DNA of 64,000 nucleotides from positions 153,320 through 217,319 of the forward strand of contig JAJRSD010000061.1 of NCBI GenBank assembly GCA_024278975.1. The letters run 5' to 3'. This document shows positions 1 through 64,000 of this stretch, piece after piece; the stretch's first letter is position 1; the number at the start of each line of letters is the position of its first letter. The notes beneath the pieces are model-generated. The model was not told where the DNA came from. It searched no databases and saw only the letters and a program-made list of their open reading frames with translations. The stretch is from Bacteroidota bacterium. Lineage in GTDB: Bacteria > Bacteroidota > Bacteroidia > Bacteroidales > Prolixibacteraceae. Position numbers and translations under genes: made by a program.

Positions 1-15
1 GTTATTATCAGGCAT
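1..15 (-). CDS. Possible 5' end of a gene running off the window (MPDNN...)
   Basis: ATG at 15-13 on the minus strand, 12 nt after the queD stop; only 5 codons visible. Confidence 0.25.
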
Positions 16-27
16 AATATTTTTGTT

Positions 28-477
28 TTATAAATTATCGGATGCGAACCACTCGGCAAACGAAGTAACAGTTTCGAACAGTCGAATACTAAAAAGTGTA
101 ACACCGGCGGGCATAAGTTGTTGAAGAATTTTGGCAATATCGGTAACAATATTTTCCGATGTGGGTTGATAATCGACAACAATAATACGATTGGTTGTTT
201 TTTTAAGAATTTCAATTTGTGAATTGGAAAACAGAGAGTTTACCATTAAAGCGTGATCGAAACGGTCAACAATATTCGTTTTTACAATTTTTTTTAAATC
301 ACCAAAATCAAGAACCATCCCATCTTTTGGGTCGCCCGGTTGTTTTCTCGATTCGCCTATTAATGTAACTTCGAGGTTATACGAATGGCCATGAATATTC
401 CGGCAAAGTCCATCGTACTGAAATAGTGCATGTGCCATTTCGAAATGGAAACGTTTAGTAACCCGTATTTTTGACAT
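28..477 (-). CDS. queD: 6-carboxy-5,6,7,8-tetrahydropterin synthase (PTPS/QueD family)
   Basis: FEMAHAL, CRNIHGHSY, GMVLDFGDLK, DH and PTSEN motifs. Confidence 0.9.
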   Translation of the reverse strand: MSKIRVTKRFHFEMAHALFQYDGLCRNIHGHSYNLEVTLIGESRKQPGDPKDGMVLDFGDLKKIVKTNIVDRFDHALMVNSLFSNSQIEILKKTTNRIIVVDYQPTSENIVTDIAKILQQLMPAGVTLFSIRLFETVTSFAEWFASDNL

Positions 478-705
478 TTTTTTTCTGAATTTGAATGCGT
501 GAAAATAGTAATTTTTGGGGATAAGTATAATCCTTTTTTACAATGAATTTAACAAGAAAAAATTGCTACGAATTCGCTAATGAAAAATTGAAGATCTATT
601 TGTGTATTAGTGGCTATTTGATGTTTTTTATTTTGAATTTGTCGATTATCTTCATTACAATTTAAATAGTAACTTCGTTGTTCAAATTAACAATAAGTAA
701 AAGCA

Positions 706-1404
706 TTGACACCTAAAATAATTTCTGTTAAAATTGGCTATTCAAACTCCATTTTACTTGTAAACGGAGCAAATTCTATTTTGATTGACACCGGAGTCAA
801 GGGAGATTTGCAGCAGTTTAAAACTCTGTTCAACAAATATAATCTGAAACCCACAGATGTTAAACTGATTATTTTAACCCACACCCATAACGACCACACC
901 GGCAATTTAATTGAATTGGTACAACTTACGAGAGCAAAAGTTTTGGTTCATAAAAATGAGTTTGAGAACCTGAAAACCGGGTTTACACCAATTCCATCGG
1001 GAACACGTTTTTACACCAAAGTAGTTGTTTTTTTGGGAAGAAATTTAAAACCACGTCATGCATCGCCCGAACCATTTATTGCAGATTTTACAAATATTGC
1101 GAATTATTCTCTTTCTGATTATGGAATTTCTGGCGAGGTAATTCATACTTTCGGGCACACTGCGGGTTCGCAGTCGGTTTTAATTGGAAAAACATTAATT
1201 GCAGGAGATACTTTTTTTAATATTCGCGAGAAAATTATTTTCCCGCCTTTTGCCAACAATCCGCAGCAAGTACTAAAAACCTGGGCAGTTTTATTTGGTA
1301 TGGGAATAGAAGAAATTATTCCGGCACACGGTAAAAAGTTCAGGGTTGAGAAAGCTGTTACTGAATTCGAAAAGTGGAATAAGAAATTGAAAATAAGAGG
1401 GTAA
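706..1404 (+). CDS. MBL-fold metallo-hydrolase
   Basis: LIDTG, THTHNDHTG (HxHxDH), GHTAGS, AGD and PAHG motifs; TTG start. Confidence 0.85.
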   Translation: MTPKIISVKIGYSNSILLVNGANSILIDTGVKGDLQQFKTLFNKYNLKPTDVKLIILTHTHNDHTGNLIELVQLTRAKVLVHKNEFENLKTGFTPIPSGTRFYTKVVVFLGRNLKPRHASPEPFIADFTNIANYSLSDYGISGEVIHTFGHTAGSQSVLIGKTLIAGDTFFNIREKIIFPPFANNPQQVLKTWAVLFGMGIEEIIPAHGKKFRVEKAVTEFEKWNKKLKIRG

Positions 1405-1456
1405 CCACAAAGTAGCACAAAGAAATTCACGAAGGTTCACAAAGGAACAAAGGCAC
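1404..1456. repeat. Short tandem CAC(A/G)AAG repeat tract
   Basis: CACAAAG at 1406, 1416 and 1438, CACGAAG at 1428, AACAAAG at 1446 (8-12 nt spacing), between convergent genes. Confidence 0.7.
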
Positions 1457-1504
1457 TCAATACTCCTAATTACAAACGAGGGGAAGATAACCTGATTTTA
1501 CGGG

Positions 1505-1528
1505 GATTCCCACTTCCGTGGGAATGAG
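1505..1528. repeat. REP/dRS3-like palindrome
   Basis: G-ATTCCCAC-TTCC-GTGGGAAT-GAG: perfect 8-bp inverted repeat of the ATTCCC-N8-GGGAAT type. Confidence 0.65.
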
Positions 1529-1534
1529 ATAGCA

Positions 1535-2437
1535 TTATTTTATAGTGAATGTAGTCTCCCCAATTTCGTTACCATCGGCAAAAAGGTTGATTGTATATTG
1601 TCCGGGCATAAGTTTTGGCTCATTAGAATTGTCCCAATAAATAGCTACCGGCAACTCTTTTCCTTCGTAAATAACTTCGCGCATTGCAGAATACTGAATT
1701 TTCAGGTCTTCAAACCGAAACAGATTATTTTCCGATTTACTCATCAGAAGCTGGTCGGGGCGCATAATACGGGCATAAATATTTTTAGCTCCGCGTTTTG
1801 TTGTAACGTTTGCACTCAACACAAAATAGATTTTTATTTTTGCAGTTTTTTTTGCGAACCGGGTTGTTTTACTTCGCTGATTTAACGGCTCGGCAAATAG
1901 CTCGCGCACTTCTAGCATTGATGCTCGCTGAAGATTTTGCTGAAGATTTTGTTTCTCTTTATTTAGCTTTTCATTTTTTTGTTCAACCTGTTTGTACTGC
2001 TCTTTTACTTCAAGATTTTCGGCACGAAGCTCTTTGTTTATTTCGTTTAACGAATCTATCTGAACCACAAAATCGCGCATAATTCCACGTAAAGTCGTTA
2101 CCTGTTTCTGATAACCCGATATTTTCTTGTAGCTAACTTTTTTTGTCTGTTCAACTTCAATTAACAAATCTCTAACTTTTGCCTGAGCAATAAAAAGTTG
2201 CTCGTTAATAGTATCGTTTTCAGTACTTAACGAATCGTATCCGGCTGCAATTTCGGTTAATTGAAACTGAATAGCATCTTTGTCAGCTTTTATCTCGTTA
2301 ATAATTACATTGTGCTCTTTGCGCTGAATAAAAAACAGTATAACAACTGCGACTAATACAACAGACAATGTGATTACAATTATGTTATTGCGGAGATCTT
2401 TTTTCTTTTGGTTATTTATTGCTTCTGTTTCGTTCAT
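1535..2437 (-). CDS. Membrane-anchored coiled-coil protein with C-terminal beta-rich domain, unknown function
   Basis: Single TM (NNIIVITLSVVLVAVVILFFI), long heptad-like region, beta-rich C-terminus; likely start ATG 2437 (ORF open to 2482). Confidence 0.75.
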   Translation of the reverse strand: MNETEAINNQKKKDLRNNIIVITLSVVLVAVVILFFIQRKEHNVIINEIKADKDAIQFQLTEIAAGYDSLSTENDTINEQLFIAQAKVRDLLIEVEQTKKVSYKKISGYQKQVTTLRGIMRDFVVQIDSLNEINKELRAENLEVKEQYKQVEQKNEKLNKEKQNLQQNLQRASMLEVRELFAEPLNQRSKTTRFAKKTAKIKIYFVLSANVTTKRGAKNIYARIMRPDQLLMSKSENNLFRFEDLKIQYSAMREVIYEGKELPVAIYWDNSNEPKLMPGQYTINLFADGNEIGETTFTIK

Positions 2438-2578
2438 GTTTTTTGTTTTGAAATGAGATTGAAAACAACATATATTCAACACTCATATTTTAAATAGAAC
2501 GTTACAAAATTAAGAATCTTTTGTCAAATAAACCTATTTTGTAAATTCGCATCGCTAAAATATAATTTGTTAAAATTA

Positions 2579-2965
2579 ATGAAACGAAAACCAATAATAA
2601 AGATTTACAGTTACGGCGAATATTCGAAATGGAATAGAGAGAGTAAAGAGATTCCTAAAATACTTGATTTTGCGACTAAAATAGATTGTGAAATTGGGAC
2701 TGAATTTGGATATGTTTTGCACATTAAAAATGGGAAAGGAGAAAAGTTGACTTTTAAAATTGATCACCCGCCGTTTAGCGATGACGAAGGGAATTTGCGC
2801 CCGCCGTTTACCGGAGAACAATTTATTAATACTAACAATTTTGAATTTTATCTTGGCGATTGTATTTGGGAACCACTTGACGATAAACTTGGCAGGTGGG
2901 AGTTAACAACCTATCACAATAATAAGATTGTTGCGAATATGACTTTTATTTTGTTGAAGAAATAA
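2579..2965 (+). CDS. DUF3859-like protein
   Basis: YSYGEYSKW...IPKI...EFGYVLHIK...HPPF...FYLGDCIWEP...GRWELT pattern; ATG 2579 (ORF from TTG 2567). Confidence 0.7.
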   Translation: MKRKPIIKIYSYGEYSKWNRESKEIPKILDFATKIDCEIGTEFGYVLHIKNGKGEKLTFKIDHPPFSDDEGNLRPPFTGEQFINTNNFEFYLGDCIWEPLDDKLGRWELTTYHNNKIVANMTFILLKK

Positions 2966-3063
2966 GTCCCAAGATATTTATTCAAGAGTATATTATTACT
3001 GACAATTTAGAGGAATACTAAGCATATTTTACGACAATAATTCTCCTGCCCGCTAAATGTAGT

Positions 3064-4131
3064 TTATTCAAAGATCTTGTACCACTTTTTAGCATTTGTA
3101 AAATAAATTTTGTCAATCACCTCTTTTGGTAATTTCAATCCACGAAATTCTCCATTAATTAAATTACTGGTCATTTTATTGTTGGTTACCATATATTCCC
3201 AGTCGCGCAGCCATTCAGAGTGCATTCGTTTATGCATCGATTCTTTGTTGCTATTTTCACTCTCTATTATGTCAGTTCCATAAAGAATTCTGTCCTGATA
3301 TTTAACAAAAAAATTACGAACTTTATCATAATCTTCTCTCGTCTGATAAAAGAGTTGCCCCATTCGTGCAGCCATATCAACTGAAGCATTTGGAAAACGG
3401 TCGAGAAAACTTGCCAGTTCATCAACACTCCACTCAAGACTTGCAAGGTGGCAACCTACGAAAATTAGTTCAGGATTTTTCTCTAGCATTCGGTCGCGGG
3501 CTTCCATTTGTTCTTCGTACGATGGATATTCGGGATGAATAAACATGTGGTATTTTGGATGTTCGGCAAAATAACTACTGTCGTTTTTTGTTGTCATTTT
3601 ATTAAATGGTAACCAACAATTTTTTGGTTCTCCCAAATGTGCAACCAACGGAACTCCAATTTCGGCTAGATGTTTAAAAACAGGGTCAAATTGAGGGTCG
3701 TCAATCATAATCAGAACACCATTTTTATCTCTGTATTCCATGCCAATATTTTTCCATACTTTTACTGCAACTGCACCATCGGCAATGCACTGGTCAATCC
3801 ACGAAATTGTATTTTCAGCCCAGGCAGGCTCGTCCCAGCCATCTAAACAAAATGTTGATGCATAATTAAAATCAGAAGGGAATTTGGAGTGAAGTAATTT
3901 TGTACTTTGAATTCTTTCAATAATTTTTTCGCAGTCGCCGGAATAAACATTTACGGAAAATAACTTGAAGTTATCTTTTTCTGCCTGCTCCAACGAAATA
4001 CTCTCAGAGGTGTAAATATGGTAGTGAGCATCAATTTTTTCAACAGTAGAAAAATCTTCCATCGAATAATAATTACTGCACGATGTAAATAAAAATGCAA
4101 AAATAGAGATGAGTAAAATGTTGGTTTTCAT
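3064..4131 (-). CDS. Amidohydrolase_2 family lipoprotein
   Basis: Lipobox LFTSC; IDAHYH, VKVWK, AHLGE, CHL and YGTD metal motifs. Confidence 0.8.
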   Translation of the reverse strand: MKTNILLISIFAFLFTSCSNYYSMEDFSTVEKIDAHYHIYTSESISLEQAEKDNFKLFSVNVYSGDCEKIIERIQSTKLLHSKFPSDFNYASTFCLDGWDEPAWAENTISWIDQCIADGAVAVKVWKNIGMEYRDKNGVLIMIDDPQFDPVFKHLAEIGVPLVAHLGEPKNCWLPFNKMTTKNDSSYFAEHPKYHMFIHPEYPSYEEQMEARDRMLEKNPELIFVGCHLASLEWSVDELASFLDRFPNASVDMAARMGQLFYQTREDYDKVRNFFVKYQDRILYGTDIIESENSNKESMHKRMHSEWLRDWEYMVTNNKMTSNLINGEFRGLKLPKEVIDKIYFTNAKKWYKIFE

Positions 4132-4159
4132 AATAATAGGTTTAATTTATGTTTTAAAG

Positions 4160-6508
4160 TTAGAAAAAATCATCGAAATCACTCGGAGCCTTCTCCTTTT
4201 CTACTTCATCGCAATCTAAATTAATACTAAAATTCAGAGGTTTTTTAAATTCCATCTCCTCTGTAATTCCCAACGATTTGTCTGCCAGAACTTTTTTATA
4301 AAAGTATCCCCAAATCGGAAGTGCCATATTTGCACCCTGTCCCGAACGGATATTTTTAAAATGAATACTTCGTAATTCTGCACCTGTCCAAACGCCGGCC
4401 GTAAGTTTTGGAGTTATTCCAATAAACCAACCGTCAGAGTGGTTTTGTGTAGTTCCGGTTTTTCCGGCAATTGGCATTGTAAACCGCCCATAATTATCGC
4501 GGTATCTTAGCCTTATTCCAGTTCCTTCGTTAATTACTCCTTGTAGCAAATTCAACATTAAATAAGCAGTTTGTTCGTCAATTGCTTCGTGTTTTTCTGG
4601 CTGAAAAGAGGCAATTACATTTCCATGCCGGTCTTCAATTCGTGTAACAAAATATGGTTTCGTGTAAACTCCCAGGTTCGCGTAAGTATTAAATGCCCCA
4701 ACCATTTCGTAAAGTGTAACATCCGAAACGCCCAGGAATATCGAGGAAACCGGGTCTATTGGACTGTAAATGCCGAGTCGTTTCATCACTTCGACAACAG
4801 CTTGCGGGTTGAACTGTTTTAACACCCAGGCCGAAATCCGGTTTTTAGAGTTGGCAAGTCCCCACTTTAAGGTTACCAGTTTCCCGTCCATATCCTCATC
4901 AACATCCGAGTCTTTTGGCTCGTAAATAGAACCGTCGGGTTCTTGAAACTGCTGGCTAACGTACGGAACTTTTGTACACGGAGTGTATCCGTTTTGCATT
5001 GCGAGTGTGTATAAAAATGGTTTTACGGTTGAGCCCACCTGCCGTTTTCCGTCTTTAACCATGTCGTACATAAAATACTTATAATTAGGACCGCCAACAT
5101 AAGCTTTCACTTTTCCGCTTTCGGTGTCCATTGCCATAAACGACGAACGGAAATATCGCAAATACCATTTTATGGAATCTATGGGAGACATTGTTGTATC
5201 TATTTCGCCTTTCCACGAAAAAACAGTCATGTTAACCGGTTGATTAAAATTATCCTTTATCTCTTTAAAACTTTTGCCACTATTTTTTAAAACCCGGTAT
5301 CGTTCGCTTTGTCTTATTTTCCTGTTTAACAGATCGTCCACAGTCGATTTTGTCATGTTATCAGCAAAAGGTGGATTTCTCAGATTTTTCATGCTGCCAT
5401 CGAACATTGGCTGCAGGTCGTAACGCAGATGTTGTTCAACCGCTTCAACTGCATATTTCTGCATACGCGAGTCGATGGTTGTATAAATTTTTAATCCGTC
5501 GGAATATATATTATAATTTTCGCCGTTGGGTTTTATATTTTTATTGCACCATCCAAAAAGCGGATTATTTTTCCATTCATCTAAATCTTCAATATATTTT
5601 TGCCCCTGCCACGATGGGTAATTTTTACGTTCCGGTTTTTTTGATGAGAGTGTTAACCGTAAATATTCTCGTAAATAAGGAGCTGCACCAAGTTTATAAT
5701 CTACTTTTTTGTAGTGTAAATCGAGTGGAAGGAGTTTAACAGAATCACGAACTTCCTCTGTAATATAACCATATTTCTCCATTTGGTTTAGTACAACATT
5801 TCTGCGGTTCAGTACCATTTCTGGTCGCCGAATTGGGTTGAATAACGAGGAGTTTTTTGCCATGCCAACCAACATTGCCGATTGGTGAAGTTGAAGAGAA
5901 TTGGGAGTTACACTGAAATAAACATCGGCAGCCGATTTTATTCCAACCGCATTATTTAGGTAGTCGTATTTATTCAGATACATCAGAATAATTTCCTCTT
6001 TTGTATAGCTGCGTTCAAGTTTAACGGCAATTACCCACTCTTTAAATTTCCGTAGTACTAATTCAATTTTACTTGTATTGCGTTCGCGCGGAAAGAGCAT
6101 TTTTGCCAACTGCTGACTTAACGTACTACCGCCGCCCGAACTCGAATTATTGGTAACAATTCCTTTTACAACCCTAACCAATCCTCTTAAATCAATTCCG
6201 GAGTGAGAATAAAAACGAACATCTTCGGTTGCAATTAAGGCATCTATTAATAGTGGCGGAAGATTTTTATAATCCACATAAGTACGATTTTCACGAATAA
6301 AATACCGGTCTAATACTTTGCCGTCTTCCGAATAAATCTCCGAGGCAAGAATATTTCTTGGGTTCTCCAACTCCTCGAAACTTGGCATAAAACCTAACAT
6401 TCCTTTGGCAATTAAGAAGAAAAACAGAAAGCCACCTGCAACTATAAGCAACACAGCCGACCAAAACCAAAGAATATATTTTTTGTAATTTGTTTTATTC
6501 TCAACCAT
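4160..6508 (-). CDS. mrcA: Class A penicillin-binding protein (PBP1A)
   Basis: N-terminal TM; transglycosylase EDVRF and GGSTLSQQLAK; transpeptidase STVK and KTG. Confidence 0.9.
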   Translation of the reverse strand: MVENKTNYKKYILWFWSAVLLIVAGGFLFFFLIAKGMLGFMPSFEELENPRNILASEIYSEDGKVLDRYFIRENRTYVDYKNLPPLLIDALIATEDVRFYSHSGIDLRGLVRVVKGIVTNNSSSGGGSTLSQQLAKMLFPRERNTSKIELVLRKFKEWVIAVKLERSYTKEEIILMYLNKYDYLNNAVGIKSAADVYFSVTPNSLQLHQSAMLVGMAKNSSLFNPIRRPEMVLNRRNVVLNQMEKYGYITEEVRDSVKLLPLDLHYKKVDYKLGAAPYLREYLRLTLSSKKPERKNYPSWQGQKYIEDLDEWKNNPLFGWCNKNIKPNGENYNIYSDGLKIYTTIDSRMQKYAVEAVEQHLRYDLQPMFDGSMKNLRNPPFADNMTKSTVDDLLNRKIRQSERYRVLKNSGKSFKEIKDNFNQPVNMTVFSWKGEIDTTMSPIDSIKWYLRYFRSSFMAMDTESGKVKAYVGGPNYKYFMYDMVKDGKRQVGSTVKPFLYTLAMQNGYTPCTKVPYVSQQFQEPDGSIYEPKDSDVDEDMDGKLVTLKWGLANSKNRISAWVLKQFNPQAVVEVMKRLGIYSPIDPVSSIFLGVSDVTLYEMVGAFNTYANLGVYTKPYFVTRIEDRHGNVIASFQPEKHEAIDEQTAYLMLNLLQGVINEGTGIRLRYRDNYGRFTMPIAGKTGTTQNHSDGWFIGITPKLTAGVWTGAELRSIHFKNIRSGQGANMALPIWGYFYKKVLADKSLGITEEMEFKKPLNFSINLDCDEVEKEKAPSDFDDFF

Positions 6509-6533
6509 AAATAATGTGATTATTTTATTACCG

Positions 6534-6541
6534 CAAATATA
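6534..6541 (-). promoter_or_regulatory. Bacteroidota -7 promoter element for PBP1A
   Basis: TATATTTG on the minus strand matches TAnnTTTG, about 25 nt upstream of the ATG. Confidence 0.55.
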
Positions 6542-6711
6542 TACGATTCTTGCTATACAGCAATTATTTAAACGTGTTTAAACATGCATATATTTCAGAA
6601 AAAGAAAAATAAAATATTCATTCTCAATGTTATGAGATATAAAAAATAGTGCAATATATTTTGAACTTAGCAATTGATTTGCTTTAATTTGCAAAAATTT
6701 TTTAGACGAAT

Positions 6712-9054
6712 ATGCACGAAAATCTTGTAATTGTAGAGTCACCGGCGAAGGCAAAAACCATAGAGAAGTTTCTTGGGAAAGGATTTGTGGTTACCTCCAG
6801 CATGGGTCATATCAGGGATTTAGAGAAGAAAGATTTTGGTATTGATATCGAAAATAAATTCAATCCGAGATACATTGTTTCTCCCGATAAAAAGAAGGTT
6901 GTTGCTGAATTAAAAAAGTTGGCAAAAGGTGCTGAAATGGTTTGGCTCGCATCTGATGAGGATCGCGAGGGTGAGGCTATTGCATGGCATTTAAAAGAGG
7001 TTTTAAAGTTGAAACCCGAGAATACCAAGCGAATTGTTTTTCACGAAATAACCAAAGAAGCAATTACGCGGGCAGTTGAAAATCCTCGTTCAATCGATGT
7101 TAATTTGGTAAATGCCCAGCAAGCACGGCGGGTACTCGACAGAATTGTTGGGTTTGAAGTGTCGCCGGTTTTATGGAAAAAAGTAGAACCATCGCTTTCG
7201 GCAGGTCGGGTGCAGTCGGTTGCTGTGAGGCTAATTGTTGAACGCGAGCGTGAAATTCGAAATTTTAAAAGTGAATCGTGGTTTCGTGTAAACGGCTTTT
7301 TTCTTGCCCCCGATAAAAATGGGAAAATTATAGAGTTGAAAGCCGAACTTTCTAAGAAATTCAAAACCTGGGAAGAGGCAAATACATTTTTAGAGAAATG
7401 TAAAACTGCTGAGTTTAATGTTGACGATGTAGTTAAAAAACCGGGGAAAAGATCTCCGGCTGCGCCATTTACAACTTCTACACTTCAACAAGAAGCAAGT
7501 AGGAAAATGGGATTTTCGGTGTCGCAAACAATGGCCGTTGCCCAAAAATTATACGAGAGCGGGAAAATAACTTATATGCGTACCGACTCGGTAAATTTGT
7601 CGGGACTGGCAATAAACACAGCAAAACAAAAAATTACAAGTTTACATGGCGAGAAGTATGTAAAAATACGTAAATATAAAACCAAAGCAAAAGGTGCGCA
7701 GGAAGCTCACGAAGCAATTCGTCCAACATATATGGATACTGAAAGTGTTGCCGGAACAAGCCAGGAACAACGGTTATACGAATTAATCTGGAAACGTACA
7801 ATTGCTTCGCAAATGGCCGATGCCAAATTGGAAAAAACTACAGTTTCAATTTCAATCTCGAATGCTGCCGAGAAATTTGTTGCATCTGGTGAAGTATTAA
7901 TTTTCGATGGATTTTTACGAGTTTATATTGAATCTACCGATGAGGAAAATAGTAATGGCACTGGTTTAAACGGACAGGCAATAATTCCTCCGTTAAAAAC
8001 AAACGATAAATTGCAATTGACTTCGGCAGTGGCAACCGAGCGTTTCTCGCAGCGACCTGCAAGATATACTGAAGCCTCGTTAGTAAAACGTTTAGAGGAA
8101 CTGGGAATTGGCAGGCCGTCAACTTACGCACCAACAATTACAACTATTCAAAACCGTAATTATGTGGTGAAAGAGGAGCGGACAGGTGATGAAAGAAAGT
8201 ATATTGTACTTTCGTTAAAAAACAATGAGATTACCAAACAGACGAAAAGTGAAATTACCGGGGCAGAGAAAAATAAACTTTCGCCAACCGATATAGGAAC
8301 TGTTGTAAACGATTTTTTGGTTGATAATTTCGACCTGATTATGGATTATAATTTTACAGCGAGCGTTGAAGCAGAGTTTGACGACATTGCCGATGGCAAA
8401 AAAGTTTGGAACGAAATGCTCGATAAATTCTACAAGCCTTTTCACGGGCGGGTAGAAAATGCTTTGAAAAATGCTGAACGTTCGAACGGAGAACGAATTC
8501 TTGGTGAAGACCCAAAAACAGGAAAACCGGTTTCGGTAAAAATAGGAAGATACGGGCCGTTTGCTCAAATTGGAGTAGTTAGCGACGAAGAAGGCGCAGA
8601 AAAACCAACATTTGCAAGTTTGCGCGGAGGGTTAAATCTGGAGACAATTACATTGGAAGAGGCGCTGGAATTGTTTAAACTCCCGCGTGATTTGGGCGAG
8701 TACGAAGATAAAAAAGTAGTAGTTGCAATCGGGCGGTTCGGTCCGTACGTTAGGCACGACAGTAAATTTGTTTCGTTAAATAAAGATTATGACCCATTTA
8801 CGGTTGAACTTGAAACTGCAATTGAATTAATAGAAGCAAAACGGGAAAAAGACCGGAAAGCAATTATTAGCGTTTTTGATGAAGAGCCTGAATTAAGAGT
8901 TTTAAACGGAAGGTGGGGACCTTATATTTCGTATAAAAAGAAAAACTATAAAATTCCGAAAACCACAAAAGCAGAAGAGCTTAAATTAGACGATTGTTTG
9001 AAAATTATTAAAGAGGCGCCTGAACCAAAACCGAGGCGCGGAAGAAAAAAATAG
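6712..9054 (+). CDS. topA: DNA topoisomerase I
   Basis: VESPAKAK TOPRIM, DREGE, ITYMRTDS (active Tyr), Bacteroidota Toprim_C repeats (GRYGP/GRFGP/GRWGP). Confidence 0.97.
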   Translation: MHENLVIVESPAKAKTIEKFLGKGFVVTSSMGHIRDLEKKDFGIDIENKFNPRYIVSPDKKKVVAELKKLAKGAEMVWLASDEDREGEAIAWHLKEVLKLKPENTKRIVFHEITKEAITRAVENPRSIDVNLVNAQQARRVLDRIVGFEVSPVLWKKVEPSLSAGRVQSVAVRLIVEREREIRNFKSESWFRVNGFFLAPDKNGKIIELKAELSKKFKTWEEANTFLEKCKTAEFNVDDVVKKPGKRSPAAPFTTSTLQQEASRKMGFSVSQTMAVAQKLYESGKITYMRTDSVNLSGLAINTAKQKITSLHGEKYVKIRKYKTKAKGAQEAHEAIRPTYMDTESVAGTSQEQRLYELIWKRTIASQMADAKLEKTTVSISISNAAEKFVASGEVLIFDGFLRVYIESTDEENSNGTGLNGQAIIPPLKTNDKLQLTSAVATERFSQRPARYTEASLVKRLEELGIGRPSTYAPTITTIQNRNYVVKEERTGDERKYIVLSLKNNEITKQTKSEITGAEKNKLSPTDIGTVVNDFLVDNFDLIMDYNFTASVEAEFDDIADGKKVWNEMLDKFYKPFHGRVENALKNAERSNGERILGEDPKTGKPVSVKIGRYGPFAQIGVVSDEEGAEKPTFASLRGGLNLETITLEEALELFKLPRDLGEYEDKKVVVAIGRFGPYVRHDSKFVSLNKDYDPFTVELETAIELIEAKREKDRKAIISVFDEEPELRVLNGRWGPYISYKKKNYKIPKTTKAEELKLDDCLKIIKEAPEPKPRRGRKK

Positions 9055-9086
9055 AGATAAAAGGTAAATGTTAAATCATTTGCCTT

Positions 9087-9094
9087 TATTTTTG
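9087..9094 (+). promoter_or_regulatory. Bacteroidota -7 promoter element
   Basis: TATTTTTG about 24 nt upstream of ATG 9118. Confidence 0.5.
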
Positions 9095-9117
9095 CAATAA
9101 TTTTTAAAACAAAAACT

Positions 9118-10287
9118 ATGGAAATGGATATTCGCCATTATTTCGATAAGGTAGATTTTACCCGATTTTCTGAAACAGTTCAATCTAACTGGAAATATTT
9201 AATCGGTTCTTCAATAGAGAAACGAACATTATCTGTTACACCGCAAAATATCCAAAAACTCGATGCTGTAATTATTGGTGCTCCTTTCGATAGTAGAAAA
9301 GCAGATACTAATTTGTCTGATGCTCCCCATAAAATTCGTAAAGAGTTGTATCAGCTCACAAAAATTGATACGAAATTAAATATTGCCGATTTTGGTAATT
9401 TAAAACCTGCAAGCAGTGTAAAAGGTAATTATCATGCTATTCGCGATATTGTTGAATTTTGTAACGAGCTGGAAATAGTTACGATAATAATTGGAGGCAG
9501 TCAGGATTTAAGTACCGGTATTTGCGAGGCATTTAAAAGTAACAGAATGTTTTCGTTTTCAACCATCGATACTTTTTTGGATGTAAAGAAAAGTAAGGAG
9601 GCGTTTAACTCAACAAATTATTTATCACGGATTTTTACTTCTTTACCAAATCTTTTTCAGTTTAGTTTAATCGGTTTTCAAAGTCATTATATTGCTCCTG
9701 AATATTTTTCAAAAACCAAAGGTATTAACAATAATATTCGGTTGGGACGTTTAAGAGACGATATTTCTGAGGCGGAACCTGTTTTGCGAAATACCGATGT
9801 TCTCTCTTTCGATATAGGAGCAGTTAAATACTCAGAAGCACCCGGAGGATGTAGTTTTACACCCAACGGATTACGCAGCGAAGAGGCTTGTCAGTTGGCA
9901 AAATATGCAGGGTTGAGCGATCGGTTAAAAGTATTTGGACTGTTTGAATACAGTTCGGAAAAAGATCAGCACAATTTAACAGCTAAACTTTCGGCACAAA
10001 TTGTTTGGTATTTTATTGAAGGATTTAAAAAACGTCGAAATAATAAGCCAAACGAAAACGACCAGAATATTATGTACCAGGTTGAAGTGAAGAATTTAGA
10101 TAAGCCTTTGGTTTTCTATAAAAATGTCGAAAATAATCAATGGTGGATGCAAATAATTGCTTCCGACGAAAAATCAATATATTTTGCTTGTACCGAAAAG
10201 GAATACAATCAGGCATCGAACAACGAAATTCCTGAATTATGGCTTAATTACATTCAGAAATTAGATGAAATAAGTATGGATAATTAA
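9118..10287 (+). CDS. Arginase/formiminoglutamase-fold protein with degenerate metal site
   Basis: IIGAP..IRKELY..DFGN..IIIGGSQD..IDTFLD..SFDIGAV..PNGL; several Mn ligands replaced; extra C-terminal domain. Confidence 0.75.
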   Translation: MEMDIRHYFDKVDFTRFSETVQSNWKYLIGSSIEKRTLSVTPQNIQKLDAVIIGAPFDSRKADTNLSDAPHKIRKELYQLTKIDTKLNIADFGNLKPASSVKGNYHAIRDIVEFCNELEIVTIIIGGSQDLSTGICEAFKSNRMFSFSTIDTFLDVKKSKEAFNSTNYLSRIFTSLPNLFQFSLIGFQSHYIAPEYFSKTKGINNNIRLGRLRDDISEAEPVLRNTDVLSFDIGAVKYSEAPGGCSFTPNGLRSEEACQLAKYAGLSDRLKVFGLFEYSSEKDQHNLTAKLSAQIVWYFIEGFKKRRNNKPNENDQNIMYQVEVKNLDKPLVFYKNVENNQWWMQIIASDEKSIYFACTEKEYNQASNNEIPELWLNYIQKLDEISMDN

Positions 10288-10486
10288 ATGCTCATTTAAA
10301 ATGTTTTTCTTTGTGAGCTATAAAAAGTTTGGTTAATTTTTACAGATATTATGGTGCATTGTTAAAATAATAGATAAAAGCAAGCGTTCTTTGCATACAA
10401 TGCTGACAGATGTTTGTAACAAACAACATTTTTTTATTTCTTTAGCAAGGATTAATACGACTGTTAAGCCGCATCCGAAAAGGACT

Positions 10487-11440
10487 ATGAAAAAAATTAT
10501 TTCTTTTTTATTTTTGGTATTTATAGTTAATTTAGCAGCCTTTGGCCAGCAAGATCCACAATATACAAACAACATGTATTACAAGTTGGGTGTAAATCCG
10601 GGTTTCGCAGGAGCTGAAGGTGCAATTAACGGCTTGATTTTAAATCGCTACCAGTGGGAAGGATTTAAAGGTGCACCAAAAACTCTGGTCTTTAGTGCCG
10701 ATGCAGCAATTGAAGCATTTGGAGCTCCGGGAGGAATTGGTTTAAATGTTGTGAGCGATGAATTGGGATTTGAGAAAAATACTCAGATTAATATCAATTA
10801 CGCTTATAAAGTACCATTGGATATTGGAGTTTTAGGAATTGGAGTAGCTTTGGGGGTATTAAACAAGGGAATTAATGCTGAAACCTGGATTTCTACAGAT
10901 GATATTTTAAATAGTACTGAAGGTGGAACCGGCGACTATTTAATTCCTCAGGCCGAGGTAAGTCAAATGGCTTTTGATGCAGGGTTAGGATTGTACCTAT
11001 CTGCTAAAAAGTATTATTTGGGAGTATCTGTAACTCATTTAAATCAGGCTTCCATTAAGTTTGATGAGCTTGCAAGTACATATTTGGTAAGGCACTATTA
11101 TTTATCGGGCGGGTACAATATTAAACTAGCCGATCCGTTATTTGAGTTGCGTCCTTCGTTCTTTTTTAAATCTGACATAGCCAGTTGGCAGTTGGATATG
11201 AATGTGAACGTAGTTTTTGACGAACGTTTTTGGGGGGGGATTTCCTATCGTGTTCAGGATGCAGTTGCCCTGCTAATGGGAATGGAGATGGCAAACGGAT
11301 TACGTTTCGGTTACTCGTTTGATTTAGTTACATCGGCTATTAGTCGGTATGGATTTGGTTCGCACGAAATATTTGTGAGTTATTCGTTAGATTTAGAAAA
11401 GAACCGAAACCAAAAGTATAAGAGCATTAGATTTTTATAG
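10487..11440 (+). CDS. porP: T9SS outer-membrane barrel, PorP/SprF family
   Basis: QQDPQYTNNMY...NPGFAG...RYQWEGF..APKT, C-terminal GSHEIFVSY; likely ATG 10487 (ORF from 10391). Confidence 0.9.
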   Translation: MKKIISFLFLVFIVNLAAFGQQDPQYTNNMYYKLGVNPGFAGAEGAINGLILNRYQWEGFKGAPKTLVFSADAAIEAFGAPGGIGLNVVSDELGFEKNTQININYAYKVPLDIGVLGIGVALGVLNKGINAETWISTDDILNSTEGGTGDYLIPQAEVSQMAFDAGLGLYLSAKKYYLGVSVTHLNQASIKFDELASTYLVRHYYLSGGYNIKLADPLFELRPSFFFKSDIASWQLDMNVNVVFDERFWGGISYRVQDAVALLMGMEMANGLRFGYSFDLVTSAISRYGFGSHEIFVSYSLDLEKNRNQKYKSIRFL

Positions 11441-11576
11441 AGAATTGATTATAATATTTGAATTAATTAGAATATGAACAGGCAGTAAATTTAATAACCT
11501 TTAAGTGTTGACAAGTTTAGTTAAATTTCATTGTTGGTTTCATATGTTATCATAATATTACGTAAAATTTGAACGT

Positions 11577-12914
11577 ATGAAAAAACTTCTTTTAATTGCA
11601 GTAATAATCTGGGGCGCACTTGGTTTTTCGGGATGCAGTAAGTCTGGTAACGGAGAGCTGGTTGGCGTGCAAGACAGACCAAAGTGGAGAGAAACGCAGC
11701 CATACGGAATGGTGTTTATTCGCAGGGGTAGTTTTAATATCGGTCCCAGCGATCAAGATGCAAGTATGTCTGGAGTTCCAACCAAGACAGTTTCTCAGGA
11801 GGCATTTTGGATGGATGACACTGAAATTACAAATAATGAATATCGACAATTTGTAAGTTGGGTTATAGATTCAATGGCTCGTAAAATGTTAGGAGACCAA
11901 TACCCCGAATTTTTAAATACCGAGGATAGAGATGGAAATCCAATTGATCCGCCAACAATTAACTGGAGAGAAAAAATTGATTGGGAAGACATCGACTATC
12001 AAATGGCAATGCAAGATATGTATATGCCCGAAAACGAAAGATTTTTTGGAAAAAAGGAGATCGACTCCAGAAAATTAATTTATGAATATTGGTGGATTGA
12101 TTTGAATCAGGCAGCAAAAAGAAGCAATAGTTATAACTACGACGATCAGCGTTACGAGGGAAATGTTTATGATGTTGATGGTGTATTAGTACCTATAACA
12201 AACCGTTCATCGTTTATCTTCCAAGATCAAGTACCAGTTTACCCCGATACTTTAACATGGATCAGGGATTTTACCTATTCGTATAACGAACCCCTCGCAA
12301 CCCGTTATTTCTGGCATCCCGGATTCGATGATTATCCTGTGGTTGGTGTAACCTGGAAACAAGCCAGAGCTTTTTGTAACTGGAGAACAAAAATTCAAAG
12401 TAATTTTTTATCGATGAAAGGCGAGCCGGAATTGCAATCATACAGATTACCAACAGAAGTTGAATGGGAATATGCAGCACGAGGTGGAAAAAACTTTTCA
12501 ATGTTTCCGTGGGGAGGATATTATACCAGAGACGATGATGGTGTTTTTCTTGCAAACTTTAAACCTCTGCGTGGTAACTACGTAGAAGACGGTGGAATAG
12601 CATCGATGAAAGTAGGTAGTTACGATCCCAATGAATATGGTTTATACGATATGGCAGGTAATATTGCCGAGTGGACAAGTACAGCATACGACGAAGCCGG
12701 ATACAATTATTTTGGCGATTTAAACGCAACATTTACATATAATGCACGCCCCGACGATCCACCGGTAATGAAACGTAAAGTTATTCGTGGCGGATCATGG
12801 AAAGACATCTCAAGTTTTATTCAGGTTTCAACAAGGAACTACGAATATCAGGACACTACAAAATCGTATGTCGGTTTCCGTTGTGTGCGTTCTACTTTTG
12901 GAGACGAATTTTAG
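11577..12914 (+). CDS. gldK: T9SS/gliding lipoprotein GldK/PorK
   Basis: Lipobox FSGC, FGE-sulfatase-like fold (YPVVGVTW, RLPTEVEWEYAARGG, DMAGNIAEW, RGGSW, GFRC); first in KLMN order. Confidence 0.93.
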   Translation: MKKLLLIAVIIWGALGFSGCSKSGNGELVGVQDRPKWRETQPYGMVFIRRGSFNIGPSDQDASMSGVPTKTVSQEAFWMDDTEITNNEYRQFVSWVIDSMARKMLGDQYPEFLNTEDRDGNPIDPPTINWREKIDWEDIDYQMAMQDMYMPENERFFGKKEIDSRKLIYEYWWIDLNQAAKRSNSYNYDDQRYEGNVYDVDGVLVPITNRSSFIFQDQVPVYPDTLTWIRDFTYSYNEPLATRYFWHPGFDDYPVVGVTWKQARAFCNWRTKIQSNFLSMKGEPELQSYRLPTEVEWEYAARGGKNFSMFPWGGYYTRDDDGVFLANFKPLRGNYVEDGGIASMKVGSYDPNEYGLYDMAGNIAEWTSTAYDEAGYNYFGDLNATFTYNARPDDPPVMKRKVIRGGSWKDISSFIQVSTRNYEYQDTTKSYVGFRCVRSTFGDEF

Positions 12915-12947
12915 TAATTTAATTGTTAAACTAATTTCTGAATAGAT

Positions 12948-13919
12948 ATGAATCTGGGAGAATTATTTAAAACAAAGCGTTGGAAAACATTTATGGGCTA
13001 TGTTTATGGCTGGGGTGCTGCTATTGTTATGGTTGGTGCACTTTTCAAGCTCGAGCATTGGCAATATTCTAGTTTGCTGCTTACAGTCGGGCTTATTACC
13101 GAGGCGTTTATATTCTTCTTATCAGCGTTCGAACCTCCAGTTGAAATGCCGGAGTGGAGTAAAGTTTATCCTGAATTAAAGGAAGAGTATGAATTAATGG
13201 ATCTGGATGAATTAGATCAAAAAGGTAAAAAGGGACTGGGCGAACTTTTCTCCAGCTCAGAATTAACACCCGAACTTTTAGATAAAGTTGGAAAGGGATT
13301 AAACGATTTAAGTAATACAGCCAAAGGAATTAGTGATATTTCCACAGCAACTCTCGCTACCGATATGTACGTGAAAAATCTTGGTTCGGCATCGGAATCG
13401 ATGACAAATCTTGCTGAGATAAATAATCGTGCAAATGAATCTATTAATAATTCGGTTGGAGCTTTGGTTGAGTCGTACTCTTCAACAGCTCAGAAACTTT
13501 CTGATTCAGGCGCAGGATTCATCGAAAAAATTCATAAAAGCGGAGAAGAGTTTTCAAGTCAGTTGGTTGAAACAGGAAAACGTCTGGCATCAACTTATAA
13601 CGATGCAGGAGAATCTATATCGTCTGAATTGAATAATATAAAAGAAAGTTCGAAGCAATATTCTGGTAATTTGGATTTGCTCAATGGTAATCTGTCTGCT
13701 TTAAATTCAAATTTCGAAACTCAGCTAAAAGGGACAGAAGAACAATTTAAAGCCAGCCAGAAATTTAGTCAGGATTTGAGCGAGATGAATAATATACTTG
13801 CCTCTTCGGTAAACGAGCTGAAAAAATATAAGGAAAACGCAGAACAACTAAATAAGCACCTCGAATCGTTGAATACCATTTATGGTAATATGCTGGGTGC
13901 AATGAGCTATAAAAAGTAA
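12948..13919 (+). CDS. gldL: T9SS motor subunit GldL/PorL
   Basis: YGWGAAIVMVGALFKLEHW and GLITEAFIFFLSAFEP TM pair, then coiled coil; ends NMLGAM. Confidence 0.93.
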   Translation: MNLGELFKTKRWKTFMGYVYGWGAAIVMVGALFKLEHWQYSSLLLTVGLITEAFIFFLSAFEPPVEMPEWSKVYPELKEEYELMDLDELDQKGKKGLGELFSSSELTPELLDKVGKGLNDLSNTAKGISDISTATLATDMYVKNLGSASESMTNLAEINNRANESINNSVGALVESYSSTAQKLSDSGAGFIEKIHKSGEEFSSQLVETGKRLASTYNDAGESISSELNNIKESSKQYSGNLDLLNGNLSALNSNFETQLKGTEEQFKASQKFSQDLSEMNNILASSVNELKKYKENAEQLNKHLESLNTIYGNMLGAMSYKK

Positions 13920-13937
13920 AACTTCGAGTAGAATAGT

Positions 13938-15548
13938 ATGGCAGCAAAAAATTGTCCGGAAACCCCGCGACAAAAAATGATAAACATGATGTACATAGTG
14001 TTAACAGCAATGTTAGCACTTAATGTTGCAGCACAAGTTCTGGAGGCATTTCGTGTTGTCGATTCCAGTCTGCTTCATACTTTAAAATCAGTTGATGTGA
14101 AGAGTCGTCAGGTTTATTTGTCTTTTGAACAAGCTTATGCCGAAAACCCAACTAAAGTGCAGGAGTGGAAACAAAAAGCTGATAAAGTTCAAAGTAGTAC
14201 AAAAGAGATGTTTTCGTATATTTTACAACTGAAAGAAGAGATTGTAAAATACTCGGGCGCAACAATTGCAAGTGAAGAAAATCCGATTAATACTGATGAT
14301 TTTTATCTTGTTGCCGAAAATGGCGATACTCTTATTGTTGAAAAGCAAGATGATTTAAACGGACCTTCAGAATTAATGATCACGCAAAAGAGAGCGGAGG
14401 AATTAAATAAGAAAATTACCGAATATAGAAATGGATTGGTTGCACTGCTTGACGAGGATGATGTTGAGTTAAAACAGTCGATACTGAAAGAGTTGGAAAC
14501 ACCCGATCCGGTTGTAAAAATTAAAGACGGAACCGACAAAAAAACGTGGGAAACTCAATACTTTCTCGATAAACCTTTAGTTGCTATTCTAACTTTACTT
14601 TCAAAATTTCAAATTGATGTTAAAAACTCGGAGGCAAACTTAATAAACTATTTGTATGGGCAAATTGACGCGGGCTCGTTTAAATTTAATAAACTGGGGG
14701 CACGAATAATTGCAAACTCAAATATTATTTTGCAGGGAGATGTTTATGAAGCCGACGTATTTTTGGCTGCTGAAGATTCTACTCAGCAACCACAAATATT
14801 TATTAATAACAAGGAGGTTGAAGTTATTGATGGAAAAGCAAATTATAAAGGAAACACCACGCAACCGGGAGTTTTTAAATGGAGTGGTTTAATAAAATAT
14901 AAAACACCAAGTGGAGTTATTAGAAATTATCCTTTCGAGCAGGAATATCAGGTTGTAAAACCAAGTGTTACAATGTCGGCAACACGGATGAACGTTTTCT
15001 ATCTGGGAATTAAAAATCCATTTTCAATTGGCGGCGGAGCAATCCCCAACGAACTTATGGATGCTACAATGACCAATGGTAAAATTACTAAAACGGGCGA
15101 TACGTATATTATTGAACCTACTGCGTTAGACGAGCAGGGGAAAAGAACAAAAGTAACGGTTTATGCTGAAATCGGAGGTAAAAGGAGAGTAGTTGGTACA
15201 TCTAATTGGCGTGTTAAACAAGTTCCACCACCAGTTGCTCAGGTAGCAGGTCAATCCGGTGGAGATATCCGTAAAGAAGTTTTAGCTATTCAGGATGGTG
15301 TTATGGCTGTTCTGGTAGATTTCGATTTCGATTTTAAATACAAGGTAACCCAGTTCGATGTTCAAACGTCAGGTGTTGCAGGGTATGCAATTATTAGAAA
15401 GTCAAATTCAAACAGGTTTACTGCCGAGCAAAAAGATATGCTGAGCAGAGTTAAACCACAAAGTATAGTTTATATTTCAAATATTAAAGCAATTGGAGAT
15501 GATGGTAAAACACGAAACCTCGATCCAATTCCATTCAAAATACGTTAA
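13938..15548 (+). CDS. gldM: T9SS motor subunit GldM/PorM
   Basis: PRQKMINMMYIVLTAMLALNV; MNVFYLGIKNP; RVKQVPPP. Confidence 0.95.
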   Translation: MAAKNCPETPRQKMINMMYIVLTAMLALNVAAQVLEAFRVVDSSLLHTLKSVDVKSRQVYLSFEQAYAENPTKVQEWKQKADKVQSSTKEMFSYILQLKEEIVKYSGATIASEENPINTDDFYLVAENGDTLIVEKQDDLNGPSELMITQKRAEELNKKITEYRNGLVALLDEDDVELKQSILKELETPDPVVKIKDGTDKKTWETQYFLDKPLVAILTLLSKFQIDVKNSEANLINYLYGQIDAGSFKFNKLGARIIANSNIILQGDVYEADVFLAAEDSTQQPQIFINNKEVEVIDGKANYKGNTTQPGVFKWSGLIKYKTPSGVIRNYPFEQEYQVVKPSVTMSATRMNVFYLGIKNPFSIGGGAIPNELMDATMTNGKITKTGDTYIIEPTALDEQGKRTKVTVYAEIGGKRRVVGTSNWRVKQVPPPVAQVAGQSGGDIRKEVLAIQDGVMAVLVDFDFDFKYKVTQFDVQTSGVAGYAIIRKSNSNRFTAEQKDMLSRVKPQSIVYISNIKAIGDDGKTRNLDPIPFKIR

Positions 15549-15550
15549 TT

Positions 15551-16402
15551 ATGAGAAAGTTAGTTGTTTATATCGGAGTATTTGTTTTTATGCTGACACT
15601 GGCAGGAAAACAAACTAACGCACAAATAGTAGATGGTGCTTTTAAACGAAATGATATTGTTCAGAAAAAACCCATGCCATTACCTTCTGTCCGCGAGGCA
15701 GATGTATTCTGGTCTAAAAAAATATGGAGAATAATTGATTTGCGAGAGAAAATAAATCAACCACTTTATTACCCTTCTGAAGAGATGGAGGGACGGGTAA
15801 ACCTAATTTCACTTTTATTAAATGGAATTGAAAATGGGCAAATTACACCTTATGATGCAAGTTTCGACGATAATTTTAAAATACCAATGTCATTTGCAGA
15901 GGTAAAAAGTAAGTTTGGAGCAGAGGCAACTCAGGAAGAAAAAATTGATTTTGACACCGGAGAACGTACAATGGTTACTGTTCAAGGCGAAGTGAGACCG
16001 AATGATATTAAGCAGTACATGATAAAAGAAGAGTGGTATTTCGACAAACAAACTTCGACACTTAATGTCCGAATTATTGGAATCTGTCCGATTCGCGAGT
16101 TTGTAAGAGCAGGAGATGCTTCCGGAGAAGTACAGCGCGAGAAGTTATTTTGGGTTTATTTCCCGGAAATCAGACCATTATTATCAACCAATCTGGTGCT
16201 TAATCCGTACAACGAAGCCCGTCAAATGTCATTTGACGATGTGTTTATTAAAAGATTCTTTAACAGTTATATAGTTCAAGAATCAAACGTACTTAATAAT
16301 CGCCCGATTAGTGCCTATTTAATAGGGAAAGAAGCAATGCTTGAATCGAAAACTATTGAAGAGAAGATTTTTAATTTTGAACAAGATCTTTGGGAGTATT
16401 AA
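15551..16402 (+). CDS. gldN: T9SS GldN/PorN
   Basis: VREADVFWSKKIWRIIDLREKINQPLYYP; EEWYFDK; FWVYFPE; FEQDLWEY. Confidence 0.95.
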   Translation: MRKLVVYIGVFVFMLTLAGKQTNAQIVDGAFKRNDIVQKKPMPLPSVREADVFWSKKIWRIIDLREKINQPLYYPSEEMEGRVNLISLLLNGIENGQITPYDASFDDNFKIPMSFAEVKSKFGAEATQEEKIDFDTGERTMVTVQGEVRPNDIKQYMIKEEWYFDKQTSTLNVRIIGICPIREFVRAGDASGEVQREKLFWVYFPEIRPLLSTNLVLNPYNEARQMSFDDVFIKRFFNSYIVQESNVLNNRPISAYLIGKEAMLESKTIEEKIFNFEQDLWEY

Positions 16403-16422
16403 TAAGACAAATTATAAATGAG

Positions 16423-16450
16423 ACCTTATGTTTTCATAAGGTTTTTTTTT
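16423..16450 (+). terminator. Rho-independent terminator after gldN
   Basis: ACCTTATG-TTTT-CATAAGGT followed by a T run. Confidence 0.75.
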
Positions 16451-16498
16451 GAGATAATAACCCGGTTATAACTGCGTTTGTTGAATAAAATTAGTTGA

Positions 16499-17848
16499 AT
16501 GAGAAAAGCTTTAATATACTTTAGTATTGCCCTTGGGTTGCTTTTCAATTCATGCCAGAAATCTAATATATATCACCCTGATCGCGAACCTAAAAACGAA
16601 GATTGGTTTGAACCAACCCCGCATGGGATGGTTTATATTCAGCGAGCCTCATTTAAAATAGGACCTGCAAGCGATGAAGTTTCTCAAATACAAAATCCAA
16701 CAAAAACAGTTTCGAATGAAGCATTTTGGATGGATGATACAGAAATTACTAATAACGAATACCGTCAGTTTGTATATTGGGTGCGCGATTCGATTGCAAG
16801 AAAATTATTGGGTCAAACCTATACCGATTTTGTTATTGCTGAAAGTCCGGATGGAACTCCATTAGACAATCCAACAATTAACTGGGAAGAGAAAATTGAA
16901 TGGAACGATCGTGATTTTCAAATGGCGATGGACGAGTTATATATTCCAGAAGAAGAACAGTTTTTATTTAGAAAAGAAGTTGATACCCGGGTTTTAATTT
17001 ATGATTATTATTGGGTAGATTATAAACAGGCAGCAAGCAGACGAAACAGCTTCGATTTTGCAACTCAAAAATATAATGGCTCGATAATTAATAAAGATGG
17101 TGAGATTGTACCCATAGAAAACAGGAGTACATTCCTAATGCACGAATCGGTTCCTATCTATCCCGACACGTTATGCTGGATCAGAGATTTTGCATATACA
17201 TATAACGAGCCCTTCACATTAAAGTATTTTTAGCATTCGGGGTTCGATGATTACCCGGTTGTTGGTGTTACATGGAAACAGGCAAATGCTTTTTGCAACT
17301 GGCGAACCGGTTTAAAAGCATCGGTTCAAAGCCGTTTGAAAGAGACACCTGCACACGATTTTAGGTTACCAACAGAATCTGAATGGGAGATTGCAGCCCG
17401 TGGAGGTTTGCAAAGTTCGTTATTCCCATGGGGTAGTTATTATACACGAAATAGTGAAGGTTGTTTTGTTGCTAATTTTAAACCTCGTCGTGGAAATTAT
17501 GTGGCCGATAGCCCGACTACTGCGTTAACAATGCAAGTTGGCGAATTCGACCCAAATCCTTATGGATTATACGATATGGCTGGAAATGTTGCGGAGTGGA
17601 CAAGTACCGCTTTTTACGAATCGGGTTACGATGTAGTTGGAGATCTCAATCCTGAATTGCAATACAATGCAAAAACCGATGATCCGCCGGTAATGAAACG
17701 AAAAGTTGTACGTGGCGGATCGTGGAAAGATATGGCATTTTTTCTTCGTACCTCAACCCGGAGTTTTGAATATCAGGACACAACAAAATCGTACATTGGG
17801 TTTAGATGTGTTCGGACTTCATTTCGTAATGATCTTCAAAATTATTAA
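16499..17848 (+). pseudogene. gldK: Second GldK paralogue interrupted by one in-frame TAG (17231-17233)
   Basis: ORFs 16499..17233 and 17336..17848 are in frame; KYF*HSGFDDYPVVGVTWKQA aligns with RYFWHPGFDDYPVVGVTWKQA of GldK1; lipobox FNSC. Confidence 0.85.
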
Positions 17849-17905
17849 CCCGAGCCTGAATAAAATCAAACCCGGGTTAATAGGAGGATAAATAAAAGTA
17901 GTTTC

Positions 17906-18361
17906 TTACTTCTTCAATTCACTTAATTCTCCAAGAATTTTTGCCCTTAAACTGGCTTCAAAATAACTTTCAATCATAAGAAATTGAGCTGCTGCTTTTG
18001 AACCTGCAACTTTTTTAATTTTCTTATAATACTTTTTTGAAACCTTTGCCATTGATTTACGATTGGCTAAAGATTCTTCCATAAGAATATCCATCCTTTT
18101 ATCGCTGTAATTTACATAGTTACCGGCAAATTCTAATAAAAGCTCATAACGTTTTTGTCCATATTGCTGGCGTTCTTTTTCGTATTCATCATAAACAGTC
18201 CAAAACTCAGAACTTTTATCTAACTGAACAAAATCGCTTATCATGGCTTCTTTTGACATACCAAATATTGCCTGGTAATACTCAAGCTCTTTATCTGCTG
18301 TTTGCGAAAAAACAAACGTAGATGCCACTAGTAACAGGGTAAGAGAAAATAATTTTTTCAT
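17906..18361 (-). CDS. Secreted alpha-helical protein, paralogue of 22008..22472
   Basis: Signal peptide; YYQAIFGM..FWTVYDEYEKER..AAQFLMIESY. Confidence 0.75.
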   Translation of the reverse strand: MKKLFSLTLLLVASTFVFSQTADKELEYYQAIFGMSKEAMISDFVQLDKSSEFWTVYDEYEKERQQYGQKRYELLLEFAGNYVNYSDKRMDILMEESLANRKSMAKVSKKYYKKIKKVAGSKAAAQFLMIESYFEASLRAKILGELSELKK

Positions 18362-18551
18362 TTTATAAAATTTAATTCAACATTAATAATTTACGGTTCT
18401 AACTAAAAATAACAGATTTAAGTATTTGTATATTCCAAGTTGCTAAATTAAGGTATTTGAAATAGTTATTGTACATTTCTATTCAAAATTCTCATAAATA
18501 TTAATAAGAAAAGTAAATGAAGTGTAAAATTGCAAATCAGAGTTAGCATTT

Positions 18552-19184
18552 TTACTTAATAGTACCCGATTCTATTAATGTTTTAACTAATGTATCAGAA
18601 TAGCTTTTTGAAGCCGAATTTGATCCAGACGGATCCGTTAACTCCGACTGGCCTGACCAAACAACAGCCTCTTTGGGATCTGATTCAGACACATCGTATA
18701 AACGCGTCTCCAAAACGTACGTTTTTTGCTGACGGTAATAATCGTTAGCATACATATGGTGGTAACCTGAATATATATAACTTCTGTAACCATATCCATA
18801 TCCGTAATTCATTGGGTAATACGATGTATTATTCACTCGTACATCTTGTGTTTTTACATCAATGAGCGTTGTAACCAGCACTGCATCATAATTTCCTTCT
18901 TTTATTCTTGCTTCGATCTGCTCTTCAGTAACATCTTCCATATCTTCAACCGGTGTAAAAACCGATAAAGCATTTGTTGCATTTATGCCCTCTTCTTTTA
19001 GATATTTAACCACGGTATTCTCGAACAGTGTTCTGGATTTTAGATTTTTTGAAATTGTTAATACTAGAATTTTGTCAAATTTCTTCCCTTCAAATTCGGG
19101 TTTTGTCCATGTATATTTCATGGTAGTTGAGCACGACCAAAGAAACATAATAGCTACCAAACTAATTATTATTCGTGTTTTCAT
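18552..19184 (-). CDS. DUF4136-like lipoprotein, tandem paralogue 1
   Basis: Lipobox LWSC; Tyr-rich loop; VVWSGQSE; nearly identical termini to 19226..19849. Confidence 0.7.
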   Translation of the reverse strand: MKTRIIISLVAIMFLWSCSTTMKYTWTKPEFEGKKFDKILVLTISKNLKSRTLFENTVVKYLKEEGINATNALSVFTPVEDMEDVTEEQIEARIKEGNYDAVLVTTLIDVKTQDVRVNNTSYYPMNYGYGYGYRSYIYSGYHHMYANDYYRQQKTYVLETRLYDVSESDPKEAVVWSGQSELTDPSGSNSASKSYSDTLVKTLIESGTIK

Positions 19185-19225
19185 GATTTTATATAGTTTT
19201 AAAAATTAATTTTAATTATTGAGTT

Positions 19226-19849
19226 TTATTTTATTGTTCCCGATTCGATTAGTGTTTTTACCAATGTTTTAGAATAAGATTTCGATGCTGATTCAGAAGA
19301 TGATGGGTCGGTTAATTCCGATTGACCAGACCAAACAACTGCCTCTTTATTTGCCTGGTCAGCAACATCAAATAACTGTGTTTCTAATACATAAGTTGTT
19401 TCCTGCCGATAATATTCAGGCTCTTGCATATGCATATAACCGCTTCGAATGTGTCTCCCGTATCTGTACGATACTGGCGGAGCGTAAGTTCCTCCACCTT
19501 CTCTGACATCCCTTGTACTTTCGTCAATAATAGAAGTTACCAAAACTCCGTCGTAATCTCCTTCAAGGATTTTGGCTTCAATTTCATCCTCTGTTAAATT
19601 ACCTGTCATTAGAGCAGGAGGGAAAATGTTTAAACTATTAGTGGCAGAAATTCCTTCTTTTATAAGGTTTTCGACAATGGCATTTTCACCATCAATTCTG
19701 CCTTGTTGTGTTTGCGCTTCAACAATTACCAAGATTTTTTTGTACTTCCTCCCCTGATAATTTTCTTTTGTCCATGTATATTTCATGGTACTTGCACACG
19801 ACCAGAGAAAAATCATGGCAAATAAACTAATTACTACTCTTGTTTTCAT
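19226..19849 (-). CDS. DUF4136-like lipoprotein, tandem paralogue 2
   Basis: Lipobox LWSC; EAVVWSGQSELTDPS..SKSYS.TLVKTLIESGTIK shared with the neighbour. Confidence 0.7.
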   Translation of the reverse strand: MKTRVVISLFAMIFLWSCASTMKYTWTKENYQGRKYKKILVIVEAQTQQGRIDGENAIVENLIKEGISATNSLNIFPPALMTGNLTEDEIEAKILEGDYDGVLVTSIIDESTRDVREGGGTYAPPVSYRYGRHIRSGYMHMQEPEYYRQETTYVLETQLFDVADQANKEAVVWSGQSELTDPSSSESASKSYSKTLVKTLIESGTIK

Positions 19850-19930
19850 GATGTAAAATTTTAAAATATTATTTTCTATAATAATTTAACAATATACATT
19901 TAAAAATGTTTTCTGTACAATTCAATACAC

Positions 19931-20241
19931 TTTTTTTGTTTTATTCTCACCGGTAAGAAAGTTTATTTCAATTCCCAAATAGAGTTGAATAGATATTTGG
20001 CTTGCAATGGCGGTCATTGCTGGTCTTCCCAACAGCGGGTAATCGGGAGAATCAATAGAAAGTTTATATCTGAAATACTGTCAAAAGCTGCTTCAGGAAA
20101 AGCTACTGCTACAATATCGTCAATTTTATTATTCATTTCGGGATAATTAACTAAACCGAATTCTCTTTTTTTATTGGCACTGCCAAACAAACTTACCGAG
20201 GGTAGTGTAGCAATTCCATCCAAAGCGAAATCTATACTCAA
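19931..20241 (-). pseudogene. Unidentified gene remnant with a probable frameshift near 20050
   Basis: ORF 20014..20241 can be continued in another frame as IDSPDYPLLGRPAMTAIASQISIQLYLGIEINFLTGENKTKKVY*; no clear start. Confidence 0.3.
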
Positions 20242-20340
20242 ACCACACAGCTTTTCGGTTTATTGAGTATATTATAATCTACTGCCATGCTAATACGGAA
20301 TATTCCTTTTACATTCCAATAGCTGTAATCTATATGCGAA

Positions 20341-20520
20341 TCAAAACATATAATCCTTTTTTCGATTATGGCAATTTTAAGCAACGCCAAATCATATCGT
20401 CAGATATCAAGTTTTATAAAAACGTATTATCAAACATTGAATGAAGATTTTGATCTAAATTGGAAAAAATCTCCATCATATTCTACTGTGCGAAATATCA
20501 TACAAGGAACTAATCAGTAA
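20341..20520 (+). mobile_element. Fragment of an ISAs1-type transposase N-terminus (DDE_Tnp_1-associated domain)
   Basis: Translates to KHIILFSIMAILSNAKSYRQISSFIKTYYQTLNEDFDLNWKKSPSYSTVRNIIQGTNQ*; no DDE core and no start codon. Confidence 0.6.
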
Positions 20521-20562
20521 ATGTTTAATTGTTTTCATAGTCGATTTTTAAATCGATTTTAA

Positions 20563-21155
20563 TTATTCTTTTGCAGCCTGAACCGGATAAGTTGCCATAA
20601 TTTTTGCAACACTCTTAGGGATATTTTCCTCATTATTTTTGGGATTAGTATCAACAGTACCTTTGCCGATACTTTCCCAAACAAGGTGTTCTTGTTGGGC
20701 ATCGTAAACCGATATTGCCAGTGTACCTACGGTATATTCATGCTCACTGTAAGTTGTGGTTGAGTGTCCGCCACCCCATCCATAGCCTGGTCCATAGTTG
20801 TAGTATCCACCGTAACCTCTGTAACCGCCATATCCACCATACATGCCACCCATTCCTGTAGTGTGGGCAGTTGTTTGTGTTTTTTGTTCGGATACAATAA
20901 ACAAACTTACGATGATATCAGCATCGCCCTCAACAACTTTGACTCCTCTTGTCTCAAATTCACTGGCCACCGCTTTTCGATTCTTTCCTTATCGAAACGG
21001 TTCAGAATTTTATCACTACCATCAGCCCAGCCATAGTATTTAAGTGTTTTGTACTGGGTAAAATCAACGGTTTTGTCATAGTCGCTTATTACCTTAATGC
21101 TACTACAGGCACTTAGTATAATACCTGTCAAAATAAAAAATGTTAGTTTTTTCAT
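20563..21155 (-). pseudogene. DUF4136 lipoprotein with a 1-nt frameshift at T4 run 20974-20977
   Basis: Adding one A gives ..RFDKERIEKAVASEFETRG.., joining ORFs 20907..21155 and 20563..20970 into about 197 aa; lipobox LSAC; GTL...YDA...LVWE..G. Confidence 0.75.
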
Positions 21156-21246
21156 GTCAATCTTGTTTTAATAAAAATTAAATTATAGAACTATATCGTA
21201 ATATTGTAAACTTATGTAAATTAATTATTTTTTCATAATTATTGTT

Positions 21247-21945
21247 TTAGTAGGTAATCATCATCCTTACCCCGGGTATTGTATTTATTTTTTTAATTGT
21301 TGAATAATAGATTTGAACATTCGCCGAAAATGTCATCCATGTATTTATATAAAACTTATAATAAGTGTCTAAACCATACTCATATTTATCGGCTTTTTCA
21401 TTTACTTAACCTGAAAATCCGAATTGGTCGCCCTTGCGGTTTAAAGGATTTAGCCAGATAGCGCCCAACGAATAGGCTGCATTATATTTAAGTACTCGGT
21501 CAACACCATTTGATACTTTAATTGTAAGAATTACATTTTCGGTAATACCTTGATTACCCACATAAGTAAAACCTTTAGCTTGTGCAACAGTATCGCGGGC
21601 TTGCACATAATAGTATGTCGCCGTATGATAGCTGTAAAGTTTTTTTGTTGTTGGAAAGGCAAAACGTATAAAACCCTGAAATGCATAATTAGTAGTGCTG
21701 AAAAAATTTACGGGATCAATAAAATCATTCTGCGGATTGTCATCAGAAATCATTTTTAAACAGGTTGTAATTTTCAAATGTCCCTGATTTACTATCATAC
21801 ATACTAATAAAACCGTTGTTTCCACCCATCAACGAAATAGTTCGCTTTTTGTTTCACTATGGTATTGTGAGGAAATAACTACTCCGTTCAGATTTCTCAA
21901 TAAAGCACCGAAAAATCCTGCCAGACATATACTTTAAAAATCTTC
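21247..21945 (-). pseudogene. Decayed outer-membrane beta-barrel (OprB/carbohydrate-porin-like)
   Basis: ORF 21406..21825 continues past TAA in frame as VNEKADKYEYGLDTYYKFYINTWMTFSANVQIYY..PGVRMMITY* (terminal aromatic beta-signal); frameshifted signal-peptide remnant at 21850-21945. Confidence 0.55.
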
Positions 21946-21952
21946 ATAAATA

Positions 21953-21988
21953 AAAATGCCCACCCAATATAATATGGATGGGCATTTT
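21953..21988 (-). terminator. Terminator after 22008..22472
   Basis: AAAATGCCCA.CC...GG.TGGGCATTTT hairpin flanked by A/T tracts. Confidence 0.65.
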
Positions 21989-22007
21989 CAATTTAAATTA
22001 GTTTATA

Positions 22008-22472
22008 CTATTCCAGTTCGCCAATAAGTGGAACTTCGGTGTAAAACTCTGACGATATTGCGGTAATGAAGTAGTTCTCGATTTGATAAAACTGTGCAGC
22101 AATTTTAGAGCCGGATACTTTCTTCGCTTTTTTGTAGTATTTTATAACCAAGTCCTGATTGTCTTTTCTTAGTTTAATACTTTTTTTAACCAGTTCATCA
22201 GTTTTTTCACCAGTCAATTCATCGTAATGCTCGGCATATTCAACTATTAGCTCAAGTCGTACCTGACCTAATTTTTTACGCGATTTTTCATATTCATCGT
22301 AAATTGCCCAAAAAGCATCGCCTTCTTCTAATCCGAGAAAATTAGCGACAACGATTTTTTTCTCCATACCAAAAATCGATTGGTAATAATCAATTTCTTC
22401 TTGTTGTACTTGTGCAAACGACATTGTAACCGATGCAATTAAGATAATTGCAATTGAAAATAATTTCTTCAT
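22008..22472 (-). CDS. Secreted alpha-helical protein, paralogue of 17906..18361
   Basis: Signal peptide; YYQSIFGM..FWAIYDEYEKSR..AAQFYQIENY. Confidence 0.75.
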   Translation of the reverse strand: MKKLFSIAIILIASVTMSFAQVQQEEIDYYQSIFGMEKKIVVANFLGLEEGDAFWAIYDEYEKSRKKLGQVRLELIVEYAEHYDELTGEKTDELVKKSIKLRKDNQDLVIKYYKKAKKVSGSKIAAQFYQIENYFITAISSEFYTEVPLIGELE

Positions 22473-22576
22473 TTTTTTTAATTTAAAAGTTTATTACGTT
22501 TTTTTTATTAATTATGTTTCTCTGAAAACAACATAGACAAGTTTTTGTTTAAACTTAAATGCAAAAATAACTTAAG

Positions 22577-23215
22577 TTAAAAATATCTCCTCACATCTTT
22601 TGTGTACTTTTCATACTTTTCACCATAATTTTTCAGGAGAAATTTTTCCTCCTTCAAAATAAAATAATGAATACTTACTATATTTAAAACTGCAAAAGTA
22701 GTAAAAAATGCACTTAAGTAAATAAGTGCAATACCAATAAAATACAGATTAATTGAGCCAAAAAATGGATTCCGGGAAATGGAAAAAATCCCAGTGGTTA
22801 TCAACTTCCCCATATTTTCTGAATCTATTCCGAAACGCAGCGATTTATTAAAATTACTTAAAGTAAATATAAGAAAGATTAGTGAAGTTATAATTATTAA
22901 TACTCCAGATATTTTTAAAATAATTGAGTGAAAAATATTTTGAGTGAGAAATTCGGGCAATATGGAATAAGGAGTTTCTAATACCGGATTAATCAATTCA
23001 CAAATAAACAGAACAAGAATAAATATAAAAATGGGGTAAATAATATATTTTATAAAACTACCTTCTTTTGTATTGGAACTAACTGCCACTCCTTCTTTTT
23101 TTAGAATGATTGTTTTTCCGACAATTAATATAATAAATAGTAAAAAACTTATTAGTGGTAAAAAATCAAATACTTTCATAAATATAAAAGTAAGTGAAAT
23201 CTTGTAATGATTCAA
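22577..23215 (-). CDS. Isoprenylcysteine carboxyl methyltransferase (ICMT/PEMT) family membrane protein
   Basis: Multiple TMs; LITTGIFSISRNPFF; EEKFL...YGEKYEKY...VRRY. Confidence 0.8.
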   Translation of the reverse strand: MNHYKISLTFIFMKVFDFLPLISFLLFIILIVGKTIILKKEGVAVSSNTKEGSFIKYIIYPIFIFILVLFICELINPVLETPYSILPEFLTQNIFHSIILKISGVLIIITSLIFLIFTLSNFNKSLRFGIDSENMGKLITTGIFSISRNPFFGSINLYFIGIALIYLSAFFTTFAVLNIVSIHYFILKEEKFLLKNYGEKYEKYTKDVRRYF

Positions 23216-23264
23216 AAAAAATACCCGGGTTTAACCGGAGAATAATGAATTTTGATATTTAATA

Positions 23265-24209
23265 CTAAATATTTGGGAACGAAATACCAATCATCAGTGG
23301 ATGAATTTCGGGTCCTTGTCCGTCTTTAAATATCGAGGTCATGCTATAATTTGCAAAAACTGTAAAATCACCAAAACTTATTCGCCCTGTTAAATCGTAT
23401 TTCCATTGATTAATGTTGTAATTACTTTTTTTCTTGAATTTAGTTTTATTATAGTATTTAAACTTTGTGTGCGAGCTCAAGTATAAACTTCCAATTGCAC
23501 CGGCAGCAAAGCATAAATGAGAATTCCCCACTCGTAACGGTGTTTTAACCTCGAAAAAAAGAGGTACCGTTATATAGTTAACATGCAATTTAGATTTTCT
23601 TACACTCGAATATTCAACTGAAATATTTACAGGAATAATCATTCCATACCCGTCTTGTTTTTCTATAGTTACCGGTAATTCGAATGCGTAATCGTTAAAG
23701 CTAATTCCCATTCCGGTAACTAAACCAAAAGTTTTACGTTTGTTTTTGATAGCAAATTCAAGAAAATTTATATTCCATGTTAACGATTTGCCCGATCTCA
23801 AATCGAAAACCTCGCCGAACTCCTCATACTCTGTTCCGTCGTAAATTCCATAATTTGAGTTTTCAAACATATTCATGCCAACTTCTAGGCCTGCCCAGTG
23901 TGGATTAAAACTCCCGCCCCAATGTTTCTTTTTTACATCTTTATCCATTTCTACATAAGTTCCGTTGCTACCTTCTATAACTTTAAAAGTGCGTCGTCCC
24001 AGACGAATTTTAGTGGTGTCGCCCCAATCGTCGGTAATAACTTCAATGCCTCTGTCGTTACCAACTATTACGTGTACTTTGTCTGATTCTTCAATAACGG
24101 TAACTACATTCTTTTTATTAATTGTTTTTATCTCGGTAGTATCTTGTTTTTGTGCCGATAGGTTTATCACTAAAACAATGCACATAATAGTAGTAAATAA
24201 CTTTTTCAT
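23265..24209 (-). CDS. Outer-membrane beta-barrel protein (PorT-like family)
   Basis: Signal peptide; PHWAGLEVG; GLVTGMGISFNDY; KSKLHVNYITVPLFFE; C-terminal IGISF. Confidence 0.7.
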   Translation of the reverse strand: MKKLFTTIMCIVLVINLSAQKQDTTEIKTINKKNVVTVIEESDKVHVIVGNDRGIEVITDDWGDTTKIRLGRRTFKVIEGSNGTYVEMDKDVKKKHWGGSFNPHWAGLEVGMNMFENSNYGIYDGTEYEEFGEVFDLRSGKSLTWNINFLEFAIKNKRKTFGLVTGMGISFNDYAFELPVTIEKQDGYGMIIPVNISVEYSSVRKSKLHVNYITVPLFFEVKTPLRVGNSHLCFAAGAIGSLYLSSHTKFKYYNKTKFKKKSNYNINQWKYDLTGRISFGDFTVFANYSMTSIFKDGQGPEIHPLMIGISFPNI

Positions 24210-24240
24210 TTTTCTGTTTATTTTATTGTTATGAAGTTAT

Positions 24241-24267
24241 GACGGCAGACTGTTAAAAAAAGTTACA
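24241..24267 (-). promoter_or_regulatory. ECF-sigma-type promoter upstream of the beta-barrel gene
   Basis: Minus strand TGTAAC-N17-CGTC with a T tract after the -35, about 30 nt before ATG 24209. Confidence 0.55.
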
Positions 24268-24332
24268 GCAAGGGCAAATAATGTGTCAATAAATGAATAT
24301 CCACATACTTTCCTAATTAATTATTCCCAAAA

Positions 24333-24367
24333 CAAAAAGCACCTTCATCTCTGAAAGTGCTTTGTTT
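24333..24367 (-). terminator. Terminator downstream of the tRNA
   Basis: AAAGCAC...GTGCTTT hairpin with A/T tracts. Confidence 0.65.
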
Positions 24368-24373
24368 ATTGTT

Positions 24374-24448
<75 letters not shown>

Positions 24449-24608
24449 TAAGAGAATTTCGCTTTGTAATAGCAGAACTATTTCTGAAATTCGGAATGCA
24501 AGTTTACAACTTTGAACTAAATTATACAAGAAAAAGTTGAATTTAGCGATCAAAAATCATACTTAGACTTTGTAGAAGAATATGCCATAAACTTTTATCG
24601 AAAAATAA

Positions 24609-26492
24609 TTAATACGCCTTATATTTACTTTTCATCACATTCAATGGTTCGGGAAGCCAAACACGATATCTGGTATTTTTATCCCATGTATTTCCGGCAG
24701 AACTAAAATCGCAAAAATGAATTTGCGATGCTGCATCGCTGGTTGAAGCTATTCCTGTTCCTAATTTTAAAGGTGCTGTAAACGATAACCAAACTCCTTC
24801 AGGTTTGTTTTCCGAAATCTGAATATCGACAAATCCGTTACTGTTTTGAATTAAAACTGCATCATCAACAAAACCATCTTCAAATCTCGAATCGCGAGCA
24901 AGAACAATCGGACCACGAAGAATAGCAGCATAATTATTTAGTTTAACAAGGCGGCCACGCATATCAAGTTGTAATTCTATTCTATCTCCCTTTTCCCATT
25001 TGCGGGTTAATTCAACATATTTTCCGGGAGTAAGTCCAGTTATTTTTTCTCCATTAATCAAAATCGAATTCTGTGTGCTCCATTTGGGAATACGCAACGC
25101 TAAAGTAAAGTCCTCCGCTTTTTCGGGATTAATTGTGATATATATTTTATTGTCTTCGGGATAAGTAGTTTTTTGTTCGATGACAATTTTATTTTTTGAT
25201 GGAAGTTTAAATGATGCAGAAAGATTGGTGTATAAGTTCAGATAAACAGTTTTGTCATAAGTCATTATTGCAAAACGTGGCATCATCATATAACCGCGCG
25301 GACCATTTGCCGAGCAGCAATTAATATCCATTCCGCACTGGTGGTTGTGGTCTCCCCTCGAACCTTCAAGCGGACTGTACATTGCAATTTCCGACCCTCC
25401 CAATCGTGTTGAAGCTAATAGTGCATTGTAAAAAGTTGTTTCAATATTATCGGCATAAACGGGTTTCCCGGTAATTGCAAGCAGATCATAATTCAGTTTC
25501 ATCCAGGTTGTCATCACACAAGTTTCCATTGTGTGGAAAGTTGGTCGTGTCTGTTGTTCTTTTCCGTGATACCAACTTTCAAACGATGTTCCTGAGCCCG
25601 CAACATTAATCTCCTCCGCAATTATATCCTGAATTGTCATTTCCACGGCTTTTAAATAATCAGGGGTTCCGGTAATTTTATATAGCTCCAACAGTCCGTT
25701 GTAACACGACATCATTTCGTAGGCTTTTTGTCCGTTCTCGGGAGAATACCAAACTTTAGGATGAGGAAAACGGTCGGCAACATGAATACCTGCAAGTGCT
25801 TTTGCAATTAGTTGCGGTCCGTCAGGAGTTTCCCATTGTTCAACAATATATTTTGCAAAATCGAGGTAATTTTGGTTATTGGTTTTATTGTACAGCAACA
25901 TCATCGGTTCAAGAATTGAGCTACTTGCCATGCCGTGATAATTCCCTGTTTCGATAATATTTGTTTTTCCGGGTCCTAGTTGAGTAAGTAAATAATCTGC
26001 TGATTTTATTGCTGCGTTCAATGCATCATTATTTTGGGTGATATCGTGATAGCGGAGTAGCCCCAGCAATACATATTTTCTGCCCCAGATATCCCAGTTT
26101 GTCAGTTGATTTTCAGCAGAATAATTACCAATATATCCGTTTGGAAGTTGGGTTTCGATAATGCTTTTTACCGATTTGCTCATGTGATTCATAAGCTCAT
26201 CATCATGAGTATATTCCCACGCGGCAACGGCTCCGAGCATCCACTTTCCCCAAAATTCCATTTGCCATAAACGGGTTTCATTTTTATGACGAAATGGCTC
26301 AACCAGATAATCATAATCTTGTGCAACTACCCGGTTGTTAATTATCTGATTAATTTGTTTTCCAACGTGCCCTTCAATCTTTAGTTGATTTTGCGGGATT
26401 GTTTTAAAAAAATCATGAATATCCTGCGACATAAGAACAACAGGCATATTACTTAACAATAGAAAGCAGGTAATAAATATATATTTTCTCAT
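24609..26492 (-). CDS. GH127-family glycoside hydrolase
   Basis: WQMEFWGKW, DIWGRKY, SSILEP, KAYEMMSC, FES..METC, CCSANG (Glu/Cys3-Zn site), LRIPKW, LRGPIVLA. Confidence 0.85.
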   Translation of the reverse strand: MRKYIFITCFLLLSNMPVVLMSQDIHDFFKTIPQNQLKIEGHVGKQINQIINNRVVAQDYDYLVEPFRHKNETRLWQMEFWGKWMLGAVAAWEYTHDDELMNHMSKSVKSIIETQLPNGYIGNYSAENQLTNWDIWGRKYVLLGLLRYHDITQNNDALNAAIKSADYLLTQLGPGKTNIIETGNYHGMASSSILEPMMLLYNKTNNQNYLDFAKYIVEQWETPDGPQLIAKALAGIHVADRFPHPKVWYSPENGQKAYEMMSCYNGLLELYKITGTPDYLKAVEMTIQDIIAEEINVAGSGTSFESWYHGKEQQTRPTFHTMETCVMTTWMKLNYDLLAITGKPVYADNIETTFYNALLASTRLGGSEIAMYSPLEGSRGDHNHQCGMDINCCSANGPRGYMMMPRFAIMTYDKTVYLNLYTNLSASFKLPSKNKIVIEQKTTYPEDNKIYITINPEKAEDFTLALRIPKWSTQNSILINGEKITGLTPGKYVELTRKWEKGDRIELQLDMRGRLVKLNNYAAILRGPIVLARDSRFEDGFVDDAVLIQNSNGFVDIQISENKPEGVWLSFTAPLKLGTGIASTSDAASQIHFCDFSSAGNTWDKNTRYRVWLPEPLNVMKSKYKAY

Positions 26493-26557
26493 AATAAATT
26501 TGTTTTAAATGATTAGTTATCTCTTTGGTTTACAACAATATTGTGGTGACTCCCAAT

Positions 26558-28567
26558 CTACTCTCTTAAAATGCACCATGTGTTAAACAGGGAATTTTTA
26601 TCCCATGTATTTCCGGCAGATGAAAAATCACAAAAACGTATAATTTGCTCATTGCCCAAGTTAACCTCGAATTTTTTCCATATAACACCATTACTTTTAA
26701 TCAACTTTACAGATTGAAATTCTTTTTTATCAGACATAAAAATAGGGAAAAAAATATCTTCACCACTTACACGGATATCTCGTGCTAAGACAATGGGACC
26801 ATAAAAAAATGCAAGTGCTTTTTGCTGTATAAGTGCTTCACTCTTTTTTAGTGCAACTACATGTTTATATTTTGAATTATTTGTTTCATTACTTCCGGTT
26901 TCAAATTTCATTTTTGCCCATACATTATTATAAAAATCAATTTTATGATAAGTCGAATCAAATAACTCAGGATTAAAAGTTTCCCATCTGAGTTCAATAT
27001 CAAATACAATTTCAATTCTATCTCCATCATGCCACTCTCTATCAATAATCATCCAGTTATCAACTATTTGCCCGGAATATTTCTCTCCATTGATTTTAAA
27101 TGATGTTTTATTGCTCCAATCCGGAACTCGAATATACAGTTGAAAATAAAGTGAGTTTTTTAAAGAAATGGTTGTTTCAATTTTTGATTCACTTAAAAAA
27201 TCGCCATCAATTTTAATCCTGACAGATTTATTTTTCAATAGAATTTTTCCTTCGCCTTTATTGAATAACGACAGATATATTTTATTGTCATTTCTTTTCA
27301 TCAAAGCAAAATCAGCCGCCTGAAATAATCCTCTGGGCAAGTTATCGGTGCAGCATTGGTGATGTTGTAGAAAATGGTTTGTAGCCGGAATATGCATGTG
27401 TGAAGTTCTTAACCTGCGCAAACTCCAAGTTCCTTCTTTATTGAAAGCGCACAGAAGAGAATTGTACAGAGCCCGCTCCATTTCTTCCACATATTTAGAT
27501 TCTCCGGTAATACTAAAAAGTATAAATGAAAGACGGTTCCAGTAAACAACATCGCAAATTTCGGAAATAGTATTTATTAAACCCTTTGAACCAATTAATT
27601 TGTCATTAAAACTCAGGCTTCCAACAGGAGTTCTTTCAAAATCAACAAGTGCTTGGTGAATATTTTCAGCAGCTTTCAGATAGTCCTCCGTTCCGGTAAC
27701 TTTATATAATTCAGCAAGACCTTCGACACATGAAGTAAATTCGTAACCTTTAGCCCATTTATAAGAATCGGTTTTAGGAAACCATGTATGAACAGGCTTC
27801 CCACTTAATCCTTTATTTAAAATATCTGGCAATCCTTCCGGATGTTCGCCCCATTGTTCTATAATATATTTTGCATAAACAAGATATTTCTCCTCTCCTG
27901 TTGCATTGTAAAGTTTAACAATCGGGTAAAGAATTGATGTACTTGGCATTCCGTAAAAATTGCCTGTTGTTACAATATCGACTGCACCGGGTCCAACTTC
28001 AGATATCAGGTGGTCTGCAAATTTTTTCGAGGCATCCAATATTTTATCGTCTTGAAGAAGTTCCCATGATTCCAATAAACCCCATAGTGTATATTTTCTC
28101 GACCACACATTCCAATTATTACCTACCACAAAATTGGAATGTACATAAGTACCCAAATAACCATTTTCTTCCATGTGAGACATAAAACCCTCCACGGCAA
28201 GGGCAATTCGTGCTTTCAATTCTTCGGAATGATAATATCTGGCAGCAGCGATTACTGAAAGCATATACTTGCCCCAGAATTCTCCACGCCATTGTCCTGA
28301 TTCGGGATAGTTTTTGTCATCTTCTTTTAGTCCAAAAGCATCTTCAGTCTCGGGATAAATTAAATCCCAACTGGCTCTATCCAGTATTCTGTGTGTTGCG
28401 ACTGTATCAATATAATTTCCCAAATGGCCATAAAACATCCATTCTCCGGGATTAAGTAGATTGTTTGAAGTTGTTTTATTATCATAATTGGAACATCTGG
28501 AAAAACTGAATATTCCCAGAAATAGTATAGCTAAAACAGATATTATTGAAAATTGAAAACTCTTCAC
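26558..28567 (-). CDS. GH127-family glycoside hydrolase, lipoprotein paralogue
   Basis: WRGEFWGKY, NVWSRKY, KGYEFTSC, SEIC, CCTDN; shares C-terminal FCDFSSAGNTWDK with the neighbour; Cys after the signal peptide. Confidence 0.8.
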   Translation of the reverse strand: MKSFQFSIISVLAILFLGIFSFSRCSNYDNKTTSNNLLNPGEWMFYGHLGNYIDTVATHRILDRASWDLIYPETEDAFGLKEDDKNYPESGQWRGEFWGKYMLSVIAAARYYHSEELKARIALAVEGFMSHMEENGYLGTYVHSNFVVGNNWNVWSRKYTLWGLLESWELLQDDKILDASKKFADHLISEVGPGAVDIVTTGNFYGMPSTSILYPIVKLYNATGEEKYLVYAKYIIEQWGEHPEGLPDILNKGLSGKPVHTWFPKTDSYKWAKGYEFTSCVEGLAELYKVTGTEDYLKAAENIHQALVDFERTPVGSLSFNDKLIGSKGLINTISEICDVVYWNRLSFILFSITGESKYVEEMERALYNSLLCAFNKEGTWSLRRLRTSHMHIPATNHFLQHHQCCTDNLPRGLFQAADFALMKRNDNKIYLSLFNKGEGKILLKNKSVRIKIDGDFLSESKIETTISLKNSLYFQLYIRVPDWSNKTSFKINGEKYSGQIVDNWMIIDREWHDGDRIEIVFDIELRWETFNPELFDSTYHKIDFYNNVWAKMKFETGSNETNNSKYKHVVALKKSEALIQQKALAFFYGPIVLARDIRVSGEDIFFPIFMSDKKEFQSVKLIKSNGVIWKKFEVNLGNEQIIRFCDFSSAGNTWDKNSLFNTWCILRE

Positions 28568-28568
28568 A

Positions 28569-30023
28569 TTACTTATTTTTTTCTACTAATTCTTCAAACC
28601 TTCTTTTTAACTTATTTTTTTTACCAGCATATTCTTCATCTTCTGCCAGATTTTGTTTCTCTTTCGGGTCGATTCCTGTGTGATACATCCACTCGTAATC
28701 CGGCTGCCGGTCGATAAACCGTGCATACTTCCAATCTTTTGTAACAACACCTTCAGAGCGGGGTAGTTTTTTATATTTAAAAGGATGTTCAAAGAGGAAA
28801 TCTGTTCGCCATGGAACATTTTGTTTATATAAAATATTCCTGATATTTTCACCCTGCATTGTTTCCGGAACGTTTACGCCGGCATAGTTCAAAATTGTAG
28901 GTGCAATATCGATATTCAAAACCATTTCATCGTTTGTTAAACCTCTCTTTTTTTCCGGCACCCGCGGGTCGTAAATAATAAGTGGTACCCGAATCGACTC
29001 TTCGTGGATATACCATTTGCCTGCCATTCCATGTTCCGCAAGATAAAAACCATTGTCGCCCATTAATATAATAATCGTGTTTTTATCTTTCCCGGTCTCT
29101 TTTAACAATTTTCTGATTCTTCCAATTTGCACATCAACACCGTAAATCAGCCGGTAATATCCGCGTAGCGAACGTTGGTATTTCTCCGGAGTATCGAACC
29201 TGATATGCCACCTGATACGCGCTTCGTTGTTAGTTCTAAAGAATTCGGGGAATGAGTTCCAGAAAGCAGAATCACCTGTTTCGGGATAAGGGAACAATTT
29301 ATCGGCATATAAATTAATATAAGTAGAATCGAATAAAAACTGATTTGGGTTGCCATCCTGAACATGTGGTGCTTTAAAACTTAGTGATAAACAAAAGGGT
29401 TGATTATCGCTTGAATTCTCGATAAAATCGAGTGCCCGGGTACCAAGTATTTTTGTAAGATGCAAGTTATTCCCCAAGCTGTCTTTGTGCCAATATTTGC
29501 CCTGCCCCGGGAAACATCCCCAATAATCGTATTTATCTTTTGGGAAATCTTTTTCGGCTCCAACTCCATATTTACCGATAAACCCAATCCGGTATCCTGC
29601 TTTTTTTAGTTGCATTGGGTAGGTAAACTGGTAGGCACTGTCGGCAAAATGTGTACTGAAGTTAACGATTTTATGCCTGCGTGCATATTGTCCGCTAAGA
29701 ATACTTGCCCTGCTTACAGCACAAATTGGGGTTGTAACAAAAGCATTTGAAAACTTTACTCCTTCGCCAGCCAGTCTGTCCATTTCCGGAGTTTTGATAT
29801 CCGGGTTTCCCATGCATCCCATTGCATCCCAGCGTTGGTCATCGGTTAAAAGAAAGATAATGTTAGGTGGTTGAGGTTTACTGTTTGTACAACTAAAAAA
29901 GAGAGGAAGTACAGCGATTAAACTAATTATGGAAATCTGTAAGATTCTCGAAGAATAAGTTCTGTCAACTCTAAAAGACTTTGAGTGAGCTGTATTGATT
30001 CTATAGTTTGTAGATAGAAACAT
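28569..30023 (-). CDS. S1 sulfatase (Cys-type), lipoprotein
   Basis: PNIIFLLTDDQ, TPICAVSRASILSG, GKY, DNG, EESIRVP; exact start uncertain. Confidence 0.9.
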   Translation of the reverse strand: MFLSTNYRINTAHSKSFRVDRTYSSRILQISIISLIAVLPLFFSCTNSKPQPPNIIFLLTDDQRWDAMGCMGNPDIKTPEMDRLAGEGVKFSNAFVTTPICAVSRASILSGQYARRHKIVNFSTHFADSAYQFTYPMQLKKAGYRIGFIGKYGVGAEKDFPKDKYDYWGCFPGQGKYWHKDSLGNNLHLTKILGTRALDFIENSSDNQPFCLSLSFKAPHVQDGNPNQFLFDSTYINLYADKLFPYPETGDSAFWNSFPEFFRTNNEARIRWHIRFDTPEKYQRSLRGYYRLIYGVDVQIGRIRKLLKETGKDKNTIIILMGDNGFYLAEHGMAGKWYIHEESIRVPLIIYDPRVPEKKRGLTNDEMVLNIDIAPTILNYAGVNVPETMQGENIRNILYKQNVPWRTDFLFEHPFKYKKLPRSEGVVTKDWKYARFIDRQPDYEWMYHTGIDPKEKQNLAEDEEYAGKKNKLKRRFEELVEKNK

Positions 30024-30187
30024 CTTATTATTGTTAGGTTTAATTTGTAATTATAAAGATATTACTTTTTTCTTTTGAAAAGCAGTTTTTAAAATAAAAC
30101 GTTAATTATTAATTTTCATAAAAACATATTGTAAATTGCAACTCAGTAAAAATATGAATTAACAATAAATAGTACTTGGAATTTTTT

Positions 30188-30239
30188 ACCGTTCGTTGTA
30201 AAATACAGTCCATCCATTTGTTAAAATCAACCGTTCACT
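30188..30239 (+). promoter_or_regulatory. Triple direct repeat with 21-bp period (LytTR-type operator) upstream of the LytTR gene
   Basis: ACCGTTCGTT (30188), TCCATCCATT (30209), ACCGTTCACT (30230); TACCTTTG -7 element at 30270-30277. Confidence 0.65.
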
Positions 30240-30282
30240 CAGTAATTGAAGGAAATATTATATAAATTATACCTTTGCTAGT

Positions 30283-31077
30283 ATGAGACGTTATAATGCC
30301 ATAATAATTGATGATGAGATTAATTTACAACAAACGCTTGAGATTCTTATTCATCAAAATTGTCCCGAAATTCAATTATGTGGCAAAGCAAATTCTGCTA
30401 AAGCCGGGAGACAACTTTTAAGGAATAACAAGGTAGATTTAATTTTTCTGGATATTTCGATGCCAATAGAAAGTGGATTCGATTTTATCGCTTCAATTCC
30501 GAAAGAAAATTATTCGGTTATTTTTACAACTGCGTACGAAGAGTACGCCCTAAAAGCAATAAAAGCAAATGCAATAGATTATTTGTTAAAGCCAATAAAC
30601 CCGGTGGAGTTGCAAGATGCAGTTATAAAAGCCATATCTCTTATTAATTTACGAAGTCAGAAAGAAGACTTACAAAAAATTTACAACGAATCGCTTAATA
30701 ATCTGACGCAACAAATACAAAGTGGCAATCAGCAAATATCCAAAATTACGGTTGTTGAAAAACTTGGATTCCGTATTGTTGAGCTAAATTCAATTAGATA
30801 TTTTGAGGCAGATGGTAACTATACGATTATACATCTATCGGGATTTGAGAAAATTGTTTCGAGCAAATGGTTGGGCGAATACGAGAAGATTTTAGACCCT
30901 GAAATATTTTTTAGAATACATAAGTCTACAATTATTAACTTGGATTTTTTAAAAGGATTTTCAAGCTACCAGGGATATTTTGTTATCTTAGACGACAATA
31001 CTAAACTACCAATTTCGCGAAGGCGATTTAATGAATTCAAAGACGTGGTTGGGACGCTCTCAAAATCTATTGATTAG
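30283..31077 (+). CDS. LytTR-family response regulator
   Basis: REC domain (IIDDE, FLDISMP, FTTAY, YLLKP) plus LytTR domain (FEADGNYT, FFRIHKSTIIN, LPISRRR). Confidence 0.92.
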   Translation: MRRYNAIIIDDEINLQQTLEILIHQNCPEIQLCGKANSAKAGRQLLRNNKVDLIFLDISMPIESGFDFIASIPKENYSVIFTTAYEEYALKAIKANAIDYLLKPINPVELQDAVIKAISLINLRSQKEDLQKIYNESLNNLTQQIQSGNQQISKITVVEKLGFRIVELNSIRYFEADGNYTIIHLSGFEKIVSSKWLGEYEKILDPEIFFRIHKSTIINLDFLKGFSSYQGYFVILDDNTKLPISRRRFNEFKDVVGTLSKSID

Positions 31078-33983
31078 TGAAAATTTACTACATAATAATT
31101 TCTTTTCTAGTTTTGTCGCTCCAAACTGTGGTAGCACAAAATCCGTTTATTACAAACTATACAATTGCCGATGGTTTGCCGTCGAATAAAATATACTGTT
31201 CTTTTTTAGACAAAAGTGGCTTTATGTGGTTTGGAACCGATGTTGGCGTAGTTAGGTTTGATGGAAGCAACTTTGTAAACTATACAAAAGAGGATGGTCT
31301 TAGTGGCGATTTAGTAGTGAGGATGAAAGAAGATTTTGAAGGAAGACTGTGGTTCTTAAACCTAAATGGAACAATTAATTATTTTTATGAGAATACAATA
31401 TTCAATGCAATAAATGCTCCATTTTTAGGTGAACTGAAAACCAATGTTTTTATTCATGATTTTTTTCAGGACGAAGATTCTACATTGTATTTTTATAACT
31501 CGGTATCAGAAGTATTTGTGGTAAAAAATAATGAACTGATTGATTACCGAAATTTCAATTTGAACAATAGAAATGACATTGCGCTATACTATTTTTCTAA
31601 AACATTAGATGATAATTTTCGATTGTGGACCGCACCTGGTATATATGAATTTAATGAATTTGATGATGCAATAAAGCTTCATAAACATTCATTTCTGTCA
31701 CAAAAAGTCTTAAGAAAAAATGAAAATGAAACTTATGTATTGGGGCAATTCGGATATTTAAATTTATTTAATGGGTCAAAGATTTACGAAAAAAATATCC
31801 TTAAATTAGAAACTCAACTTATTCATTCTATCCTTGAAGATGAAGATGGTTTTATGTGGATTTCGACATTCGACAAAGGAATTTATTGTTATAAAGGCGA
31901 TAGTGTTGTTTTACATTTCGATATTCCTAAAACTCAGAATTTAATAATTGATAATGAAAATAATATTTGGGTAGTTTCAAATGTCGATGGAATATATAAA
32001 ATAAGCAGAGATATTCTTAAATATAAGTTCCTTGGCAAACACGAATTTAGTGGAGAAGGAATTACCGATTTAGCCTTTTCAAATCAAGAAGGAATTTGGG
32101 CAACTAATGGCAAATCATTATATTATATACTCGATAATCAAAGTTCATATCCGCCAGTTGTACTTAGAGGAAGCATTATTGATAATATACACCAATTAAA
32201 AAATAATACAATTATTTTAAGTGGAACAAGTACAAATTTGTTTATTATTGAAAATGTAAATGTAAAAAGTAGTACAATAGATTACAATATTATAGGGGGA
32301 CTCAATTTCAGGGTAAATAGAGTTGCTATTGATTCAAGTGAAGAGTTTCTATATTCAAATATTAGCGATAAATTGTTTGTTACTGAATTAAAAAGACCAT
32401 ATAGAACAAGAACCAAAAATATAAATAGAGGGCGGATAAACAATATATTCTTCAACAGAAAAGATAACCTAATAATTAATGCTGCAAATAATTATTGCTA
32501 CACAGACTCGTTAAAATTTGCCCAGCTATATAAATTACTCGAAGGACAAATTATTTCGTCGCATATAGTTATTAATAACGAGAACGAGCTAATTAACGTA
32601 AAGAGGAATAAGCTATATTTGTTAAACAACGAAAAATTATACGATTTAACAAAACAGTTTAAATCTCAAATAGATTATCGAATTAAAGATATGATATACA
32701 ATGGCTCAATCCTGTTCTTTTTCACCATAAAAACTGTCTATTTTATTTCCAATCCATTAAAAATAATATCGGGTGAACCGCTTGAGCTAAACCGCTTAAA
32801 TATTGAGTTTAATAATATAAACGATCTGTATTGTCAGGACAGTACCCTTTTTGTTGCTTCTGATGATGGTATTACCTTTATTCCGGTTAAAGAGTGTGTA
32901 AACATCGGAGTTCACCCTCCAAAACCCTATTTTTACAGGGTATCTCTTGATGATGAGAATTATGATATTTCTTCGGGAATTGTTGAGTTTAAAAGCCGGA
33001 AGAGATTAAGCATTGAATTTTCGAGCTTAAATTTCTCTTCAATTCCCTCAAACTACTCGTATATGCTGGAGGGTATTGACAATAACTGGATAAATGGAAA
33101 TGAAAAAAGAGTAGTGTATTTAAATCTTGAGCCTGGCAATTATTCCTTCAAATTAAAATCTCGGACAAACAGAGAAGAGTACAGCAATGTTATTGAGTTG
33201 CCCGTTATTGTTAAACCAACAATTTTCCAGCGTATAATTACTAAAGTAATACTTGTTTTATTATTACTCCTTTTGATATCTTTAATTATCCACTTCAGAT
33301 ATCAACGAAAAATTAAACAAAAAGAGACCGAGCATTTACTTATAACGCTTGAAAACAAGGCTTTACAGTCGATGATGAATCCACACTTTATTTTTAACGC
33401 ACTTGGTTCAATTCAAGGGTTTTTACTGCAAAACAGGTCTGTTGAAGCTGGAACTTATTTGTCTCAGTTTGCCCGGTTAATAAGGCAAAATATGAACTCG
33501 CTAAAATCAAACTTTATTTGTATTGATGACGAGGTTGATCGACTGAGAAATTATATTGAACTAGAAAGATTGCGGATGAACGATAAATTCACATATCAGA
33601 TAGAAGTTGATGAGCAAATCGACAGTTATGAAGTGTGTATCCCATCAATGGTTGTTCAACCTTTTGTTGAAAACGCAATATGGCATGGTATTTCTTCGAT
33701 TGATGAAGGAGGACTGATTAAAATTATTTTTAATGGCATTGATGAAAATAGTATTGAGGTTTTAGTAGAAGATAATGGTATTGGTATTAAAGACACTGAA
33801 ACATTTTCTGAATCGGGGAGTGGATTAAATATGGGAATTGCCTTAACCAAAAAAAGACTAAAATTAATTGGCGACCGACTGGGTATTAAGTCTGAAGTAT
33901 CATCAAAAAATCTTAATCCGGGAACAATTCAGACGGGAACTCAAATTAGAATTATAATTCCAATTGTTGATGATACCATATAA
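31077..33983 (+). CDS. LytS-type sensor histidine kinase with periplasmic beta-propeller and Y_Y_Y domain
   Basis: Reg_prop repeats (DGLPSN, MWFGTDVG), YSYMLEG..W, TM, LQSMMNPHFIFNAL, QPFVENAIWHG, EDNGIG. Confidence 0.9.
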   Translation: MKIYYIIISFLVLSLQTVVAQNPFITNYTIADGLPSNKIYCSFLDKSGFMWFGTDVGVVRFDGSNFVNYTKEDGLSGDLVVRMKEDFEGRLWFLNLNGTINYFYENTIFNAINAPFLGELKTNVFIHDFFQDEDSTLYFYNSVSEVFVVKNNELIDYRNFNLNNRNDIALYYFSKTLDDNFRLWTAPGIYEFNEFDDAIKLHKHSFLSQKVLRKNENETYVLGQFGYLNLFNGSKIYEKNILKLETQLIHSILEDEDGFMWISTFDKGIYCYKGDSVVLHFDIPKTQNLIIDNENNIWVVSNVDGIYKISRDILKYKFLGKHEFSGEGITDLAFSNQEGIWATNGKSLYYILDNQSSYPPVVLRGSIIDNIHQLKNNTIILSGTSTNLFIIENVNVKSSTIDYNIIGGLNFRVNRVAIDSSEEFLYSNISDKLFVTELKRPYRTRTKNINRGRINNIFFNRKDNLIINAANNYCYTDSLKFAQLYKLLEGQIISSHIVINNENELINVKRNKLYLLNNEKLYDLTKQFKSQIDYRIKDMIYNGSILFFFTIKTVYFISNPLKIISGEPLELNRLNIEFNNINDLYCQDSTLFVASDDGITFIPVKECVNIGVHPPKPYFYRVSLDDENYDISSGIVEFKSRKRLSIEFSSLNFSSIPSNYSYMLEGIDNNWINGNEKRVVYLNLEPGNYSFKLKSRTNREEYSNVIELPVIVKPTIFQRIITKVILVLLLLLLISLIIHFRYQRKIKQKETEHLLITLENKALQSMMNPHFIFNALGSIQGFLLQNRSVEAGTYLSQFARLIRQNMNSLKSNFICIDDEVDRLRNYIELERLRMNDKFTYQIEVDEQIDSYEVCIPSMVVQPFVENAIWHGISSIDEGGLIKIIFNGIDENSIEVLVEDNGIGIKDTETFSESGSGLNMGIALTKKRLKLIGDRLGIKSEVSSKNLNPGTIQTGTQIRIIIPIVDDTI

Positions 33984-34010
33984 TTTGCTGAATTTAAAGT
34001 ATCCACGAAA

Positions 34011-34062
34011 ACCGTTTACTAAATAAAAGTTACCACTTATACAAAAATCTTTACCATTCAAT
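34011..34062 (+). promoter_or_regulatory. Second triple direct repeat with 21-bp period downstream of the kinase
   Basis: ACCGTTTACT (34011), ACCACTTATA (34032), ACCATTCAAT (34053); near-consensus -7 TATCATTG at 34094-34101. Confidence 0.65.
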
Positions 34063-34347
34063 AATATTAAAAAAATGAGATATATTTTCTTCTTATCATT
34101 GCTCTCATAAGTAAGTTCTTTGTTTGCTGTTTTACTCTGATTAGAAAATGACTTTTTTATTAGTTGGATATTAAGATATATTTCCCCAATAATTTAGTTC
34201 CTAATATTTGTGCTTAACTTTCAAACAAGTCTCAACTGGTTGCTGTTTCCATATTTTTCGTCCTCCTTTAAAAAAATAGAAAATAATAAATGGTAATTAA
34301 AAGCAAATAAACACGCACAGCACAGATAAAGGAAATTTGAGATTCTC

Positions 34348-34382
34348 AAGGCCGGTTTCATAACGAAACCGGCTTTTTATTT
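34348..34382 (+). terminator. Strong Rho-independent terminator with no ORF upstream
   Basis: GCCGGTTTC-ATAAC-GAAACCGGC-TTTTT. Confidence 0.75.
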
Positions 34383-34502
34383 GCCTTAACGGAAGGGGAA
34401 GGGGCGAAGCAAAAGGGTAAAAGCAAAATCCCGAAACGTAACACCAAATTTTCATCTTTGTTAAAGTTTTGTACATTTGAGATGTAAGAACAAAAATAAT
34501 TT

Positions 34503-35759
34503 GTGACTCAAATTCAAATAAATAAGAAAAAAATCATCAACGACCCTGTTTTTGGTTTTATTAATCTACAATCCGAATTAATTTTCGATTTAGTTGAACA
34601 CCCAATATTTCAACGACTTAGAAGAATTAAGCAGTTAGGATTATCGTATTTAGTATTTCCCGGTGCTAATCATTCTCGTTTTGAACATGCCATTGGAGCA
34701 AGTCATTTAATGAGGCAAGCCATTTCTGTTTTGCGGTTAAAAAATACTGAGATTTCGGATGAAGAGGCGGAAGCAGTTACTGTTGCAATTTTATTGCACG
34801 ATATTGGACACGCTCCATTTTCGCATGTACTCGAAAATACTTTGGTTGAAATTTCGCACGAAGAAATCTCGCTACTACTAATGAATGAATTGAACGAACA
34901 GTTTAGCGGCAAGTTAGATTTAGCCATTAAAATATTTACGAATAAATATAAAAAGCAATTTTTGCACCAACTGGTATCCAGCCAATTAGATATGGACAGG
35001 CTGGATTATTTAAGCCGCGACAGTTTTTTTACCGGCGTGGCAGAAGGAACTGTTGGAGTTGAACGTATTATTAAAATGCTAAATGTTCGGAACGACCAAC
35101 TTGTGGTTGATATAAAAGGAATTTATTCAATCGAAAAATTCCTTATCTCGCGACGATTAATGTACTGGCAGGTTTATCTGCACAAAACAGTTGTTTCGGC
35201 AGAATATCTTTTAATTAATGTTTTAAAGCGGGCAAAAGAATTGGTTGCAGCAGGCTCTCCCGTTTTTGCGACTCCAACTCTCACTATTTTCATGAAAAAC
35301 AGTTTTTCATCCGACAATTTCAAAAAAAATATTTTAATTGATGGTATAAATATTCTTGACTGGTACTCGTTACTTGATGACAACGATATTTTAATTTCGG
35401 TAAAAGAGTGGCAAAATAATGCTGATATGACACTCTCCACTTTGGCTAAGAATTTAATAAATAGAAGATTATTTAAAACTACACTGCAAACAAAACCGGT
35501 TTCGAAATTGTTAACAAAAGAAATTATAGAGAAAATAACGCTGCAAATAACAAATGATAAAACATTATCAGGATATTTTTTAATGACAGGTGAGGTTACA
35601 AACAGTGCATACAACTACCACAACGAGAATATTATGGTATTAGATAAAAACGAAAAATTAACAGATATCCGTAAAGCATCGGATATTGATTTGTCGGTAT
35701 TTACCAAAATAGTTCGTAAGTATTATTTGTGTTATCCGAAGGAATTGGACATTAATTAG
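34503..35759 (+). CDS. HD-domain phosphohydrolase (dNTP triphosphohydrolase-like)
   Basis: INDPVFG, QRLRRIKQLG, HSRFEH, LLHDIGH, LDMDRLDY, RRLMYWQVYLHK. Confidence 0.88.
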   Translation: MTQIQINKKKIINDPVFGFINLQSELIFDLVEHPIFQRLRRIKQLGLSYLVFPGANHSRFEHAIGASHLMRQAISVLRLKNTEISDEEAEAVTVAILLHDIGHAPFSHVLENTLVEISHEEISLLLMNELNEQFSGKLDLAIKIFTNKYKKQFLHQLVSSQLDMDRLDYLSRDSFFTGVAEGTVGVERIIKMLNVRNDQLVVDIKGIYSIEKFLISRRLMYWQVYLHKTVVSAEYLLINVLKRAKELVAAGSPVFATPTLTIFMKNSFSSDNFKKNILIDGINILDWYSLLDDNDILISVKEWQNNADMTLSTLAKNLINRRLFKTTLQTKPVSKLLTKEIIEKITLQITNDKTLSGYFLMTGEVTNSAYNYHNENIMVLDKNEKLTDIRKASDIDLSVFTKIVRKYYLCYPKELDIN

Positions 35760-35767
35760 TTTAAAAC

Positions 35768-35775
35768 TATATTTG
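35768..35775 (+). promoter_or_regulatory. Bacteroidota -7 promoter element for lpxD
   Basis: TATATTTG about 20 nt upstream of ATG 35795. Confidence 0.5.
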
Positions 35776-35794
35776 CAACGCAAAAAAACAGATA

Positions 35795-36832
35795 ATGGAT
35801 TTTAAAGCTACTGATATTGCAGAATTTTTGAATGGCGAAGTTGTTGGTAATGGGGATGTTAAAGTGTCTGATGTTTCTAAAATAGAAGAAGGTAAACCAG
35901 GAACATTAACATTTCTTTCAAATATGAAATATGAAAGTTTTATCTATAAAACCGAAGCTTCGATAGTTTTGGTCAACAGAGATTTTGTTCCTAAAACAAA
36001 AATAAATGCAACTTTAATTAAAGTAGACAATGCATATCAGGCACTGGCTACACTTCTCGATTTATACGAGCAGACAAAAATATCAACTAAAACCGGTATT
36101 GAACAACCAAGTTTTATTGACGAAAGTTCGATATTTGGTGAAGATATTTATGTTGGTGCATTTGCTTATGTTGGCAAAAACTGCAAAATAGGTAAAAATG
36201 TAAAGTTATATCCACAAGTTTATATTGGAGATAACATAACTATTGGCGATAATTGTATATTGTATTCAGGATCCAAAATATACCACGATTCAGTAATTGG
36301 CAACCGTTGTATAATACATGCAGGTGCAGTTATTGGTGCCGATGGATTTGGCTTTGCACCTCAAGATGATGGAACTTTCAAGAAAATACCACAAATTGGG
36401 AATACTATTATAGAAGATGATGTTGATATTGGAGCAAATAGTACAATCGATCGCGGTACAATGGGCTCAACTATAATAAGAAAAGGAGCTAAAATTGATA
36501 ATCTAGTTCAGATTGCACATAATTGTGATATTGGTGAAAATACTGTTATTGCTGCTCAAAGTGGATTTGCAGGCTCAACAAGAGTAGGCAAAAACTGTAA
36601 ATTTGGTGGGCAAATCGGATTAGCGGGGCATCTTACAATTGGAGATAATGTTATGTTTGGAGCACAATCAGGAATTTCGCAAAACGTAAAAGATAACGAA
36701 GTCTTGCTTGGTAGCCCTGCAATCCCAATTAAAGATGCAATAAGGTCGATTACTGTTCATAAAAACTTACCAACACTTCAACGAGATGTTACCAGACTTA
36801 AAAGAGAGATTGAAGAGATTAAAAATAGATAA
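35795..36832 (+). CDS. lpxD: UDP-3-O-(3-hydroxyacyl)glucosamine N-acyltransferase
   Basis: Hexapeptide repeats, [28 protein letters not shown]. Confidence 0.95.
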
Positions 36833-36857
36833 CAATTATCATAATTAAAAAGATAAT

Positions 36858-38252
36858 ATGGTTGTTAAACAAAAAACGTTAGCAAATTCGTTTATAATAG
36901 AAGGAAAAGGTTTACACACCGGTGCAAATGTTACAATGAATTTTCTACCTGCACCCGAAAACCATGGTTTTAAATTTAAACGAGTTGACCTAGAAAACCA
37001 ACCAATAATAGATGCAGATGTTGATTTGGTAATTGATACATCGAGAGGTACTTTGTTAGAACAAAACGGAGTGCGGATTGGCACCATCGAACACACTTTG
37101 GCTGCTCTTATTGGAATGGATCTCGATAATGTATTAATAGAGGTAAACAACGAAGAGGCTCCAATAATTGATGGCAGCTCGTTATTTTTTGTAAATGCCA
37201 TCGAGAAAGCCGGAATTGTTGAGCAAAATACAGAACGTGAATATTTCGAAATAACAGAGAAAATTCAGATTAACGACGAAAAATCAGGTGCCGAAATTAT
37301 TGCCTTACCAGACGATGACTACCGATTAAATGTAATGATTTCGTTTAAATCGGAAGTGTTAAATAATCAGTTTGCAACTTTAGAATCAATAAGTAAATTT
37401 AAAGATGAAGTTGCCAATTGCCGTACATTTGTTTTCCTGCATGAGTTGGAATTTTTATTGAATAACAACCTAATTAAAGGTGGCGATCTCGACAATGCCA
37501 TTGTTATTGTTGATAAGGAAATATCGAGAGAAGAGTTAGACCGATTAGCAGATCTTTTTGCACATGAGCGTGTTGAGGTAAGACCTAAACAAGGAATATT
37601 TAACAATTTAGAATTACATTTCGATAACGAATGTGCACGGCATAAACTTTTAGATGTTATCGGAGATCTTGCACTTTGTGGCAAACATATAAAAGGGCGG
37701 ATAATTGCTACAAAACCGGGACACAGACCAAATACAATATTTGCAAAAGCATTAAAAAAGGCTTATAAAAAATCGGTCGAAGGGGCTCCTAAAATAGACC
37801 CGAATGCAGTTCCCGTTATGGATATTAACAAAATTAGAGAATTGCTACCACATCGTTATCCATTTTTAATGGTAGATAAAATTGTATCTATAAATGGAAA
37901 TGAAATTATAGGAGTAAAAAATGTTTCGGTTAATGAGTCATTTTTTCAGGGACACTTCCCTGAGGAACCAGTTATGCCGGGTGTAATGATAGTTGAAGCA
38001 ATGGTACAAACCGGTGGATTGTTAGTATTAAACAGTCTTGAAGGTAAATTCTCAACCTATTTTATTAGAATTGATAATGTTAAATTCAGAAAAAAAGTAG
38101 TTCCTGGGGATACACTCATTTTCAAATTAAAGTTAACTTCGCCGATAAGAAGAGGAATTGCCAATATGAGAGGTGTAACTTATATTGGAGATAAAGTAGT
38201 TGCAGAGGGCAATTTTATGGCACAAATAGTTAAACAATCAGAAAATAACTAA
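36858..38252 (+). CDS. lpxC/fabZ: Bifunctional LpxC/FabZ
   Basis: GKGLHTG, TIEH, HKLLDVIGD (LpxC); LPHRYPFLMVD, FFQGHFP..PVMPGV..E (FabZ). Confidence 0.95.
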   Translation: MVVKQKTLANSFIIEGKGLHTGANVTMNFLPAPENHGFKFKRVDLENQPIIDADVDLVIDTSRGTLLEQNGVRIGTIEHTLAALIGMDLDNVLIEVNNEEAPIIDGSSLFFVNAIEKAGIVEQNTEREYFEITEKIQINDEKSGAEIIALPDDDYRLNVMISFKSEVLNNQFATLESISKFKDEVANCRTFVFLHELEFLLNNNLIKGGDLDNAIVIVDKEISREELDRLADLFAHERVEVRPKQGIFNNLELHFDNECARHKLLDVIGDLALCGKHIKGRIIATKPGHRPNTIFAKALKKAYKKSVEGAPKIDPNAVPVMDINKIRELLPHRYPFLMVDKIVSINGNEIIGVKNVSVNESFFQGHFPEEPVMPGVMIVEAMVQTGGLLVLNSLEGKFSTYFIRIDNVKFRKKVVPGDTLIFKLKLTSPIRRGIANMRGVTYIGDKVVAEGNFMAQIVKQSENN

Positions 38253-38262
38253 AAGACGAATA

Positions 38263-39045
38263 ATGAAACAACCATTGGCATACGTTCATCCTGATGCAAA
38301 AATTGCTGACAATGTTGTAATCGAACCGTTTGTTTCGATTGACCATGATGTTGAAATTGGAGCAGGAACGAGAATTGGATCCAGTGCTACTATTTTACCA
38401 GGAACCAGAATTGGCAAAAACTGTATTATATTTCCGGGGGCGGTAATTGGTGCTGTTCCTCAAGATTTAAAATTTAGAGGAGAATACACAACTGTTGAAA
38501 TTGGAAATAACAATACTATTCGCGAATTTGTAACAATTAACAGAGGAACCGCTTCGAAAGGAAAAACCAGCTTGGGGAATAATAATTTGATTATGGCGTA
38601 TGTACACATTGCGCACGATTGCAAATTGGGCAATAATATTATTTTAGGTAACAGTACTCAGCTTGCCGGCGAAGTTGTTATCGACGACTGGGTGATTATT
38701 TCAGGCATGAGCGGAGTTCATCAGTTTTGCAGAATTGGCTCGCATGTAATGGTTGGCGGCGGAGCACGTGTCACAAAAGATATTCCACCCTATATTAAAG
38801 CCAGTCGAGAACCACTTTCTTATGTTGGAATTAATTCAATTGGTTTACGCCGTAGAAATATTACAAACGAAAAAATCAGGGAGATTCAGGATATTTACCG
38901 ATATATTTATCAAAAAGGATTGAATACATCGCAGGCAGTTGAAGTTATTGAAGCCGAAATGCCGGCAACCCCTGAAAGAGACGAAATACTTCTTTTTGTA
39001 AAAGATTCGAAACGGGGTATTGTTCGTGGTTATTTACCCGATTAA
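38263..39045 (+). CDS. lpxA: UDP-N-acetylglucosamine acyltransferase
   Basis: PQDLKF, IREFVTINRGT, HIAHDC, VHQFCRIG. Confidence 0.95.
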   Translation: MKQPLAYVHPDAKIADNVVIEPFVSIDHDVEIGAGTRIGSSATILPGTRIGKNCIIFPGAVIGAVPQDLKFRGEYTTVEIGNNNTIREFVTINRGTASKGKTSLGNNNLIMAYVHIAHDCKLGNNIILGNSTQLAGEVVIDDWVIISGMSGVHQFCRIGSHVMVGGGARVTKDIPPYIKASREPLSYVGINSIGLRRRNITNEKIREIQDIYRYIYQKGLNTSQAVEVIEAEMPATPERDEILLFVKDSKRGIVRGYLPD

Positions 39046-39098
39046 TAAGCCCCTCCTATCCCAAAAAAGGGAAGGGAAAAAATTAAATGTTTTTATTG

Positions 39099-39135
39099 AA
39101 AATGCCACTTTGAATAATCAGAGTGGCATTTTTTT
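39099..39135 (+). terminator. Terminator after lpxA
   Basis: AAAATGCCACT...AGTGGCATTTTTTT. Confidence 0.75.
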
Positions 39136-39187
39136 ACGTCGAATTCACGTATTAGTAATAAACTCAGACATCCTGAAATAGAGTAAA

Positions 39188-39963
39188 TTAGATTGTCGTA
39201 ATTTTGTATTTCAGCATTAAATCTGTGGTTGGAAAGATGGTTTGAGTATCATTAAGAATCTCGCAAATATTTTTTGCTGCCATTTCTTTAATTGTTATTT
39301 TATATGGATATTTTTTCCTTTTCGTAATATACTTGTCCTCTTGACTTTTCAGCTCTTGTAATTCATCTTTCAACTTGTTTTGTTTGTTAGGGGTTTTTTA
39401 TCCTGCACAGATATAAAAAGGCTAAGCTGAGTATTGTGGCATCTAAATCATAATACCCGTTAAGGTCGTCATAATGTTCGCGATAGCTAAGAAGACCTGT
39501 TTCGATAAGAGATGGCAATAAAAATAAAACACCACCATAGTAAACCCCCTCGGATGGAAGAAACTCCACAGGGGTTTTGTATAAAAGTCCTACAACTGCA
39601 AATATGCGATCATCAGTGCGGGTGGCTCCTATCCCTAAACTGTTGCCCGCTTTTAAATCCTCATTATTCCGATAACTTATACTTTGAAGGGTATAATCAG
39701 TTATTTTTTTTTAATGTCCCTTTCTTTAAGTGATAACGAATTGTGGCCTCGTTTACACCGATTTCTCTTGCGGTTCGCTTTTGCGAATAACTATTATCCA
39801 AAAACCCTTGTGCCTGTTTGATTCTTTCTTCTGTCATTTTATAACACTGACCTCTAGCGTCATTGGGTTTCCCCGCTGTTAGCGGGGCAGGCGGGTTTTG
39901 GATTCCTGGTTCGAAGTTTATCAATATAGTTACACTCTTGTTACGAATAGTTTCAAACAGCAA
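39188..39963 (-). mobile_element. Internally deleted IS/transposase remnant (HTH orfA plus putative transposase orfB)
   Basis: HTH SQKRTAREIGVNEATIRYHLKKG ends in an A9 run; the +1 frame reads ITDYTLQ...GGVLFLLPSLIETGLL...LAFLYLCRIKNP*; separate C-terminal piece AAKNICEILNDTQTIFPTTDLMLKYK. Confidence 0.65.
39865..39898. repeat. 22-bp palindromic insert flanked by a 6-bp direct repeat
   Basis: GGGTTT-[CCCCGCT GTT AGCGGGG CAGGC]-GGGTTT. Confidence 0.55.
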
Positions 39964-40032
39964 GAGTGTCTTTTTAATCTAACTAATCGTTTATCCCAAT
40001 AAATTATATATTTTCGGGAGTTCAAATTTACT

Positions 40033-43000
40033 ATGCAAAGTTGGTTTAAATATTGGCTGCTTCTCCCATTTTTGCTGAATTCAGTTCTGAATTTCGGACA
40101 AAACCCAAATATGTTAAAACAGTTTCTCACGGTTGAAGAGGGACTTTCGCACAACGAAGTTACTTCAATTGTTCAAGATAACGATGGGTTTATATGGATT
40201 GGAACACGCGGAGGATTAAACCGATACGATGGATACGATTTTAAAGTCTATAATCAAATACCGGGCGACTCAAACAGTTTAGTAAATCCATCGATAGAAA
40301 GTTTATTTGTTGATAGTAAGGGAAATATCTGGATTGGGACAAAGTCGGGTGGGGTAAGTAAATACAATCCTGTTACCGGGATCTTCAAAAATATGGTTTC
40401 AGATTACAATCATGTAAACAATATATTACCCGATAACCGTGTGCTTTCGTTTTTCGAAGATAAAAAAGGAAGAATCTGGATAGGAACATGGAGAAATGGA
40501 GTGATTATCTACGATGAAAAAAATAACACATCAGAAAAATATTTAGACGGAACCATAAATTCATTTACCGAATCTTCTGATGGTACAATTTGGGTTGGGA
40601 CTTCGCAGGCTCTGTTTGAGTTCAACGAAAAAACCAGTTCGTTTATTCAATACGAAACCGGTCATTGTCAGAAAATTGTATTCGACGATAAAAGAAATGT
40701 AATTTGGATTGCCGGAGGATTTAATTCCGGATTAATGAAGTTCGATTTAAGAAATCATAAAATAAAACAGTATTTCATTTATAATTCGATACCAAATTCT
40801 AAAAATATTTTTCACGCGTATGAATCACTTTCTATCGACGATAATAATAGATTGTGGGTAGGAACCTGGGGAACGGGGCTTTATTATTTCGATTTAATAA
40901 CTGAGGAGTTTAAGCGTTATCTTATTTATCCGCAAAATCGTCAAACACTAAATAAAGATTACGACACAGTATTAGATATTTTTCGCGACAAAGAGAATAA
41001 TATCTGGCTTGGTACTAATGGAGGAGGAGTTTGTGTCCTCACACCAAAATTAAAATTCAATTCAGTTGGTTACCATCCTGAATCCGGGAAGGGACTTTCG
41101 AATACGCGTTTAATGTCGGTACTTGAAGATACCTCCGGAAATCTTTGGTTAGGAACAATCGGAAGCGGACTGTTTTGGTCGCCCGACAGAGAAAATTTCT
41201 ATCAGGTTAAATATCCCATTAAAAATAAAAATCGCTTTTTTGTCATCAAATATCTTTACGAAGACAATGAAAGTAATATTTGGGCAGGAACAAATCGTGG
41301 AGTTTTTTTAGTTGAAATGATAAATGGTGTGCCGCAAATGGTTCGAGTTAGAAGGCATTCGGGAATACGAAATAATATTGGCTCAGCAATCTCTTTTTTA
41401 GCCGATGCAGATTTGTTCCTTATTGGTACGCTGCAGAGAGGACTTTTTATTTATGATAAAACTCAAAATTTTAATCTTGTTAAACAGTTGGCAATAAACA
41501 ATAAAAATTCGGGTGAATTAAAAAGTAATCGTATTAGTTATCTGCTAAAAGACTCGAAAGACCGCATTTGGATTGGAACATATAACGGACTGCACATACT
41601 GAATAAAAAGGATACAACGGTTAATCTTGTTGAACAGGTTTTTGAAACTACAGGTAACTTTACCGGAAATATTATTACCTGCATCGATGAAGACCAGAAA
41701 GGTAATATCTGGGTGGGAACGCCAAATGGGTTAAACATGCTAACCGAGCCTGAACCGGGGAAACTTAATATTAAATATTATACTGAAAATGCAGGTTTGG
41801 CAAGTAATTTTATCAAAGGTATCTCGCACGATTTAAATGGGAATATATGGTTAAGTACAAACTCCGGAATATCGAAATTAACAATTAATGATGAAATACG
41901 GGTTGTTAATTTTGCCGAAACAGATGGAGTACAAGGGAAAAACTTTACCGAAGCAGCAGTTTTTAAAAACAAGAAAGGCGAAATATTCTTTGGAGGGACA
42001 TTTGGACTAACCTATTTTTTACCCAGCGAAATTGTTGAACAAGAAATATCTCCGAAACCTGTTTTTACAGGATTAAGTATTTTAAACAGACCCATTAAAA
42101 TAGGGGAAAAATACGGTTCAAAAGTAATTCTGGAGAAAGCGATAAACAAAGTTGACCAAATAGAATTGTCGTATCGGCAAAATAATATTGAGATTCAGTT
42201 ATCGGCGCTTGATTTTGATTCGGGCAGAAAAAACCAATATAAATATAAATTGGAAAATTATGACGATAAATGGGTAAACATTGGCAACCGAAGATTTATT
42301 TTGCTTCATAATTTAAAACCCGGAGAATATATTTTAAAAGTAAAAAGCTCGAACCGTCATAATATTTGGAGTGATGAGGTTACAAAATTGGAGATTATTA
42401 TTAATCCTCCTTTTTGGCAAACGTGGTACGCTTTGGTTTTTTATATCCTTATTGTAATTGGTATTGTTTCGGTTATCAGGTGGAATGCAGTTAAGCAGGA
42501 AAGGTTGATGAATAGTTTGGAGTTGGAAAAACTTCAACATGAACAAGACCAAAAATTAGGCGAAATAAAATTACGGTTTTTTACCAATATTTCGCACGAA
42601 TTCCGCACTCCTCTTACTTTAATACTGGCTCCTTTAAAAGAACTTATTGCAAAAAGAGAAATCTATAATATTTCAGACAGAGCCGCCAATAAAATTAGTG
42701 TTGCTCAAAAAAACTCGCTTCGTTTACTGAAGTTAATAAATCAGCTACTCGATTTTAGAAAAGTAGAATCGGGTGAAATGAAATTAGTAATGTACAATAC
42801 TAATTTAAAAGATTTTGTTTCCGAAATATGTTATCCATTTTTTGAATTAGCAGAAATCAACAATATTAAATTTAAATTTAAATCGGCACTAAAAACAGAA
42901 AATATCTGGATCGACCGTGATAAACTGGAGATAGTGATAAACAATCTTATTTCGAATGCTTTTAAATTTGTTAAAGAAAATGGTAAGATTGAAGTTGCTA

Positions 43001-44112
43001 TTTACGAGGAAGAAGATGAAGTATTAATTAGTGTTTCCGATAATGGAATCGGAATTCCGGCAACCGAAATCAACCATATTTTCGACAGGTTTTACAGGGT
43101 GGGCAAATCTGAAAATGTTGGAAATACAGGTATTGGATTGGCTCTTGCAAAACGTTTTGCCGAGTTTCAAAAGGGAGCAATTTCGGTAATAAGTACTCCA
43201 AACGAGCATACCGAATTTGTGGTGTCGCTGTTAAAAGGAGAGAACCATTTTAAACCTGAAGAGAAGGCAGAACCAGATAAAATAAACGATGTATTTATCC
43301 GAAAGGAATCAAGTTTTAGAGAGATAATTTCCGGTAATAAAAATCTGAAAAACAGATCGGAAGAGTGTATTTTAATTGTTGAAGATAATCCGGAAGTGAA
43401 ACAGTATTTAATAGAATTATTAGAGTCGTTTTATTGTATCGAAATTGCTTCAAATGGTTTGGATGGTTATAAAAAAGCAGTTGAATTAACTCCCAAACTA
43501 ATTATTTCTGATGTTATGATGCCGGTTATGGATGGGTTTGAATTCTGCAAGAAGATTCGTTTAAACGAAAAAACATCAACAATCCCGTTTGTATTTTTAA
43601 CTGCAAAAAACGAGGAACAATTCAGATTACTGGGGATTCAGATTGGAGCCGACGATTTTATTTCAAAACCATTCGATCCCACATTACTCATCGAAAAAGT
43701 TAATAATATACTTTTAAGTCGTAAAAAGCTACATAAAAAATTGAGCAAAACAGTACGCCTCGAACCTTCGGATATTGAGATAACTGCCGGAGAAGAGATC
43801 TTCATTAAGACAATAATTACAACTATAGAAAATAACCTGCAAAATCATAAGTTCACTTCAGAAGTACTTGCTTCGGAATTAAATATGAGTAATTCGTCGT
43901 TATATCGAAAACTGAAAGGATTAACAAATTCATCAACAGCAGAGTTTATCCGCTCCATAAGAATTAAGCGTGCCGCACAGTTATTGTTCGATAAAGAAAA
44001 AACAATAACCGAAATTGCTTACGAAGTGGGGTTTAACGATGTCAAACATTTTCGTACCGTTTTTCAAAAACATTTTAGCTGCACACCTTCAGAATATCGA
44101 AAAAAGCTGTAA
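40033..44112 (+). CDS. Hybrid two-component system (HTCS) PUL regulator
   Basis: Reg_prop propellers, Y_Y_Y, TM, HisKA FFTNISHEFRTPL, HATPase, REC (SDVMMP), AraC HTH (IAYEVGF). Confidence 0.95.
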   Translation: MQSWFKYWLLLPFLLNSVLNFGQNPNMLKQFLTVEEGLSHNEVTSIVQDNDGFIWIGTRGGLNRYDGYDFKVYNQIPGDSNSLVNPSIESLFVDSKGNIWIGTKSGGVSKYNPVTGIFKNMVSDYNHVNNILPDNRVLSFFEDKKGRIWIGTWRNGVIIYDEKNNTSEKYLDGTINSFTESSDGTIWVGTSQALFEFNEKTSSFIQYETGHCQKIVFDDKRNVIWIAGGFNSGLMKFDLRNHKIKQYFIYNSIPNSKNIFHAYESLSIDDNNRLWVGTWGTGLYYFDLITEEFKRYLIYPQNRQTLNKDYDTVLDIFRDKENNIWLGTNGGGVCVLTPKLKFNSVGYHPESGKGLSNTRLMSVLEDTSGNLWLGTIGSGLFWSPDRENFYQVKYPIKNKNRFFVIKYLYEDNESNIWAGTNRGVFLVEMINGVPQMVRVRRHSGIRNNIGSAISFLADADLFLIGTLQRGLFIYDKTQNFNLVKQLAINNKNSGELKSNRISYLLKDSKDRIWIGTYNGLHILNKKDTTVNLVEQVFETTGNFTGNIITCIDEDQKGNIWVGTPNGLNMLTEPEPGKLNIKYYTENAGLASNFIKGISHDLNGNIWLSTNSGISKLTINDEIRVVNFAETDGVQGKNFTEAAVFKNKKGEIFFGGTFGLTYFLPSEIVEQEISPKPVFTGLSILNRPIKIGEKYGSKVILEKAINKVDQIELSYRQNNIEIQLSALDFDSGRKNQYKYKLENYDDKWVNIGNRRFILLHNLKPGEYILKVKSSNRHNIWSDEVTKLEIIINPPFWQTWYALVFYILIVIGIVSVIRWNAVKQERLMNSLELEKLQHEQDQKLGEIKLRFFTNISHEFRTPLTLILAPLKELIAKREIYNISDRAANKISVAQKNSLRLLKLINQLLDFRKVESGEMKLVMYNTNLKDFVSEICYPFFELAEINNIKFKFKSALKTENIWIDRDKLEIVINNLISNAFKFVKENGKIEVAIYEEEDEVLISVSDNGIGIPATEINHIFDRFYRVGKSENVGNTGIGLALAKRFAEFQKGAISVISTPNEHTEFVVSLLKGENHFKPEEKAEPDKINDVFIRKESSFREIISGNKNLKNRSEECILIVEDNPEVKQYLIELLESFYCIEIASNGLDGYKKAVELTPKLIISDVMMPVMDGFEFCKKIRLNEKTSTIPFVFLTAKNEEQFRLLGIQIGADDFISKPFDPTLLIEKVNNILLSRKKLHKKLSKTVRLEPSDIEITAGEEIFIKTIITTIENNLQNHKFTSEVLASELNMSNSSLYRKLKGLTNSSTAEFIRSIRIKRAAQLLFDKEKTITEIAYEVGFNDVKHFRTVFQKHFSCTPSEYRKKL

Positions 44113-44444
44113 CACCCTCTCTTAAAATATAGGTAACTCGCTATTGTTCTGTTGTATATAAGGCTCATTTGACTGATTTGCCCCCTCTTTCTGAAAGATT
44201 CAACAAAATAAATATGAATAAATTTTCACCCTTACTTTCAAAAGCTACAACCATTGTTTGGAATAATAATATTGAATTTTGAAGTGTGAACTAAACGATA
44301 TGACTGTAAACTATGAAAAATGGGAAATCCATATTTGAACGTATTTTCACCTTCCGAACAATCAACTTCTTTCTTTATATACTATTGGTGGCAATAATTG
44401 TATTTCTATTTATATATCTATAATTAATAACTAAGTAAATTTCT

Positions 44445-47400
44445 ATGAAAAGAACAAATCAAAATCTATTCAGAAAGCTGAGCTTATTGGTTGCGACCAT
44501 TTTTATGGTTACAGCGGTTTGGGCACAGCAAAGTATTACTGGTACCGTTACGGACGATGGCGGCGAGCCTCTTCCCGGAGTTGCCGTTGTAATACAAGGA
44601 ACTTCGACAGGCACGGTTACTAACATTGATGGGGCTTTTTCTATTGAAGCTCCAACCGATGCAACACTTTTATTTTCATTTGTTGGAATGAAGACCCTTA
44701 ATGAGTTGGTAAACAGCAGAACAACAATTGATGTAGTCATGAAAATTGACGCAATAGGACTTGAAGAAGTTATTGCAGTTGGTTATGGCGTTCAGAAAAA
44801 GAAGACCTTAACCGGAGCAGTCGGAAACATTACTTCCGAAAAATTAACCCAACGACCGGTAGCTAACTCTACCGAGTTGTTACAAGGACAAGTTGCAGGT
44901 TTAGTAACAAGGCAATCAAGTGGGTTGCCAGGAGCTGACGGAACAACAATTCGTATCCGTAATTTTGGAGGCAGTCCTCTTATACTCATCGATGGAATTC
45001 AGGGGAGTTTATCTCAAATTGATCCCAACGATATTGAATCTATTAGTGTTTTAAAAGATGCTTCTGCAGCAGTTTATGGTGCACGAGCCGGTAATGGAGT
45101 TATTCTTGTTACCACCAAACGCGGTAGTGTTAAACAGGCAAAAATTACTTACAACGGTTCAGTATCTTTTACTCAGCCTACATTTTTACCAAACAGAGTT
45201 GGAGCCAGAGAGTGGGCAGAACTACTTCACGAATCGGGGTTAAATCCTGATGACTACTCTCCAAACCATGTAAAATACGACCCGGAAACAAAAAAACTTA
45301 CCAATACAATGGATGGAACAGACTATCCGGGTTACGACTGGGAAGATGCATTGTACCGCGACTGGACTCCGCAACAACAACATAATATTAATGCAACAGG
45401 CGGAACAAAAAAGATTAAATATTTTATTTCGGCAGGATTTACCGATCAGGAAAGTAATTTTAAATCGGGTGATTATAGCTTTAATCGCTACAATATTCGC
45501 TCAAATATCGATGCACAGATTACAAATGACTTATCGGTTTCTGTCGATTTTTCGTACCGCAGTACGCAGCTCGATAAAGCCAACTTTAGTACCGGAGATA
45601 TGTACAATTCACTGCAAACATCAAAACCTGTTTATCCATTTATTCATGACGAGGATCCAACGAGAGCCACTTATTCAGGTTTCTTGCAAAGATCGCCTTA
45701 CTATCAAACTTTTAAAGACTATTCGGGTTTTGTAGATAATCGTAACAATAATATTCAAGGTGCTTTAGAGTTAAAATATGACTTTCCGATGGTTGAAGGA
45801 TTAACAGCAAAAGCACGATTAAATTACGAAGAGGGTTTTGTATGGAATAAAAGTGTTTCAAAACCATTCGATGTTTGGGAATATGATCCACTCGCGGCTG
45901 AGGCAGGTGAAGATCCGTGGATTGCACAGGGTACTCAAAATACAAACCACATGTCGGTTTCCTCTTCGCGCGGAACAGAACTTTTACCGCAAATTAGTTT
46001 AATTTATAAAAAGACTTTCGGCAATCATAATCTGAAAGGAATGGCTGTATATGAATCAAGAACATATAAAGGTACCAGTCTAATGGGTTCCAGGAAAGAT
46101 ATTTTATCTTATGAAGCTCCTTACCTTAGATATGCCTCTGAAGAGGGAAAAGATAATAGTGAAGGTACAAGTCAAAATGCTCGTTCCAGTGTTATTGGTC
46201 GTGTAAATTACGATTATAGCGGGAAATATCTTTTCGAGCTTGCCATGCGTGCTGATGCATCTGCCGAATATCCTCCCGAAGGTCGTTGGGGTTATTTCCC
46301 AAGCATTAGTGCCGGTTGGAGAATTTCGGAAGAGTCGTTTATTAAAGATAATTTTTCATCAATAAATAACTTGAAGTTAAGAGCCTCTTATGGTATTCTT
46401 GGTAACGATGCCATTTCATCTTTTGACTATTTGACCGGTTACAATATTACTACGAGTTATTATATTTTTGGATCGACACCTGCACCTGTTATTTCCTCTG
46501 CCGGATTGGCTAACCCTGATATTACATGGGAAACCATGAAGATTTCGAATATTGGTTTAGATGGAAATTTCTGGGATGGACTCTTAGGATTTGAAATAGA
46601 TGCTTTTTACCGTTTAAGGGAAAATATTCTGGCACAACCTACAACTCAGGTTCCTTCTACCTTTGGAGCAAGTTTGCCTCGAACAAATCTGAATAAAAGA
46701 GATAACAGAGGTTTTGAATTGACTTTAACTCATTTCAATAAAATAGGGAATGTAAACTATCATCTTTCACCAATGATATCGTGGGCAAGAGGCAAATATG
46801 TTCAACTCGAAGAAAATGTACTCGACATTACTGACGATATGGATGATGAGACAAAAGAATTTAACAGATTGTGGAATGCAAGATATGTAAGAGAAGGAGA
46901 GTGGGACGACCGCCAGTGGGGATACATTACCGATGGATTTTTTATGAATCAGGAGCAAATAGATAACCACCCTGTTAATCAGGATAAAAATGAAGCAAAT
47001 CCAAATCAAACCATAAAAGTTGGAGACCTTATTTATAAAGATATTAATGGAGATAACCTTATCGACTGGCGCGACCAGCAGGTAATTGGTGCTTCAGGAT
47101 TACCAAATGTAATGTTTAGTCTCGATATGGGAGCCGATTATAAAGGTTTTGCTATTAGCATGTTATGGCAGGGCGCATCGCAATATATGACAACTGTTGG
47201 AGGTTCGGCAGCAGCCCCATTCTCGAACGAGTCGGTACCAACCGCTGAACATTATAAGTATCGCGCAATTATTGGACAAGACGATGCAGGAATGGATTAT
47301 ATCACTAATCCCGATCAATTCGGATTACCTCCTGTAACTCAGGATGGAAGAACTGCGAACAATCGTTACGGATCAGACTTTTGGAGTTCTAGTGTAACAT

Positions 47401-47624
47401 ATTTACGCTTGAAAAATATAAATATCTCTTACACTTTACCAAAAACCTTAATGGATAAAGTTGGTGTTAGCCGATGCACTTTTTATGTAAGCGGAACAAA
47501 TATGCTAACATTAAGCAACCTTGGGATATGGAAACACTCATACGATCCTGAAATACCATCGATATCTAATAACAGGTATCCGCCGGTTAAGACTATGACA
47601 TTTGGTTTAAGACTTACATTATAA
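44445..47624 (+). CDS. susC: SusC-like TonB-dependent transporter
   Basis: VGYGVQKK, IDPNDIESISVLKDASAAVYGARAGNGVILVTTKRG, NPDITWE, C-terminal GLRLTL. Confidence 0.96.
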   Translation: MKRTNQNLFRKLSLLVATIFMVTAVWAQQSITGTVTDDGGEPLPGVAVVIQGTSTGTVTNIDGAFSIEAPTDATLLFSFVGMKTLNELVNSRTTIDVVMKIDAIGLEEVIAVGYGVQKKKTLTGAVGNITSEKLTQRPVANSTELLQGQVAGLVTRQSSGLPGADGTTIRIRNFGGSPLILIDGIQGSLSQIDPNDIESISVLKDASAAVYGARAGNGVILVTTKRGSVKQAKITYNGSVSFTQPTFLPNRVGAREWAELLHESGLNPDDYSPNHVKYDPETKKLTNTMDGTDYPGYDWEDALYRDWTPQQQHNINATGGTKKIKYFISAGFTDQESNFKSGDYSFNRYNIRSNIDAQITNDLSVSVDFSYRSTQLDKANFSTGDMYNSLQTSKPVYPFIHDEDPTRATYSGFLQRSPYYQTFKDYSGFVDNRNNNIQGALELKYDFPMVEGLTAKARLNYEEGFVWNKSVSKPFDVWEYDPLAAEAGEDPWIAQGTQNTNHMSVSSSRGTELLPQISLIYKKTFGNHNLKGMAVYESRTYKGTSLMGSRKDILSYEAPYLRYASEEGKDNSEGTSQNARSSVIGRVNYDYSGKYLFELAMRADASAEYPPEGRWGYFPSISAGWRISEESFIKDNFSSINNLKLRASYGILGNDAISSFDYLTGYNITTSYYIFGSTPAPVISSAGLANPDITWETMKISNIGLDGNFWDGLLGFEIDAFYRLRENILAQPTTQVPSTFGASLPRTNLNKRDNRGFELTLTHFNKIGNVNYHLSPMISWARGKYVQLEENVLDITDDMDDETKEFNRLWNARYVREGEWDDRQWGYITDGFFMNQEQIDNHPVNQDKNEANPNQTIKVGDLIYKDINGDNLIDWRDQQVIGASGLPNVMFSLDMGADYKGFAISMLWQGASQYMTTVGGSAAAPFSNESVPTAEHYKYRAIIGQDDAGMDYITNPDQFGLPPVTQDGRTANNRYGSDFWSSSVTYLRLKNINISYTLPKTLMDKVGVSRCTFYVSGTNMLTLSNLGIWKHSYDPEIPSISNNRYPPVKTMTFGLRLTL

Positions 47625-47643
47625 TCTAAAAACACGATAAATT

Positions 47644-49359
47644 ATGAAACGATTTATAATATATATTGGAATATTAATATTCCTCGCGGGTTGTGAAAAT
47701 ATCTTAGATATTAAACCCACCAACATGATCTCTGAAGATGATGTAAAGAATGATCCCGTACTGGTTGATGCTTTTTTAAATAAAATATACAACAGTACCC
47801 GTTTTCAATCAGGAAGTTCCTACTCTCCCGATCAAGCTTTACTCGGTGTTGTAGGAGGCGAAAGTAATGTTTTTGCTCCCTGGCAATCTCCTTTTAATGC
47901 TGCAATGAGAATAATCGACGAGAATGGTGCACATGGCCAGGTAGAATATTGGCCATATTCGAATATTCGTTCGGCAAACGAAATTATTGAAATACTGGCA
48001 GAAGCAACTTTCGACCCGGATATGATTGCACAAAAAACTGCTGAAGCCAGATTTTTAAGAGCTTTTATGTATTTCGAATTGGTAAAACGTTATGGAGGAG
48101 TTCCGTTAATTACAGTTCCTCAAAGTATAGATCAACCCATCGAGGAGTTATATGTTCCACGTAATACTGAAAAAGAGATTTATGATTTTGTGGCATCCGA
48201 AATGGATGAATTGGTAAATATCCTTCCCGAAAGTTATAGTGTTGATGAATTTGGTCGCCCTACAAAATGGGCTGCTTATGCACTAAAAAGCCGTGCCATG
48301 CTTTATGCCGGCAGTATTGCAAAATACGGATCTGTTCAGTTAGATGGGGTTATTGGAATTCCTGCAGGCGAAGCAAAATCGTATTATGACAAAGCTTACG
48401 ATGCTTCAATGCAGATAATTGATAATAGTCCGCATATACTGTATAACGAAAATGCTGATCCGGTAAAAAACTATGGAGAGATATTTACCAAAGATGGAAA
48501 TTCTGAAGTAATACTTGCTGAAGTTTATAATTTAGGACTGCTTAAAACACATTCGTGGAACTATGTTTGTATGCCCGATGGTTTTCGTACCGGTTGGGGA
48601 TCAAATAACTGGATGTATCTCGAATCGTGGGAAAAATATGAATACACCGATGGGACTTCAGGCATATTTGACCGTAATGATTTAAAAGGAAAAACTAAAT
48701 TCTCGTTAGACGAAATTGTTACTAACCGGGATCCTCGTTTTCTTGCAACGGCATTTTATCCCGAAATTCCCTGGCAAGATGCGAAAGTATATTTGCATAA
48801 CTCCACAAAAGGAACTATTCCCGAAGGTTCCGACTGGCCAAAAGTTGCACCTAAAAGAAACCGGATAAAGACAGGTATGATGATTCGTAAAAGAGTACCG
48901 GAATCGATTAAACTACCTATCAGTGGCGAAGATGAAACCGATTTTATTATTTTCAGAACCGGCGAAATGTATCTGAATGCTGCTGAAGCAAAATTTGAAA
49001 CCGGTGATACCGATGAGGCAAAACGATTAATAAATATAATTCGTAACAGAGCCGGCATGCCCGACAAAACAACTTTAACTCTTGATGATGTTAGGAACGA
49101 ACGTTTTGTTGAACTTTATATTGAAGAACATCACTACTGGGACATTCGTCGATGGAGAATAGCTGTAGATGAACTTAATGGCATGGGTTTCCACGGTGTT
49201 ACCTGGGATTATTATATTGATGAGGATAAATATACCATGAAAATTAAGGATGCTGATTTTAAACAAATCAGAACATTTGCCGAGAAAAATTATTACCTGC
49301 CAATGGGCTTGGGTCGTCTTGCTGACAACCCTAATCTGGTAGAAAATCCAGGATATTAG
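47644..49359 (+). CDS. susD: SusD/RagB lipoprotein
   Basis: Lipobox LAGC, RAFMYFELVKRYGGVP, FRTGEMYLNAAEA, ERFVEL..E...WDIRRW, ENPGY. Confidence 0.95.
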   Translation: MKRFIIYIGILIFLAGCENILDIKPTNMISEDDVKNDPVLVDAFLNKIYNSTRFQSGSSYSPDQALLGVVGGESNVFAPWQSPFNAAMRIIDENGAHGQVEYWPYSNIRSANEIIEILAEATFDPDMIAQKTAEARFLRAFMYFELVKRYGGVPLITVPQSIDQPIEELYVPRNTEKEIYDFVASEMDELVNILPESYSVDEFGRPTKWAAYALKSRAMLYAGSIAKYGSVQLDGVIGIPAGEAKSYYDKAYDASMQIIDNSPHILYNENADPVKNYGEIFTKDGNSEVILAEVYNLGLLKTHSWNYVCMPDGFRTGWGSNNWMYLESWEKYEYTDGTSGIFDRNDLKGKTKFSLDEIVTNRDPRFLATAFYPEIPWQDAKVYLHNSTKGTIPEGSDWPKVAPKRNRIKTGMMIRKRVPESIKLPISGEDETDFIIFRTGEMYLNAAEAKFETGDTDEAKRLINIIRNRAGMPDKTTLTLDDVRNERFVELYIEEHHYWDIRRWRIAVDELNGMGFHGVTWDYYIDEDKYTMKIKDADFKQIRTFAEKNYYLPMGLGRLADNPNLVENPGY

Positions 49360-49395
49360 ATTTTCCATAGATTTAGTTTAGTAGATAAATTTAAA

Positions 49396-49425
49396 GGAGC
49401 TGTTCTTCATTGTGAGAACAGCTCC
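49396..49425 (+). terminator. Strong hairpin after susD (weak terminator or RNA-stabilising stem)
   Basis: GGAGCTGTTCT-N8-AGAACAGCTCC, an 11-bp perfect stem without a clean U tract. Confidence 0.55.
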
Positions 49426-49502
49426 ATTTAAAGTAAATAAGTATTTTTAGAAGTTATTTCAATTTATTACATATTTTGCATTTAATCATTAAACCAATTA
49501 AA

Positions 49503-50993
49503 ATGAATTCTTTTATATTCATTAAAGCTTTTATTATTCTCAGTCTCTTTCAATGTTCCGAAAAAGGTATTCAGAAAGAGAACAAGAACAATGACGTTTT
49601 CAAACCTAACTTACTCATCATCCAAACCGATGAACACAACTTCAGAACATTGGGTTGTTACCGCGAACAGTTGAGCCACGAACAGGCTTTTGTTTGGGGA
49701 GATGGTAATAATGTGGAAACACCAAACATCGATTATCTGGCAAAAAATGGAGTGCTGTTTACAAAGTTTTATGCGGCAACTCCTGTCTGTTCACCTTCGC
49801 GCGGAACTTTAATTTCAGGCATGTACCCACAACATACCGGAGTACCTAAAAACGATTTGCCCCTAAACGACGGGTTAATTTCATACTCCGAAATTTTAGG
49901 ACACAGTGGTTATAAAACCGGATTTATCGGGAAATGGCATCTCGATGGAAAAGGTAAACCACAATGGGAACCGGAACGTGATTTCGGATTTGCCGATAAC
50001 CGTTACATGTACAATCGAGGCCATTGGAAAAAAATAGAAGATACAGATGAAGGTCCGAAAATAACTGCTACAAATGCCAAAGGAAATCCCAGTTACGATT
50101 TAGATGGTGCTGATGAAAACTCATTTACAACCGATTATCTGACCAACAAAACCATTGCTTTTATCGAAAAAAACAGAGACGAGCCGTTTAGTATGTATCT
50201 CAGTTTTCCCGACCCGCACGGTCCCGACAGAGTTCGTACTCCGTACAGCGAAATGTACACCGGTATGGATTTTAAAGCACCACCAACTTACAACGTAAAA
50301 GCCGAAGATGCTCCGGGCTGGGCAAAACCTGCAAAAAATGCAAGTTTAAATCATGCACAATATTTTGGAATGGTGAAATGTATTGATGATAATATTGGAA
50401 GAATAATTACTTCATTACGCGAAAATCAACTGCTCGATAAAACAATAATTATTTTCACCTCCGACCACGGCGATTTACGTGCCGAGCACCACCGGCATAA
50501 CAAAGGAAATCCCTTCGAGACTTCGGCAAAAGTACCTTTTATTGTCTATTATCCGGCAAAAATTCCCGCAGGTTCGGTGGTAAATAATGCATTAAATACC
50601 GTTGATTTTGCTCCTACATTTTTGTCATTTTTAGGACAAAAAGTACCCCGACAAATGGAAGGACGCGACTTTTCTGATTTACTAATTAATCCGCAAAATC
50701 AAAGTAGTTTCGAAGATATTACATTTATGCGAAGCACCGGATTACCCGGCGAGGGAAGCTGGGTTGCTGCGGTAACGTCGCGTTATAAATTAGTACTTTC
50801 GAAAAATGATATTCCCTGGTTAATCGATATGGAAACCGACCCCGATGAACTGATTAATTATGCTAAAAATTCTAATAAATCAGATGTAGTTAAACAGTTG
50901 GCAGACAAATTAAATGAGTATGCAAAAAAACACAGCGACCCGTTTTTACAAGGAACTAAAATGGCCGACGATTTGATGACACTGTTAAATTAA
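49503..50993 (+). CDS. S1 sulfatase (Cys-type), probable lipoprotein
   Basis: PNLLIIQTDEH, TPVCSPSRGTLISG, GKWH, SDHG; ATG 49503 (ORF from TTG 49476). Confidence 0.9.
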   Translation: MNSFIFIKAFIILSLFQCSEKGIQKENKNNDVFKPNLLIIQTDEHNFRTLGCYREQLSHEQAFVWGDGNNVETPNIDYLAKNGVLFTKFYAATPVCSPSRGTLISGMYPQHTGVPKNDLPLNDGLISYSEILGHSGYKTGFIGKWHLDGKGKPQWEPERDFGFADNRYMYNRGHWKKIEDTDEGPKITATNAKGNPSYDLDGADENSFTTDYLTNKTIAFIEKNRDEPFSMYLSFPDPHGPDRVRTPYSEMYTGMDFKAPPTYNVKAEDAPGWAKPAKNASLNHAQYFGMVKCIDDNIGRIITSLRENQLLDKTIIIFTSDHGDLRAEHHRHNKGNPFETSAKVPFIVYYPAKIPAGSVVNNALNTVDFAPTFLSFLGQKVPRQMEGRDFSDLLINPQNQSSFEDITFMRSTGLPGEGSWVAAVTSRYKLVLSKNDIPWLIDMETDPDELINYAKNSNKSDVVKQLADKLNEYAKKHSDPFLQGTKMADDLMTLLN

Positions 50994-51016
50994 TAAACCA
51001 AAAAAAATAAAATACC

Positions 51017-52504
51017 ATGAACCAACTATTAAAATTAATACTGATAATTGTTATACCATTAAACATTACCGGCTGTGCTCAAAAGAAATCTGTAGAGTCA
51101 GAAAAACCAAATGTCCTTTTAATAATTGTTGACGACCAGGGATATGCAGATTTTGAGCCATTCAAAAATCATGACTCCCAAATTTCTACCCCAAATATGT
51201 CGAGACTTGCCAATGCCGGAACAGTTTATACGCAAGCCTATGTTACTGCTCCGGTTTGCAGTCCATCGCGTGCCGGATTAATGACAGGTAAAAATCAGTT
51301 CAGGTGGGACGAAAAAGCCAGTTGGGCTCCCGGTTTGCCTGATGAAACAAAAACCATTGCCGAATATTTAAAAGAGGCGGGTTACACAACTGCCCGGATA
51401 GGAAAAGCCGACTTTGGGAAAAATTATCATAATTTCGATGTTCGCGAATATCCGCTAAATCATGGCTACGACTATTTTCTCGGATTCAGCGCACACGCAC
51501 ACGATTATTGGTTATTGTCTGATGAGATTGCAAATCGCACGCCCGATCCAAAAGGAACCAGTGCACACCTCGGCCCCTTAATGGAAAACAGTGGTTATAA
51601 AAGTTACGATGATGGTTATATTACTGATATTTTCACCAACGAAGCGATTCAGTATTTAAAAAAGGAAAAAGAGAAACCTTTCTTTTTAACGCTTTCGTAT
51701 AACTCTGTTCACCACGTAATTCACGAAGTTCCACAAAAATATCTCGATAAATACGAGGTAGCTCCAATTCACAATTACGAGCCCGATAGCATGGAAACTT
51801 TTATGAAACGGAAACCCGGCTCGTATTCTGCCTACTACGAAAAATACACTCGTCTTGGAGCGATAAACGATGAAAATATGCGCAAATATTATTTGGCAAA
51901 CCTTAACTGTTTAGACGATAATATTGGTCGGGTTTTAGATGAAATTAAAAGGGAGGGACTGGATAAAAATACATTAATTGTTTTTGTTTCCGACAATGGA
52001 GGTTCGCCATTAACAGGTGCCAATAACAGTCCGCTTTCTGCAGGTAAATACTCGCTTTGGGAAGGTGGAATTCGTGTGCCGATGGCAATTAGCTGGTCTG
52101 GAAAAGTTGATGCCGGGAAAGTGCAAAACAGCTACGTTTCGGTTCTCGATATCTTACCAACTATTACCGAAGCCGCCGGAATTACTTTAACAGATGAAAC
52201 CATCGATGGTAAAAGTCTTTTATCGAAAACAGATAATAACCGCCTACTGGTTTGGCGATGGGGAAAAACATGGGCAGCCCGAAAAGGCGATTGGAAGTTA
52301 ACAAACACCAACGAAGGCTGGGGAAAAGGACGACCAAGTAGTATGTATATTAAACCCATTTCGAATGATTTAAGTTTAAAACTTTTTAATTTGAATGACG
52401 ACCCGGGCGAACGAATTAATCTCGCTGAAAAAATGCCGGAAAAAGTGAAAGAGTTGAAACAAAATTTCGATAATTGGGTAAATCAAAATAGTGGAAAATA
52501 TTAA
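51017..52504 (+). CDS. S1 sulfatase (Cys-type), lipoprotein
   Basis: Lipobox ITGC; PNVLLIIVDDQG, APVCSPSRAGLMTG, SDNGG, WEGGIRVP. Confidence 0.92.
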   Translation: MNQLLKLILIIVIPLNITGCAQKKSVESEKPNVLLIIVDDQGYADFEPFKNHDSQISTPNMSRLANAGTVYTQAYVTAPVCSPSRAGLMTGKNQFRWDEKASWAPGLPDETKTIAEYLKEAGYTTARIGKADFGKNYHNFDVREYPLNHGYDYFLGFSAHAHDYWLLSDEIANRTPDPKGTSAHLGPLMENSGYKSYDDGYITDIFTNEAIQYLKKEKEKPFFLTLSYNSVHHVIHEVPQKYLDKYEVAPIHNYEPDSMETFMKRKPGSYSAYYEKYTRLGAINDENMRKYYLANLNCLDDNIGRVLDEIKREGLDKNTLIVFVSDNGGSPLTGANNSPLSAGKYSLWEGGIRVPMAISWSGKVDAGKVQNSYVSVLDILPTITEAAGITLTDETIDGKSLLSKTDNNRLLVWRWGKTWAARKGDWKLTNTNEGWGKGRPSSMYIKPISNDLSLKLFNLNDDPGERINLAEKMPEKVKELKQNFDNWVNQNSGKY

Positions 52505-54794
52505 TACTTTGGTGTCATTTCAATCTCACTTAAAAAAAGTTTTTGCAACTTCATTTTTGACGTTGGGATTTTTGAGTCTCTCTTTTGCTCAAACTAATCA
52601 GATTTTTGAAGCCGAATCGGCAACGCTTTCAGGAACGGCAACAGTTGTAACTTGCAACAATTCCTCCGGTGGGCAAATGGTAAAAGGACTCGATAATGGC
52701 TCGGCAAATTCTCTTACATTTCCAAAAATAAATATTCCTGAAACAGGTGATTACTTCGTTTCGGTTAGTTATTATTCCGTGAACGAAAGAAATTTGACTT
52801 ATCAAATAAATGATGAAACAGCACAAACAAAAACAGTTCCTTCAACCGGTGCATGGTGTTATCAGGGAGGTGTTCCAGGTGACTTTATTTTCAAGATAAA
52901 TTTAACTAAAGGAGAAACTAATCTTCTATTTTACAACTCTCCAATAATAGACAAAGTTGTTATATTAACTGATACAACTGCTCGTCAGGCTTCAGCCATT
53001 TATATCAGTTCAACAAGCGGAGACGATAGTAATAATGGACTAACTCCTGAAACTGCTTTTCAAACATTGGGAAAAGTTAATTCGCTTGATTTATTGCCAG
53101 GAGATTCCTTGCTTTTTAAATCAGGAGATACATTTATTGGGAAATTATCTATTACAAACGAAAGTGGCTCATCAGAAAAACCAATATTAATTAGCAATTT
53201 TAGTGATGGGAAAAAACCAGTTTTTGATGGTGATGGATATCTATCTACAATTCATATTGTAAACAGTGGCTATCTTCATATTTCAAATATTGAAATAAAG
53301 AATGATGGAGGTCCTGCAAAACCTGGAGACTCTGAAGTCCTTCGATATGGAATGTACATTCAAAATACATTTACCGATGGAACTTTTTTTGAACACTACC
53401 GTTTTAATAATTTAATTTTTAAAAATATTTATCCAACCATTGAAGTTACCGACGATGACAATACAGGTGTAAATGCACATGCCATTATTACAAGTGGATC
53501 GTGGGGAGACGATATTCATCCAACTCGCTTTGAAGATATGCTAATTGAAAATTGCTTTTTCACCCGAACAGCAAGACATGCTGTTGTTTTGAAGGCAATT
53601 AATAATCTGCATATAAAAAATAATCTTTTTGAACATGTTGGTGGTGCAGGAATGGTTATTGCCAGTGGTTCTGCCAATATTCTGGTTGAAAATAATACAA
53701 CAAATTATACCGGTTCGAAAATAGACAGTCGTATGGCAGGTAGGGGAAGTGGAATATGGTGCTACCGGAGTAAAAACCTTACTGTACAATACAATAAATT
53801 TATGCACGCACGCGGAATTCACGACTCGTATGGAATGCACATCGATATTGGAAATAGAAATGTTGTTTACCAGTACAATTACAGCGAAGACAACGAGGGT
53901 GGTTTTGTGGAAATCTTAGGAAAAAATGTAAATATTGGCTACCGTTATAATCTCAGTGTTGGCGATGGTTGGCGGAAAAGAGGAAATCGATACGGACAGA
54001 TTTTCTGGCTGGCAGGCTGGTCGGGCGACCCACAAAATCCGGTTGGTTCCGACAGTATCTTTATTTACAATAACTCGATTTATGTTCGAGATACAATTGC
54101 TCCGGGAATCTGGATTGAATCGGTTTCAAAAAGTGCAAGGATTTACAACAACATCATTAATGTATCCAATGAATTTGGTTCGGTGGTGATTAAAAACAAT
54201 ACCAGTTTTAACGACTTCGATTTTAACATCTGGTTTGGAAATATTCCAGCTACCGACGAGGATGGTCAAATTTATCGCGGGACAAATGCAATAACTTCTG
54301 ACCCAATGTTTGTGGAAGAAATTGTAGTTGATTCATCAGGATTTGTATTGCTTCCTGAGAGTCCTGCAATTATTTCAGGTAAACTTATTTATAATTCTGA
54401 AGTTTCCAATCCATTCGACTATTTCCACAATAATGGAGGTAGAGATTATTTTGGAAATGCAGTTTCCTTTTTTGAGAGTCCAAATATTGGAGCTTACAAC
54501 AAGAAACCTATTGATGCTGGTACTATTAATGGATTTGAAAAGGGACAGTCATTTAGTATTTTCCCAAATCCTTTGCAAAACAATGAACTTTTGAATATTG
54601 ATATTCCATCAAATATTAATGTTAAAACTCTTACGGTTCAGATAACAGATATCACCGGGAAACTGATGTTTGAGAAATCATTTAATCAACAATATAAATT
54701 TAAGTTGGAAACAAATAATTTACCTCGTGGAAGTTACTTTGTGAAAATTGAAACCGGTAATTTTTTTATATCAAAACAGCTACTGATCTTCTAA
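52491..54794 (+). CDS. T9SS-secreted protein: CBM6/35-like module, right-handed beta-helix, type A CTD
   Basis: Signal peptide; FEAESATLSG module; SGDDSNNGLTPETAF; GRGSGIW..DSYGMHID..DNEGGFVEILG; IFPNP..ITDITGK..LPRGSYFVKI CTD. Confidence 0.82.
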   Translation: MENINTLVSFQSHLKKVFATSFLTLGFLSLSFAQTNQIFEAESATLSGTATVVTCNNSSGGQMVKGLDNGSANSLTFPKINIPETGDYFVSVSYYSVNERNLTYQINDETAQTKTVPSTGAWCYQGGVPGDFIFKINLTKGETNLLFYNSPIIDKVVILTDTTARQASAIYISSTSGDDSNNGLTPETAFQTLGKVNSLDLLPGDSLLFKSGDTFIGKLSITNESGSSEKPILISNFSDGKKPVFDGDGYLSTIHIVNSGYLHISNIEIKNDGGPAKPGDSEVLRYGMYIQNTFTDGTFFEHYRFNNLIFKNIYPTIEVTDDDNTGVNAHAIITSGSWGDDIHPTRFEDMLIENCFFTRTARHAVVLKAINNLHIKNNLFEHVGGAGMVIASGSANILVENNTTNYTGSKIDSRMAGRGSGIWCYRSKNLTVQYNKFMHARGIHDSYGMHIDIGNRNVVYQYNYSEDNEGGFVEILGKNVNIGYRYNLSVGDGWRKRGNRYGQIFWLAGWSGDPQNPVGSDSIFIYNNSIYVRDTIAPGIWIESVSKSARIYNNIINVSNEFGSVVIKNNTSFNDFDFNIWFGNIPATDEDGQIYRGTNAITSDPMFVEEIVVDSSGFVLLPESPAIISGKLIYNSEVSNPFDYFHNNGGRDYFGNAVSFFESPNIGAYNKKPIDAGTINGFEKGQSFSIFPNPLQNNELLNIDIPSNINVKTLTVQITDITGKLMFEKSFNQQYKFKLETNNLPRGSYFVKIETGNFFISKQLLIF

Positions 54795-54838
54795 TCATCA
54801 AATATTCAATTTAAAGGGAATATAAAATACTTAAAAAA

Positions 54839-56200
54839 ATGACAAAAATATTCTTAACAACATTTGGTTTATTAGTTGCCTTTATCTCATGTTCAAGTCC
54901 TGATACAAAAGTTGAGCAATTGTCGAAACCAAACATCATCTACATTCTTGCCGACGATATGGGAGTTCACGATTTAGGATGTTACGGACAGCAATTAATA
55001 AAAACGCCCAACATTGATAAAATGGCTGCCGAAGGAATGTTGTTTACCCAACACTACGCCGGCAGCACGGTTTGCGCTCCCTCGCGTGGTACGTTAATGA
55101 CAGGGTTGCATACCGGGCACGGATATGTAAAAGGAAATTTTGCAATGGAAAACGAGGGCAATTTACCGCTGCCTGCCGAAACAATTACGGTTGCCGAATT
55201 ATTAAAATCAGCAGGTTATAAAATCGGAATTATGGGGAAATGGGGATTGGGTGGTCCCAATGATTTTGGGCATCCGAACAAACAGGGTTTCGATTATTCG
55301 TATTGTTACCTCGACCAGCGTTTGGCACACAACTATTATCCCAACCATTTGTGGAAAAACTTCACAAGAGTTGATTTAAACAACCAATATTCGCATACAA
55401 TTTTTGCCAATGAAGCACTCAGTTTCATCTCACGAAACAAGGAGAATCCTTTCTTTTTGTACCTGCCGTTTACAATTCCGCACGGGAAATTTCAAATCCC
55501 CGATGACTCGCCCTATTCCAATGAATCGTGGACAACCAACCAAAAAAATTATGCAGCAATGATCACGCTGATGGACAGAGATATTGGAAGGATTTTTTCG
55601 TTGCTCGATTCGTTGGAATTGGATGAAAATACGGTTGTGTTTTTTACCAGCGATAACGGAGCAGTTAAAGGGATGAGCGATTTCTTTGGTAGCAACGGCA
55701 ATTTAAGAGGTTACAAAACCGATATTTTTGAAGGAGGTATCCGCGCTCCCTTGATTGCCCGCTGGCCGGGAAAAATTACACGAGGTAGCCAATCGAATCA
55801 TATCTCTGCATTTTGGGATATGATGCCCACTTTCTGCGAAATTGCAGGAACTCCTTCACCAAAAAATATTGATGGAATTTCATTTCTGCCCGCTCTTTTA
55901 AATCAAACTCAAAAAGAGCACGAATTTTTAGTTTGGGAATATTTTCATTACAATTATGGTTGGAAACCGGGTTCGGCCAATCCGAGAAACTACTTACAAA
56001 GTCAGGCAGTTAGAATGGGCAAATGGAAGGGATTGCGAAAAGGGATGAAAAACAACTCAGCAACTCCAATTGAATTGTACGATCTTTCGAAAGACAGGGG
56101 TGAACAAAATAATGTGGCTGAACAATGTCCTGAAATCGTTGCTGAAATTCAACAAATAATGGAGAGTGAGCATACTGATTCTGAATATTTTAAAAATTAA
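54839..56200 (+). CDS. S1 arylsulfatase (Cys-type), lipoprotein
   Basis: Lipobox FISC; PNIIYILADDMG, TVCAPSRGTLMTGLHTGH, GKWGLG, SDNG. Confidence 0.92.
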   Translation: MTKIFLTTFGLLVAFISCSSPDTKVEQLSKPNIIYILADDMGVHDLGCYGQQLIKTPNIDKMAAEGMLFTQHYAGSTVCAPSRGTLMTGLHTGHGYVKGNFAMENEGNLPLPAETITVAELLKSAGYKIGIMGKWGLGGPNDFGHPNKQGFDYSYCYLDQRLAHNYYPNHLWKNFTRVDLNNQYSHTIFANEALSFISRNKENPFFLYLPFTIPHGKFQIPDDSPYSNESWTTNQKNYAAMITLMDRDIGRIFSLLDSLELDENTVVFFTSDNGAVKGMSDFFGSNGNLRGYKTDIFEGGIRAPLIARWPGKITRGSQSNHISAFWDMMPTFCEIAGTPSPKNIDGISFLPALLNQTQKEHEFLVWEYFHYNYGWKPGSANPRNYLQSQAVRMGKWKGLRKGMKNNSATPIELYDLSKDRGEQNNVAEQCPEIVAEIQQIMESEHTDSEYFKN

Positions 56201-56204
56201 AATT

Positions 56205-57824
56205 ATGCGTCAATTACTAATTGTTCTGATTGCAGCCCTCTTTGTAATGGGATGTAATAAAATTGAAACAACCACACACGAGTTTTTCGTCAACAGCGAA
56301 TCGGGAAATGATAACAACGATGGAACTTCGCCCGAGAATGCATGGAAAAGCCTGAAGCGTGCCAGTGATAAAACATATTTTGCCGGCGATAAACTTTTGC
56401 TTAGCAAAGGTTCGGTGTTTATAGGAAAGCTTATTTTAAAAGGTGGTGGCGGCGAAAACGAACCGGTAGTAGTTACATCTTACGACGCGGGAAACGGAAA
56501 AACGGATATGCCAATTATTGATGCCAAAGGTTATTTGGCGGCTATACAAATTACCGATGGAAAGAACTTTACCATAAGCGATTTGGAGTTGACTGCCGAT
56601 GGTGGAGTAGCTTACGAACCCGATGCAAAAACAAAACGGTACGGCGTGCTTGTGGAGACAACTATTCCGGGAAGTTATCCAAATATTCAATTACTTAATT
56701 TAAATATACACCATATTTTTTCGACTGAAAATGTGGCAGGTGGAGGACAAAACCCAACTTCGAACATGGGAATGGGAATTAATATTGTGATGAATAAAGG
56801 AGGCGGTAAAATAAAAAATATACTAATTGAAAACTGCACAATTGAAATGACCGGACACACCGGAATAAAACTCTCGGGAACAGGCTATGGCGAAAATATA
56901 AACTACCTCGACAGCATTATTATCCGAAATAACTCGCTGAAAAACATTGGTGGACCGGGAATGGTTCCGGGACGGTGCAGTAACGTTTTGGTGCAGGGAA
57001 ATGTAGTGGATCACTCCGGCTCCGATGCCGACCCGCGCATGCACAACCGTGGCAGCGGAATCTGGCCGTGGACCTGCAACAATGTCCTCATCGAAAAAAA
57101 TAAATTTATGCATGCCCGCGGAAAAAACGACTCGTGCGGCGCACACATCGATTTCAACTGTAATAATGTTGTTGTTCAGTATAATTTAAGTTTAGATAAT
57201 GCCGGTGGTTTTGTCGAAATTTTGGGCAACGACAACAACTGTTGTTACCGGTACAACATCAGTATCGACGATGGGTTTCGTATTAAAGGCGAAAACAAAG
57301 CACAAAAAAACGGACACGTTTTATGGACCAGCGGTTATGTTGGTAGCGGCAACAAAAAAACCGGTCCGTTCAACTCATACATTTACAACAATACCATTTA
57401 TGTAAAGGCCGATATTCTCTCGAAATTCGACTTTATGTCAACAACCAACGGGGTATTAATTGCCAACAATATTTTTTACATCGTTGGCGAAACAAAAGAT
57501 ACATCGACTGAAGGTGATGACGTTTCGATAGAGAATGCAGTTTTTAAAAACAATCTCTACCAGCGGGTGGATATTTTGCCCGAGTCACTTATTATAACGG
57601 ATTCTGCACCAATTATTGGCGACCCGCAATTTGCAAATGCCGGTGGTCTGAATCCCGAAGATTATATTCCATCAAACGCATCGGTGGTTAAAGACAAGGG
57701 GATTGCCATCGAAAAAATTCCGGGTGATGAGATTGGTTTAAAAATCGGGTTAAATGTTGAAATTGATTTCTTTGGAAATCCTATTTCGGGATTGCCCGAT
57801 ATGGGAGCAGTTGAAATAAAATAA
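56205..57824 (+). CDS. Right-handed beta-helix lipoprotein, paralogue of the 52491..54794 catalytic domain
   Basis: Lipobox VMGC; SGNDNNDGTSPENAW; RGSGIWPW..DSCGAHID..DNAGGFVEILG; DFFGNP..PDMGAVE; ATG 56205 (ORF from GTG 56166). Confidence 0.82.
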   Translation: MRQLLIVLIAALFVMGCNKIETTTHEFFVNSESGNDNNDGTSPENAWKSLKRASDKTYFAGDKLLLSKGSVFIGKLILKGGGGENEPVVVTSYDAGNGKTDMPIIDAKGYLAAIQITDGKNFTISDLELTADGGVAYEPDAKTKRYGVLVETTIPGSYPNIQLLNLNIHHIFSTENVAGGGQNPTSNMGMGINIVMNKGGGKIKNILIENCTIEMTGHTGIKLSGTGYGENINYLDSIIIRNNSLKNIGGPGMVPGRCSNVLVQGNVVDHSGSDADPRMHNRGSGIWPWTCNNVLIEKNKFMHARGKNDSCGAHIDFNCNNVVVQYNLSLDNAGGFVEILGNDNNCCYRYNISIDDGFRIKGENKAQKNGHVLWTSGYVGSGNKKTGPFNSYIYNNTIYVKADILSKFDFMSTTNGVLIANNIFYIVGETKDTSTEGDDVSIENAVFKNNLYQRVDILPESLIITDSAPIIGDPQFANAGGLNPEDYIPSNASVVKDKGIAIEKIPGDEIGLKIGLNVEIDFFGNPISGLPDMGAVEIK

Positions 57825-57920
57825 TACAGATACATAAAAAGAATAGTTTATTTTGTGTTTTTACGCCCTGTATCTTGTGTCTAAATATCTTATAGCTAAA
57901 ATACTTAATTCTATTTTATC

Positions 57921-59822
57921 ATGAAAAACATAGCATTTCTATTTCTATTTCTTTCTGTTTTGTTTGGTTGCCAAAAGAAAGAGTTGTCCAAACCCAATAT
58001 TCTTTGGGTAACTATCGAAGACTCGTCGCCACAGTTTTTTGGCTGTTACGGCGATACCGATGCCCGCACACCGGTTATCGACAAATTGGCCGATGAGGGT
58101 GTTCGGTTTACCAATGCTTTTTCAACCGGAACAGTTTGTTCGCCCAGTCGCAGCACCATAATTACCGGTGTGCGTACCTTTAAAATGGGAACGGGAAACC
58201 ATCGCAGTAACTATCCAATTCCGGAATTTATCCACGGCTTTCCATACTACTTGCAACAGCAGGGATATTATGTAACCAACAATGCCAAAACCGATTACAA
58301 CGTTGGAAATGTAAAACAGTTTACAAAACAGGCGTGGAACGAAAGTTCGGGAAAGGCCGGTTGGTGGAACCGCAAGCCGGGGCAACCCTTTTTTGCAGTT
58401 TTCAATTATGCCGATTCGCACCAATCGAGAACCATGACCATGCCCTACGAATGGTATCGGAAAAATGTATATAATAAACTTCCGGCTGCTGACAGAATTG
58501 AAGAAGACGATTTCGAAATGCCACCTTTTTACAACAACTCGCCCGAAATGCGGAAACAGTTTGTGCGCGTTTACAACTCGATAAAATTAACCGACAATAA
58601 AATTGGAGAGTTACTTCAGAAACTCGAAGACGATAATTTGCGCGACAGTACCATTGTTTTCTTTTATGCCGACCACGGCGAAGGAATGCCACGCGGAAAA
58701 ACCAACGGTATTAATTTTGGCTACCGTGTGCCGTTTATAATATGGTTTCCCGAAATGTACAAACATCTCTCGCCCTGGGGAACTGCCGGGATTGTTACCG
58801 ATGAGCTGATAGATTTTGAAGACCTCGCACCAACGCTCATCAGTTTGGCGGGTGGCGAAATTCCCGACTATCTGAAAGGTCGTGTTTTGTTGGGCAAAAA
58901 CCGTTCTGAACCGGTTGACCATCTCATTCTTTCGAGCGACCGTGCGGATAATGGAATTGATATGGTACGCACAATTACCGATGGAAAATACGTTTACTCG
59001 CGCAATTTCATGCCGTTTATGCCAGAAGCGCGCTACATCCGTTACATGGAAATTGGCGACATTAAACAGGTAATGCGTAAAGAGTTGGCCGAAGGGAAAC
59101 TGAATCAGCTTCAAAAAAGTCTGTTTGAACCACGACCTGCCGAATTCCTTTTCGACATTGAAAATGATTTGTGGGAGACAAAAAATTTGGTTGATAATCC
59201 GGAATACAAAGTGGTGCTGGAGAAAATGCGCAACCAACTCGACAACAAGACTTTAAATGCCCGCGATGTAATGTTTCTGCCCGAATATGAGATCGGATTG
59301 ATTTCGAAAACTGAGACACCGTATGAATTCAGAATGGATAAAACCCGGTATCCGTTAATAGAGATTTATGCCGCAGCATCGCTTTCAGGAAAACGTGGGG
59401 AAGAAATTGCCAAGCAACAAATTAGCCTGCTAAAAGATAGAAACGACGTGGTGCGCTACTGGGCTGCAATTGGATTACGGTGCCAGAATCAGGAAACTTT
59501 AAAACCTTTTCAGCAAGAAATTATTACGGCAATGAACGACGAATATCCTCCGGTAGCAGTTACTGCCGCGGCTATTTCGTATCAGGATTTTAAAAGTCAG
59601 GATGCAGAAAACAAACTAAATGAATTTATTAGAACAGAAAATCCTGATATTGCTTTAATGGCTGTGAATTACCTTTTGTACCTCGATAATAAAGAACCAT
59701 TTGTTGAATCGGTAAAAGCTGTTCACGAGATGCCCGACCGTATTTACAACGTAAAAGCTGCTTGTGTCGATGTTTTGGGAAGCCTCGGGTTAGTTCCCAA
59801 TAATTTCCAAAATCGTAACTAA
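57921..59822 (+). CDS. S1 sulfatase (Cys-type) lipoprotein with C-terminal HEAT-like helical extension
   Basis: Lipobox LFGC; PNILWVTIED, TVCSPSRSTIITG, ADHGEG; VRYWAAIGL/VAVTAA helical repeats. Confidence 0.9.
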   Translation: MKNIAFLFLFLSVLFGCQKKELSKPNILWVTIEDSSPQFFGCYGDTDARTPVIDKLADEGVRFTNAFSTGTVCSPSRSTIITGVRTFKMGTGNHRSNYPIPEFIHGFPYYLQQQGYYVTNNAKTDYNVGNVKQFTKQAWNESSGKAGWWNRKPGQPFFAVFNYADSHQSRTMTMPYEWYRKNVYNKLPAADRIEEDDFEMPPFYNNSPEMRKQFVRVYNSIKLTDNKIGELLQKLEDDNLRDSTIVFFYADHGEGMPRGKTNGINFGYRVPFIIWFPEMYKHLSPWGTAGIVTDELIDFEDLAPTLISLAGGEIPDYLKGRVLLGKNRSEPVDHLILSSDRADNGIDMVRTITDGKYVYSRNFMPFMPEARYIRYMEIGDIKQVMRKELAEGKLNQLQKSLFEPRPAEFLFDIENDLWETKNLVDNPEYKVVLEKMRNQLDNKTLNARDVMFLPEYEIGLISKTETPYEFRMDKTRYPLIEIYAAASLSGKRGEEIAKQQISLLKDRNDVVRYWAAIGLRCQNQETLKPFQQEIITAMNDEYPPVAVTAAAISYQDFKSQDAENKLNEFIRTENPDIALMAVNYLLYLDNKEPFVESVKAVHEMPDRIYNVKAACVDVLGSLGLVPNNFQNRN

Positions 59823-59960
59823 AAATATTTACAAAATGATTAGCGATTATAGATAAGTATAAACCGTTCAACATTAACCGGTAACATAAATTCTTTAGCA
59901 ACTATTTAATTTTTGATGGAGGCAATCAAATCAATTTGTTTGAATAGGAGATTAATCCAT

Positions 59961-59998
59961 AAAAAAAGCCGCTTCAGGAAAATCTCCAAGCGGCTTTT
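59961..59998. terminator. Bidirectional terminator between the PUL and fbaA
   Basis: AAAAGCCGCTT...AAGCGGCTTTT. Confidence 0.8.
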
Positions 59999-60020
59999 GA
60001 AATATAATAGGTTGATTTTT

Positions 60021-61097
60021 TTACAAACTATCAATAGCATTTAAATCTTCGAATGCTACTTTTAAACGAGCAATCAACGACTCTTCACCTTTTCTAACCC
60101 AGTTACGCGGGTCGTAGAATTTTTTGTTTGGTTTATCGGCTCCGTCAGGATTGCCAATTTGCCCTTGCAAATAATCGTGATTTGCAGCTTCAAAAGCACG
60201 AACACCGTCCCAGTACGCCCATTGCGTATCGGTATCGATATTCATTTTAATTACACCATAACCAATTGCTTCGCGAATTTCTTCGGTTGACGAACCCGAA
60301 CCACCGTGGAATACAAAATTCACAGGTTTCTCTTCGGTGTTATGTTTTTTCTGAATATATTTTTGCGAGTTATCTAAAATTTTAGGAGTAAGTTTAACAT
60401 TACCAGGTTTGTAAACGCCGTGTACATTTCCAAAAGATGCAGCAATTGTAAAATTTGGAGAAACTTTGCTTAACTCTTCGTATGCGTAACAAACTTCTTC
60501 GGGTTGTGTGTAAAGTTTCGATGCATCAACATCGCTGTTGTCAACACCATCTTCTTCGCCACCGGTAATTCCCAATTCAATTTCAAGGGTCATTCCCATT
60601 TTACTCATTCTCTCCAAATATTTTTTGCTGATTTCGATATTCTCTTCAATCGGCTCTTCAGAAAGGTCTAACATGTGTGAGCTAAAAAGTGGTTTTCCGG
60701 TTTCAGCAAAGTTTTTCTCGCTTGCATCTAATAATCCATCAATCCAGGGCAACAGTTTTTTTGCGGCATGGTCGGTATGTAAAATAACACGAACACCGTA
60801 AGCTTCGGCAAGAGTATGAATATGTTTTGCACCGGCAATACCACCTAAAATACCAGCTTGGTGACCATCTAATTTTAAACCTTTACCGGCATTAAAAACA
60901 GCTCCGCCATTCGAGAACTGAATCATAACAGGTGCATTTACCATTTTGGCTGCTTCCATAATTGCATTTACAGAAGACGAACCAACAACATTTACAGCAG
61001 GAATTGCAAATTTATTCTCTTTTGCAACTTTAAAGATAAATTGTAAGTCTGATCCGGTTACTACACCCGGCTTAACGTTTTCAGCTATTTTTCCCAT
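60021..61097 (-). CDS. fbaA: Fructose-bisphosphate aldolase class II, type A
   Basis: HTDHAAKKLLPW, SSHMLDLSEE, LEIELG..GGEEDGVDN, FGNVHGVYKPG, VFHGGSGS, KMNIDTD. Confidence 0.96.
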   Translation of the reverse strand: MGKIAENVKPGVVTGSDLQFIFKVAKENKFAIPAVNVVGSSSVNAIMEAAKMVNAPVMIQFSNGGAVFNAGKGLKLDGHQAGILGGIAGAKHIHTLAEAYGVRVILHTDHAAKKLLPWIDGLLDASEKNFAETGKPLFSSHMLDLSEEPIEENIEISKKYLERMSKMGMTLEIELGITGGEEDGVDNSDVDASKLYTQPEEVCYAYEELSKVSPNFTIAASFGNVHGVYKPGNVKLTPKILDNSQKYIQKKHNTEEKPVNFVFHGGSGSSTEEIREAIGYGVIKMNIDTDTQWAYWDGVRAFEAANHDYLQGQIGNPDGADKPNKKFYDPRNWVRKGEESLIARLKVAFEDLNAIDSL

Positions 61098-61330
61098 AAT
61101 TATATAATTTATTTTGTTTTACGTAAAATCCTTATTCTTTGCGAAATTACGATTTCAGGGTTTGGCTTGCAAAAAACCCCTGTTAACGAAGATTAAATTC
61201 TTTATTATTTAATATTTGAATTTAAAATTATTAGACTGATTTAAACTATTGAAACAAAAACAAATGACACCTGTCAAACAACAGATGCCATTCAATAAAA
61301 AACTAAAAAAAATCTTTAAACTTCAATAAA

Positions 61331-62215
61331 TTAAACCCATTCCTCCCTTAAAACTTCGCCCCGGGTACTTATTATTACCTCTTTAACAGGTACTTTTCGC
61401 GATGCCATTTGGGTTGCCACACCTACCATTTGCGACAAACCGCCACAACAAGGCACCTCCATAATTACAACGGTAATTGTGTTAACTTTTGCTTCATTAA
61501 TTAATAGTACCAATTTCTGAATATAAACGTCTTGTCCCTGATCTAACTTCGGACATGCAATTACCATTTTGCGCCCTTTAATAAAATCTTCATGAAAATT
61601 TCCGTAAGAGAAACCTGCACAGTCGGCAGCTATTAAAAGGTCGGCACTGTTAAAATACGAAGCAGCCGGATTAATTAAATGCATTTGTATTGGCCAATGC
61701 GTTAATGCAGATGGAACCTGCTCTATCGGAGTAGCCATTTTAAAACCACTCGCATCGAATGCGACTGATGCTGAACCGGGACACCCTCCGGTAGCACACC
61801 CTCCGGAACCAACAATTGCTTCTTTATTTTCGCTATGCAAAAGTTCGTGTACTTCGCTAATTTCAAAAGGCATCGACTCGCGATTAGCTCTGATATATGT
61901 TAATGCTTGTTGTAAATACTCATTTTCACCATGTTCCTGCAAATGTTTAAGATGTGCAAAAACAGTGGCTTTTCCGCTACTAATCATTTGCGAAATTACA
62001 GCCACTTCATCATAATCTTCAGCTTCGCGTTTTTCAATTGTAATTGCATCTTGCGGACAATGTCCCAAACATGCTCCAAGCCCATCGCACATTAATTCGC
62101 TTATTAATCGCGCCTTTCCATCTATTATTTGTAATGCACCTTCAACACAATTAGGAATACAATCGCCACATCCATCACAAAGATCCTCATCTATTTTTAC
62201 AATTTCCCGTATCAT
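61331..62215 (-). CDS. 4Fe-4S dicluster protein (type often found with hcp)
   Basis: CDGCGDCIPNC..CDGLGACLGHCP; WPIQMHL; ADC; ACPKLD; MEVPCCGGL. Confidence 0.85.
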   Translation of the reverse strand: MIREIVKIDEDLCDGCGDCIPNCVEGALQIIDGKARLISELMCDGLGACLGHCPQDAITIEKREAEDYDEVAVISQMISSGKATVFAHLKHLQEHGENEYLQQALTYIRANRESMPFEISEVHELLHSENKEAIVGSGGCATGGCPGSASVAFDASGFKMATPIEQVPSALTHWPIQMHLINPAASYFNSADLLIAADCAGFSYGNFHEDFIKGRKMVIACPKLDQGQDVYIQKLVLLINEAKVNTITVVIMEVPCCGGLSQMVGVATQMASRKVPVKEVIISTRGEVLREEWV

Positions 62216-62237
62216 AATTTTACTGTTTTTAGTGAAC

Positions 62238-62282
62238 CAAAAGTAGATGATATGCGTTCAATGTGGTGTATCAATTGTTACA
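62238..62282 (-). promoter_or_regulatory. Promoter of the 4Fe-4S gene with a palindromic Crp/Fnr (HcpR-like) box
   Basis: -7 TACTTTTG on the minus strand (62245-62238); near-palindrome TGTAACAATTGATACA at 62282-62267. Confidence 0.6.
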
Positions 62283-62294
62283 AAACACTAAAAT

Positions 62295-62969
62295 ATGAAC
62301 TATCAACTTTTATCTCAATGTCCATTATTTCGTGGAATACTGGTGCAGGAGAATCAACAACTATTTGCGAAGATTAATTTTCAATTGAAAAAGTTTGAGA
62401 AAAATGAAATTGTTGTCTGTTCAGGCGATAAGGTTACTCATCTTTTAATTATTATGGAGGGAAGTGTAAAAGGCGAGATGATTGACTACTCGGGGAAAAC
62501 TGTTAAAATTGAGGATATTGAGGCACCGAGACCTTTAGCGGCAGCATTTATTTTTGGAAAAGAAAATAGTTTCCCGGTTACCGTTACGGCAAACAACGAA
62601 GTTAAAATACTTGCTATCCCTATTCCGGAATTTTTAAAAATGCTACAATTAAGTACCAAACTTCTAAAAAATTACCTGTACAGCATTTCTACACGCGCAC
62701 AATTTCTTTCGCAGAAACTCCACTTTCTAAGTTTTAAAACCATAAAAGAAAAAATGGCACATTTTCTATTACAGAAATCAGGAGAGCGACTACATTCGGT
62801 AGAATTAAAAAATACACAACAACAATTAGCCGACCTGTTTGGTGTTGCACGACCATCGCTTGCCCGTGTTTTTAGTGAAATGCAACAAGAGGGTTTGATT
62901 AAAATTGAAAAGAAAACGGTTACTTTGCTCAACAAATCAGCTTTAAACGAATTACTTCGGGATGGATAA
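62295..62969 (+). CDS. Crp/Fnr-family transcriptional regulator (HcpR-like)
   Basis: cNMP-binding-like domain, KTIKEKMAHFLL, TQQQLADLFGVARPSLARV HTH; divergent from the 4Fe-4S gene. Confidence 0.88.
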   Translation: MNYQLLSQCPLFRGILVQENQQLFAKINFQLKKFEKNEIVVCSGDKVTHLLIIMEGSVKGEMIDYSGKTVKIEDIEAPRPLAAAFIFGKENSFPVTVTANNEVKILAIPIPEFLKMLQLSTKLLKNYLYSISTRAQFLSQKLHFLSFKTIKEKMAHFLLQKSGERLHSVELKNTQQQLADLFGVARPSLARVFSEMQQEGLIKIEKKTVTLLNKSALNELLRDG

Positions 62970-63202
62970 TAACAGAAATTTAGTTATCTGATGAATATGT
63001 AATCAACTGATTGCCAAACATGAAATTTCTATGCTTTTTGCTAAATTATTCATCTGACGACTTTTCAGAGCAATAAATAAACAATAACTCCTTCTAAAAA
63101 AATCTTAAAACACCGCTTAACTATTTCAGATTACTTCAAAACAATTATCTTCGCAACTATTTAAAATTCTACAGTTTTATATTTCGCAGAAAACATTTAC
63201 AA

Positions 63203-64000
63203 ATGAAAAAATATAATCAGTTTAATATCGCGTTTGGTTGGATTAGTTTTTTAATTGCAGCCGTGGTTTATTTATCAACTATCGAACCCACAGTTAGCTT
63301 TTGGGATTGTGGTGAATTTATTACCACTTCGTATAAATTTGAAGTTGGTCATCCTCCCGGCGCACCGTTTTTTATGATAGTTGGAAGAGTTTTTACACTG
63401 TTCGGCGGTCCGGGAGATGCGGCGAGATTAATAAACTCACTCTCGGGACTGGCAAGTGCATTTACAATTATGTTTTTGTTTTGGACAATCACACACCTTG
63501 CAAAAAAACTAATTTCTGTAAAAGATGAAATCTCGTTGGGACAAACAATTGCAATAATGGCAAGTGGTTTGGTTGGTGCATTGGCGTACACTTTTTCAGA
63601 TACATTTTGGTTTTCGGCGGTTGAAGGCGAAGTTTACGCGTTCTCATCGCTATTAACTGCAATTATTGTCTGGGCAATTTTAAAATGGGAAAATGTTGCT
63701 GACGAGCCAAATTCAAATCGCTGGCTAATTCTTATCGCATATATTATTGGACTCTCAATTGGGGTTCACCTTCTTAACTTACTTGCAATTCCGGCCATTG
63801 TTTTTGTCTATTATTTCAGAAAATATGAAGTAACACGAAAAGGAATTATCATTGCGTTGGGTGCCTCGCTGGCAATTCTGGGAGTTATTATGTACGGTAT
63901 TATTCCCGGCGTTGTAACCGTTGCCAGTTGGTTCGAATTACTGTTTGTTAACATATTCGGATTGCCATTTCACTCGGGAATGTTGTTTTATGTTACAGCT
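63203..64000 (+). CDS. DUF2723/TMEM260-like membrane glycosyltransferase, 5' part (runs off the window)
   Basis: My translation from ATG 63203: MKKYNQF...SFWDCGEFI...GHPPGAP...WFSAVEGEVYA...GVHLLNLL; absent from the ORF track because it has no stop in the window. Confidence 0.85.
   Translation, partial: MKKYNQFNIAFGWISFLIAAVVYLSTIEPTVSFWDCGEFITTSYKFEVGHPPGAPFFMIVGRVFTLFGGPGDAARLINSLSGLASAFTIMFLFWTITHLAKKLISVKDEISLGQTIAIMASGLVGALAYTFSDTFWFSAVEGEVYAFSSLLTAIIVWAILKWENVADEPNSNRWLILIAYIIGLSIGVHLLNLLAIPAIVFVYYFRKYEVTRKGIIIALGASLAILGVIMYGIIPGVVTVASWFELLFVNIFGLPFHSGMLFYVTA

Follow-up and report, generated by a model that had tools for sequence, protein, structure and literature searches.

Which gene does a two-component system switch on when its putative operator points into DNA without an obvious open reading frame (ORF)? 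This question is raised by a locus within the window (the whole 64-kb stretch of DNA analyzed), in which the genes of a response regulator and a sensor histidine kinase, overlapping and both on the + strand, are followed by a gap of 519 bases without a long ORF. The next + strand gene encodes an HD-domain protein and starts at 34503, with lpxD after it. The identities of the two LytTR two-component genes, as given by an earlier note on this DNA, were confirmed by their Pfam domains. The kinase consists, in this order, of a signal or anchor segment, a periplasmic Reg_prop/Y_Y_Y part of ~700 aa, one further membrane segment, and the His_kinase and HATPase_c domains. We take the periplasmic part to resemble those with which hybrid two-component systems of Bacteroides sense glycans; judged from this sensor part, the signal of the kinase is possibly a glycan. 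For the gap itself, the earlier note had left a small RNA, a micropeptide, and a deleted or decayed target gene side by side. Considering the anatomy and conservation of the unit, its lack of coding potential, the covariation of its helices, and its strict linkage to the kinase, we regard it as likely that a folded small RNA, non-coding and ~270 nt long, is encoded in the gap and switched on by the LytTR regulator of the same system. In our best reading of the sequence, this would be a new small RNA family serving as the dedicated output of the LytTR two-component system. The features of the locus are compiled in Table 1.

Table 1. Features of the regulator-kinase locus and of the predicted small RNA, with helix P1 of further loci for comparison (positions refer to the window)
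Feature	Position	Strand	Details
Putative operator of the regulator-kinase operon	30188..30238	+	three repeats, 21-bp period: ACCGTTCGT at 30188, TCCATCCAT at 30209, ACCGTTCAC at 30230; second-best triple-repeat score in the genome, 20.2 bits
-7 box TACCTTTG of the regulator-kinase operon	30270-30277	+	perfect TAnnTTTG; 40 nt after last repeat start
Response regulator, 264 aa	30283..31077	+	receiver and LytTR DNA-binding domains; Pfam Response_reg 3.6e-19, LytTR 4.8e-19
Sensor histidine kinase, 968 aa	31077..33983	+	Reg_prop / Y_Y_Y / His_kinase (PF06580) / HATPase_c
Putative operator before the predicted small RNA promoter	34011..34061	+	three repeats, 21-bp period: ACCGTTTAC at 34011, ACCACTTAT at 34032, ACCATTCAA at 34053; top-ranking triple repeat of the genome (35.4 bits)
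-7 box TATCATTG of the predicted small RNA promoter	34094-34101	+	41 nt after last repeat start
GTTCTTT, 5'-end motif	34115..34121	+	kept in almost all members; mostly paired, mean unpaired probability 0.30
C-rich motif 1, UUUCCCCAA	34181..34189	+	predicted unpaired, mean 0.70 versus 0.50 for the whole RNA
Long-range helix P1, 5' strand	34198..34214	+	outer UUCCU 34198-34202, inner UAUUUGUGCU 34205-34214; folds, duplex test, pair counts
Hairpin P3	34237..34299	+	34237-34248 paired with 34288-34299; minimum-energy folds, pair counts
C-rich motif 2, CGUCCUCCUUU	34259-34269	+	in the large P3 loop; mean unpaired probability 0.71
Long-range helix P1, 3' strand	34319..34334	+	inner AGCACAGAUA 34319-34328, outer AGGAA 34330-34334; duplex test, pair counts
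Intrinsic terminator	34348..34382	+	12-bp GC-rich stem (34348-34376), 5-nt loop, T tail; only one in 33800-34700
P1 strands, window			5' UUCCU..UAUUUGUGCU; 3' AGCACAGAUA.AGGAA
P1 strands, L010			5' UUUCUGUAC; 3' GUACAGAAA
P1 strands, L115			5' UUAUCCGUGC; 3' GCACGGAUAA
P1 strands, L112			5' CCUGUGCA; 3' UGUACGGG
P1 strands, one subgroup			5' AGUUCU..CUGUGC; 3' GCACAG..AGAACU
P1 strands, largest subgroup			5' UUCCUUGUU; 3' AACAAGGAA

LytTR operators of the AgrA type comprise at least two imperfect direct repeats of ~9 bp placed ~12 bp apart (~21 bp from start to start), and this arrangement is found behind the kinase gene. The three repeats at 34011, 34032, and 34053 with their 21-bp period, described by the earlier note as being mirrored upstream of the LytTR gene, could be verified, and the same applies to the -7 box at 34094, which follows the last repeat at a distance of 41 nt versus 40 nt in the upstream copy. 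The LytTR gene nearby thus carries a triple repeat and a -7 box at its own promoter, and both are conserved in the orthologs. A degenerate triple-repeat pattern (up to three mismatches) matched the 64-kb window twice, namely at the two operators, versus 0.19 matches in shuffles. In addition, we constructed a position-weight matrix from 90 half-sites located downstream of the kinase in orthologous loci, with the 30188 site being outside the training set, and scanned both strands of the 4.65-Mb assembly (9.3 million positions) for triple sites of 21-bp period. The sites at 34011 and 30188 ranked first and second, followed by a next best score of 15.8 bits, and within this whole-genome scan a -7 box at the correct distance was present behind these two sites only. 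By sequence logic, the repeats can be read as a LytTR operator; their putative assignment to the adjacent regulator, one of 13 LytTR-domain genes in the genome, is based on its proximity and on the equivalent site before its own operon. The predicted direct regulon consequently comprises two promoters, the one of the operon itself and the one pointing into the gap. As no third site was found in the genome, the small RNA would be the only direct output of the system besides itself, and it looks like its sole one. A strong double repeat on contig C96, located before a secreted-protein gene, was considered as a third regulon member and assigned to a paralogue because it lies 3.7 kb from a different LytTR regulator.

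Sigma-A promoters of Bacteroides and Flavobacterium carry a -7 element of the sequence TAnnTTTG. The operon promoter matches it perfectly, and 5 nt separate its box from the ATG at 30283; the operon mRNA is therefore probably leaderless. The distance from the last repeat to this ATG amounts to 52-55 nt in 31 out of 32 loci scanned. The box of the predicted small RNA promoter is off consensus: its ortholog consensus, TAATATTG, is one step away from TAnnTTTG, with position 5 being A or C, not T. A -33 element was not identified at this promoter, and transcription would start near 34105-34108. The ATG at 34075, from which the earlier note had read a stop-riddled hydrophobic frame as fitting gene deletion or decay, is located upstream of the -7 box and therefore outside the predicted transcript.

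In the circuit we propose, the LytTR regulator, phosphorylated by the kinase, would bind the triple repeats at both promoters. Bound to the three direct repeats, two helical turns apart from each other, it would activate the slightly off-consensus Bacteroidota -7 promoter of a gene extending from ~34105 to 34382 on the + strand and encoding the structured non-coding small RNA, with the 3' end being set at the terminator. Bound to the equivalent triple repeat before its own operon, it would exert positive autoregulation. With its consensus -7 box, the operon promoter probably combines basal expression with positive feedback, and the conserved deviation of the RNA promoter from consensus is as expected where an activator is needed. 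Transcription, regulator binding, and action of the predicted RNA in trans are what we infer from this arrangement.

The strong terminator at 34348-34382 on the + strand, noticed before, was likewise found. From the kinase stop at 33983 up to position 34348, no other terminator occurs; the RNA sequence therefore also forms the 3' end of the operon transcript, which this terminator presumably ends as well. An alternative explanation starts from here, by which the unit would be merely a long 3' untranslated region of the operon without a promoter of its own, the repeats would have a different role, such as that of a roadblock or of a second autoregulatory site, and any small RNA would arise by processing. 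The operon transcripts that must cross the region and the off-consensus -7 box speak in its favor. However, 30 of the 31 orthologous loci read place the start of the TAnnnTTG box at exactly 41 nt from that of the last repeat, which mirrors the 40 nt of the operon promoter, and a spacing fixed in this way is hard to explain without promoter function. An own promoter and processing could also coexist; as a replacement for the promoter-driven small RNA, we consider this explanation unlikely.

Relatives of the locus were reached through orthologs of the kinase because the RNA is too diverged for a DNA search: a BLAST search of 40 relatives with the intergenic DNA matched nothing except the start of the HD gene. 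A kinase ortholog is present in 39 out of 81 genomes of the genus, which is probably Draconibacterium for the source as well as for the orthologous loci, with identities of 44-73%, and 31 of these loci were read. In 30 of them, the kinase stop is followed by the triple repeat with its 21-bp period within 6-34 nt. After the TAnnnTTG box, the loci continue with 235-290 nt without a conserved ORF and then an intrinsic terminator. Such a terminator was detected in 30 of the 31 units, and its stem displays compensatory changes. In the remaining locus (L116), the unit of repeats, box, and terminator is found ~290 nt further downstream of the kinase, behind an insert, and the middle repeat of its operon operator is degenerate. 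The operator and box of the operon are likewise conserved in the orthologous loci, so that a cassette of operator, regulator, kinase, operator, ORF-less unit, and terminator emerges.

This comparison decides on the idea that the region is a deletion scar or what decay has left of a protein-coding target gene, which the earlier note had kept as an alternative. All 31 species, despite kinase identities of 44-73%, hold an ORF-less unit of constant length, and in none of the relatives read does an intact gene, named by the earlier note as the mark of a scar, occupy the site. The units keep their motifs, covarying helices, and an intact terminator, which a neutral remnant would not. What can be said for the idea is that secreted-protein genes stand behind the repeats and box of two distant homologues, making a protein output an ancestral possibility. 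On balance, we regard loss of a target gene as refuted and leave it almost no probability.

Distant homologous systems in other Bacteroidales and in a Pedobacter show similar repeats after the kinase. In two of them (L034 and L040, other Bacteroidales), similar repeats and a box are located before secreted-protein genes, and in four (L038, L041, L043, and L074) similar repeats precede differing short ORF-less units with terminators. These short units are unrelated to the Draconibacterium RNA. Their occurrence after kinases of other Bacteroidales and Pedobacter gives a hint that the design is wider than one RNA family.

The neighborhood of the unit in turn bears on the reading of the region as a cis-acting leader, i.e., a riboswitch or attenuator controlling read-through into the HD-domain gene and the lpxD operon. 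A structured RNA with a terminator upstream of a co-oriented gene would be compatible with such a role. Yet the gene behind the unit changes from species to species, being AMP-ligase-like in most, an ECF sigma/anti-sigma pair in others, and HD/lpxD here, while the RNA stays with the kinase. Moreover, a separate consensus -7 box (TACATTTG, 34472-34479) belongs to the HD gene, the next start codon follows the terminator at a distance of 100-250 nt, and no Rfam riboswitch or leader scored above threshold. In the window, even a permissive E-value returned only terminator-like matches far below the gathering scores, and at gathering thresholds 15 related loci gave nothing but a tRNA; neither RNAIII (RF00503) nor any other Rfam family was matched. 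A leader function is highly improbable on these grounds.

We also evaluated the coding potential of the unit. The earlier statement that no + strand ORF longer than about 11 codons exists holds only for ATG starts, with an ATG ORF of 8 aa present there, and fails for TTG (23 aa, 34208-34279) and GTG (28 aa, 34210-34296). Neither of these two ORFs is conserved in the closest relatives. Across 29 distinct units, the longest ORF starting with ATG, GTG, or TTG measures between 5 and 48 aa; these ORFs differ in position and are unrelated in sequence, and 8 of the 23 members checked are devoid of any ATG ORF of at least 6 aa. Within the subgroup alignments, 73 of 90 distinct indels are not multiples of three. 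The unit extending from the predicted promoter to the terminator is discrete and contains no conserved ORF, and no short ORF of the agrD or comC kind downstream of this promoter is common to the subgroups.

The transcript could nevertheless be thought of as an mRNA that encodes a tiny protein or a peptide pheromone, and a micropeptide had been among the outputs proposed initially. LytTR systems often control a peptide gene next to them, and in Firmicutes the agrD, comC, and plnA systems are under LytTR regulators. Furthermore, one subgroup of six species keeps an ATG inside CACCATGGA that opens ORFs of 8-21 aa, and the window offers its 8-aa ATG and 28-aa GTG ORFs. Against this stand the lack of an ORF common to the subgroups, the members without an ATG ORF of relevant size, and the frame-breaking indels; in the two closest relatives the longest ORFs measure 12 and 10 aa versus 28 aa in the window and are unrelated to the window's. 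What is conserved are base-paired helices, not codons. We thus dismiss the micropeptide and hold a peptide-coding transcript to be very unlikely.

The RNA sequences form three subgroups that can barely be aligned to one another. Besides the terminator, all of them have three elements in common: GUUCUU(U), located close to the 5' end, a C-rich motif, and another stretch rich in C and U. GUUCUUU was considered as the main 5' seed and rejected because it is predicted to be mostly paired. C-rich motif 1 appears across the subgroups as CCCCA, CUCCUCACA, or CCUCCCACA, alternatively rendered as UUCCCCAA, ACCCCAAA, or CUCCUCACA, and UUCCCCAA and CCUCC represent the conserved C-rich motifs predicted to be unpaired. 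The long-range helix P1 joins the segment just after C-rich motif 1 to the segment just before the terminator, and hairpin P3 is located inside P1. Both helices recur in minimum-energy folds of single, poorly alignable sequences from all three subgroups, although the sequences pairing in P1 differ (Table 1).

In two subgroups, RNAalifold identified P1 without guidance. The duplex energy of P1 was better than that of shuffled partners (p<0.05) in 21 of 29 sequences, with a mean z of -2.3. Taken alone, the window RNA has a modest fold z-score of -2.09, with 7 of 200 shuffles folding equally well. For the window's subgroup, RNAalifold on a plain MAFFT alignment returned nothing beyond the terminator, as the alignment had misplaced the 3' strand of P1. 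A first covariance model, with P1 and P3 as its structure, was derived from three sequences, namely those of the window and of its two closest relatives. It placed members of all three subgroups at the expected site, with weak scores for the distant ones. In the alignment fitted by this model, 86.7% of the cells are standard pairs compared with 69% in column shuffles and 42-46% when partners were slid by 1-3 columns, and in 20 of 27 pairs both partners have changed; as the alignment was fitted to the structure, these pair counts are biased upward. A conserved secondary structure with compensatory changes is thus observed in a structure-fitted alignment and receives independent support from the folds, the duplex test, and RNAalifold. 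The comparison in relatives and the RNA conservation analysis suggested by the earlier note both came out on the side of its small RNA option: the ORF-less unit is conserved in every locus read, and its motifs, its length, and its covarying helices are kept, which strongly supports this output over the others named there.

The distribution of the RNA was analyzed with a second covariance model comprising ten members, which was searched against the 81 genomes of the genus. It matched 14 of them, all possessing the kinase and each with a single copy. In 13 cases, the match is located just downstream of the kinase; the other one lies on a separate contig of a fragmented assembly, at the contig start, with the kinase contig there ending 75 nt after the stop. 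None of the 42 kinase-less genomes of the genus was matched, and the same holds for 300 other genomes sampled from the order (209 genera). As the model is insensitive, recovering 14 of the 39 known loci, absence outside the genus is to be read as "not detectably similar," and the membership of the two other subgroups rests on shared position, motifs, and weak full-length matches.

Concerning the possible mode of action, P1 would close a domain containing P3, and the RNA would display UUCCCCAA and CCUCCUU as C/U-rich single strands. RNAIII displays unpaired UCCC loops. In a similar manner, the two exposed motifs may pair with G-rich sites of target mRNAs, and according to the predicted fold they are the best candidates for target pairing. 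The CCUCCUU within the P3 loop of the window RNA presumably resembles an anti-Shine-Dalgarno (SD) sequence; to our knowledge, Bacteroidota otherwise hardly use SD pairing. A search of the genome for long antisense matches of the RNA gave none above chance (best E 0.21). One may speculate further that Bacteroidota LytTR systems with glycan-type (Reg_prop/Y_Y_Y) sensors routinely act via a private cis-linked small RNA rather than via protein-coding targets, with the Draconibacterium RNA being a functional analogue of RNAIII whose CCUCCUU loop selects the few G-rich or SD-containing mRNAs. We hold this generalization to be doubtful for now.

Post-transcriptional regulation in Bacteroidota is poorly mapped; as far as we know, these bacteria lack Hfq and ProQ and offer few small RNAs with a known upstream regulator. 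The present locus presents a compact predicted circuit of a sensor kinase, a LytTR regulator, and one small RNA, which dozens of Draconibacterium species from marine and sediment habitats keep. If our reading is true, it would represent the first LytTR-to-small-RNA pathway outside the Firmicutes, as far as we found, reveal the binding motif of a LytTR regulator from Bacteroidota, and give Rfam a new RNA family. A handle on what the abundant Reg_prop/Y_Y_Y-LytTR systems control would be gained as well. For genome annotation, it is a warning that an "orphan" two-component system without a target gene may have an RNA output.

Compared with small RNAs from its own phylum, the predicted RNA shares the -7 type of its putative promoter with GibS, MasB, DonS, SrcF, and IroR of Bacteroides and Segatella, which are likewise Hfq-independent, but differs from them in sequence, with no Rfam match and no hit of the model outside the genus. 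We found no report in the literature on any of these five as output of a LytTR two-component system, nor on a LytTR-controlled small RNA in Bacteroidota in general. DapZ and MicL of enterobacteria are 3'-UTR small RNAs with an internal promoter. As in these, the terminator is shared with the upstream mRNA and the promoter is located at the end of the upstream gene; unlike theirs, which is inside the coding sequence, it lies here after the stop codon, and its predicted activator is encoded by the upstream operon.

The closest parallels in terms of design come from the Firmicutes. In Staphylococcus aureus, the LytTR regulator AgrA drives RNAIII from direct repeats, with repeats of ~21-bp period before two promoters (P2/P3), one serving its own operon and one the RNA, and AgrA-dependent promoters are suboptimal (PMC4227749); the layout predicted here parallels this, including the suboptimal box of the RNA promoter. 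The C-rich unpaired motifs of the Draconibacterium RNA are a further likeness to RNAIII, although no sequence or Rfam relationship exists between the two. Differences are found in the tandem instead of divergent promoters, with the RNA located downstream of the kinase, in three instead of two repeats, and in the Bacteroidota -7 type of the predicted promoter. Moreover, an embedded peptide gene such as hld of RNAIII is missing, the peptide-receptor kinase is replaced by a large periplasmic Reg_prop/Y_Y_Y sensor, and there are no equivalents of agrB or agrD. In Clostridium perfringens, VirR of the VirS/VirR system, also a member of the LytTR family, directly activates VR-RNA, virT, and virU, regulatory RNAs relaying the signal, via at least two phased direct repeats immediately upstream of the promoter (PMC2838878). 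The present system resembles it in the regulator family, the phased repeats near the promoter, and the predicted regulatory RNA as output. The VirR regulon includes toxin and protease genes, whereas our genome scan detected no site other than those of the RNA and the operon; the RNAs are unrelated, and phylum and promoter type differ. A LytTR-driven small RNA output would be a design so far undescribed in Bacteroidota, and it would work like AgrA-RNAIII and VirR-VR-RNA while being related to neither of them.

The start of the regulator gene was found to be closely fitted to its promoter. The distance from the last repeat of the putative LytTR operator to the regulator ATG (52-55 nt) is conserved in 31 of the 32 scanned loci, and since only 5 nt lie between the end of the -7 box and this ATG, the regulator-kinase mRNA is probably leaderless. 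At locus L116 of a relative (genome G056), the operon's own operator has a degenerate middle repeat, and ~290 nt of unrelated DNA separate the kinase stop codon from the RNA gene's operator.

Past the terminator of the small RNA, the HD-domain gene has a predicted promoter of its own, as judged from a consensus -7 box 24 nt upstream of its GTG start. A G-rich tract immediately 3' of the terminator shows partial complementarity to the RNA motifs UUCCCC and CCUCC, possibly by chance; it is absent from the relatives, in which the DNA downstream of the RNA is different.

Sequence features of the window and of contig C96 of the same assembly
Feature	Sequence	Location	Position	Strand
Operon -7 box to regulator ATG	TACCTTTG (box)	window	30270-30285	+
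G-rich tract	GGAAGGGGAAGGGGCGAAGCAAAAGGG	window	34391-34417	
Consensus -7 box, HD-domain gene	TACATTTG	window	34472-34479	
Two near-perfect repeats, 21-bp period	TTACCGTTTAATA + CTACCGTTTAATA	contig C96, outside window	~9215	-

Beyond the close relatives, homologous kinases are followed by short ORF-less stretches of differing sequence in other Bacteroidales (L038, L041, L043), in Prolixibacteraceae/Tangfeifania (L036, L037, L044, L049) and in Pedobacter quisquiliarum (L074). The first three share the hairpin CUGCU-UUUACUUCCAU-AGCAG and the following four share CUGCUUUACC; clear repeats, a -7 box and a terminator are present in L038, L041, L043 and L074. All eight stretches may encode additional small RNAs that serve LytTR systems as output.

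With 13 LytTR-domain genes in the 4.65-Mb genome, these regulators, most of them uncharacterised, form a large family. The repeat pair on contig C96 is followed after 40 nt by CAACTTTG and then by the gene for a 289-aa secreted protein, with a different LytTR regulator at a distance of 3.7 kb; the site looks like a paralogous system having a protein as output. Similarly placed before secreted-protein genes are the post-kinase repeats of three distant homologues (L034, L035, L040), which putatively drive these genes, the box being clear in L034 and L040. Their products include a large Cys-rich repeat protein and a 584-aa protein; the third presumably resembles the Fibrobacter 'major paralogous domain'.
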